In this document: in pieces, positions 1 through 32,000 of the stretch
Position numbering within the stretch: the first letter of the stretch is position 1
Layout of the letters: the number at the start of each line of letters is the position of its first letter
Assembly: GCF_900079115.1 (NCBI RefSeq)
Contig: NZ_LT549890.1
Location: 660,001-692,000, forward strand
Length of the DNA stretch: 32,000 nucleotides
Direction of reading: 5' to 3'
Origin: Saccharolobus solfataricus
Lineage (GTDB): Archaea > Thermoproteota > Thermoprotei_A > Sulfolobales > Sulfolobaceae
The notes under the pieces: model-generated
Databases searched by the model: none
The model's input: only the letters and a program-made list of their open reading frames with translations
What the model was told of the DNA's origin: nothing
Program-made: the position numbers and the translations under genes

Positions 1-16
1 AATCCCCTCGGGCCCA
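1..16 (+). tRNA. 3'-terminal fragment of a tRNA gene cut by the window edge
   Basis: AATCCCCTCGGGCCCA reads as end of a T-loop, T-stem strand CCCCT, acceptor strand CGGGCCC and discriminator A. The acceptor strand matches tRNA-Val at 6269-6343 but the T-stem differs. Confidence 0.4.
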
Positions 17-376
17 TGAAATTTTTACTTTGAATTTGCTACTACACTGCTTGCAAATAAGAAGATTAAACCTAAGGCTAAATTAGGAAAAGATTATAAA
101 TTAAGATTTACAAGTTTCAAATTTCAATTGGACTCTCGGAGAGGCTGAAAAATCATCCGTTAGATGTTGCCAACTATTATTTTGTGTGTTATAGAATAGA
201 ATATTTTAAAAAGTAGAGAGTAGGCGGTGGTTAGACTAAAACTCATTGCTAAATACGATAAGATCTGTTAAATGGAAAAATAGGATTATAACAATGAGGT
301 AAAGAGGAACTATTACCTTAAATGTCATGCATAATTGTGACCTTATCATTTTAAAAATTCTATAGGAATTGATATA

Positions 377-484
377 CGCCGGGGACGGGATTCGAACCCG
401 TGTGCCTCAGAGAGGCAGTAGGTCCCTCGCAGTAACGCTGGAAAGGTCTCGAGCCTACCCCCTTGACCGCTCGGGCACCCCGGC
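377..484 (-). tRNA. tRNA-Ser(CGA) with an intron of about 24 nt in the anticodon loop
   Basis: Hand-folded reverse complement: acceptor GCCGGGG/CCCCGGC, discriminator G, anticodon stem GTAGG/CCTAC, loop CUCGAG..A. The loop is interrupted after position 37 by ACCTTTCCAGCGTTACTGCGAGGG. Long variable arm GCCTC/GAGGC and T-arm GGGTTCGAATCCC. Confidence 0.85.
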
Positions 485-516
485 AATTAAATATATATCG
501 ATAAAAATTTAAAAAA

Positions 517-1422
517 TTAAGCAGGAACGTAAATCGGATCTTTTTCTGTGGATATTTTAGTTATCTTCTGGAATTCACTTTTTATATTCTTAGGCAAACT
601 AAACGAAATCTTATGAGAATAGCCGTCATAGAATCTTAGCTGTCCATCAATACGTTCGTTTATTTTGGAATCTACTTCATCCTCCGAAAGTAGGTCTGGC
701 CTTACTCCTCCATAGACGAATCCCCATAATCCATCAAAGGATGCCATATAGGTGTATGAAGCTGATGCTTCCTTAAATACCTCCTTTATAGTGTTATAAA
801 TCGTCACATATACTTCTAGAGAAAATGATGGAGATGTGGCTTGTGTTACTATGCCTCCTCTCTCATTCAATATTTCTCTTAATTTCTCATAGAACTCCTT
901 AGTATAAAGCATATATGATGTAGAATTCTTGATTGGATCTGTTAGGTCTAGAATTATTGCATCATATTTCTCCTTTGTTTCTTTTATAAACTTTAAACCA
1001 TCAGTAATTACTAGGTTAGTCCTCTTATCCTCAAAAGCTCCCTGATGCCACTCATATAGATACTTCTTAGCAAACTCTATAACCTTCTCGTCTATATCAA
1101 CCATTACTGCTTTTTCTACAGACTTATACTTAAGAACTTCTCTAAGCGTTGCTCCTTCTCCACCGCCTAAAATTAACACACTCTTAGGAGGTTTTGTTAA
1201 TGATAGTAATAATGGATGAACTAATAATTCATGATAAATATGCTCATCATATAGTGTTGATTGCACTTTTCCATCTATGATAAGCCCTTTTCCAAACCTA
1301 GTGAATTCAACTAATGTAACATGCTGATATGGAGTCTTCTCTTCAGCTAATACTTTTTCTATTAGGTGACCGTGAAACTCATATGGCGTTTGCCATTCTA
1401 GGAGCCAATGCCAACCAAACAT
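517..1422 (-). CDS. speE: spermidine synthase / polyamine aminopropyltransferase
   Basis: 301 aa with the spermidine synthase family signature [16 protein letters not shown] and MVDID. Its start overlaps the L37e stop (TAATG). Confidence 0.9.
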
Positions 1423-1607
1423 TATCTTATTCTGACCCCATTAACCTTCTTATTTTGCCAGCTATATCTCCTTATCTTCTTCGTCCTTCCAAATCCACAA
1501 GCTGCACAGTAGTGCTTACTTACATTATAAGCGTTCCGGCCACATCTTCTGCATCTTATGTGAGTGTGAGATTTGTTCATCTTTCCAAAGGACGGTGTAC
1601 CTTTCAC
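1422..1607 (-). CDS. rpl37e: 50S ribosomal protein L37e
   Basis: 61 aa, MKGTPSFGK...[21 protein letters not shown] zinc-ribbon pattern typical of L37e. Confidence 0.95.
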
Positions 1608-1621
1608 TTTAGCTCACCTAA

Positions 1622-1861
1622 CTAAGAAGTTTGTAGAGGAGAAATTAAAATTACATTATCTCCTCTTATTACTATAGTCCCTAATTTTTTACCACTACCA
1701 TCACTTTGTATCTCTTCTGAGTCTGATAGGACTAAATTCATATGTTGATCATAGCTCCTTAACATACCTCTTACTTCCTTATTTCCCTTTAGTTTGACTA
1801 ATACTAAGTTGTTTAATGACTCTGCTAACACCTTATGCGCTGTTTCTGCCAAAAAATTCAC
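1622..1861 (-). CDS. Sm-like archaeal protein (LSm/SmAP)
   Basis: 79 aa with Sm1/Sm2 motifs ([26 protein letters not shown] ... [11 protein letters not shown]). GTG start. Conserved LSm-L37e gene pair. Confidence 0.9.
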
Positions 1862-1909
1862 CTATCAAAATCATCTTGAGCCGGATTTAAAAATTATTGG
1901 GTAAAGAAG

Positions 1910-1998
1910 TCCCGCCGCGGGGACTTGAACCCCGGACCACCCGGTTACTGTCCCCTATCTACAGCCGGGCGCTCTAAACCGGGCTGAGCTACGGCGGG
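1910..1998 (-). tRNA. tRNA-Tyr(GTA) with an intron of about 13 nt in the anticodon loop
   Basis: Reverse complement CCCGCCG-TA-GCTC..GAGC-G-CCCGG-CTGTAGA-[TAGGGGACAGTAA]-CCGGG-TGGTC-CGGGGTTCAAGTCCCCG-CGGCGGG-A. It has the C1-G72 pair typical of archaeal tRNA-Tyr. Confidence 0.85.
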
Positions 1999-2325
1999 TC
2001 TAATTAGAGTTATTTAAGTTATCAATTATAAGTTTTATTGCCGTCTTGTACATGAGAAACGTTAATATATTTTGAAAAGAATACTAAGGTATTGTCAGCT
2101 ACTTTTTTAATATGTTATGGTTTCTAACTCTAGAAAGGCAATATTCTATAACATCATAATAAAAAGTTCTTTAATTTCCCTAAAGGTGTTCAAGAGTTTA
2201 GATGATCTTCACATTACCTTATAGTATTTACTTATCTTGAGGGCTTCTGCCTTGTAGAGACATTTTGCTGGTTGTTTTTCAGTAGTTTTAAAAACTAACT
2301 CAGAATGTATTTTTAGGGCTGGATA

Positions 2326-3033
2326 ATGTTTAAGAATAACGACTTTATTTATATAGAATATACTGCAAAAATCAAGGATACTGGAGAAATTGTTGATACA
2401 ACTAATGAAGAGGAGGCAAAAAAGGCTAATATCTACGACGAGACTAGAAACTATGGTCCTAGGCTTGTGATTTTAGGTGAAAATAGATTAATTAAGGGAT
2501 TAGAAGAGGCTTTATATAATTTTAATTTAAACGAAGAGAAAACAATAGAAATCCCGCCGGAGAAGGCATATGGAGAGAGAGATAACAGCAAAATTAAGAT
2601 TGTACCTCTGGGGGAACTAAGAAGGCAAGGTATAACAGCAGTTCCAAACAGAGTGTTAAGATTAAGCGATGGTAGTCTTGCAGTAATAAGGAGCGTAAGT
2701 GGAGGTAGGGTGGTCTTAGATCTAAATCACCCGCTGGCCGGAAGAACTTTAGTTTACAATGTTAAGGTCGTTAAGGTTCTTAATAACGCTAAGGATAAGA
2801 TTATGGCTTTGATAGAGCGTAGGTTTTCCTCAAAATACGCAAATGGTTTTAACGTTGAGTTAGATGATGGAAAGAAGAGTGTTAGAATTACTATACCAAA
2901 GGATCTTTACTTAGTAGAGGACTTACAGATTAATGTTTACTCTTTAGCTTATGAGATAGTAAACTATGTTCTTGCAGATTATACTGTTGAGGTTTTACAG
3001 CAATATAATAAAAGTACTTTCTCTTCCTCTTAA
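2326..3033 (+). CDS. FKBP-type peptidyl-prolyl cis-trans isomerase (long archaeal type)
   Basis: 235 aa. N-terminal FKBP fold pattern ([17 protein letters not shown] ... [20 protein letters not shown] ... [10 protein letters not shown]) with an insert and C-terminal domain, as in archaeal long FKBPs. Confidence 0.8.
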
Positions 3034-4085
3034 TCTATAATTTTTGTTACTCTTGCTATTTTTTCTGCAGAACTCCAAGTTAGACCCCTATCCCCTAAAA
3101 TTGTGTACCTCTCTGGTCTTATTGTATGGGCTATTGTTAAGGCCTTTATCACTTCCTCATCAGAAAGACCTAAGTCTTTCGCTTTCACTGGGAATCCTAT
3201 TTTTTTAAGTCTATTTCTTATTATTTTCCAATTTATACCATGCAAGTAAGCCATAATAATTGTTCCTAAACCAACTAGTTCACCATGCAAAATTCCCTCT
3301 GGATGTATTAACTCAACTGCATGGGCAAATAGATGTTCAGAACCACTTGCTGGTCTGGTGCTTCCAGCCATTCCCATGGCTACTCCGCTACTTATTAACG
3401 CTTCCATTAACATTCTTACCCCGTATTTTATGTCCTTATTAATAATCTTAGTGCATTGAAACGCGTGTTTAGCAGACATTAATGCTAAAGACGCTGTGTA
3501 ATCACCATAATATTCTCCTCTTAACTTAGCCGCTAACTTCCAATCTCTCACTGCTATTATCTTCCCTATTGTATCACCTATTCCTGCATTGATTAATCTT
3601 CTTGGGGAGAGGCTTAGAATTTCTATGTCCGCAATAATTGCTAATGGTTCTTTTGCCTTTACTGAAACTGGCTTCTGTAACCCCTTTATGGAAGCAAATG
3701 GCGATGTAATTCCATCATGTGATGGAGAAGTAGGTATACTAACGAATTCTAAGCTATTTCTAAATGCAGCATATTTCGTGACATCTATAACTTTACCCCC
3801 ACCTATACCTAGCAGTAAACTAGGACTAATCCTCTTGATAACTTCCTCTACCATATATACATCGTCTAAAGTAGCACTATCTATTTCGACTACCTCATAT
3901 TTAGCATCTTTTGGGAGATTTTCTATGACTTTATCCGCTATTTTTTTAGTATATTTTGTTCCAGTCACTATTAGAAATGGAGGAGTTACACCTAGTTGTG
4001 AGAAGTAGATAGAAATGTCATATACTATATCATGTCCTACGAAAACCCTTCTCGGTAGACTAATCACGTGTTCTTTTACATTCAC
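3030..4085 (-). CDS. egsA: sn-glycerol-1-phosphate dehydrogenase (archaeal lipid backbone synthesis)
   Basis: 351 aa of the iron-ADH/DHQS-like family, with [15 protein letters not shown] and [18 protein letters not shown] motifs typical of G1PDH. Confidence 0.85.
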
Positions 4086-4155
4086 ATATAAAAGGAGAAG
4101 ATTTAAATATTAAAAATTAGCATAGATAAGTTCAGTTGTAGCTATTTCTTAAAAG

Positions 4156-6075
4156 TTGGTGAATAGGTTGGCATCTCTGGATAGGTTTAACAGAATATCG
4201 TTAATATATTCTGAACTAAAGGAATTAGGGATAACCAGAATTGAATATGAAGGACCGACAATAGCTGTGTATGTAAAGAAACCAGCACTGATAACAGAAA
4301 AGGGAGAAGTAATAAAGAAAATTGCAAAGGATATTAAAAAGAGAATAGTAATAAAAGCCGACCCTTCAGTAAGGAAAGATAAGAAGGAAGCCGTTGAAAT
4401 AATAAAGAACCTTGTACCCGCCGAAGCTGAAATTGTAGATATAAAATTTGATGATGACTTAGGTGAGGTATTAATAAAGGCAAAGAAACCAGGATTAGTA
4501 ATAGGAAAAGGTGGCTCATTACAGCAAAGAATATTTGCTGAAACCTTTTGGAAGGCGGAAATAGTTAGAGAACCACCAATAAAATCTAGAACATATGATA
4601 GTATCTTAGAGCATATTTACAATGAGACTGAATATAGAGCTAAAATACTAAAGGTTTTTGGAGAAAGGATACACAGAGAGACGATATTTCAAGATAAGTA
4701 CGTAAGAATTACGGCATTAGGAGGCTTTCTAGAAGTTGGTCGGTCTGCAGTATTAGTAGAAACTCCAGAAAGCAAAGTATTGCTAGATGTGGGACTTAAC
4801 CCTAGCGCGAATATGTTTGGAGAGAAATTATTCCCTAAGCTTGACATTGACCAGTTGAAGATGGAGGAATTGGATGCTGTAGTTATCACACATGCACATT
4901 TAGATCATTGCGGAATGGTGCCTTTTCTATTTAAGTATGGATATGAAGGGCCAGTATACACTACTGTACCAACTAGGGATATAATGGCATTAATGCAATT
5001 AGACTCGCTTGACGTTGCAGAAAAAGAAGGCAAACCCATACCTTACTCCGCAAAAGAGGTAAGAAAGGAGTTATTACACACAATAACGTTAGATTATGGA
5101 GAAGTTACTGATATTGCACCTGACATAAGATTAACATTCTACAACGCTGGCCACATATTGGGATCTGGGATGGCTCATTTACACATTGGAGATGGAAAAC
5201 ATAACATAGTCTATACTGGTGACTTCAAATATGCAAAAACTAAACTGCTTGATAAGGCAAACACGGAATTTCCAAGAGTTGACACGTTAATTATGGAAAC
5301 TACTTATGGTGCACAAGATCAGCCAAATAGAGAGGAATCGGAATTAGAGTTGCTAGAGATTATAAATAAAACACTTAATAAAGGAGGAAAAGTCCTAATT
5401 CCAGTACTAGCTGTAGGAAGAGGACAAGAAATTATGCTCATAATAAACGATTTTATGAAAAAGAAGCTAATTCCAGAGGTACCGGTTTACGTAACGGGAT
5501 TAGTTGATGAAGTTACAGCTATACATAATGCGTATCCAGAGTGGTTAGGAAGAGAAGTGAGAGAAGAAATATTGTATAAAGATGAAAATCCGTTTACCTC
5601 AGAACACTTTAAGAGAATTGAAGGATATAAAGAGGATATAGCAAAAGGTGAGCCATCTATAATTTTAGCAACTTCTGGAATGTTAAACGGAGGACCCGCT
5701 GTGGAATTCTTCAAGACCATGGCACCAGATCCTAAAAATGCAATAATATTTGTAAGTTATCAAGCAGAAGGTACATTAGGTAGAAAAGTGAGAGACGGCG
5801 CAAAAGAAGTACAAATTCTTGATAGGGACGGAAGAGTAGAGTCAATACAAATAAATATGGAAGTCGAGGCAGTTGAAGGGTTTTCTGGACACTCCGATAA
5901 AAGACAACTCCTTAACTTCCTTAGAAATATCGAACCTAAGCCCAAAAATGTAATATTAAATCACGGAGAAGCATCTTCAATAAGAGCTTTTGCAAACTAT
6001 ATAAGAGAAGATAGATTAGGGTATAAGCCCAATATATATACACCAGCTATATTGGATAGCCTAAGAGTAGCCTAA
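4156..6075 (+). CDS. aCPSF1-type beta-CASP ribonuclease (N-terminal KH domains plus metallo-beta-lactamase)
   Basis: 639 aa. KH-like GLVIGKGG motif, metallo-beta-lactamase HAHLDHCG, then beta-CASP region. Apparent TTG start. Confidence 0.9.
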
Positions 6076-6267
6076 ATGCTTTATTAACCTATTGAATGTT
6101 TTTCCACTAAAGACTATATTATTTTCCTTTCAATAATGATCAATAATGATTAGATGCATAATTTCTTTTCTTCACACCTCTTAACTCTCTGTGAAAATTC
6201 AACAAGTCCGCAAAGCATAGCCCAAAGAAAACTTTTAAAGTGAAATCGTTATTAATCAAATAACTAG

Positions 6268-6524
<257 letters not shown>

Positions 6525-6876
6525 ATTTCCACGTCCAGCATTATAGTTGCCAAAACGCGTTTATAAGCTATTGGCAATCGTTAATTTTTGTCGTTAAAAA
6601 TCGTTGAATTGAAAGTAGACGGCAAAAATTCCTTAGTTTCGCAAAAATTCAGATAGAATTAAGAAACACCTCGCTAACTAACGCCTCATGCCCGTCTTTG
6701 CGGATTAGATAATAAACACCAGGCCGATATTTCCCTCCGTCGTAGATAAACCCGCCGTCGCTCGTCATTTGAGCCCGCTATGTACCATATTGTACTTTAA
6801 CATATTTAAATTTTGTGGTAATTTGTGGTACATTAAAGTTTTTATATTGAAGTACAATAAAGTATATTGAGGTAAA

Positions 6877-7104
6877 ATGCCCAGGCCAGGTTATAAGTCG
6901 GTCTACTTCCCAGATGAGGAGCTATGGAAGAAAATAGTGGATGAGGCAGAAAAAAGGAAAGTAAGTGTATATGAGGTGTTAAAAGACGCTTTCAATTGCT
7001 ATATAAGGGAAAAGGAAGGGAATAAGGTAAGTATGGAGGAAATAGTAAAAGAGCTCCAGGAATTGAAGAAGAGGGTTGAGGAACTGGAAAAGAAAGTTAA
7101 ATAG
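6877..7104 (+). CDS. ribbon-helix-helix (CopG/ORF56-like) DNA-binding protein with C-terminal coiled coil
   Basis: 75 aa. The N-terminal pattern KSVYFPDEELWKKIVDEAEKRKVSVYEVLKDAFNCYIRE fits an RHH fold (beta strand plus two helices). EELEKKVK heptads at the C-terminus. TATA-like TTTATATT about 30 nt upstream. Confidence 0.6.
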   Translation: MPRPGYKSVYFPDEELWKKIVDEAEKRKVSVYEVLKDAFNCYIREKEGNKVSMEEIVKELQELKKRVEELEKKVK

Positions 7105-7199
7105 AATTTTTTATTGATAAACTGGGGAGTTAACTAATCTTCTTATTCAAATAATAATTCTATAGGGATACTAACTTAGTATAAATAAAAACAGAAAGA

Positions 7200-7207
7200 T
7201 TTTCAAA
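7200..7207 (+). promoter_or_regulatory. TATA-like box of C/D sRNA copy A
   Basis: TTTTCAAA is centred about 27 nt upstream of the first G of the sRNA stem. The equivalent TTTTTAAA sits at the same distance in copy B. Confidence 0.4.
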
Positions 7208-7230
7208 TCCCAAAAAATAAGAACTAAATT

Positions 7231-7302
7231 GGGGAGCGGGGAAATGATGAGGGTTCCAGAGCTGAAGCGTGATGAATGGTTGACACGCTGACCCCGCTCC
7301 CC
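7231..7302 (+). ncRNA. C/D box sRNA (2'-O-methylation guide type), copy A, closed by an 11-bp stem
   Basis: GGGGAGCGGGG-AA-ATGATGA(C)-GGGTTCCAGAG-CTGA(D')-AGC-GTGATGA(C')-ATGGTTGACACG-CTGA(D)-CCCCGCTCCCC. 44/72 G+C in AT-rich surroundings. No ORF. Confidence 0.75.
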
Positions 7303-7349
7303 TAATTTCCTTTGAGTTAGTGACAATAAAGTTTTCTCAATTCACTATA

Positions 7350-7556
7350 TTATCTTCCTTTTCTATTTCTAGAAGAAGCCCTGCTTACTATGTCGTCCGG
7401 GACTTTCCTTATTTTACCCACAACATACCTGTATAGAGTACTCCTACCTATACCTAACTTCTGTGCAACATAACTCAGCTTGTACTTTTCTACTACCTTT
7501 TTGAGTACCCGAATTTTTTGCTCATTATCGAGTCTATCTAAGTCAATCTTTACCAT
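7350..7556 (-). CDS. small helix-turn-helix protein (mobile-element remnant)
   Basis: The ORF track gives 7350..7616. I prefer the ATG at 7556 (MVKIDLDRL..., 68 aa) because a TATA-like TTTAATATT lies about 22 nt upstream, giving a leaderless transcript. HTH signature SYVAQKLGIGRSTLYRYV. Confidence 0.5.
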   Translation of the reverse strand: MVKIDLDRLDNEQKIRVLKKVVEKYKLSYVAQKLGIGRSTLYRYVVGKIRKVPDDIVSRASSRNRKGR

Positions 7557-7669
7557 AATCTCATATACCAATATTAAATGGTGAGAGTGTTGCAAAAATA
7601 TCCTTTGCTGTTGCAAATCTCTTATCTCTGTAGAGAACGTAATTTTCTTTCAAATTATCATAAAATTAG

Positions 7670-7759
7670 TGCCGCGGCCGGGATTTGAACCCGGGTCACG
7701 GGCTCGAGAGGCCCGCATTCTTTCGGTGCCTGCGCTTGACCGGGCTAAACCACCGCGGC
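7670..7759 (-). tRNA. tRNA-Glu(CTC) with an intron of about 17 nt at a non-canonical position (between D-arm and anticodon stem)
   Basis: Reverse complement GCCGCGG-TG-GTTT-AGCCCGGTC-AAGC-G-[CAGGCACCGAAAGAATG]-CGGGC-CTCTCGA-GCCCG-TGAC-CCGGGTTCAAATCCCGG-CCGCGGC-A. The 17 extra nt precede the anticodon stem. Confidence 0.7.
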
Positions 7760-7791
7760 GTTTTCGCTATAAAATAAGTAGAGGATGTAAT

Positions 7792-8280
7792 TTAAAGTTT
7801 AGTGTTTTTTAGTATCTCGTTAATAACATCGTCTTTGTTACCTTCAAAGAACTCTGCATATATTATTTCGTCGTAAAGAATTAGATATCCTTTTGCACTA
7901 GTCAGCAGAGAATATTTATATCCTCTACATCCCTCACAATAACCTCTAACCTCTTTAACTAGTAAATGTTCAATCACAGATAGTTTAATATTTCCTTTTT
8001 CAATTATTTCTATATCATTATCTTTTTTAACTGATAATCTCTTAGCTAAATAATAAAGTGCGACCTGAATTAGGTCGGTAGTATTTATACTTTCTTCCCT
8101 TAGTTTTTTAGATATCTTGTATTCTCTATCCGCTTTCTTTAATACTTCCTTTACTTTTCTCCTTATCTCCACAGAATCTGAAAGAAGTTGCATACATTCC
8201 CTTGCTAATTCACTTGCTGTTTTATAATCTCCAATCCACGTTAAGATATAAGCCTTATGAAGATTCTCAATACAGTTCAT
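7792..8280 (-). CDS. hypothetical protein (downstream gene of a two-gene cassette)
   Basis: 162-aa ORF 11 nt downstream of the 204-aa ORF. Helical charged N-terminal half, CEGCRGY in the C-terminal half. No family recognised. Confidence 0.55.
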   Translation of the reverse strand: MNCIENLHKAYILTWIGDYKTASELARECMQLLSDSVEIRRKVKEVLKKADREYKISKKLREESINTTDLIQVALYYLAKRLSVKKDNDIEIIEKGNIKLSVIEHLLVKEVRGYCEGCRGYKYSLLTSAKGYLILYDEIIYAEFFEGNKDDVINEILKNTKL

Positions 8281-8291
8281 TTTTTCTCACT

Positions 8292-8906
8292 TTACGGTTT
8301 TATTAATATCATTAGATCATATAGTTGATTATTGTATTTTATAATGTAAGAAATTAGACCGTAATTGTCTGGATACCTCAGATTTTCTATTGTAACTAAA
8401 CTTTTTGATATCGTATTAACGATTTGTGATCTCCTAAAGGTCATTGTTGCCTTAGCTTCTACAAATAGTAAACCACTCTTAGCATTTAAAAATTTTCTTA
8501 ATGTATCGTATTTTTCTATATTTATAGCCAAATCCGATATTGTTCCTAGGAACTTTACATTTCTAAATGGTAATATATCATTAATACTTATGTTAAACAA
8601 CTGATTTAGAAGAGCATATGTTATGGTTTCTCCTATAACAGTGACTACGTCTCCGGATAATAGCTTACCCCATCTTCCCATTTCGTAAATTCTTATTGAC
8701 TTTGGAATGTCTTGTAGTAGTTTTGATGAGAAAATAGAAGTTATTGTCAATATTTTATCATCCAATTCGATTTCTTCTGAGTGCCCTCCTATTTCGAAGG
8801 CCTCAAGAATTTCGTTACTTATCAATTTTAGATCTTCTGGGGAGTCTAAATCTGAATGTGGTAATAAATCTTGACTAAGCTCTATCCATGAAATTTTAAG
8901 TTTCAC
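8292..8906 (-). CDS. hypothetical protein, possible PD-(D/E)xK nuclease fold
   Basis: 204-aa ORF. The candidate motif GTISD...(26 aa)...LLFVEAK resembles the D...ExK core of restriction-endonuclease-like nucleases. This is inference only. Confidence 0.55.
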   Translation of the reverse strand: MKLKISWIELSQDLLPHSDLDSPEDLKLISNEILEAFEIGGHSEEIELDDKILTITSIFSSKLLQDIPKSIRIYEMGRWGKLLSGDVVTVIGETITYALLNQLFNISINDILPFRNVKFLGTISDLAINIEKYDTLRKFLNAKSGLLFVEAKATMTFRRSQIVNTISKSLVTIENLRYPDNYGLISYIIKYNNQLYDLMILIKP

Positions 8907-8932
8907 AGTAACTTATAGAAAGGTTTAAAAAT

Positions 8933-9934
8933 TTAAGGCTTTACTAGTACCTTCCCAATCTTATGCTTATCCTTTAGTATTTCATATCCCTTATCTATCT
9001 CATCTAACCCTACTGTTGCTGCTATTACGGGATTTATTTTCCCTTCTCCAGTTAACTTGAGAGTTTCTTCTGCATCCCTCTTAGTTGCAGAGGCATGACC
9101 TATTATCGCTATATCTTTCAATATGACGTAGCCTAACCTTAGTTGATATATTTGAGTTGGATCTACGTTACCTATTTGTACCAGTCTACCTCCCATCCAC
9201 AAACTTTTCAGACTTTCATCTATGGTTGGTGTACCTACTGTATCGATAACCACATTTACATCACCTATCTTCTTTGCCTCTTCTGAGAATTTACTACCTA
9301 CTATTACATGATCAGCGAATTTCCTTATGAAAGCTGCTTTTTCCTCTGATGTAGTTACTCCTATCACTTTCGCGCCAAGTGCTTTAGCTACTTGTATGGC
9401 ATGAATACCAACACCACCGCTAGCCCCCGTAACTAAAACTGTTTCCCCCTTTTGCAACTTTGCCCTTCTCAAACTTCTATAGACCATTCCAGTTACACAA
9501 GGTACTAAAACTGCTCCCTCGTCTGGAACGTTAGTGCCAACTTTTACTATGCTTGTAACTTTTACTTTTGCTTTTTCAGCAAAGAAGCCGTCTAATTCCT
9601 CTGAATAACCTACCCTAGAGTGACAATATGCTTCCTCACCCATTTGACAATAATGACAAGTTCCATCAGGTGCATAAAGAAGTGAAATAACCTTATCACC
9701 TTCTTTAAAGCCTTTGGCGTTTTCTCCAATTTGTTCTATCGTACCAACTACTTCATGTCCTAAAATTACTGGATATTTCATTCTGGGATAGAAACCTTGC
9801 AGTTGCAATAGATCTCTATAGCAGAGTGCCGCTCTATTTACTCTAATTACAACTTCATCTTTTCCTGGAATCGGATCCGAAACTTCTTCTATTCTATACC
9901 CTTTTTGCTTGCCCGGAACTACTACAGCTTTCAT
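8933..9934 (-). CDS. Zn-dependent medium-chain dehydrogenase/reductase (resembles crenarchaeal acryloyl-CoA reductase-type enzymes)
   Basis: 333 aa. GHEVVGTI zinc-ligand motif, structural-zinc cysteines CHYCQMGEEAYC, Rossmann motif VTGASGGVG. Confidence 0.85.
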   Translation of the reverse strand: MKAVVVPGKQKGYRIEEVSDPIPGKDEVVIRVNRAALCYRDLLQLQGFYPRMKYPVILGHEVVGTIEQIGENAKGFKEGDKVISLLYAPDGTCHYCQMGEEAYCHSRVGYSEELDGFFAEKAKVKVTSIVKVGTNVPDEGAVLVPCVTGMVYRSLRRAKLQKGETVLVTGASGGVGIHAIQVAKALGAKVIGVTTSEEKAAFIRKFADHVIVGSKFSEEAKKIGDVNVVIDTVGTPTIDESLKSLWMGGRLVQIGNVDPTQIYQLRLGYVILKDIAIIGHASATKRDAEETLKLTGEGKINPVIAATVGLDEIDKGYEILKDKHKIGKVLVKP

Positions 9935-10141
9935 CAGTTAGATTGTGTTTAGACTGTATAAAAAATATTATCTATCATAGTAGGTTCGATGTATTTTTAA
10001 AAATAATATACATATAGTGTTCCCATAAGAGATTATTTGCAAGCTTTTATTACCAAACTAATAGTATTATAACGATGAGGGAAAGCAATAAAGATCCAAT
10101 CCTTAAAAAGTTACCTGAACCATTATTCTGCGTGAGGGAAG

Positions 10142-11338
10142 ATGAAATTAGAAGAATTAAATTCAAAATATAATGCATTTATAACCCTCCATACTATCGA
10201 AGAAGGAAACGATAAAGGCAAATTAAAGGATGTTACATTCGGAATAAAGGATGTTATTTTAACTAAGGACGTAAGGACCACTGCTGGATCAAGAGTTTTA
10301 GAAAACTATGTTCCACAAAGAAACGCATACGTTGTGGATGCTATACTTAGAGAAGGAGGAAAGATAATAGGAAAAACTAATACTCACGAATTTGCGCTAG
10401 GTGCTACTAATACATCAAGTATAGGAGGACCTGCAAGAAATCCTGTTGATCCAGAAAGAATAAGCGGTGGTTCTAGTGGCGGTTCCGCTGTTGCGGTAAA
10501 GTTAGATATGGTCGACGTGGGAATTGGTACTGATACCGGAGGATCTGTAAGGATCCCTTCGTCTTTATGTGGAGTAATTGGATTTAAACCAACTACTGGG
10601 TTGATACCTAATGATGGCGTAATACCCTTTAGCTGGTCATTAGATACTGTGGGGATAATCGTAAAAGATAACATTAGATTATTACGAAGAGTTTTTGACG
10701 TTGTTCTGCCAAATGAAAAAAGAAAAGTTGAAATAGCTAAATTAAGAACAAGACCGCGTCTAGGTTTATTTCTATTCGATGATATGGAAGTTTCAAGAAT
10801 ATTGCTGAAAGATATATATGCTAAATTATCTTCACACTTTGATATAGTCGAGGTTGATCTTCCTTTACTAAGGCAATATGGCTCTAAAACTAGAAGAACT
10901 ATATCATTAGCTGAAGCTGCTTCTTATCATAAGGATTGGATAAGTGAATATAGTGATAAATACTTCAAAGATACCTATACCTTACTCCTTGATGGTATGA
11001 AAATATCTGCTACCGACTATATAGATGCGCTTAGACATAGGAGAGTATTAATAGAAGAGTATGTAAAAGTATTTAAGAATATTGATTTCATTTTATCTCC
11101 TACAACAAAAATTGTTGCACCTAGAATTTCTGACGTAATCTCTAACCCTCTTCAATTTAGAGAATATCTAATAGCTAATACTGAACTATTTAATGTAGTT
11201 GGAGCACCATCAATAAGTGTACCATTCTCTACCCTTAATGACTTACCGGCTGGTTTAATGATAAGCGGAGAATTGTATAAAGACGGGGATTTACTTGAAG
11301 TCGCTGAATATATTTTAAACATTGTAGGAAAACATTAA
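10142..11338 (+). CDS. amidase-signature enzyme (GatA-like amidase)
   Basis: 398 aa with the amidase signature [11 protein letters not shown]...[12 protein letters not shown]. Confidence 0.85.
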
Positions 11339-11351
11339 CGATCTACTGGGA

Positions 11352-12029
11352 ATGAACCCTAAATTAACTGTCACCTTTTTATTCTTGCTTTTAATGGTAA
11401 TTATGGGGAATGAGTTGCAATTAGAAAATAAGATACTTAAGGGAACTACAACTGTAGGAATTAGAGTAAATGATGGAGTAATCCTTGCGGCAGATAGAAG
11501 AGCTAGTGCAGGGTTTTTCGTAGCTAATAAAATGGTTAGAAAAGTATTATATATTACAGATAAAATCGGAATAACTACCGCAGGTAGTGTAGCAGATTTA
11601 CAGTTTATATACGATGTATTGAAAAATATATATCATTATAATAGTATTACTAAATACGGGCCAATTTCTATAAAGGGAATTGCAACCAGGCTAGCAAATG
11701 TATTATCTGCAACAAAATATTTTCCCTATATCGTTCAAATCTTGATAGGTGGTTACGATGATCAGCCAAGATTATTCAACTTGGATTATTTAGGCGATAT
11801 AACTGAAGAAAATTACGTCGCAACTGGTTCTGGTTCTCCAGTAGCTATGGGAGTGCTAGAAGATGAGTATAATCCCAAAATGACTTTAGATGAGGCAGCT
11901 GACCTAGCTAAGAGAGCTGTGTTCTCAGCAATAAAGCGGGATTCCTTTACGGGTACAGGTGTTATAGTAGCAAAAATTCACAGTAAAGGACACGAGGAAT
12001 TAGAGTTCTACTTAAATAAGAAGATGTGA
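11352..12029 (+). CDS. psmB: proteasome beta subunit
   Basis: Propeptide followed by G/TTTVGIRV (catalytic Thr) and the Ntn-hydrolase pattern. The true start may be an internal ATG at 11394 or 11403, because the first 14 residues look like a spurious hydrophobic extension. Confidence 0.9.
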
Positions 12030-12042
12030 AGCGTTTTTAATT

Positions 12043-12516
12043 TTGAATAGTGAAAGTATATATTCGATGAGAGTAGTATCTTCAGCCTTTAAGAATGAGG
12101 ATTTTATACCTATTAAATATACTTGTGATGGACAAGATCTGTCTCCGGAGTTAGAGTGGGATCTTGTTACTAACGCTAAAAGTTATGCGATAATCGTAGA
12201 AGATCCAGATGCGCCTGGAGGAACTTTCATACATTGGGTAATATACAACATAACTACCAATAGATTGCCAGAAGGAGTGCCAAGACTGTACAAATCACAA
12301 TATGGTGTACAAGGTGTAAACGATTTTGGGAATATAGGGTATAACGGTCCGTGTCCTCCTAAGACACATCCACCTCATAGATATTATTTTTATGTTTATG
12401 CAATTGATACAATACTACTTGAAATTAAAAATATTAATGCTGATAAGTTAAAATCACTAATGGAGGGACATGGGATAGAGAGAGGATTCGTAATGGGTAA
12501 ATATAAGAGAAAATAA
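12043..12516 (+). CDS. PEBP (YbhB/YbcL) family protein
   Basis: DPDAPGGTFIHW and GYNGPCPP..HRYYF motifs of the phosphatidylethanolamine-binding protein family. The ATG at 12067 is an alternative to the TTG start. Confidence 0.8.
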   Translation: MNSESIYSMRVVSSAFKNEDFIPIKYTCDGQDLSPELEWDLVTNAKSYAIIVEDPDAPGGTFIHWVIYNITTNRLPEGVPRLYKSQYGVQGVNDFGNIGYNGPCPPKTHPPHRYYFYVYAIDTILLEIKNINADKLKSLMEGHGIERGFVMGKYKRK

Positions 12517-12537
12517 TTTCACTTATGTGGTGAGATA

Positions 12538-15173
<2,636 letters not shown>

Positions 15174-15190
<17 letters not shown>

Positions 15191-15410
15191 TTTTATCCAG
15201 CTCTTCTAATAGGTTAATCAAGATTACTACTTTAGGGTTAGAGTAATTTAATCTTACTATTTTTTTATCACTACCTATTACTTCAATTAAATCCATCTTC
15301 TGTAAATCTTCCAGTTCTCTTCTTAGTTTATCATAGTGGATTTTAGATAATCTATATAATTTAGTGATGTTCATATCACCGTTTTTTATCAATATATACA
15401 ATATTTTCAT
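15174..15410 (-). CDS. small winged-helix DNA-binding protein
   Basis: 78 aa with an ArsR/wHTH-like pattern (MNITKLYRLSKIHYDKLRRELEDLQKMDLIEV). Overlaps the moaC start by 17 nt. Confidence 0.55.
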
Positions 15411-15427
15411 TTTAGATGGATTATAGA

Positions 15428-16669
15428 TTAAGCTCTCGATTTTAACCTCACCATTATTTGTTGCATAATATAATCGTCTAATCTTTTATCTAATGGAAGA
15501 GAAAGAGAAACGAGAGTCGTTCTTCCTCTCATTCCTTTTCCACTCTGTCTTGTATTAATTATCCCTATTACCTTAAGTTTTCTCAGATACTCATAAACTT
15601 GCGTATGTCTTCTAGGTTCCTCATTAAACTCTCTTGATAATGATATGTATTCCTCTTCTAAGGTTCCCATTGTGATCTCATCAGCTTTAGTCTTATTTAA
15701 AGCTCTTATCAACGCTTTTAAGAGTATAAGTTGATGCAAATCGAGATACGATAAACTATCTATAATCTCTTGAATCTCCGGATTTATTGTAGAATTAGCC
15801 TTCTTAGCATGATCTAACAATACCACTGGCGATCCCTCCTTCTCTGCTATCTCTCCAGCTAAACTTAGAGTCTCTATTGCAATTCTAGCATTACCATTAC
15901 CTCCTTTATCATAACCATAAGTATTGGATATAAATTGTAATACCTCATCGTCTACAGCATTGTCATTAAAAGCCTCATCCACTCTATACTTCAAAATATC
16001 GTAAAGTTCCATAGACTTATAAGGAGGAAATTCAATTAACCTTCTAGCTATATGATCCCTTATACTTCTATCTAATTTATAAATTGAATGACTCTCATTA
16101 ACTATAAATATATAACTAATTCTCTTTATTATTGCAGATATTTCATCATACAATCTTACTAAGAAGTATATTTCCTCAGTATTTGCTGTATTTAGAAAAT
16201 GCCCAAATTCATCTAGTGCAACTATTAGATGTATATTTCTTCTATCTAGATATTCATGGATCATCTTAAATACTTCTTGTGCCGATAGTCCCCTCGAAGG
16301 TATAGGTAGTTTTAACGCGTTAGCTATTTCTTGGCTTATTAAATACAGCGTTCTATGTCTATAACAATTTATATGAACATACTTTACTTTAACCCCATAT
16401 TCTCTCTCCGCAATATCTTCAAAATTTTTACCAAACAATCTAACAGTAGCTGTTTTCCCAGTACCTGTCCTACCTAGTATTACAACTCTTTCAGAATCTT
16501 TAGCGTCTCCAGCTAATAGATCTTTGAATATAAATCCTAACTCCTTAATCTTCTCTTCTCTATGTGGTAAATTTTCCGGTACATAATCTGGTGAAAGCTT
16601 GTCCTTATGTTTAATTATCAATACAGATGATCTTAAACTATCTGAAAGTATGTCCTTAGCTGAAACCAA
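15428..16669 (-). CDS. cdc6-2: Orc1/Cdc6 replication initiator paralogue
   Basis: 413 aa. AAA+ Walker A GRTGTGKT, Walker B ALDEF, C-terminal winged helix. Its position next to gins23-mcm matches the S. solfataricus cdc6-2 locus as I recall it. Confidence 0.9.
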   Translation of the reverse strand: MVSAKDILSDSLRSSVLIIKHKDKLSPDYVPENLPHREEKIKELGFIFKDLLAGDAKDSERVVILGRTGTGKTATVRLFGKNFEDIAEREYGVKVKYVHINCYRHRTLYLISQEIANALKLPIPSRGLSAQEVFKMIHEYLDRRNIHLIVALDEFGHFLNTANTEEIYFLVRLYDEISAIIKRISYIFIVNESHSIYKLDRSIRDHIARRLIEFPPYKSMELYDILKYRVDEAFNDNAVDDEVLQFISNTYGYDKGGNGNARIAIETLSLAGEIAEKEGSPVVLLDHAKKANSTINPEIQEIIDSLSYLDLHQLILLKALIRALNKTKADEITMGTLEEEYISLSREFNEEPRRHTQVYEYLRKLKVIGIINTRQSGKGMRGRTTLVSLSLPLDKRLDDYIMQQIMVRLKSRA

Positions 16670-16704
16670 AACTTTTACCCCAATCTAAATTAAGTGGTAT
16701 TACC

Positions 16705-17223
16705 TTATATTTTATCTAAGAGAGTAGCCCGAAACTTTTCTTGATTCTTTCTCAAAAGCGATATCCCAGCAAATTCCTTTAGTACATTAACGTGAAGTAC
16801 AACCTCAGGATCTTTAAAATCAACATTAATTAAACCCTTCAGCCCTATTCCTACTCCCATTTCAATTTCTCTACAATTTACGTCAATTCCCCTATTATAA
16901 CAGCGAACGTAAAATGTTTTGAGATCTTTTGTCTTATTTTTTATAAAATTTATTACATTAACAACAATTTCCTTTTCATTGGTGGAATTTATAATCAACT
17001 GAAATGGATATACTTTTTCAGCACAAGACGGAGGAGAAGCAAAAAGTAAACCATAAACCACTAATGAATCTAAATTTGAGTAAACAATAGCTACGTTTTG
17101 CACATATTCTATAACTCTAGCATCAATATCCTTTATAAGTATCCTATTCAAAATCTCATTTATACACTTTCGACCTTTACCAGGCTTTGTAGTTACAAGA
17201 GCCTTTGGGTTCTGCCACATCAA
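16705..17223 (-). CDS. THUMP-domain protein (putative RNA binding)
   Basis: 172 aa. The C-terminal pattern FYVRCYNRG....REIEMGVG......VDFKDPEVVLHVNVL...AGISLL is typical of THUMP domains. Confidence 0.6.
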   Translation of the reverse strand: MMWQNPKALVTTKPGKGRKCINEILNRILIKDIDARVIEYVQNVAIVYSNLDSLVVYGLLFASPPSCAEKVYPFQLIINSTNEKEIVVNVINFIKNKTKDLKTFYVRCYNRGIDVNCREIEMGVGIGLKGLINVDFKDPEVVLHVNVLKEFAGISLLRKNQEKFRATLLDKI

Positions 17224-17255
17224 ATATAAGGTTTTGTATTAAGAAAAAATATATT

Positions 17256-17795
17256 ATGATCGAAGTAAAACTCAGAGCTATTAAAAGATTGTCAAATGTT
17301 TACACTCGCCGAGTTATGATAATAGAGGATTGGAATGGAAGCTCAATAACAACGGGTAACATTGAGTTAGTAAAAGGAAGCGAAAATCAGTTACCACAAT
17401 GGTTAGCTATTATCTTAGAAGGAAAAAAGGTAGCTAAAATAGAAGATAAAATCTCAATTGAAGATTTAGGAAGAATTCTTTTCCAAGAAAGGCAAAATAT
17501 GAACACGCCAGCTTCTTTAGTTCCATTAGGTAAGGATTTCACAAGCAGAGTACAACTTTATCTAGAAACCTTAAGGAAAGACAACAATGTTGAGAGTTTA
17601 GAAAAACTTAGAAAATCAATAGGCATACTGAATGAAATCATTAAAATAAGACTAAGAAAACTAATCCAACTCGCATTTCTTAACATCGATGATCAGAACT
17701 TAATTAATGGAATGACAGAAGAAGAGCTTTTAATCTATAAGACAATAAAACAACTTATTAAGGAATTATATGGTGATATAATTGGAAATTCCTAG
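17256..17795 (+). CDS. gins23: GINS subunit Gins23
   Basis: Lies immediately upstream of and overlapping mcm, as in Sulfolobus. I prefer the ATG at 17256 (MIEVKLRAIK...) over the TTG at 17205, which would overlap the divergent THUMP gene. Confidence 0.7.
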   Translation: MIEVKLRAIKRLSNVYTRRVMIIEDWNGSSITTGNIELVKGSENQLPQWLAIILEGKKVAKIEDKISIEDLGRILFQERQNMNTPASLVPLGKDFTSRVQLYLETLRKDNNVESLEKLRKSIGILNEIIKIRLRKLIQLAFLNIDDQNLINGMTEEELLIYKTIKQLIKELYGDIIGNS

Positions 17796-19842
17796 TAAAC
17801 AGATTGACTATAGAGACGTATTTATAGAGTTTCTGACAACTTTCAAGGGTAACAATAATCAAAACAAATATATCGAGAGGATAAACGAGCTAGTAGCGTA
17901 TAGGAAAAAAAGTCTTATAATAGAATTTTCTGATGTACTTTCGTTCAATGAAAATTTGGCTTATGAGATAATAAATAATACCAAAATTATTCTACCAATT
18001 CTGGAAGGTGCATTGTATGATCATATCTTGCAATTGGATCCTACATATCAACGAGATATAGAAAAAGTTCATGTTAGAATTGTAGGAATACCTAGAGTAA
18101 TAGAACTTAGAAAAATAAGAAGTACCGATATAGGTAAACTAATAACTATTGATGGAATCTTAGTTAAAGTTACTCCGGTAAAAGAGAGAATTTACAAGGC
18201 AACTTATAAGCACATTCACCCAGACTGTATGCAGGAGTTTGAGTGGCCAGAAGATGAAGAGATGCCAGAAGTATTAGAAATGCCAACTATATGTCCAAAA
18301 TGTGGTAAGCCTGGACAGTTCAGACTAATCCCAGAGAAAACAAAGTTAATTGACTGGCAAAAAGCGGTAATCCAGGAGAGACCAGAAGAGGTACCCTCAG
18401 GTCAGTTACCTAGGCAGTTGGAAATAATACTTGAAGATGATTTAGTTGATTCTGCGAGACCTGGAGATAGGGTAAAAGTAACGGGAATTTTAGATATAAA
18501 ACAAGACTCCCCGGTCAAAAGGGGAAGTAGAGCAGTATTTGACATTTATATGAAAGTAAGTAGTATAGAAGTTTCACAAAAAGTATTAGATGAGGTAATC
18601 ATCTCTGAAGAAGACGAGAAAAAGATTAAAGACTTAGCTAAAGATCCTTGGATACGTGATAGAATCATATCATCGATAGCACCATCTATTTACGGTCACT
18701 GGGAACTAAAAGAAGCTCTAGCATTAGCATTATTTGGAGGAGTTCCTAAGGTTCTAGAAGATACGAGAATAAGAGGAGATATTCACATACTGATAATAGG
18801 TGATCCCGGTACTGCCAAATCACAAATGCTACAGTTTATCTCAAGAGTAGCCCCAAGGGCAGTTTACACGACCGGTAAAGGATCCACAGCTGCAGGTTTA
18901 ACAGCTGCTGTAGTAAGAGAAAAGGGAACTGGAGAGTATTACTTAGAAGCTGGTGCGTTAGTACTTGCTGATGGTGGAATAGCAGTTATTGATGAAATAG
19001 ACAAGATGAGGGATGAAGATAGAGTAGCCATTCATGAGGCAATGGAACAACAGACAGTCTCAATAGCAAAAGCTGGAATAGTAGCTAAATTAAACGCTAG
19101 GGCTGCAGTTATAGCTGCAGGGAATCCGAAATTCGGGAGATACATAAGTGAAAGACCAGTGTCTGATAATATCAACCTACCTCCAACAATCTTGTCAAGA
19201 TTTGACCTAATATTTATACTAAAGGATCAACCAGGTGAACAAGATAGAGAACTTGCGAATTACATATTAGATGTACATTCAGGAAAATCCACAAAAAATA
19301 TTATAGATATAGATACATTAAGAAAATATATAGCATATGCAAGGAAATACGTTACACCAAAAATTACTAGTGAGGCTAAGAATCTGATTACAGATTTCTT
19401 CGTAGAAATGAGGAAGAAAAGCTCAGAAACACCTGATAGCCCAATATTGATAACTCCAAGACAATTAGAGGCTTTAATAAGAATTTCAGAAGCCTATGCC
19501 AAGATGGCTCTTAAGGCTGAAGTCACTAGAGAAGATGCAGAAAGAGCAATAAATATCATGAGACTTTTCCTAGAGAGTGTAGGAGTTGATATGGAAAGTG
19601 GAAAAATAGATATAGATACAATAATGACTGGTAAACCTAAAAGCGCTAGAGAGAAAATGATGAAAATAATAGAAATAATAGATAGTTTAGCTGTAAGTTC
19701 TGAGTGCGCAAAAGTTAAGGACATACTAAAAGAAGCTCAACAAGTAGGCATTGAAAAAAGTAATATAGAAAAATTACTTACAGATATGAGAAAGAGTGGT
19801 ATAATATATGAAGCAAAACCAGAATGTTACAAAAAAGTCTAG
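17782..19842 (+). CDS. mcm: MCM replicative helicase
   Basis: 686 aa. Zn motif CPKCG, Walker A GDPGTAKSQ, Walker B DEIDKM, arginine finger SRFDL. TTG start overlapping the gins23 end by 14 nt. Confidence 0.97.
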   Translation: MEIPSKQIDYRDVFIEFLTTFKGNNNQNKYIERINELVAYRKKSLIIEFSDVLSFNENLAYEIINNTKIILPILEGALYDHILQLDPTYQRDIEKVHVRIVGIPRVIELRKIRSTDIGKLITIDGILVKVTPVKERIYKATYKHIHPDCMQEFEWPEDEEMPEVLEMPTICPKCGKPGQFRLIPEKTKLIDWQKAVIQERPEEVPSGQLPRQLEIILEDDLVDSARPGDRVKVTGILDIKQDSPVKRGSRAVFDIYMKVSSIEVSQKVLDEVIISEEDEKKIKDLAKDPWIRDRIISSIAPSIYGHWELKEALALALFGGVPKVLEDTRIRGDIHILIIGDPGTAKSQMLQFISRVAPRAVYTTGKGSTAAGLTAAVVREKGTGEYYLEAGALVLADGGIAVIDEIDKMRDEDRVAIHEAMEQQTVSIAKAGIVAKLNARAAVIAAGNPKFGRYISERPVSDNINLPPTILSRFDLIFILKDQPGEQDRELANYILDVHSGKSTKNIIDIDTLRKYIAYARKYVTPKITSEAKNLITDFFVEMRKKSSETPDSPILITPRQLEALIRISEAYAKMALKAEVTREDAERAINIMRLFLESVGVDMESGKIDIDTIMTGKPKSAREKMMKIIEIIDSLAVSSECAKVKDILKEAQQVGIEKSNIEKLLTDMRKSGIIYEAKPECYKKV

Positions 19843-20057
19843 GCTAATTTCTTATATATTGGCAGAGGAGACCACATTACCCATGCTGGTACTTGCTTTA
19901 TTAATTCGTAAGCTTCCTCCCAACCAGAGAGCCCTAACCTTTTTGATAGTTCTTCTAATGTCATCTGTGTTCTTACGTATTCGTTAAGAACCGCTATCGT
20001 ATCATCGTTTATCTCCACTTCTCTACCACTTGAGAGCTTTATCTTTAACATTTCCAT
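19839..20057 (-). CDS. small conserved hypothetical protein (possible HTH)
   Basis: 72-aa ORF convergent with mcm. MTLEELSKRLGLSGWEEAYELI looks HTH-like. No family recognised. Confidence 0.45.
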   Translation of the reverse strand: MEMLKIKLSSGREVEINDDTIAVLNEYVRTQMTLEELSKRLGLSGWEEAYELIKQVPAWVMWSPLPIYKKLA

Positions 20058-20068
20058 GGATAATCATC

Positions 20069-20398
20069 TCATATCCCAAATATAGATTTTACTGCATTAA
20101 TTCCGTATATAGACCATATGGCTAAAACTAAAATTATAAGCGAAATTAGAATTGACATTGCACCTAAACTATGCTCATTTCTCTCCATGAAGTAAACTCC
20201 CAGGAGCAAAAATATTATTATAATAACTCCTAGCGCAAGGTAACCAGCACTATTTAATGCTTGTCCGTTATTTAACGGTGAAATATAATAGGGAAAAGCA
20301 ATGACTCCCAATATACCAATAATTAAAATAAATATTAGAATCAAAATTACATAGCTATTTATAACCTCGTTGTAAAGTCTGTTATACTTTTTTGGCAT
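20069..20398 (-). CDS. small integral membrane protein
   Basis: 109 aa with 3-4 strongly hydrophobic predicted helices. Confidence 0.5.
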   Translation of the reverse strand: MPKKYNRLYNEVINSYVILILIFILIIGILGVIAFPYYISPLNNGQALNSAGYLALGVIIIIFLLLGVYFMERNEHSLGAMSILISLIILVLAIWSIYGINAVKSIFGI

Positions 20399-20407
20399 GA
20401 TATTACT

Positions 20408-20908
20408 TCACCATGGGACATTTTTAATTTTTAGCAAATAAGCAACGTAGTTTGTCCCTTGATGCAAAAAGAAAGCTAATCCACATATGAACAAAAACTG
20501 ATACCACGTAATATTTACACGCATCAACACAAGTATTAGAGAAGCTCCTAAGACAAAATCTAATTGATCTAAACCTAAAACTCTTCCACCCCTAGGTATA
20601 CCAAGTCTCCTCTTTATAAAGGCACCAATCATATCCCCTATCATTGCGAATAAGGACTCTAAAAACGATATAAGAGTCCACTCAGCTGTAAAAAATTTAG
20701 ATATAATAACACCTACTGTAGTACCGAAAGTTAATGCAACAATTAGGCCCTCAAAGGTCTTCCCATCTCCAAATAGTCTCCTCCCATCTACGAAATTCTT
20801 ACCAAAATCTATTGGAGTCCCCCTTTTAATGAATGGACCACTTCCATTAGCGACAAATGCAGGTAGATATATGAGAATTGATAATAAAAGATCGTATGCT
20901 ATAGACAA
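20408..20908 (-). CDS. carS: CDP-archaeol synthase (DUF46/CarS family)
   Basis: 166-aa membrane protein. The pattern [11 protein letters not shown]...[21 protein letters not shown] is typical of CarS. Confidence 0.8.
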
Positions 20909-21426
20909 CCAATTACACCCCTTTCAGTTATCTTAAATTTACATCTCCTAAGGTTACCTATAATATAAGATTTAGTAATCCTCAAAACATCATCGGAGAA
21001 CTTTCGCATAAATTTTTCCCCAGCCACCTTATTATTGGCTGATACTTCCCAAACTAATAGAATTTTTACGTTAGACTGGGCGATCGACCTCAAAATAATT
21101 AATAGCTTTAAGAAACTATGTACATTCCGTTCATATCTATAAAACGTATTAATTGTGTCAACTACTATAAGACTGGGCTTATATTCCAAAGAATTGATTA
21201 TTCCATTAAATAGTTCAATATTGCTTTTAACAGAAGCGAAATAAACTCCTTGACCAACCTTAATCTTTTCTAACCTAGCCTCGAAAAGAGAACCTTCAGT
21301 CGAGATGAAAACGGAAGTCCTTATTTCCAAGGCCAATTCTAACGAAAGACTAGTCTTTCCTACCCCAGACTCGCCGTATATTGACACCAAATTTCCCCTT
21401 TCAAATACAAATGTTGACAAATTCAA
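20899..21426 (-). CDS. RecA-superfamily ATPase, short RadA paralogue
   Basis: 175 aa. Walker [10 protein letters not shown], Walker B-like LIVVDT. Core-only RadA/KaiC-like domain. Confidence 0.7.
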
Positions 21427-21458
21427 AGCTTATAACTCACTAAATAAACATCTTACAT

Positions 21459-21992
21459 GTGAAAATAAAAAATGTAGCAATTATCACTGATTCTCCTAAA
21501 GTATATAAGAACATATTAGATGAACTAAAGAGAAGAAATATACAGATTTCTGAGAATGGAGAAGTGAAAATAGTAATAGATTCAGTAAAGGAAAGAAGTG
21601 ATATTCTTAGATATGTGGGCCGTATAATAGCTATCTCAAGGGGAAAACAAGAATTCAACGAACTACTAATAGGCATAGATACCAATTCACCCTATCTAAC
21701 TGTTGTTGCACTCATAGATGGAGAATTGATAGAATATAGAAGATCTTATGGACTTCAACCTTTAATTAACGCAATTAGTGAAATCCTAATTACATACCCA
21801 GCAAAAAGAAAAATAATAGGAGTAGGTATTGGAAATAAATATGGAAAAGAAATATATAGTGTTCTCTCAATGATCTATGAAAATGTAAAGAGTATAGACG
21901 AGAAGTACACAAATGCGAAATCACCCTTTAATCAGATAAAGGATAAAGACATAAGAGCAGCGTATAGTATAGCCTTAAGGGCATCTTCATGA
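21459..21992 (+). CDS. hypothetical protein, possible RNase H-fold (RuvC/YqgF-like) C-terminal domain
   Basis: 177 aa. LIGIDTN...VGIGN...SIDE...DKDIRAAYSIAL resembles the D/E/D carboxylate pattern of RuvC-like nucleases (inference). ATGA overlap with the next gene. Confidence 0.5.
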   Translation: MKIKNVAIITDSPKVYKNILDELKRRNIQISENGEVKIVIDSVKERSDILRYVGRIIAISRGKQEFNELLIGIDTNSPYLTVVALIDGELIEYRRSYGLQPLINAISEILITYPAKRKIIGVGIGNKYGKEIYSVLSMIYENVKSIDEKYTNAKSPFNQIKDKDIRAAYSIALRASS

Positions 21993-23071
21993 AAAAAGAA
22001 CAGATAATACAAGGGCCTTGTACAATAAAAGTTTTAGAGGGAGAGGCTAGAATACTCGGAATAGAGATACAGAAAAACGATTTGTTAACAATACCATCAG
22101 ATAAGACGTATACTCTTGTTTATGATGAAAATACAAGGTTAGAGACGGATTGTAAAAAGCTGTTAGACAATTTAAATTTAAGATGGGATGAAATAGTTGA
22201 AGAGATTATAAACACAGTAGGAGTAGTATTGCTTCTAGGAAATGTAGATTCCGGAAAGACTTACTTGACCAATCTATTCACCAATCTTGCCACTTCTTAC
22301 TTGAAGATTATAGATGCAGATGTTGGGCAATCCACTTTATTTCTACCAACCTTCATAGCAGAATTAAAACCGATGAGAAAAACCCTTAATCTAGAGGAGC
22401 TTGGATATGATACTCTAGAATTCTTTGGAGATATAACACCTTCAACGAATCCTAGACTACATGTTCAAAAAATATTGAGACTCTATGAAACAACACCAAA
22501 GGAAAGACTAACAGTAATAGATACTGATGGGTGGACTGTTGGACTAAATTCAATGTTACACAAATTCGAATTAATATACACAATTGATCCTGATTATATA
22601 ATAGTATTTGATCAGAAAATAAAAGATTCATTACCTGAAAATTATAGAAACAAAGCAATTCTTTTAAAAAGTGTAAATCTGCATAAGTCTAGATCTGAAA
22701 GAAAAGCAAATAGAATAGCAAAATATGAGAGATATTTTAAGGAAGCAAAAAACATAAAAACCCTATCTGAAAATTTATTAGGAAAACAAATATCAAACAT
22801 TCTATACTGTGCATGGGGAGAGTATATACAATTATCAGACGAAGAACCATGTACAGACTATTATATACCACTTAATTTACTAAAAGGAGCATTACTAGGC
22901 ATAATAGAAAATAAGAAAGTCATAGGAGCCGCCCTATTAGATGACCTAAAAGAAAACGAAATAACAATACTAAGTAGAGTAAACAAGTTTACAGGGTTAG
23001 TTTTAGGGTATATTAGCTTAAATGATAAATTTGAGGAAAGAAGAATTAGATTTAGAAAATGCAAAAGCTAA
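21989..23071 (+). CDS. Clp1/Grc3-like polynucleotide 5'-hydroxyl kinase
   Basis: 360 aa. P-loop GNVDSGKTY followed by IDADVGQS, as in the Clp1 family. Confidence 0.7.
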   Translation: MKKEQIIQGPCTIKVLEGEARILGIEIQKNDLLTIPSDKTYTLVYDENTRLETDCKKLLDNLNLRWDEIVEEIINTVGVVLLLGNVDSGKTYLTNLFTNLATSYLKIIDADVGQSTLFLPTFIAELKPMRKTLNLEELGYDTLEFFGDITPSTNPRLHVQKILRLYETTPKERLTVIDTDGWTVGLNSMLHKFELIYTIDPDYIIVFDQKIKDSLPENYRNKAILLKSVNLHKSRSERKANRIAKYERYFKEAKNIKTLSENLLGKQISNILYCAWGEYIQLSDEEPCTDYYIPLNLLKGALLGIIENKKVIGAALLDDLKENEITILSRVNKFTGLVLGYISLNDKFEERRIRFRKCKS

Positions 23072-23628
23072 TTGCAATTGAAGGAATAGATGGGTCAGGC
23101 AAAACAACACTTGCGAATCTATTAAAGGAGCATCTAGAATCTAAAATGAAACTGAACGTGATTGTTACGAGAGAGCCATTTTCTGAAGATATAATAAAGT
23201 TAATAGAAAAAATTGGCTGGAATGATCCAATCCTATTAGTATTGCTCTTTGCAGCAGACCGAGAAATACACGTTAATTGGCTATCTAAAATAAAGGATGC
23301 TGATCTAATAATACTTGATAGATATTATTTCTCCAGCATAGCCTATCAAGGGGCTCTAGGAGTAGATGAGCAATGGATAAAAATGGTGAATTCCTATTTC
23401 CCTAAACCAGATATGGTAATATTATTAGACTTACCAATTGAGGTTGCTATCAGTAGAATAAAAAATGATAAATTCAACTTCGAAGAAAAGATTAAAAGCC
23501 TTGCAAAAGTTAGGGAAAAATACCTAAAACTTGCAAAAGAATATAATTTCTACGTAGTAGATGCAAGCAAGGATAAGAATGAAGTATTAGAACAAGCAAT
23601 AAAAATTATTCAGAAGAATTTATTTTAA
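23059..23628 (+). CDS. tmk: thymidylate kinase
   Basis: 189 aa. [14 protein letters not shown]-loop and the DRY motif region ([12 protein letters not shown]). Confidence 0.9.
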
Positions 23629-23962
23629 TCTTCCTTAATCGTTCTAATGCATCTAAATACCTTATGATCTGAATTATCCTTTCAGAATCTAATGGATCCT
23701 CCTTCATCTTTTTTGCGCTTAAATATAGACCATCAATCAATATACTTTCTATTTCATCTAACTGCAAATTTCTCTTTACGATCTTCTCCTCATCATCACT
23801 CTTCACTATATAAACTTTCCCGTGAACTGGACATACAACATCACCATTTTTCAATTTAAATAGCGGCATTTTGCATATAGGACAAGCCTCTTCTAACATT
23901 GTAGCGCCTTGACGTAAAAGTTCAGCAGCCTTCTTAACACCTACCTCACTTTCGTTAGTCAT
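23606..23962 (-). CDS. UPF0148 / autoantigen-p27-like zinc-ribbon protein
   Basis: 118 aa. [34 protein letters not shown] pattern. Confidence 0.65.
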
Positions 23963-24012
23963 AAATAATTCTTAAACTCCCTAATATTAAAAAGTAATAG
24001 AGGTGTTTTGAC

Positions 24013-24282
24013 ATGTCAATGCCTTATGACAATGAAGCTAAGATAAAACAAGCAGTAATTTTATTACAGAAGATAGTTAATGATACGAGCGTTCCCAGAA
24101 ACATTAGAAGAGCAGCAACTGATGCAATAAGAAATCTTCAAGACCTTGGTTTAAGTCCTGCAGTAAGGGCTGCAAACGCGATTGGAATTTTGGAAGATAT
24201 AAGTCAAGATCCTAATATGCCTACTCATGCTAGAATTTCCATCTGGAACGTTGTTTCCATTTTAGAGACAGTAAAGGACTAG
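24013..24282 (+). CDS. UPF0147 family small archaeal protein
   Basis: 89-aa helical protein with the conserved-looking [16 protein letters not shown] motif. Confidence 0.6.
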
Positions 24283-24315
24283 CTTTTTTAAATCTCAATT
24301 TTTATTTTATAATGC

Positions 24316-24400
24316 GCGGGGGTGCCCGAGCTAGGTCAAAGGGGGCAGGCTTAGGCCCTGCTGGCGAAGGCCTGCACGGGTTCAAATCCCGTCCCCCGCA
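24316..24400 (+). tRNA. tRNA-Leu(TAG)
   Basis: GCGGGGG-TG-CCCG..-GCAGG-CTTAGGC-CCTGC, a long variable arm, CGGGTTCAAATCCCG-TCCCCCGC-A. Confidence 0.9.
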
Positions 24401-24687
24401 CTGTTTTTAAACTCAATTAAATTTCATCTATAAGATTAAATGTTTTAGAATATATTGAATGAATACTAATTCTCAGAAATAATATCTAAATATCACTATA
24501 TTTCAAGAATTAGTAAATAATTATCTCTAGTTGGTTAATTGCTGAAATATTTTACTTTTTTAGACTATAGCTGGAGTTTGCAAAAGCTTATAGCCCGTAA
24601 TTAACTCCCCAGTTAAACCAATGTTGTAAGTCTTATCACTATAAATAAAACTAAAATTCTTCATTAGCTTTGAAGCAACGGACGTGA

Positions 24688-25527
<840 letters not shown>

Positions 25528-25572
25528 AATGAGAAGAAAAAATTAATAACGGTTAAAGATAAGAGTAAATTA

Positions 25573-25644
25573 GGGGAAAGGGGTCAGCTCCCAAGCCGTT
25601 CATCCTGGCTCAGTTCTGGCGTGGCTCATCATTCCCCTTTCCCC
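25573..25644 (-). ncRNA. C/D box sRNA, copy B (paralogue of 7231-7302 with different guides)
   Basis: Minus strand: GGGGAAAGGGG-A-ATGATGA(C)-GCCACGCCAGAA-CTGA(D')-GCC-AGGATGA(C', one deviation)-ACGGCTTGGGAG-CTGA(D)-CCCCTTTCCCC. 44/72 G+C. Confidence 0.7.
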
Positions 25645-25667
25645 GTTTTCTAGTTTTGCAAAATAGG

Positions 25668-25675
25668 TTTAAAAA
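25668..25675 (-). promoter_or_regulatory. TATA-like box of C/D sRNA copy B
   Basis: TTTTTAAA on the minus strand, centred about 27 nt upstream of the stem, within a block conserved with copy A. Confidence 0.4.
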
Positions 25676-25733
25676 CTTTTCTGTTTTTATTTTTGTCCTT
25701 TTAATATCTCATTAGGAATAATATTTTAAAAGG

Positions 25734-26123
25734 TTATTTAACTTCCTTCTTCTCTACAACTATTATTAAGAAACTCATAGGGGGTAATTTAGAAGAGACG
25801 TAACAAGACACTTCTAAAGGTTCCTTAGCTCTAATTACGCTCTCTTTTATGAATTTTAAATGAAGATCAGACGACACTAATACTAAATACTTAGTACTAT
25901 CAGGAATAAAAAATCTAAAGAACTTTTCATAACTAGAAATTATTCTAGCGTTAATGAAATAAATAAAATTAATTTGCTCCCGATTTATAACCCTTAATAA
26001 ATCCTCATCAACATAAGTTTCTAGTTCTTTAGGGCTTAACGATTTCATATAGTATATATCATGTGTGAAGACATTTATTAAGTTTATTATAAATTCTTTA
26101 ATGGTGTAGTTCCATTGCTGCAA
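25734..26123 (-). CDS. hypothetical protein
   Basis: 129-aa ORF with no recognisable motif. A start at the internal ATG 26048 (MKSLSPKEL) would remove the overlap with the upstream gene. Confidence 0.4.
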   Translation of the reverse strand: MQQWNYTIKEFIINLINVFTHDIYYMKSLSPKELETYVDEDLLRVINREQINFIYFINARIISSYEKFFRFFIPDSTKYLVLVSSDLHLKFIKESVIRAKEPLEVSCYVSSKLPPMSFLIIVVEKKEVK

Positions 26124-26583
26124 ATATCATTATAATTCCTAGTACTATTGCCAATCCGTTAATTAATGAGCTATCATACGAGAAGTGGGCTAATGCTACC
26201 CTCTTCCACTTTCCGTTTCTCTTAACGTAAATCCCATTCTCAGTGAAGACGTCTAATAGCATATGTGATGGTCCAACTAAAATCCCATCAATTAACGCTG
26301 TCAAAATTTTTGTGTTTAACATACCGTATGCTAAACCTAACACTATTATTACTGGCATTGAGGAAATTAAACCCCAAAAAACACTTCTTGGCAGGGTATG
26401 AGTTAGAGGAGTCCTAACCGGAATTTTCCCATACCTTGTACTTATCTCTTTATGCCCCAACCTATCGATAAGGGTATTTCCTAAGACACTTATAATAGCA
26501 GATATTATCAAAGAAAAACCGAAAAAAGAACTAGCCAAAGTCAACAACCCAATAGAAAACACAAAATGAGTTTTTAACTTCAT
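26098..26583 (-). CDS. membrane-bound metal-dependent hydrolase (DUF457/YdjM-like)
   Basis: The ORF track gives 26098..26706. I prefer the ATG at 26583 (MKLKTHFVFS..., 161 aa) because a TTTATAA box lies about 33 nt upstream inside the longer ORF. The H-rich pattern THF..., DRLGHKE, THTLP fits DUF457. Confidence 0.6.
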   Translation of the reverse strand: MKLKTHFVFSIGLLTLASSFFGFSLIISAIISVLGNTLIDRLGHKEISTRYGKIPVRTPLTHTLPRSVFWGLISSMPVIIVLGLAYGMLNTKILTALIDGILVGPSHMLLDVFTENGIYVKRNGKWKRVALAHFSYDSSLINGLAIVLGIIMIFAAMELHH

Positions 26584-27396
26584 ACAAGTCTTTTTATTAA
26601 ATAATATTAGCTTATAAATAGAGAGGTATTCGGTGCTGTTCAACCCTATGCTCATTACTAGTAATCCCGTGATGATGCTGCTGGCCCTGCTAACTGACTT
26701 CCTCATGCCCTTTACAGTAGACCCAAAATCACCTCCTTAAGCGTTTCTACTAGATGGAAAAATTCTCTGGATCAATATCCTATTTGAAGATTATTTTGGT
26801 GAGGGATACTGAGTGTTATCATTTTGCTCTCTCACGCGTAATGCACCTTCTCCCTCACCTTAAACTTTTTCTCCAAATCTTTCATATTGTTACAAATTTC
26901 ATTACCCTTCATTAATGCTATATTATTATATCAGGGTTATTTTTTACAATATGATTTTGTGTCTATCGTGAATGGTGAGGCTTTCATTTTTCTGTAAGGT
27001 AAGCAAGCATTGCTCCACTTATAGTAATACTATTAGTAAAATAATATTTTTATCGTTAAGTTTCATATGTGACTGTATTACCTAAGGGATATATAAACCA
27101 ACGTATACTAATTCAATTTTACCTTTCTAATAAATAATATATGTTATATCTTTCTTAGAAAATCAAATGCCAAATTATTTATCATTCTCTTATTTCCAGC
27201 ATTTAATTGCATATTCCTTCATTTATATTGCATATTTATTATAAAATATATAACATAATACGTCATGAACGGTTATAAATATGATTTTGAGAATTAATTA
27301 TTACAAAATTTGATATAATATTACTAACATATTTTTATTAACAGTTAATTTATGATCTGTACTTTCAAATCCAATTATAAAATTTAAAGATTTATA

Positions 27397-28041
27397 ATGG
27401 GGCTACTATTAGTTGATATAGGAATGAAAAAGCTATATAGCGTAAAGGTTAGAATATTACATAAAGGATGTTGGACTGAAAAAATAAAACAGTACAAGAT
27501 AAGGACTATTAAGATCTCTCCTTACGGGAGCAAAAGAGTGAAAGTTATAATAGCGTCACCAAGTCATCAGATAATAAAGGACTTAAAGGAGTCAGAAAAC
27601 GTAAATGAAGTCATTAAATATAGAAAATTAAACGGCGGATATTTAATTGAGTTTTCGGAAGATAAGGATAATACTATAGCTGGAATGCTATTAGAATTTG
27701 AAGACAAGATATTGAATTACTCTAACGTCATCAATAAGGGGGTTGAGTTTTGGGACTTCGTTGCTACAAGTAAGGGCGTTATAAATTCTCTTAAGGAGAG
27801 GTTTGGAATAGAGGACATCGAAGTTAAGGGGGTGAGTTTAGATAAATTTTTAGGAAACGCGTTAACTGAGAAGGAGGTATTGATCTTAAAGATAGCATTA
27901 AATATGGGATACTTTAACTATCCTAGAAATATTAAGGCAAAGGATATAGCTGAAATATTAGGTATTTCTAAACAAGACTTCCTTTATCATCTAAGAAATT
28001 CCATTAATAAAATAATTACCTCAATAGATTTAGACAAATAA
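27397..28041 (+). CDS. HTH_10 (bacterio-opsin-activator-type HTH) transcriptional regulator
   Basis: C-terminal LTEKEVLILKIALNMGYFNYPRNIKAKDIAEILGISKQDFLYHLRNSINKI is typical of HTH_10. The likely real start is the ATG at 27424 (MKKLYSV). Confidence 0.7.
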   Translation: MGLLLVDIGMKKLYSVKVRILHKGCWTEKIKQYKIRTIKISPYGSKRVKVIIASPSHQIIKDLKESENVNEVIKYRKLNGGYLIEFSEDKDNTIAGMLLEFEDKILNYSNVINKGVEFWDFVATSKGVINSLKERFGIEDIEVKGVSLDKFLGNALTEKEVLILKIALNMGYFNYPRNIKAKDIAEILGISKQDFLYHLRNSINKIITSIDLDK

Positions 28042-28183
28042 GCTCTATATAATAATTTCTTTAAGGGAGTTTAAAATATTTTAAAAACTTCTCCTTTAAC
28101 AGTGTATAATGAAAGATCGTAAAATCTTATCGTTACGAAATGTAAAGAAAAATAGATAGTTTTGTTTATTAATATATTTAAAC

Positions 28184-29584
28184 ATGGACGAAAAAAGAGA
28201 GCTAAAAAGAGAAGTATTGGGAACATGGCTAGTCGCGAGTTATGGAATAGCCGCTAACGCACCTATAGCTGTAGCGACACTATATTTTGTTGGTATTGCA
28301 GGTTTAGCTGGAGGTTCAATGCCATTGGTTACAGTTCTCTCATATTTGATCTACGCCACAACGCTCCTAGTGGTTTACGAGTGGAGTAAAGATATTGCAG
28401 CATCCTACGGTTATCTCGCTATGATTAAGAAGGGATTGAATAGTAGCTTAGCAGCTTTCACTGTAGGGTACGGTTATATATATCAATATTTAGTTGCGGG
28501 AGCAGCAGGTTTCGGAGTATTAGGGGTAACTTCTTTCCTCTATCTCGTATCCCCTTCCATAGCCTCTAGTATGCCTTGGTTATGGGCTGTAATATCAGTA
28601 ATCGTAACATTAGAAACTACGTTAATTATGTGGCTTGGCGTTAAACCTGGAGGTATGTTAAATCTCATAGTGGGCTTAATATCTATAGTATACCTAATAA
28701 TTACTTCCATAGCCCTTATCATTATAGCCGGAGATAAGAACACCTTAGCACCCTTTACAGCACAGCCGGTTAACGGAAATTGGGTGTTAATATTAACTTC
28801 AATGATATTCGGAATTACTACTTTTGGAGGTGCTACTACACCAGTAGGAGTTGCTGAAGAGGCGAAGGTACCTAAGAAAACTCTACCTAAAGCCTTATTA
28901 TTGGAATTCTTACTGTTGGGAGTAGGGCTAATATTGAACGCTTACGCTCAAACCGTAGTCTACGGTGTAAATAATATGTTCAATTACGCTAATCTTCCAG
29001 ATCCCATGGTGATAATATACAGTAAATATTTCAGTACCATTACAGTGTTAATACTAATAGTTTTAGTAGCGTTCATGTTCAACTCTTCCACCATAGCTTT
29101 TGCTACGAGTGGAAGTAGAATGATTTACGGAATGGCAAGAGATGGAGTACTATATCCTAAGATTTTCACTAAGATAAATAAGTACGGGGTACCAGGTAAC
29201 GCCATTCTGTTAACCGGTATAATTACGGGAGCCCTCAGTTTGATAAGCGGATATATATTAGGACCTTTAGAGGCTAGCATATTTCTGATAACTTTCGGCT
29301 CTTTTTACGTGTCATTGGGCCATCTATTTGCCGCAATAGCGTTAATTAGGCATAAGGTTAAGGTGAGAATGATTAATATCGTTAAACACGTTTTAGTACC
29401 TATAGTTTCCTCAATTGCTTATATTCTTACAATTTACTTCGGTACTTATCCCGCTCCAGCTTTCCCACTAAATATAGCGGTTTATGCGGCGTGGGCTGTA
29501 CTCTTAATACACGTGATTCTATACTATATATTAAAATCTAGGAATCCAGAGGCCATTAAGAAGTTAGGAGATTTCAGTCTGTGA
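28184..29584 (+). CDS. APC-superfamily amino acid/polyamine permease
   Basis: 466 aa with about 12 hydrophobic segments and composition typical of APC transporters. Confidence 0.8.
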   Translation: MDEKRELKREVLGTWLVASYGIAANAPIAVATLYFVGIAGLAGGSMPLVTVLSYLIYATTLLVVYEWSKDIAASYGYLAMIKKGLNSSLAAFTVGYGYIYQYLVAGAAGFGVLGVTSFLYLVSPSIASSMPWLWAVISVIVTLETTLIMWLGVKPGGMLNLIVGLISIVYLIITSIALIIIAGDKNTLAPFTAQPVNGNWVLILTSMIFGITTFGGATTPVGVAEEAKVPKKTLPKALLLEFLLLGVGLILNAYAQTVVYGVNNMFNYANLPDPMVIIYSKYFSTITVLILIVLVAFMFNSSTIAFATSGSRMIYGMARDGVLYPKIFTKINKYGVPGNAILLTGIITGALSLISGYILGPLEASIFLITFGSFYVSLGHLFAAIALIRHKVKVRMINIVKHVLVPIVSSIAYILTIYFGTYPAPAFPLNIAVYAAWAVLLIHVILYYILKSRNPEAIKKLGDFSL

Positions 29585-29681
29585 TAAAATTTTAATTTCC
29601 TTTTTCATGCTTGATTTACACTTCCTTTTTTATTACTTAGTTAAAGGCTATACTTTAATATGGAAATGCGTTATCTAACTT

Positions 29682-29869
29682 ATGGAGCTTAACCTGATTA
29701 AAAGGTTTGAAAAAGAGTTCGGTGACAGATTTACAACTGATGAAAGAATTATAGAGGAGAAGTCGAAAGCCCCTTATTTGGTCTCTCCCATTCTCTCGAA
29801 AATGGGCAAGAAGGCATTGGGCGTTTTGTTTGCGAAAGACGAGGAGGATGTTTTAAATATATTGAAATT
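29682..29869 (+). pseudogene. 5' fragment of an FAD-linked oxidase (GlcD/D-lactate dehydrogenase family) gene, interrupted by an IS
   Basis: MELNLIKRFEKEFGDRFTTDE...ALGVLFAKDEEDVLNILK runs straight into the IS inverted repeat. It rejoins in frame with 31310 onwards when the IS and one target duplication are removed. Confidence 0.75.
29861..29869. repeat. target-site duplication, left copy (ATTGAAATT)
   Basis: Identical 9-mer directly abutting both IS ends. Confidence 0.85.
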
Positions 29870-31308
29870 CAGTGGTGTTTCACCAAATTATTTCATTTGA
29901 AAGATATAATATTAGTCCTTTCAAAAAGAGATTGATATAGAGAAAAACAATAAAATTATTATGAAACATAACATGTTAAGGTAATTTGCAAAAAATATAG
30001 CGTACAATTCTAATAATAAGAGGAGAATTCTGAATTTTTCTCACGTGGTGAAAACGACGTGCATAGTCTCCTCTGAACACCGAGAAAGTTAGAGAAGCTT
30101 GACGAATGAATCGAAGGACAAAACCTTCTTACACGTGGACTTGAAGTTAAAGAGAAGATGATTCACTAGATTCCACGCAGAATCCAGAACCGTGTAATAG
30201 AGGAACAAGAAGATCTTATTACTCAACTTCCTAACATACCTTATCCTTGCCTTCCTAACCTTGAAACCCTCCTCAACCTGCCACCTCAACCTATAGAGTT
30301 CAGCCAGTTCATAGGGATCTCCCTCGAAGTTCGTCACGAACATAAAGTGCCTCGGCTTTCCCTTAACGTAAACCACATCGTAATAATAAAGCCCTTCAAA
30401 TTCCAAGACCCTATACGCAACGTAAACCTTGTCCTTAACCTCGTATCTCTTCTCAACTAATGGAACGTTAGATAGTTCCTTGAATCCCTTCAAGTTCGAC
30501 TTCCCTCTCACAATGGTCTTCACGGGCATTTCCTTGATGACCCCTAGGTTCAAGAATCCGGCGTCAGCTACAACGTAATCTATTTCCATGTATTGGCTTA
30601 CTTCCCTCACGCTCCTGAGTAGGAACTGTGATGGACTGTCGCTTCTCAAATCTGCTACCTCCACTAGGAGGGGTAACCTTAAGGGATATACGAGGTCCAA
30701 GGATCTCATCTTTACTCCTTTTCTCTTCCAGTTGTAGAGTAGAAAGCCCTCTGCTTTTTCTTGTTCCTTTTCTCCCACGGTTAATCCGGTCTCATCTACA
30801 GCGACTACGTTGATCTCTCCCTTTACTTCTCTGTAGATTGGGTAGAACTTGAAGGTTCTCTGACCTTTACTAATTACTTTCTCGCCTCGTCTTACTACCT
30901 TCAAGTAGTATTTTCCTCTGTTTCCGGTTAGCAAGGATGGTGCTGCTTTCACTATTTCCGGGTCTAGATCTTGAGAGATAACGTTAATATTGTTTGTTGC
31001 TAAATTTATAGCGAGGGACTTCAGCTCCGTTTTGGATACTTGTATGGTTTGCATAACGGAGTTATGGAGTCCCTCGCTTTAACCTTTTCTTGTTCATCTC
31101 GTCCTTCCACCTACTTTCCTCTATTGATAATACTAGACAAATGGTATTACTCTTTATATATAAACTCGTTTTCTGTTAGTTTCTTCAACAAATATGAAAA
31201 TTTTTTGCTTCTTGTGTTGAAATAAGCCGATTTTTCTAACTCCGCTCTGATATTTTTCTCTTCCATAGAAATTGTATCATTTTGAGTAAAATTGGTGAAA
31301 CACCACTG
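29870..31308 (-). mobile_element. 1439-bp insertion sequence (DDE transposase; probably ISC1439-like)
   Basis: Perfect 17-bp terminal inverted repeats CAGTGGTGTTTCACCAA (29870-29886) and TTGGTGAAACACCACTG (31292-31308). It is flanked by the 9-bp direct repeat ATTGAAATT and has a single 321-aa transposase ORF. Confidence 0.9.
30089..31054 (-). CDS. IS transposase (DDE type)
   Basis: 321-aa ORF filling the IS. VVAVDETG, YVVADAGF and YRLRWQVEEGFK motifs are consistent with an IS4/ISH3-like DDE transposase. Confidence 0.8.
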   Translation of the reverse strand: MQTIQVSKTELKSLAINLATNNINVISQDLDPEIVKAAPSLLTGNRGKYYLKVVRRGEKVISKGQRTFKFYPIYREVKGEINVVAVDETGLTVGEKEQEKAEGFLLYNWKRKGVKMRSLDLVYPLRLPLLVEVADLRSDSPSQFLLRSVREVSQYMEIDYVVADAGFLNLGVIKEMPVKTIVRGKSNLKGFKELSNVPLVEKRYEVKDKVYVAYRVLEFEGLYYYDVVYVKGKPRHFMFVTNFEGDPYELAELYRLRWQVEEGFKVRKARIRYVRKLSNKIFLFLYYTVLDSAWNLVNHLLFNFKSTCKKVLSFDSFVKLL

Positions 31309-31317
31309 ATTGAAATT
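31309..31317. repeat. target-site duplication, right copy (ATTGAAATT)
   Basis: Identical 9-mer directly abutting both IS ends. Confidence 0.85.
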
Positions 31318-32000
31318 ATGTGATGAGTATAGAATTCCATTAGTGCCAAGAGGTGCGGGGACTTCTACTATAGGGCAAGTCCTTCCTATTTACTCCTCAA
31401 TTATATTAGACATGAATGATATGAAGGAGGTTATAGAGATTGATGACAAATGGGTTAAGGTCACTCCCAGCGTGAAGATTTTAAGGACTTTAGATTACTT
31501 AAGGAGAAGGGGGAAGGAGTTAAGGGTTTACCCTAGTAGTTTTTACATCGCGACATTAGGGGGATACATAGCCGGAGGAGATGTTGGTATTGGATCCTTC
31601 CAGTACGGTTATCATTTCGATAATAACGGTATTAATTCCGTGAGAGTTTTAGGAGTCACCGGTAAGTATACTTTAAATGGAAAGGACACTTTAGCAGTGG
31701 CTCAAGCAGCAGGTACTACTGGAGTTATAACTGAGGCGGAATTGGCGATAATAGACTATGAAGACTGGAAAGATCAATTAATAAGGTTAAATGATTTAGA
31801 AGAGGTAGTGAAGATTTTAAAGAAGTTAGGAGAGTTTAGGAGTAAAATTAGGAGAATCACAGTAGAGGATTATGAGGCATTATCCTTAGTTGGGAAGGAT
31901 AGGTTAGATAAAGTAGGGAAGTGGAACGTTATAGTAGCGAGTACTTTAAGCTTCGGAGAGGAGGTTAATTTGAGGTTTTTAGATGAGTTAGCTTTCGCTG
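31310..32000 (+). pseudogene. 3' continuation of the interrupted FAD-linked oxidase gene (runs off the window)
   Basis: My translation: LKLCDEYRIPLVPRGAGTSTIGQVLP...IEIDDKWVKVTPSV..., the FAD-binding PCMH-domain signature. The frame is open to the window end. Confidence 0.75.

Follow-up and report, generated by a model that had tools for sequence, protein, structure and literature searches.

The window, meaning the whole 32,000-nucleotide stretch of DNA that was analyzed, contains two modules of S. solfataricus P2, module A at about 7146-7308 on the plus strand and module B at about 25567-25729 on the minus strand. Ten proteins encoded in the window are identical to proteins of this strain, SSO0783 and SSO0784 among them. 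Judged from its sequence, each module is a complete transcription unit consisting of a BRE/TATA promoter, a spacer, a closing stem (the clamp), a dual-guide C/D RNA, and a terminal UAAUUU. In module A the interval 7146-7207 (plus strand), delimited by one arm of an inverted repeat (I1) and by blastn matches to plasmids, holds what remains of a plasmid backbone, namely the end of a DUF1286 gene, together with the promoter, which is composed of a BRE-like purine-rich block at 7185-7198 (ATAAAAACAGAAAG) and the TATA-like octamer TTTTCAAA at 7200-7207. The corresponding interval of module B (25668-25729, minus strand), delimited by the other arm of I1, by blastn and by promoter alignment, contains the conserved plasmid sequence ATTATTCCTAATGAGAT and a promoter with TATA TTTTTAAA at 25668-25675 and a BRE-like block at 25677-25690. 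As an earlier reading made from the sequence alone (hereafter the sequence-only reading) had stated, 13 of the 14 positions of the 7185-7198 block agree with the complement of 25677-25690, and the TATA-like octamers are equally placed, 23 nt ahead of the clamp in both modules.

The RNA of module A reads, 5' to 3', GGGGAGCGGGG-AA-AUGAUGA-11 nt-CUGA-AGC-GUGAUGA-12 nt-CUGA-CCCCGCUCCCC-UAAUUU, and that of module B GGGGAAAGGGG-A-AUGAUGA-12 nt-CUGA-GCC-AGGAUGA-12 nt-CUGA-CCCCUUUCCCC-UAAUUU; both were assigned from their C/D anatomy, Rfam, a family model (R1), their predicted fold, and the mapping of published RNAs described below. sRNA A (7231-7302, plus strand) has clamp arms at 7231-7241 (5') and 7292-7302 (3'), boxes C at 7244-7250, D' at 7262-7265, C' at 7269-7275 and D at 7288-7291, a D' guide at 7251-7261 and a D guide at 7276-7287, and is followed by the 3' flank UAAUUU at 7303-7308. 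sRNA B (25567-25644 including UAAUUU, minus strand) has clamp arms at 25634-25644 (5') and 25573-25583 (3'), boxes C at 25626-25632, D' at 25610-25613, C' at 25600-25606 and D at 25584-25587, a D' guide at 25614-25625, a D guide at 25588-25599, and the UAAUUU tail at 25567-25572. The terminal boxes are the same in both (C box AUGAUGA, D box CUGA), each pair being closed by an 11-bp stem, and the internal D'/C' boxes are CUGA/GUGAUGA in A (guides of 11 and 12 nt) and CUGA/AGGAUGA in B (guides of 12 and 12 nt). The clamp is formed in the predicted fold of both RNAs, with z = -4.1 for A and -4.0 for B relative to shuffled sequences. The flank following the 3' arm (TAATYT in most copies of the family) is likely an oligo-T termination signal, a role suggested by its sequence and position.

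The two regions resemble each other beyond chance: blastn aligns 191 nt between them, of which 68.6% are identical (E=3e-10), in agreement with the proposal of the sequence-only reading that A and B are paralogous modules of promoter and C/D sRNA, the reverse complement of A aligning with B. The two longest inverted repeats of the 32-kb window, I1 (7146-7207/25668-25729) and I2 (7256-7311/25564-25619), both belong to this match, and the homology therefore extends over ~165 nt, somewhat more than the 133 nt originally given. The only string common to the D' guides of A and B is CCAGA, as had been noted. The double compensatory change described for the clamp is likewise present: two neighbouring pairs are altered on both sides, being G-C and C-G in A and A-U and A-U in B. 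Searches with the family model R1 score A at 74.9 bits and B at 78 bits and find no further copies in the window.

Circular RNAs of S. solfataricus P2 have been listed with coordinates (Danan et al., 2012; PMC3326292), and these were transferred to the window using the 24-nt intron of tRNA-Ser (window 377-484) as anchor, with an uncertainty of about 12 nt. By this single-anchor coordinate arithmetic the 51-nt circle 'C/D box Sso-sR8' maps to 7229-7279, which is sRNA A, and the 44-nt circle 'C/D box Sso-sR4', validated by RT-PCR, maps to 25589-25632, which is sRNA B. Since the coordinates fall on the two genes, A and B are known, expressed sRNAs; that both give rise to stable cellular RNA follows from the published circles, by way of the literature and coordinate arithmetic from one anchor. 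Neither reported circle contains the whole clamp, and the clamp may therefore be trimmed during maturation and be present only in the precursor. Against Rfam, sRNA A scores 41.5 bits with sR3 (RF01133), for which the cut-off is 41; membership of A in sR3 was not accepted, as the match lies at the threshold, is driven by the boxes, can be aligned only by opening a gap in the D' guide, and shows agreement at only 7 of 12 positions of the D guide. The best Rfam match of sRNA B is snoPyro_CD, at 41.5 bits under a cut-off of 45, and its sR3 score is 18 bits. None of the plasmid copies described next reaches the cut-off of any Rfam family.

The sequence-only reading had proposed an integrative virus or plasmid family as the carrier of the cassette, and had allowed that the module might turn out to be absent from all mobile elements. 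A blastn search of the module against PLSDB gave meaningful matches solely to Sulfolobales plasmids, and the cassette was found on at least ten Sulfolobales conjugative plasmids, the carriers being pNOB8, pSOG1/2, pARN3, pARN4, pHVE14, pYN01, pRT2, pKEF9 and pB12E5. The plasmid half of the proposal is thus borne out; the viral half is not, as a blastn search of 50,697 phage records (fuselloviruses included) with both modules returned only A/T-rich chance matches, on which ground fuselloviruses were rejected as carriers. The blastn matches to pARN3, pSOG1/2, pHVE14 and pRT2 span 7146-7207, and 84% of a 201-nt module B query aligns to pB12E5 and to pNOB8. In pNOB8, pSOG1/2, pARN3, pARN4, pHVE14, pYN01, pRT2 and pB12E5 the unit reads ...ATTATTCCTAATGAGAT..AAAAATAAAAACAGAAA-NN-TTTTTAAAT, followed by about 21 nt, clamp, C/D RNA, clamp, and TAATYT. 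Three copies are present on pB12E5, and the second of its sRNAs is the closest relative of A, with guides that are nearly those of A (GGGUUCCAGCG / ACGGCUAACACG); the pKEF9 copy is of a second type and lies upstream of plrA. In several of the plasmid copies the internal boxes are degenerate, D' being UUGA and C' being AUGAUA.

Further copies occur on one 27.8-kb hot-spring metagenome contig, in an integrated plasmid of an S. islandicus chromosome, and in Sulfolobus sp. A20, where the cassette is surrounded by host genes; a decayed copy in which the C and D boxes are broken lies in a chromosome-like metagenome contig. Scans with a pattern of promoter plus boxes gave, among genome contigs, 74 chance matches in bacteria and none in Sulfolobales, one false match in viral contigs, and one true and two false matches in the metagenome. 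On plasmids the cassette usually stands directly after the DUF1286 gene, with its promoter overlapping the 3' end of that gene; tblastn with DUF1286 matched 11 Sulfolobales plasmids. The same slot is not always filled in the same manner. In pBEU9E1 an ORF for a RelE-like toxin stands behind the cassette promoter in the DUF1286 slot, and chromosomal elements in S. islandicus L.S.2.15, S. acidocaldarius and S. shibatae likewise have a RelE-like ORF behind this promoter. The sequences of the sRNA and RelE-like alternatives diverge about 10 nt past the TATA box, and the RelE-type toxin has no linked antitoxin. In pTC and pAH1 the slot is deleted, and pMGB1 has no copy of the cassette. The best-supported interpretation is that the cassette is accessory cargo in a variable backbone slot of conjugative plasmids of the pNOB8/pARN type. 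The DUF4898 gene beside module B (see below) was also considered, and is not a RelE-like cargo gene.

Conservation across the copies is distributed in the manner that the sequence-only reading had described, with the scaffold kept and the guides variable. Among 11 non-redundant copies the mean pairwise identity is 73% for the promoter (26 nt), 94% for the C box, 100% for the D box and 82% for the D' box, and only 35-37% for the guides and 44% for the 5' arm of the clamp. The clamp itself is G/C-rich and 8-13 bp long, and its arms vary (GGGGAGCGGGG, GGGGAAAGGGG, GGGAUGAGGGG, GAGGGACGGG, ACGGGGGC and others), every arm pairing with its own partner. In an alignment-free duplex test on 12 distinct copies the mean energy is -19.8 kcal/mol for cognate arms versus -14.3 kcal/mol for non-cognate arms, with none of 20000 permutations as good (p<5e-5), and the cognate arm is the best partner in 7 of the 12 copies. 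A covariance check on a model-based alignment, the register of which is still imperfect, shows 8 of 11 clamp pairs changed on both sides and a covariation score of 0.324 versus 0.193 +/- 0.029 in shuffles (0/500); shifting the partner by 1-3 columns reduces pairing from 74% to 60% or less. These comparisons of sequence support the earlier suggestion that the closing clamp is under selection for pairing. Archaeal C/D particles are known to be stabilized by terminal stems, which many archaeal sRNAs lack (PMC5062973).

The surroundings of both modules consist of integrated-element debris. A truncated ORF for a plasmid-type tyrosine integrase, identified by tblastn and BLASTP, occupies 7350-7616 on the minus strand, convergent with sRNA A. 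Its residues M21-S81 (7556 down to about 7374) correspond to residues 1-61 of the pARN4 integrase; it matches the integrases of pSOG1/2 and pARN4 at 71.6% in tblastn, the N-terminus of the pARN4 integrase at 70% (E=2e-28) in BLASTP, and the integrase of pNOB8 at 41%, and tblastn against phage records found no match. The plasmid integrases so matched contain an N-terminal HTH and PF00589. Identification of this ORF as an SSV1-like intN, made by some annotators, was rejected because it matches plasmid integrases and not a single phage record. Beyond it lies a tRNA gene with a D-arm insertion (7669-7759, minus strand), which ARAGORN calls tRNA-Ser and which Rfam alignment identifies as tRNA-Glu(CUC), an assignment adopted because the anticodon loop reads CUCUCGA. 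The plasmid that left the adjoining integrase fragment likely integrated at this gene; pSOG-type plasmids reportedly use tRNA-Glu as their att site. A copy of a recombination motif, at 7118-7133 on the minus strand (TTAACTCCCCAGTTTA, one mismatch to TAAACTCCCCAGTTTA), borders module A on its left, and a second copy, with two mismatches, lies at 24601-24616 on the plus strand (TTAACTCCCCAGTTAA). The motif is found downstream of the sRNA in plasmids as well; it is said to have a role in the recombination of conjugative plasmids, in which the cassette region is reportedly rich in repeats.

Module B, read in its own orientation, is preceded by DUF1286 (SSO0784, 26098-26706, minus strand; Pfam), the gene that precedes the cassette on plasmids, and by DUF4898 (SSO0783, 25734-26123, minus strand; Pfam), and is followed by a convergent SSV-type intC, the C-terminal part of an integrase (24688-25527, plus strand; PF16795, 2.8e-61), named SSV1 integrase homolog in the source annotation. 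The intC frame opens with an att-like stretch (24711-24752) that corresponds, in antisense, to the 3' part of a gene resembling tRNA-Arg(UCG); this stretch encodes ..PPGFEPG.. and forms inverted repeat I4 with tRNA-Val; neither an intN nor a tRNA-Arg partner for this intC is found in the 32-kb window. Linkage of both copies to SSV-type integrase fragments, as previously proposed, is therefore correct for B only, the fragment beside A being of plasmid type. Conversely, a plasmid-type integrase and its tRNA gene are found beside A, the former as a fragment of 61 residues, and not beside B. None of the window ORFs next to A or B is a conjugation gene (TraG/TrbE-like ATPases), plrA or a partition gene; the loci are remnants and not intact plasmids, and the 17 kb separating A and B consist of ordinary host genes. 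Both modules thus sit in decayed mosaics of integrated elements near tRNA genes. Unlike the arrangement on plasmids, sRNA A is convergent with the integrase fragment, and at least one rearrangement must therefore be assumed. An inversion between A and B, worked through by hand, does not restore a normal layout of an integrated element, and is for that reason not put forward.

On this evidence A and B are most probably chromosomal copies of a mobile cassette for guide RNAs, one that belongs to conjugative plasmids of the pNOB8/pARN family. The main alternative is that they are host C/D paralogues produced by chromosomal duplication, that plasmids captured host genes, and that the integrase fragments are coincidental. 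It draws strength from the mapping of A and B to long-known host sRNAs, from the fact that A reaches the Rfam cut-off for sR3, from the D'-linker-C' string GACCTATGAAGA that the S. acidocaldarius host RNA Sac-sR5 has in common with some plasmid copies, and from the position of the Sulfolobus sp. A20 copy among host genes. However, the homology between A/B and plasmids is not confined to the RNA but takes in plasmid backbone, namely the end of the DUF1286 gene, the recombination motif, the promoter and the block downstream. In addition, module A has a truncated plasmid integrase as its immediate neighbour and module B has DUF1286, and the sR3 match is the marginal, box-driven one described above, with its D guide in poor agreement. 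Origin by duplication of host genes is accordingly judged to be unlikely.

For the prediction of targets, guides were scored against the 16S and 23S rRNA of S. acidocaldarius as a proxy (sequences taken from supplementary data of Dennis et al., 2015), with shuffled guides as background. Guides of archaeal box C/D sRNAs are expected to pair with rRNA or tRNA over a minimum of 9-10 bp, and the rule applied demanded an unbroken helix that includes the fifth position from the box. Against this proxy the majority of guides do not outscore shuffled guides. The D' guide of pKEF9, GGAGCGACGGG, is complementary at 11 of 11 positions to 16S CCCGUCGCUCC (p about 0.001), a segment which we take to be E. 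coli 16S 1402-1412, at the top of helix 44. A D' guide that pNOB8, pSOG1, pB12E5 and the S. islandicus copy have in common forms 10 Watson-Crick pairs and one G-U (p about 0.006) with 16S CUCGUGUUGUG, presumably about E. coli 16S 1069-1079. The string GUUACGA, which recurs as D-guide sequence in pKEF9, in pRT2 and in the third copy on pB12E5, pairs with UCGUAAC on the opposite strand of the pKEF9 D' target helix, over 7-8 bp only. By these matches the pKEF9 guides would be directed to either strand of the upper end of 16S helix 44, which is the decoding centre.

For the window copies the predictions are less distinct. The D guide of A pairs with the 530 loop of the proxy through 10 pairs including two G-U (p=0.09), that of B with 16S 1178-1188 through 11 pairs including two G-U (p=0.04), and the D' guides of both are orphans with respect to S. 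acidocaldarius 16S and 23S. Among the five tRNAs of the window, tRNA-Glu was considered as a target of the B D guide (10 pairs, p=0.02 for this guide alone) and rejected, significance being lost on correction for 23 guides; the site predicted by this match is C36, not C34. The guide strings are missing from the tables of Dennis et al. (2015), the coverage of which omits S. solfataricus. Clear rRNA matches, as predicted by complementarity, are thus limited to plasmid copies, namely the D' guide of pKEF9 and the D' guide of pNOB8 type. The suggestion that such an element redirects host methylation stands to the extent that two plasmid guides match 16S significantly; the targets of A and B themselves are uncertain.

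The same guides bear on a second alternative, in which the cassette makes a regulatory or antisense RNA of the plasmid, or acts as a transcriptional insulator or terminator for its neighbours (the convergent integrase, small ORFs), and is no methylation guide. The sRNA is indeed convergent with a downstream ORF at both window loci and in several plasmids, and a strong hairpin followed by a T-run resembles a terminator. Against this, once the sRNA genes are masked, complementarity of the guides to the plasmid that carries them and to the window does not convincingly exceed that of shuffles (a single test out of 11 is nominally significant, through a match antisense to coding sequence), and the canonical C/D architecture is left unexplained, so that this alternative is given very little credence. 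The notion that the inverted repeat acts at the DNA level, as a replication origin, recombination site or protein-binding site of the plasmid with incidental C/D-like boxes, has next to no likelihood: covarying arms are expected from DNA hairpins too and the cassette lies near the recombination motif in a reputedly repeat-rich plasmid region, but the four boxes are kept at the correct spacings of 11-12 nt while the intervening sequence is free, a dedicated promoter stands at a fixed distance, RNA has been detected from both window loci, some plasmids do without the cassette, and the slot can carry a protein gene, for which reason a cargo site fits better than an essential cis site.

With a plasmid-derived guide-RNA cassette as the preferred reading, the following course of events may be envisaged. 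Transcription would start at the foot of the clamp and end at the T-run. The clamp would close the C/D kink-turn at about 80 degrees C, and would shield or set the RNA ends until the host proteins L7Ae, Nop5 and fibrillarin assemble. The guides would then direct 2'-O-methylation at the nucleotide paired five positions from the D' or D box, the targets of some copies at least lying in host rRNA (in 16S, around E. coli positions 1402-1412 and 1069-1079). Cassettes would have come into the P2 chromosome from plasmids on two or more occasions, through insertion by an integrase at tRNA genes, and the sRNA genes would have survived while the remainder of the plasmid decayed.

C/D guides on mobile or parasitic genomes have precedents in Epstein-Barr virus v-snoRNA1 and in retroposed mammalian snoRNAs. 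Like the cassette, EBV v-snoRNA1 is a C/D guide that is carried by a parasitic or mobile genome and needs host core proteins; it differs in being eukaryotic, processed from an intron and a single gene, and is neither a diversifying family nor found on a conjugative plasmid. With archaeal box C/D sRNAs (Sulfolobus sR, snoPyro_CD) the cassette has in common the RUGAUGA/CUGA and D'/C' boxes, guides of 11-12 nt, a core of about 50 nt and a terminal stem, and it differs from them in its own conserved promoter, an unusually long, covarying G/C clamp (8-13 bp) and its home on conjugative plasmids. The MITE-like C/D elements of Pyrobaculum (Lui et al., 2018; PMC6009581) are similar in being multi-copy, with a conserved scaffold, diverged or orphan guides and unstable surroundings; however, they are chromosomal, confined to one genome, and have neither a promoter cassette nor a plasmid carrier, whereas for the present cassette the vehicle is identified and copies are common to several genera. 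The loci of A and B also resemble integrated pNOB8-type plasmids and SSV-type elements (PMC3119797) in their integrase fragments by tRNA genes, att-like tRNA-intC fusion and degenerate DUF1286, and differ from them in being short remnants, in both of which the sRNA cassette survived.

A 2021 specialist review considered the mobile features of C/D sRNA genes as still to be discovered (PMC7994747). The searchable literature, a scope outside which older subscription papers on these plasmids fall, holds no account of plasmid-borne archaeal C/D sRNAs and describes neither this cassette nor its alternation with a RelE-like gene; the guide sequences were not found in it either. Thus the RNAs A and B and their class were already known, and the plasmid-borne cassette and the RelE-like alternation are apparently new, prior mention being possible.

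A bolder proposal, regarded as improbable at present, is that plasmids use their own fast-diversifying C/D guides to rewrite the 2'-O-methylation of the recipient's ribosome, for manipulation of the host or for competition between plasmids. If true, guide RNA and ribosome-dependent RelE-type toxin would be interchangeable ways to act on, or to protect, the translating ribosome, and the presence of a RelE-type toxin behind the cassette promoter would be no coincidence.

C/D box guide RNAs are usually regarded as host housekeeping genes. If the cassettes of A and B are leftovers of a cassette carried by plasmids, guides can therefore travel between archaeal cells on mobile DNA, and a concrete vehicle would be at hand for the gain and diversification of C/D guides, in the form of a plasmid cassette exchanged among Saccharolobus, Sulfolobus and related genera. 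A cassette left in the chromosome after decay of its plasmid would be indistinguishable from a host sRNA, and A and B have been catalogued as such. The horizontal spread of rRNA-modification guides becomes directly testable, and the cassette may serve as a natural, portable expression unit for designer guides in Sulfolobales. The finding also raises the question of what benefit a plasmid would draw from modifying the ribosome of its host.

The RelE-like toxin ORFs of pBEU9E1 and of chromosomal elements in S. islandicus L.S.2.15, S. acidocaldarius and S. shibatae (L087 3040-3413; L094 3534-3895; L096 3555-3959; L098 3519-3904) are driven by the plasmid promoter that in other copies of the cassette serves the box C/D sRNA, and the sequences of sRNA-type and RelE-type slots diverge ~10 nt past the TATA box. 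Since one promoter is thus followed either by an sRNA or by a RelE-like ORF, the sRNA and the toxin are alternative cargo of a single slot. No antitoxin gene adjoins any of these four ORFs. A decayed cassette, surrounded by host-like genes, lies in a metagenome contig (Ga0496372_000053, L105 3077-3144). This pseudogene retains an intact promoter, clamp arms and flanks but has lost its C box (GGGGGATGAAGC) and carries a mutated D box (CCGA/TTGA).

A second type of sRNA, with a shorter clamp (GCGGGG/CCCCGC), occurs in pKEF9 (26453-26522, minus strand), pB12E5 (35832-35902, plus strand) and pRT2 (3084-3155, plus strand). It lies upstream of plrA in pKEF9 and pB12E5, and its promoter in pB12E5 differs from the usual cassette promoter. 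When scored on S. acidocaldarius 16S rRNA as a proxy, the pKEF9 guides match opposite strands of one helix (D' guide, 11/11; D guide, 7 bp), which we take to be the top of helix 44. A weak additional match to the family model in pRT2 (2932-3005, plus strand; 24.6 bits, E=0.0017, 36% G+C), located immediately upstream of the pRT2 sRNA, where it overlaps the DUF1286 gene at its end, is probably spurious. The D guide of the pB12E5 sRNA that resembles sRNA A can form 12 pairs (10 Watson-Crick and 2 G-U) with its own plasmid at 17153-17164 (plus strand), a pairing equalled by none of 100 shuffles; this match was treated as chance because the site is antisense to an annotated coding sequence.

Two tRNA genes on the minus strand of the window required Rfam for their assignment. 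tRNA-Ser(CGA) at 377-484 was detected by Rfam (47 bits), with no ARAGORN call; its 24-nt intron (424-447) matches the published circular intron 'tRNA-Ser/SSOt33' (PMC3326292), and served as the anchor for placing the window at ~640,555-672,554 of the P2 genome. The ARAGORN call of tRNA-Ser(cga) for 7669-7759 was overruled in favor of tRNA-Glu(CUC), because the anticodon loop in the Rfam alignment reads CUCUCGA; a ~23-nt insertion within its D arm represents a non-canonical intron position. At the start of the SSV-type intC frame (24688-24752, plus strand) lies, in antisense, a fragment from the 3' part of a tRNA-Arg(UCG)-like gene that is 81% complementary to tRNA-Val at 6301-6342. Neither a complete tRNA matching this att-like fragment nor a matching intN is found within the window; the partner end of the intC element is missing or located elsewhere.

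The 12-nt D'-linker-C' string GACCTATGAAGA is common to Sac-sR5, a host sRNA of S. acidocaldarius (supplement of PMC4644070), and the Sulfolobus sp. A20 copy (L101 3084-3160), and a near variant (GACCTATGAAAG) is present in the pARN4 copy (L088 1834-1910). This recurrence is a hint of common ancestry between the plasmid sRNA family and some of the core host sRNAs.

Follow-up and report, generated by a model that had tools for sequence, protein, structure and literature searches.

A C/D box guide RNA gene in a conjugative plasmid cassette on the Saccharolobus solfataricus chromosome

Main finding

The interval 7231-7302 of the window (the whole stretch of Saccharolobus solfataricus DNA analysed here, 32,000 nucleotides long) is a genuine C/D box guide RNA gene of the canonical archaeal type. 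Alignments identify this gene as a self-contained cassette of Sulfolobales conjugative plasmids, and, taking all the data together, we consider it probable that its RNA is a methylation guide directed at the host 16S rRNA.

Structure of the guide RNA gene

The features of the locus are listed in Table 1. Direct reading of the forward strand gave the box order, the 11- and 12-nt guide spacers and the 3-nt D'-C' linker in the form described in an earlier, sequence-only reading of this DNA, and the G+C content stated there (44/72) was reproduced by direct count. The proposal made in that reading, a complete C/D box guide RNA, is borne out by the boxes, the spacers and the Rfam match. The sole ORF across the interval is 51 aa long, has a TTG start and lies on the minus strand. 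Elements in which a stem of 7 bp or more encloses box C and box D occur twice in the window, where 0.02 would be expected.

A comparison with the Rfam models, suggested in the sequence-only reading, placed RF01133 (sR3) above its cut-off (41.5 bits versus 41, E 2e-7). Below-threshold matches to this interval came from about 20 further C/D families of archaea, including snoPyro_CD (33.2), sR1 (32.7) and sR5 (26.5). The RF01133 score derives mainly from the boxes; relative to the consensus of this family, the D' guide can be aligned only with 5 nt deleted and 4 nt inserted, the D guide agrees at 6/12 positions, and the guides of S. acidocaldarius sR3 are unrelated to those found here. Because the match rests on the boxes and the guides differ, the gene is not a true sR3, and an sR3 orthologue can be ruled out. 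An Rfam-based annotation would wrongly name the locus sR3.

Of the terminal k-turn, both the stem and the GA/GA elements can be recognised. The distance from the stem to the first sheared-pair G is 4 nt (A-A-A-U), compared with 3 nt in the canonical k-turn bulge; the homologue in plasmid pB12E5 also has the 4-nt spacing, and the second cassette of the window (25573-25644) has the canonical 3 nt.

Table 1. Features of the guide RNA gene, its cassette and its surroundings in the window
Feature	Position	Strand	Sequence and remarks	Basis
AAACTGGGGAGTT motif	7119-7131	+	Junction of the 75-aa ORF block and the sRNA cassette	Exact match
Cassette promoter module	7143-7230	+		Alignment of 10 elements (window and 9 plasmids)
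BRE-like element	7187-7199	+	AAAAACAGAAAGA; within promoter module	
TATA-like element	7200-7208	+	TTTTCAAAT; centre 27 nt before G7231	
Initiator region	Within 7143-7230	+	AGAACTAAATT; within promoter module	
5' stem arm	7231-7241	+	GGGGAGCGGGG	Direct read; covariation with the pB12E5 homologue
Spacer between 5' stem arm and box C		+	AA	
Box C	7244-7250	+	AUGAUGA	Sequence, Rfam alignment
D' guide spacer	7251-7261	+	GGGTTCCAGAG, 11 nt; RNA form GGGUUCCAGAG	
Box D'	7262-7265	+	CUGA	Sequence, Rfam alignment
Box C'	7269-7275	+	GUGAUGA; preceded by 3-nt linker AGC	
D guide spacer	7276-7287	+	ATGGTTGACACG, 12 nt; RNA form AUGGUUGACACG	
Box D	7288-7291	+	CUGA	Sequence, Rfam alignment
3' stem arm	7292-7302	+	CCCCGCTCCCC	Direct read; covariation
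T-rich end and downstream flank	7303-7345	+	TAATTTCCTTT; flank ..ATAAAGTTTTCTCA..	Alignment with plasmid cassettes
Sister cassette sRNA	25573-25644	-	72 nt	Stem-plus-box scan, Rfam
Remnant of sRNA-2, another plasmid C/D sRNA (5' half, decayed)	6751-6778	-		Alignment
75-aa conserved plasmid ORF	6877-7104	+		Plasmid similarity
N-terminal fragment of pNOB8-type plasmid integrase	7350-7616	-		Nucleotide similarity
tRNA-Glu(CUC), att site of the plasmid remnant	7669-7759	-	23-nt non-canonical intron	Rfam alignment

A cassette family of Sulfolobales conjugative plasmids

Alignment with plasmid sequences shows that the gene is a self-contained cassette common to Sulfolobales conjugative plasmids. The cassette family is present in at least ten Sulfolobales plasmids, those found here being pB12E5, pRT2, pSOG1/2, pNOB8, pARN3/4, pHVE14, pYN01 and pAH1. 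Each cassette combines a BRE/TATA module, which is conserved, with a C/D sRNA, which varies and has a GC-rich stem of 7-12 bp; a T-rich end and, nearby, the AAACTGGGGAGTT motif complete it.

The upstream consensus of the family, CTAAyGAGATAATAA..AAAAACAGAAAg.TTTTTAAAT..AGAAsTAGAAAt, abuts the 5' stem arm and is present at the 7231-7302 gene. BLAST matches to pRT2, pARN3, pSOG1/2 and pHVE14 are restricted to the promoter module. The TATA-like box that had been noticed about 27 nt upstream of the first stem G holds its place in the alignment, where TTTTCAAAT coincides with TTTTTAAAT/TTTAAATA of the homologous cassettes and differs from the family TATA consensus by one change. An 11-nt repeat, TTCAAATCCCA, shared by the T-arm of tRNA-Val and the cassette TATA region was also considered; it could have arisen by chance, and the conserved promoter accounts for it better. 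On the other side of the gene, the downstream flank aligns with the conserved ..TATTAAGyTTTTCTTCTCA.. of the plasmid cassettes, and its T-rich end is a putative terminator.

Besides the exact copy of AAACTGGGGAGTT given in Table 1, the window contains a copy with one mismatch (24603-24615), with 0.01 expected. The similarity to pKEF9, pB12E5 and pSOG2 stops exactly at the former copy. In pB12E5 at least 10 copies (12 reported) were found, and each plasmid cassette has one copy downstream. AAACTGGGGAGTT corresponds to the recombination motif that Greve et al. are reported to have described for these plasmids in 2004.

The pB12E5 copy is, judging from the alignment, the true and closest homologue of the 7231-7302 sRNA. 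It has the same 72-nt geometry, and its guides are identical to those of the window copy at 10/11 (D') and 9/12 (D) positions, all three differences in the D guide being transitions. The stem arms are 55% identical, which is below the guide identity. Among the plasmid cassettes the guide pairs vary, and the promoter module and downstream flank are homologous to those of the 7231-7302 gene. In most DUF1286-linked cassettes the internal boxes are degenerate (UUGA, AUGAUAG); the C' and D' boxes of the gene, in contrast, are canonical. The copy in the window also differs from the plasmid cassettes in being chromosomal and in its junction, which follows the 75-aa ORF. A literature search for the guide strings gave no match. 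No description of C/D sRNA cargo in pNOB8-type plasmids was found in the searchable literature, Greve 2004 and Erauso 2006 being outside its reach.

The sister cassette on the minus strand reads GGGGAAAGGGG-A-AUGAUGA-GCCACGCCAGAA-CUGA-GCC-AGGAUGA-ACGGCUUGGGAG-CUGA-CCCCUUUCCCC. The cassette promoter module is located directly upstream of it (about 25,667-25,688), and snoPyro_CD scores 41.5 bits on this sRNA, with a cut-off of 45. Its neighbours are DUF4898, DUF1286, an archaeal integrase fragment and tRNA-Leu. Of sRNA-2, one stem arm and the D' guide are left, along with a box C that has mutated to AUGACGA; intact copies of sRNA-2 are found in pKEF9, pB12E5 and contig L013. The sister cassette, the plasmid-cassette nature of the gene and its stem as a compensated family trait are additions to what had been read from the window before.

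The terminal stem

As an inverted repeat, the two stem arms pair perfectly over 11 bp; the expectation for the arm motif is 0.04 per shuffled window. The fold of the 72-nt interval has an energy of -31.9 kcal/mol (z = -3.8) that is equalled by none of the shuffled sequences (0/200), and the stem holds at 75-85 C in RNAfold. It had been called unusually long, and it is indeed an outlier among Sulfolobus sRNAs: in the 47 RNA-seq-defined sRNAs of S. acidocaldarius, which have a median length of 59 nt, terminal pairing does not exceed 4 bp (Dennis et al. 2015, PMC4644070, Additional file 1).

When the gene is compared with its pB12E5 homologue, all 11 of the 11 stem pairs are retained, five of them with both sides changed; slid controls gave 45-61% paired positions. 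This covariation, which is based on two sequences, and the GC-rich stems across the plasmid cassette sRNAs indicate that the stem is a trait of the plasmid sRNA family maintained via compensatory change. Such compensatory evolution makes the function of the GC stem directly testable.

Genomic context

The similarities on both sides of the gene indicate that it belongs to a conjugative plasmid of the pNOB8 type that is integrated at tRNA-Glu and has decayed. The flanks match the conjugative plasmids pKEF9, pB12E5, pSOG1/2 and pARN4. The sequence-only reading had placed the gene in an SSV-type element, but fusellovirus similarity is found only within window 6301-6633 (the IntN and att region), and the SSV-type remnant is limited to an IntN fragment at tRNA-Val (6303-6524, PF07935). 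A fuller form of the plasmid element is present in contig L013, which begins with a second copy of the tRNA-Glu att sequence and contains, in this order, att, plrA, sRNA-2, the 75-aa ORF, the 7231-7302 sRNA and a truncated int.

At the nucleotide level, the 75-aa ORF is about 78-84% identical to a gene annotated as hypothetical beside plrA in pKEF9 and pB12E5. It had been labelled CopG-like, a label for which searches of Pfam and PDB sequences gave no match and no support. The gene on the opposite side, formerly taken for an HTH gene, turned out to be the stub of a plasmid tyrosine integrase: window 7395-7700 has 84% nucleotide identity to int of pSOG1, pSOG2 and pARN4, and Pfam gave no more than weak HTH matches for the ORF. 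The tRNA gene next to it was called Ser(cga) by ARAGORN; this assignment was rejected, since the Rfam alignment gives the anticodon loop CUCUCGA, that is, Glu(CUC). The 3' 32-33 nt of this tRNA are identical to plasmid and virus att regions, one of which is annotated as tRNA-Glu.

Candidate targets in 16S rRNA

The target strings predicted earlier by the N+5 rule, 5'-CUCU[G]GAACCC-3' for the D' guide and 5'-CGUG[U]CAACCAU-3' for the D guide, had been correctly derived. A target scan allowing up to 2 mismatches covered non-host sequences, namely 16S and 23S rRNA of three Sulfolobales and the 3' half of S. acidocaldarius 16S, and no target of either guide was found in these sequences.

For sister plasmid sRNAs, statistically supported 16S targets are predicted in both strands of h44 (U1406, U1498) and in helix 35. 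The D' guide of pKEF9 sRNA-2 pairs 11/11 with 16S CCCGUCGCUCC (p~0.003), the D guide of L013 sRNA-2 forms 10/10 pairs with 16S UCGUAACAAG (p~0.05), and a pSOG1-type D' guide forms 11 pairs with 16S CUCGUGUUGUGA (p~0.003-0.02). Because the guides of these sister sRNAs match 16S, the targets of the 7231-7302 sRNA, by analogy, most likely lie in the host 16S rRNA as well.

The leading candidate site of the D guide is U518 (E. coli numbering), in the 530 loop; that of the D' guide is G1316, in the h42 loop. The best rRNA match of the D guide is GGUGUCAGCCGC of the 16S 530 loop, with 10 contiguous pairs at guide positions 2-11 (8 Watson-Crick and 2 G-U) that are seen in four Sulfolobales 16S sequences; the match is not above that of shuffled guides (p~0.10-0.15). 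At this site the pB12E5 homologue has an A-C mismatch adjoining the methylation position. An h42 loop that reads (C/U)UGGAACCC is matched by the D' guide, which forms 9-10 pairs with h42 in the 16S of Acidianus and of contig L044; the fit hinges on the base at E. coli 1317, which is variable among Sulfolobaceae. On a 16S with CUGGAACCC at E. coli 1314-1322 (G at 1317), the D' duplex would have 9 bp for the window copy and 10 bp for the pB12E5 copy, and the predicted product would be Gm1316.

Several other candidates were rejected. Pairing of the D guide with the 16S h43 loop fails in its exact form: the metagenome search for AACCGCGTGTCAACCAT gave 16 matches, 0 of them in a 16S context, and h43 of S. 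acidocaldarius fits the D guide at 9/12 positions. Pairing of the D' guide with the tRNA-Glu anticodon loop has 2 mismatches, one of them at position 5, and is at chance level. Sac-sR118, a conceivable host counterpart at the h42 site, has guides that aim at other positions. Viral contigs and literature were scanned for the 16S strings and gave no match.

As for the rRNA loci, a spurious ORF translated from S. acidocaldarius 16S led to at least three Sulfolobales operons and had no Sulfolobus match in the protein database. Synteny with homocitrate synthase holds in Acidianus and is broken in S. solfataricus, and a 180-aa neighbour tried as a marker of the locus is not conserved. A search with the 23S antisense ORF gave three additional uncultured Sulfolobales-like rRNA contigs, none of which is assignable to Saccharolobus.

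Proposed mode of action

Transcription of the cassette would begin at or near the first stem G (7231) and stop just past the stem. If it does so, the 11-bp GC stem would define and protect both ends of the primary transcript, and it would keep boxes C and D side by side so that the k-turn can form at about 80 C. The host proteins L7Ae, Nop5 and fibrillarin would then assemble on the RNA, and each guide would direct 2'-O-methylation of the nucleotide opposite guide position 5. Chromosomal Sulfolobus sRNAs are stem-less and often co-transcribed; base pairing of the stem would replace the L7Ae binding and partial circularisation that they use.

Alternative explanations

The state of the surrounding element invites another explanation, that the gene is a relic. 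The cassette would have been active on a plasmid in another host, and the chromosomal copy would be an orphan without a productive target, intact only as the remnant is young; an RNA may still be made from it and bind L7Ae. A truncated integrase, the loss of plrA and an sRNA-2 of which just a mutated half remains fit such decay; however, all four boxes and all 11 stem pairs of the gene have survived next to a destroyed sRNA-2. The D guide is two C-to-U changes away from a perfect 530-loop complement, and the TATA box is one change off its consensus, but in the comparison with pB12E5 it is the stem arms that have diverged and the guides that are conserved. A convincing target was not found in the available Sulfolobales rRNAs, although these are non-host sequences. 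Finally, all 11 retrieved copies of the locus are identical over +/-120 nt and therefore give no within-species evidence of constraint or purifying selection; on the other hand, the locus is unchanged in every retrieved S. solfataricus assembly. On balance, we regard a relic as unlikely.

The RNA might also serve the plasmid itself, as a C/D scaffold for L7Ae titration, by antisense or chaperone action on an RNA of plasmid or host, or through a change of the ribosomal A-site that counters a RelE-type toxin; this appears improbable. The cassettes own a dedicated conserved promoter, and the 47 S. acidocaldarius sRNAs are stem-less and AT-flanked. Tripp et al. are said to have found in 2017 that chromosomal sRNA genes are mostly without a promoter of their own. 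The homologous promoter slot in pKEF9, pING1 and pBEU9E1 holds relE/parE and no sRNA, and relE is an orphan without linked relB in integrated Sulfolobales conjugative plasmids (PMC3119797); the supported sister targets in h44 and helix 35, moreover, are near the decoding site. However, no relE is present near the 7231-7302 copy, and its guides have no complementarity beyond chance to plasmid or window sequences. The canonical boxes, the spacer lengths and the rRNA complementarity of its relatives give the RNA the look of an ordinary guide.

It is likewise improbable, though of wider consequence, that exchangeable plasmid guide cassettes reprogramme host 16S 2'-O-methylation round the decoding site (h44 U1406/U1498, helix 35, possibly the 530 loop) to the benefit of the plasmid. 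Possibly, in one variant, the RNA would act as an "antitoxin" or immunity factor against an orphan RelE-type A-site toxin from the same promoter slot. The S. solfataricus chromosomal copies would then be domesticated or left-over parts. If plasmid guides do methylate the 16S decoding centre, mobile elements would be editing the host ribosome, which would be relevant to the fields of RNA modification and archaeal mobile elements.

That the interval is not an RNA gene at all, its perfect inverted repeat and the following T-rich sequence being a MITE, a hairpin terminator or a setting for chance box-like words, is hardly credible given the excess of stem-plus-box elements in the window, and the MITE considered in the sequence-only reading would conserve its terminal repeats, whereas here the arms are the least conserved part, changing compensatorily while the homologue keeps boxes and guides, the arms and guides have no other copy in the window, and no target-site duplications were found. 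In collections of genome representatives and viral contigs, from which S. solfataricus itself was not returned, so that its source region is probably masked or absent there, a 22-mer of box C, D' guide and box D' and a 23-mer of box C', D guide and box D each had 0 exact matches, also with one N allowed.

Comparison with known systems

The probable plasmid-borne 16S guide shares with the archaeal C/D sRNAs of Sulfolobus and Saccharolobus (Rfam sR1-sR60) the C/D'/C'/D boxes, the 11-12-nt guides and the short D'-C' linker; the partners expected for them (L7Ae, Nop5 and fibrillarin) and the N+5 rule are predicted for it too. It differs from the S. acidocaldarius sRNAs in its length of 72 nt and its 11-bp GC stem, and it stands out from the group by its own conserved promoter and its carriage by a mobile element. 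C/D sRNA sets vary widely between archaea. The cassettes give a tangible example of how rRNA-modification specificity can pass horizontally: guide genes ride conjugative plasmids as promoter-bearing cassettes and become fixed in the chromosome via integration at tRNA genes, twice in these 32 kb. Integrated plasmids of the pNOB8 type are alike in the tRNA att site, the integrase, plrA, the set of small ORFs and the decay after integration, and the RNA cargo is the distinguishing feature here.

A paired "stem end" beside the C/D k-turn is likewise found in sR8 of Methanocaldococcus jannaschii, where an 8-bp stem stabilises di-sRNP assembly (PMC5062973), and in eukaryotic C/D snoRNAs. At 11 bp, the stem described here is longer than that of sR8, and the sRNAs native to its host genus are without such stems; unlike sR8 and the eukaryotic snoRNAs, it appears to be kept by compensatory change in a plasmid-borne lineage. 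Circularised C/D box sRNAs are known from the hyperthermophiles Pyrococcus and S. solfataricus (PMC3326292) and presumably answer the same problem of keeping the ends joined at high temperature, for which the 7231-7302 sRNA would use a GC duplex instead. The long GC stem of the cassettes would thus represent a second way for hyperthermophilic sRNAs to keep their 5' and 3' ends together.

Structure and classification of the sRNA

The RNA reads GGGGAGCGGGG-AA-AUGAUGA-GGGUUCCAGAG-CUGA-AGC-GUGAUGA-AUGGUUGACACG-CUGA-CCCCGCUCCCC, and 44 of its 72 nucleotides are G or C; the layout of boxes, guides and stem is exactly the one claimed in the sequence-only reading. The two arms form a perfect 11-bp helix (expectation of the arm motif, 0.04 per shuffled window), the fold has an energy of −31.9 kcal/mol (z = −3.8), and the stem persists at 75–85 °C according to RNAfold. 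A scan for box C and box D enclosed by a stem of 7 bp or more found two such elements in the window, where 0.02 were expected.

In Rfam, the sRNA scores 41.5 bits with RF01133 (sR3), narrowly above the cut-off of 41, which supports the C/D class, and sub-threshold matches to about 20 further archaeal C/D families cover this interval. An sR3 orthologue is ruled out, since the alignment covers the boxes and not the guides; the assignment is therefore made at the class level only. We conclude that the sRNA belongs to the archaeal C/D box class and would work as its other members do.

The window is identical in sequence to contig ACUK01000205 of S. solfataricus 98/2, and its gene order RFC, MCM, Cdc6, GINS is presumably that of the SSO0761–0774 region of strain P2. 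The protein index shows the sRNA locus in at least 11 complete genomes of S. solfataricus. All 11 retrieved copies are identical over ±120 nt and thus provide no evidence of constraint. An exact 22-mer of the sRNA had no match in species-representative genomes, even that of S. solfataricus, where the source region may be masked.

A conjugative-plasmid remnant at tRNA-Glu

Features of the window and copies of the second plasmid C/D sRNA, sRNA-2 (window positions, unless a retrieved sequence is named)
Feature	Position	Strand	Basis or remark
FttA/aCPSF1	4156–6075	+	
tRNA-Val	6268–6344	+	Rfam, ARAGORN
SSV-type IntN fragment	6303–6524	−	PF07935
Decayed sRNA-2 (only the mutated 5′ half left)	6751–6778	−	
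75-aa ORF	6877–7104	+	Block matches pKEF9 and pB12E5 (BLAST vs plasmids)
AAACTGGGGAGTT motif	7119–7131	+	
sRNA under study	7231–7302	+	
88-aa ORF, truncated integrase	7350–7616	−	
tRNA-Glu(CUC), 23-nt non-canonical intron	7669–7759	−	Rfam alignment
tRNA-Leu near second cassette	24316–24401		
Archaeal integrase fragment near second cassette	24847–25527		
sRNA of second cassette	25573–25644	−	
sRNA-2 in L013	1016–1081	−	
sRNA-2 in L001	about 4253–4300	−	
sRNA-2 in L002	about 1948–1998	−	

The sRNA had been placed in a decayed SSV-type element, between a CopG-like gene and an HTH gene. This carrier is not borne out by BLAST: fusellovirus similarity is limited to IntN and att at tRNA-Val, whereas the flanks of the sRNA match conjugative plasmids. 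The supposed HTH gene is a truncated plasmid integrase, positions 7395–7700 being 84% identical to the tyrosine integrase N-terminus and att of pSOG1, pSOG2, and pARN4. These similarities place the sRNA in the decayed remnant of a pNOB8-type conjugative plasmid at tRNA-Glu.

The element is more complete on the Logan contig L013 (1.8 kb), which is 95.9% identical to window positions 6751–7547. Its order is att (the 3′ part of tRNA-Glu), a 126-aa ORF, plrA, an intact sRNA-2 on the opposite strand, the ORF of the 75-aa protein, the sRNA, and the truncated int. pKEF9 and pB12E5 likewise carry an sRNA-2 (GGCGGGG-UCAG-AUGAUGA-GGGACGACGGG-CUGA-CGU-AUGAUGA-GCUUGUUACGAG-CUGA-CCCCGCC in L013) between plrA and the 75-aa ORF. 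In the L013 copy, box D is complementary to the 4-nt spacer (UCAG) and could be sequestered by an alternative 11-bp stem.

The AAACTGGGGAGTT motif marks the exact end of similarity to pKEF9, pB12E5, and pSOG2. It is frequent in the conjugative plasmids of Sulfolobales and is found downstream of each plasmid cassette; pB12E5 has no fewer than 10 copies (12 reported). We take it to be the recombination motif reported for Sulfolobales conjugative plasmids (Greve et al. 2004), which accounts for the position of the cassette after the 75-aa ORF and points to mosaic joining at a repeated motif.

As for the tRNA genes, the Ser(cga) call of ARAGORN for the tRNA at the plasmid att site was rejected, because the anticodon loop in the Rfam alignment, CUCUCGA, corresponds to Glu(CUC); the 23-nt insertion was placed in the D-arm region. 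A tRNA with the same neighbours in the retrieved sequence L007 (1239–1328) has the loop CUUUCGA (UUC), and the att copy in L013 has the UUC anticodon too. The anticodon may have been swapped via integration or excision. Another tRNA, at 377–484 on the minus strand (Rfam, 47 bits; not reported by ARAGORN), has an insertion of about 37 nt and is probably of the intron-containing or long-variable-arm type.

A cassette family on Sulfolobales plasmids

A low-stringency BLAST search with window positions 7120–7400 revealed a homologue on the S. shibatae plasmid pB12E5, UGAGGGACGGG-UC-AUGAUGA-GGGUUCCAGCG-CUGA-AGC-AUGAUGA-ACGGCUAACACG-CUGA-CCCGUCCCUCA, with an identical geometry of 72 nt. Each of the 11 stem pairs is preserved, five of them changed on both sides, while sliding the 3′ partner by 1–3 columns gave a pairing of 45–61% and no compensatory changes. 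The arms are only 55% identical; the guides agree at 10/11 (D′) and 9/12 (D) positions, and all three D differences are transitions. This comparison argues that the stem, preserved by compensatory change, is selected as structure and the guides as sequence.

In pRT2, pARN3, pSOG1/2, and pHVE14, the BLAST match covers only the upstream ~70 nt of the cassette. The same arrangement is found in pRT2, pSOG1/2, pNOB8, pARN3, pARN4, pHVE14, pYN01, pAH1, and at a second pB12E5 site: a conserved promoter module (CTAAyGAGATAATAA..AAAAACAGAAAg.TTTTTAAAT..AGAAsTAGAAAt) runs directly into a G-rich arm of the stem; then come a C/D sRNA that has its own guide pair, the complementary arm, a T-rich stretch, and a downstream flank that is likewise conserved. 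The TATA-like element noticed earlier, TTTTCAAAT at 7200–7208, lies 27 nt upstream of the first G of the stem and aligns with the TATA of the family. The sRNA under study combines canonical C/D architecture with a dedicated, conserved promoter module and a T-rich end. In pKEF9, pING1, and pBEU9E1 (L122, L123, and L126), a relE/parE toxin gene replaces the sRNA in the same promoter slot; relE genes of this kind without linked relB were described in the A. hospitalis genome paper (PMC3119797).

The pARN3 sRNA (L116, about 590–665) is atypical, with a terminal stem of only 4 bp and a C-to-D′ interval of 32 nt that includes a hairpin of its own, CCCUCG/CGAGGG. The sRNAs of pNOB8, the second pB12E5 site, pYN01, and pAH1 (L119, L121, L124, and L125) have a doubled D box CUGACCUGA before an 11–12-bp 3′ arm, and their internal boxes are degenerate (UUGA, AUGAUAG).

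A second cassette in the window

On the minus strand, at about 25,667–25,688, the promoter motif is found again, just upstream of another C/D sRNA of 72 nt whose 11-bp stem is perfect: GGGGAAAGGGG-A-AUGAUGA-GCCACGCCAGAA-CUGA-GCC-AGGAUGA-ACGGCUUGGGAG-CUGA-CCCCUUUCCCC. With 41.5 bits against the snoPyro_CD cut-off of 45, it is missed at Rfam gathering thresholds. Its neighbours are DUF4898 and DUF1286 genes, as in plasmids; together with the integrase fragment and tRNA-Leu, they make the surroundings look like another integrated conjugative-plasmid remnant. Two independent remnants within 32 kb would then each have left a stemmed C/D sRNA. A near-copy of AAACTGGGGAGTT with one mismatch is located in the second remnant (24603–24615, minus strand).

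Predicted rRNA targets

Targets were searched in the S. acidocaldarius 16S rRNA and the Sulfolobales rRNA operons L015–L017, with p values from shuffled guides and E. coli numbering; sister sRNAs served as the positive control and gave clear matches. The D′ guide of the pKEF9 sRNA-2 forms 11/11 pairs with 16S CCCGUCGCUCC (p ~0.003; predicted site U1406), and the D guide of the L013 sRNA-2 forms 10/10 pairs with UCGUAACAAG (p ~0.05; predicted site U1498); one position lies on each strand of the top of helix 44. The pSOG1-type D′ guide forms 11 pairs with CUCGUGUUGUGA (p ~0.003–0.02), with a predicted site in helix 35 at about 1073 (approximate). The D guide of the second cassette forms 11 pairs (9 Watson–Crick and 2 G–U) with CUCCCGGGCCGC in L017, which also occurs in the S. 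acidocaldarius 16S alignment. The sister cassettes thus carry guides complementary to rRNA. In Acidianus and in two MAGs of Sulfolobales (L015, L016), the homocitrate synthase gene precedes the 16S–23S operon; in S. solfataricus L095 (CP160827.2), this synteny is broken, with rpiA next and an IS element nearby.

The guides of the sRNA under study had no site with two or fewer mismatches in the searched S. acidocaldarius 16S and L015–L017 rRNAs, and matches within the window, tRNA-Glu included, were at chance level only. An exact 16S h43-loop target was rejected by a metagenome scan. Positions 2–11 of the D guide pair with GGUGUCAGCCGC in the 16S 530 loop (8 Watson–Crick and 2 G–U; p ~0.10–0.15), making U518, paired to guide position 5 (N+5), a candidate site. 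The pB12E5 D guide has Watson–Crick pairs at both G–U positions and an A–C mismatch at position 6; one or two C-to-U or G-to-A transitions separate each of the two guides from CGGCUGACAC, the perfect complement. For the conserved D′ core GGGUUCCAG, the 16S h42 loop is a fit if it is (C/U)UGGAACCC, the form that Acidianus copahuensis and one Nitrososphaeria MAG have (candidate N+5 site G1316), and is no fit where it is CUGAAACCC/CUC or CUGCAACUC (S. acidocaldarius and other contigs).

Proposed function and comparison with known sRNAs

Transcription would start at about G7231 and stop just after the stem, which may define and protect the RNA ends and favour k-turn formation at ~80 °C. The host L7Ae, Nop5, and fibrillarin would assemble on the sRNA, which would direct 2′-O-methylation at 16S sites. 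Several points speak against this mechanism: neither guide has a site with two or fewer mismatches in the searched rRNAs, the k-turn bulge has 4 nt instead of 3, the identical copies within the species give no sign of constraint, and the element around the sRNA is decaying. On the boldest reading, plasmids would reprogramme how the 16S decoding centre is methylated, possibly tied to the RelE toxin alternating in the same slot; this is speculative and seems to us quite improbable, but if true, it would be of high interest. No link between pNOB8-type plasmids and C/D sRNAs was found in the literature searched; an earlier mention in the original plasmid papers is possible.

A stem is absent from many archaeal sRNAs, and an 8-bp stem end stabilises the di-sRNP of M. 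jannaschii sR8 (PMC5062973). Hyperthermophile sRNAs are partially circularised, which is thought to hold their ends together (PMC3326292). The 47 RNA-seq-defined sRNAs of S. acidocaldarius have a median length of 59 nt, leaders of up to 6 nt, trailers of up to 7 nt, and terminal pairing of at most 4 bp (PMC4644070, Additional file 1). The 11-bp GC stem, rightly called unusual in the sequence-only reading, is therefore an outlier for Sulfolobus; among the plasmid cassettes, with stems of 7–12 bp, it is the norm. The sRNA differs from the known Sulfolobus sRNAs in being the cargo of a mobile element, in having its own conserved promoter, and in its long covarying terminal stem.

Follow-up and report, generated by a model that had tools for sequence, protein, structure and literature searches.

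The minus-strand locus at positions 25573..25644 of the window (the whole 32,000-nt stretch of Saccharolobus solfataricus DNA analysed here) carries the gene for a box C/D methylation-guide sRNA, a member of the archaeal box C/D sRNA family. We refer to this locus as copy B, and to a second such locus in the window as copy A. The best overall explanation is that copy B is a plasmid-derived C/D sRNA whose D guide is directed at tRNA-Gly(CCC), a reading to which we give a probability of about 0.6. The RNA itself is not new. It is already catalogued as Sso-14 / snoRNA sR4, and hence nothing is added here to the sRNA inventory. We therefore describe its anatomy and expression only briefly before turning to the cassette in which the gene sits and to the possible target of its guide.

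Anatomy and expression of the copy B sRNA

Copy B was originally predicted to be a C/D RNA of 72 nt with 44 G+C, four boxes, two 12-nt guides and an 11-bp closing stem, and this layout was recovered in full when we re-read the minus strand. The order of its elements is GGGGAAAGGGG-A-AUGAUGA-GCCACGCCAGAA-CUGA-GCC-AGGAUGA-ACGGCUUGGGAG-CUGA-CCCCUUUCCCC, or, as DNA from 25644 to 25573, GGGGAAAGGGG-A-ATGATGA-GCCACGCCAGAA-CTGA-GCC-AGGATGA-ACGGCTTGGGAG-CTGA-CCCCTTTCCCC. The 72 nt (G+C 44/72) include the closing helix, in which the 5' strand (GGGGAAAGGGG, 25634..25644) forms 11 bp with the 3' strand (CCCCUUUCCCC, DNA form CCCCTTTCCCC, 25573..25583). In archaeal C/D sRNAs, box C has the consensus RUGAUGA and lies near the 5' end, and box D (CUGA) lies near the 3' end. 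In copy B, box C (AUGAUGA, 25626..25632) was read from the sequence, by an Rfam model and by a regular expression, and boxes D' (CUGA, 25610..25613) and D (CUGA, 25584..25587) were read from the sequence. Box C' (AGGAUGA, 25600..25606) has a single deviation from UGAUGA, a G for U, as had been noted before. The internal D' and C' boxes are parted by a 3-nt GCC loop (3-9 nt expected). The spacers from C to D' and from C' to D, which hold the D' guide (GCCACGCCAGAA, 25614..25625) and the D guide (ACGGCUUGGGAG, DNA form ACGGCTTGGGAG, 25588..25599), are 12 nt each (about 12 expected).

A regular expression for the full architecture (C, 10-14 nt, D', C', 10-14 nt, D) matched only two loci in the 32-kb window, copy B and copy A (7231-7302, plus strand), and had no match in 200 shuffles. 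The two loci had been proposed to share one design, and this holds: the expression finds both, and they have flanking sequence in common as well. Against the generic archaeal C/D model of Rfam (snoPyro_CD, RF00095), copy B scores 41.5 bits (E = 2.8e-7; gathering score 45). It falls below the gathering score of every Rfam family, with 18 bits for sR3 and 31.2 bits for sR9. The predicted fold has an energy of -31.5 kcal/mol (z = -3.7 vs shuffles), and the 11-bp closing helix is present in both the minimum free energy and the centroid structure. By analogy with archaeal C/D sRNPs, a k-turn would form where this helix joins boxes C and D, and a k-loop at C'/D', and the folded RNA would be expected to assemble with L7Ae, Nop5 and fibrillarin.

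Upstream of the RNA lies a conserved promoter module (25645..25725, minus strand) that is common to copy A and 13 plasmids. At copy B it contains a BRE-like AAAAG and the TATA element TTTTTAAA at 25680-25668 (minus strand), which end 24 nt before the first G of the stem. This is where BRE/TATA elements usually stand in Sulfolobus promoters, and from the placement of its TATA box copy B appears to be transcribed from a BRE/TATA promoter of its own. Downstream of the gene, a conserved 3' flank (TAATTT...TTTTTTCTTCTCATT) occupies 25535..25572 on the same strand.

The window is identical to the S. solfataricus P2 genome (AE006641.1) over a 12,270-nt overlap, such that a P2 position equals the window position plus 640,554; the tRNA coordinates in Table S1 of PMC4500138 agree exactly with this mapping. 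Copy B corresponds to about 666,127-666,198 in P2. At P2 666126-666185 (window 25572-25631), the same table lists ncRNA id 27, named 'Sso-14' and assigned to the group 'snoRNA SR4', with FPKM values of 112 in SmAP1 and 30 in SmAP2 pull-downs (PMC4500138, Table S1). The strand of this entry is given as '+' (PMC4500138, Table S1); the boxes of copy B are on the minus strand. The original prediction hinged on there being a transcript, and one is listed with reads at the locus (PMC4500138); copy B is therefore an expressed RNA and, as a C/D sRNA, already in the catalogue. With four boxes, 12-nt spacing, closing helix, BRE/TATA elements and a listed transcript, the identification as a C/D guide RNA is borne out, and copy B is almost certainly a genuine, expressed C/D sRNA. 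The name sR4 follows the S. solfataricus numbering. We rejected an equation of copy B with sR4 of S. acidocaldarius, as Sac-sR3 and Sac-sR4 have no guides in common with the P2 copies, only boxes.

A guide cassette of conjugative plasmids

Copy B is very probably of plasmid origin. Its promoter, sRNA and 3' flank together form a cassette of roughly 190 nt (191-nt query), recognisable by the signature ATTATTCCTAATGAGATA...AAATAAAAACAGAAA..TTTTTAAA upstream and TAATTT...TTCTTCTCATT downstream, both of which are present at copy B. With the copy B cassette as the blastn query, seven plasmids were matched at 71-85% identity (flank identities 0.65-0.83), and with the pARN3 cassette as the query, the promoter module was found on 13 plasmids. 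All blastn matches of the cassette were on Sulfolobaceae conjugative plasmids. A C/D sRNA follows the promoter module on 11 of the 13 (pNOB8, pB12E5 with two copies, pSOG1/2, pYN01, pAH1, pHVE14, pARN3/4, pRT2 and CP152369), and on most of the plasmids the cassette is directly downstream of a DUF1286 gene. The remaining two, pING1 and pKEF9, have kept the promoter module and lost the sRNA, indicating that the sRNA is dispensable for plasmid replication or transfer; plasmids without it are still conjugative according to PLSDB typing. A viral origin of this plasmid-borne cassette was considered and rejected, since blastn found no match in a phage collection and the 34 matches of the cassette motif in IMG/VR were all attributable to chance. 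In the accessible plasmid papers we found no mention of plasmid-borne C/D sRNA or guide sequences, although an earlier description is possible.

In the P2 chromosome, a DUF1286 gene of the conjugative-plasmid type (26098..26706, minus strand; Pfam PF06939) is 55-61% identical at the amino acid level to the plasmid copies. P2 differs from the plasmid order in that a DUF4898 ORF (25734..26123, minus strand; identified by Pfam), for which no plasmid homologue was found, stands between the DUF1286 gene and the cassette. On the other side of copy B lies Int(C), the C-terminal fragment of an SSV/pSSVi-type integrase (24847..25527, plus strand; Pfam PF16795), with 73% identity to pSSVi and about 70% to SSVs, and preceded by a tRNA-Arg(TCG)-like att fragment. 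The two genes are convergent, and the predicted distance of 45 nt between the 3' end of copy B and the Int(C) stop was confirmed by measurement, with the stop at 25527. Int(C) and copy B were also considered as parts of one integrated element, but this was rejected: Int(C) is of the SSV/pSSVi type, whereas the sRNA and DUF1286 gene are of the conjugative-plasmid type. Remnants of two mobile elements thus make up a mosaic in this neighbourhood. The cassette probably came to P2 on a plasmid fragment, of which the plasmid-type DUF1286 gene is still present, and at this tRNA integration hot spot the fragment would now adjoin the SSV-type Int(C) remnant, to which it is unrelated.

Of ten Saccharolobus genomes compared at this site, only P2 has copy B, and in S. 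islandicus strains the site is empty or holds other integrated elements. One further Saccharolobus genome, GCA_040893065.2, carries copy B with boxes and stem intact and a single substitution, C to A at 25621 in the D' guide. Copy B is thus dispensable, as it was found at the locus in only two Saccharolobus genomes. Conservation of the boxes at related loci had been named as a check on the gene, and the boxes are indeed intact in the second Saccharolobus genome and in the plasmid homologues.

Copy A (7231..7302, plus strand) is a paralogous cassette sRNA, also of 72 nt, with different guides and a promoter at about 7186-7210. About 25 nt of its promoter (AAATAAAAACAGAAA..TTTT.AAA) recur at copy B, as does its 3' flank (CCCC-TAATTT), and its closest relative is the second cassette on pB12E5 (#2). 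Mobile debris surrounds it, including an Int(N) fragment at tRNA-Val and a small RHH-like ORF, and a tRNA-Glu gene lies 367 nt away, the 3' half of which equals the attP of pNOB8 and pARN3. Copy A scores 41.5 bits on the Rfam sR3 model. We nevertheless rejected its identification as Sulfolobus sR3, since the match rests on the boxes and the guides of Sac-sR3 are not shared.

Scaffold and guides behave differently across the family. All cassette members have a G/C closing helix of 10-15 bp with differing sequences, as in the pairs GGGGAAAGGGG/CCCCUUUCCCC, GGGGAGCGGGG/CCCCGCUCCCC, GAGGGACGGG/CCCGUCCCUC and GGGGAUGAGGGG/CCCCUCAUCCC. The helix differences between members are compensatory changes, as judged from duplex predictions for each sequence rather than from formal covariation counts. 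The flanks are 65-93% identical within the family, whereas the guides are mostly 17-58% identical, which is near random. Between pB12E5#1 and pYN01, for example, flank identities are 0.82/0.93 and the internal loop is identical, with guide identities of 0.42/0.33. On these sequence identities, the guides of the cassette are either replaced or evolving much faster than the scaffold. The D guide of copy B stands apart in being identical to that of pHVE14 at 11/12 positions; elsewhere the two have flanks of 75-78% identity and D' guides of 50%.

Complementarity to tRNA-Gly and competing explanations

A resemblance of the predicted D-guide target to tRNA-Gly(CCC) had been raised as an idea, and at the sequence level it is substantiated by both the SSV2 attP and tRNA genes. 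SSV2 attP carries the 3' part of tRNA-Gly(CCC) (GCCGGC-CUCCCAA-GCCGG-UGAUC...), and a metagenome scan yielded full tRNA-Gly genes on AT-rich, Sulfolobales-like hot-spring contigs, with the arms CCGGC-CUCCCAA-GCCGG (CCC) and CCGGC-CUUCCAA-GCCGG (UCC). The P2 tRNA-Gly(CCC) sequence used here is deduced from these two sources rather than read from P2. Starting at box D, the D guide forms 11 contiguous pairs with nt 32-42 of this tRNA, which leaves the distal twelfth position as the sole mismatch (11/12 paired). The duplex has a predicted energy of -23.1 kcal/mol, compared with -7.4 kcal/mol for the tRNA's own anticodon hairpin. When guides were shuffled, the probability of at least 11 anchored pairs was about 7.5e-4 per guide (20-tRNA panel).

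In the mechanism we infer, the D guide binds nt 32-42 of tRNA-Gly(CCC), which lie in its anticodon loop and in the 3' strand of the anticodon stem, and fibrillarin would thereby be directed to the ribose opposite guide position 5, that of C36. C36 is the third anticodon base and the site given by the N+5 rule, and the original prediction was right to call this position atypical; to our knowledge, C36 does not figure among the known sites of ribose methylation. Database predictions of a comparable kind, for instance that for U35 in P. furiosus tRNA-Asp, went unconfirmed in mass spectrometry (PMC7668247). That copy B functionally targets tRNA-Gly(CCC) is a tentative proposal, which the complementarity suggests but to which we would give slightly less than even odds.

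The D guide of pHVE14 (ACGGCUUGGAAG) differs from that of copy B only opposite wobble position 34, and it matches tRNA-Gly(UCC), CUUCCAAGCCG(G/U). The D guides of pARN4, pAH1 and pYN01 have the box-proximal CU-NCC seed only (7-8/12 positions), and most guides in the family have no tRNA match at all. We therefore rejected the notion that the whole family targets tRNA-Gly, as full matches are found in copy B and pHVE14 only. The D' guides are without a partner, and that of copy B is probably an orphan; archaeal tRNA-targeting sRNAs usually combine one tRNA guide with one target-less guide (PMC7994747). Pairing of the guide with an attP-bearing integrase mRNA was also rejected: the tRNA-like strand of SSV2 is antisense to the int gene, so that guide and int mRNA are of one sense and cannot pair.

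Copy B could instead be an orphan passenger, that is, an expressed, plasmid-derived RNP RNA with drifting guides and no selected target, in which the tRNA-Gly match is due to chance or is a relic. Such drift would be in keeping with near-random guides next to well-conserved flanks, with the lack of a detectable partner for most guides, with the polymorphic D' guide, with the atypical site C36, and with pING1 and pKEF9, which keep the promoter without the sRNA; orphan guides are also common in archaea (PMC7994747). We nevertheless consider this rather unlikely. Under the null, an anchored match of 11 bp is expected with a probability of about 1e-3 per guide. The D guides of copy B and pHVE14 agree at all but one position despite the divergence of their flanks and D' guides, and that one base decides whether the match is to Gly(CCC) or to Gly(UCC). 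At least 11 plasmids have moreover maintained the boxes, the helix and the promoter.

An ordinary rRNA guide, with one or both guides targeting S. solfataricus 16S/23S and a coincidental match to tRNA-Gly, is improbable in our view, although rRNA is the target of most archaeal guides with predicted targets (PMC4644070; PMC7994747). Neither guide had a box-proximal match in 16S and 23S alignments of seven archaea, S. acidocaldarius among them, or in three other crenarchaeal rRNA operons, and E. coli rRNA gave only chance-level partial matches; these searches covered proxies only, in place of P2's own 16S/23S (P2 871672-876400). A search with a 16S segment supplied Thermocladium, an Acidilobaceae MAG and one crenarchaeal contig as proxies, and their rRNAs are weak ones, since no guide matched them, including those of copy A. 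Two further contigs screened for rRNA were non-Sulfolobaceae, with 79-83% 16S identity. A strain-restricted gene in mobile-element debris would also be unexpected for a housekeeping guide, and two close strains do not have the same D' guide.

Least probable of all is a non-methylating plasmid function (as an antisense or regulatory RNA, an L7Ae decoy, or an RNA sequestering or shielding the tRNA-Gly anticodon loop): the conserved position by DUF1286 on conjugative plasmids, the RNA's own strong promoter, hypervariable guides as expected of a host- or competitor-directed specificity element, C36 as an unlikely catalytic target and a duplex far more stable than the anticodon hairpin would all suit it, but the guides match only their own gene within the 32-kb window, with no positive support for another target, the 12-nt guides and intact C'/D' are exactly as in catalytically competent guides, and plasmids lacking the sRNA still conjugate.

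Relation to known guide RNAs and significance

A plasmid-derived C/D sRNA with a D guide directed at tRNA-Gly(CCC), the explanation we prefer, resembles known archaeal C/D sRNAs such as Sulfolobus sR1 and M. jannaschii sR8 in its boxes, its two 12-nt guides and its k-turn helix. Archaeal C/D sRNAs are about 50-70 nt long, and about 20% have their own TATA promoter (PMC7994747). The closing helix of copy B is unusually long, at 11 bp (10-15 in the cassette family) compared with 8 bp in M. jannaschii sR8, and S. acidocaldarius Sac-sR3 and Sac-sR4, unlike copy B, have essentially no closing helix. Copy B also differs from known archaeal C/D sRNAs in that its gene sits in a conjugative-plasmid cassette. 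The Rfam families sR3 (RF01133), sR9 (RF01312) and snoPyro_CD (RF00095) are alike in generic architecture, but their guides do not correspond to those of copy B; as the matches rest on boxes and spacing, they are not evidence of orthology with these families.

Among tRNA guides, the pre-tRNA-Trp intron sR50 acts at Cm34/Um39 and the Pyrococcus guides at position 34, whereas copy B points to position 36; the Pyrobaculum single-guide tRNA sRNAs are further tRNA-targeting archaeal C/D guides. Unlike these, copy B is plasmid-derived, and a sister cassette appears retargeted to the other isoacceptor by one base. Mammalian snoRNA retroposons (Weber 2006, cited in PMC7994747) are likewise mobile guide genes that diversify their guides. 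However, they spread by retroposition, and the cassette by conjugative plasmids together with chromosomal integration and decay.

In the literature we reached, the conjugative-plasmid cassette appears to be undescribed, as do the putative chromosomal capture of two cassette copies in P2 and the anticodon-loop complementarity with its apparent single-base retargeting between isoacceptors. A broader reading is that Sulfolobaceae conjugative plasmids carry a self-promoted guide cassette, some versions of which (sR4 and pHVE14) are programmed against the anticodon loops of host tRNA-Gly isoacceptors, and that chromosomal copies such as sR4 and copy A have been captured from plasmids. A mobile element would then enlist the fibrillarin machinery of its host for modifying or masking particular host tRNAs. 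We regard this broader reading as doubtful.

At least 11 conjugative plasmids carry the same cassette, and the P2 chromosome has it in two mobile-element remnants. If the pairing with tRNA is functional, a plasmid would here be reprogramming how host tRNA is modified at the anticodon, and this would provide one route by which archaeal genomes gain new guide RNAs. Guide evolution would then be testable by conjugating such a plasmid into a naive host.

Copy B in a second genome and in the published record

The copy B sRNA (window 25573-25644, minus strand) and its promoter show only two substitutions between the window and GCA_040893065.2 (L002), the second genome with this locus. Indels between the two sequences begin at window 25765, and the lengths of two encoded proteins differ; DUF4898 has 113 aa in GCA_040893065.2 vs 129 aa in the window, and DUF1286 has 161 aa vs 202 aa. 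The D' guide variant in GCA_040893065.2 reads GCCAAGCC, with the variant position at window 25621. Over 7 bp, this variant shows complementarity to the D guide of the same RNA (GGCUUGG).

Copy B has a published entry, ncRNA 27, which is listed on the '+' strand with its end at P2 666185 (PMC4500138, Table S1). This end falls within box C of copy B, and the entry therefore lacks the closing helix's 5' strand. The explanation is either a truncated clone or a mature 5' end unlike that of the helix model.

tRNA genes and integration remnants

Directly upstream of Int(C), the C-terminal integrase fragment convergent with copy B, lies a tRNA 3'-half fragment on the minus strand (window ~24708-24755; …GCC-UUCGGAG-CCGG…GGTTCAAATCCCGGCGGGTCCG), resembling a tRNA-Arg(TCG) att core. 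The same fragment is found in S. islandicus strains with other integrated elements at the Int(C) site.

Copy A (window 7231-7302, plus strand), the paralogous sRNA, is surrounded by a second mobile-element remnant. This consists of a 73-aa ORF matching Pfam PF07935 (SSV1_ORF_D-335, an N-terminal integrase fragment; window ~6303-6524, minus strand), which was called on L212, an S. solfataricus contig of identical sequence, and overlaps the tRNA-Val at 6268-6344, followed by a small RHH-like ORF (window ~6990-7220, plus strand). At a distance of 367 nt from copy A is a minus-strand tRNA gene (window 7669-7759), which ARAGORN called as tRNA-Ser(CGA). However, the Rfam alignment gives its anticodon arm as CGGGC-CUCUCGA-GCCCG, identifying it as tRNA-Glu(CUC), with a ~23-nt insertion in the D-loop region. 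In its 3' half, this gene is almost the same in sequence as the tRNA-like attP sites on pNOB8 and pARN3.

Elsewhere in the window, a minus-strand tRNA with a 37-nt insertion after the anticodon arm (window 377-484) was matched by Rfam at 47.4 bits, although ARAGORN made no call there. On eight AT-rich hot-spring metagenome contigs (L092, L098, L104, L153, L156, L169, L201 and L211), tRNA-Gly genes have the anticodon loop CCCCCAA or CCUCCAA, in which C replaces the near-universal U at position 33. Another contig, the 2.6-kb Ga0190354_1003809 (L115), carries three identical, att-like tRNA-Gly 3'-half fragments (at 118, 1343 and 2507), spaced ~1.2 kb from one another; this arrangement suggests tandem or repeated integrations at a tRNA-Gly site.

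Plasmid cassettes that depart from the common design

In the cassette sRNA of pARN3 (L017, ~1526-1610), the spacer from box C to box D' measures 31 nt rather than 12 nt, and the terminal stem is short; this family member is aberrant or of a different build. Both pING1 (L073) and pKEF9 (L074) have a shortened promoter module at ~395-480 with no sRNA body behind it, and in pING1 a RelE/ParE-type toxin gene follows. Since both plasmids keep the promoter module without the sRNA body, the cassette sRNA is dispensable for these conjugative plasmids.
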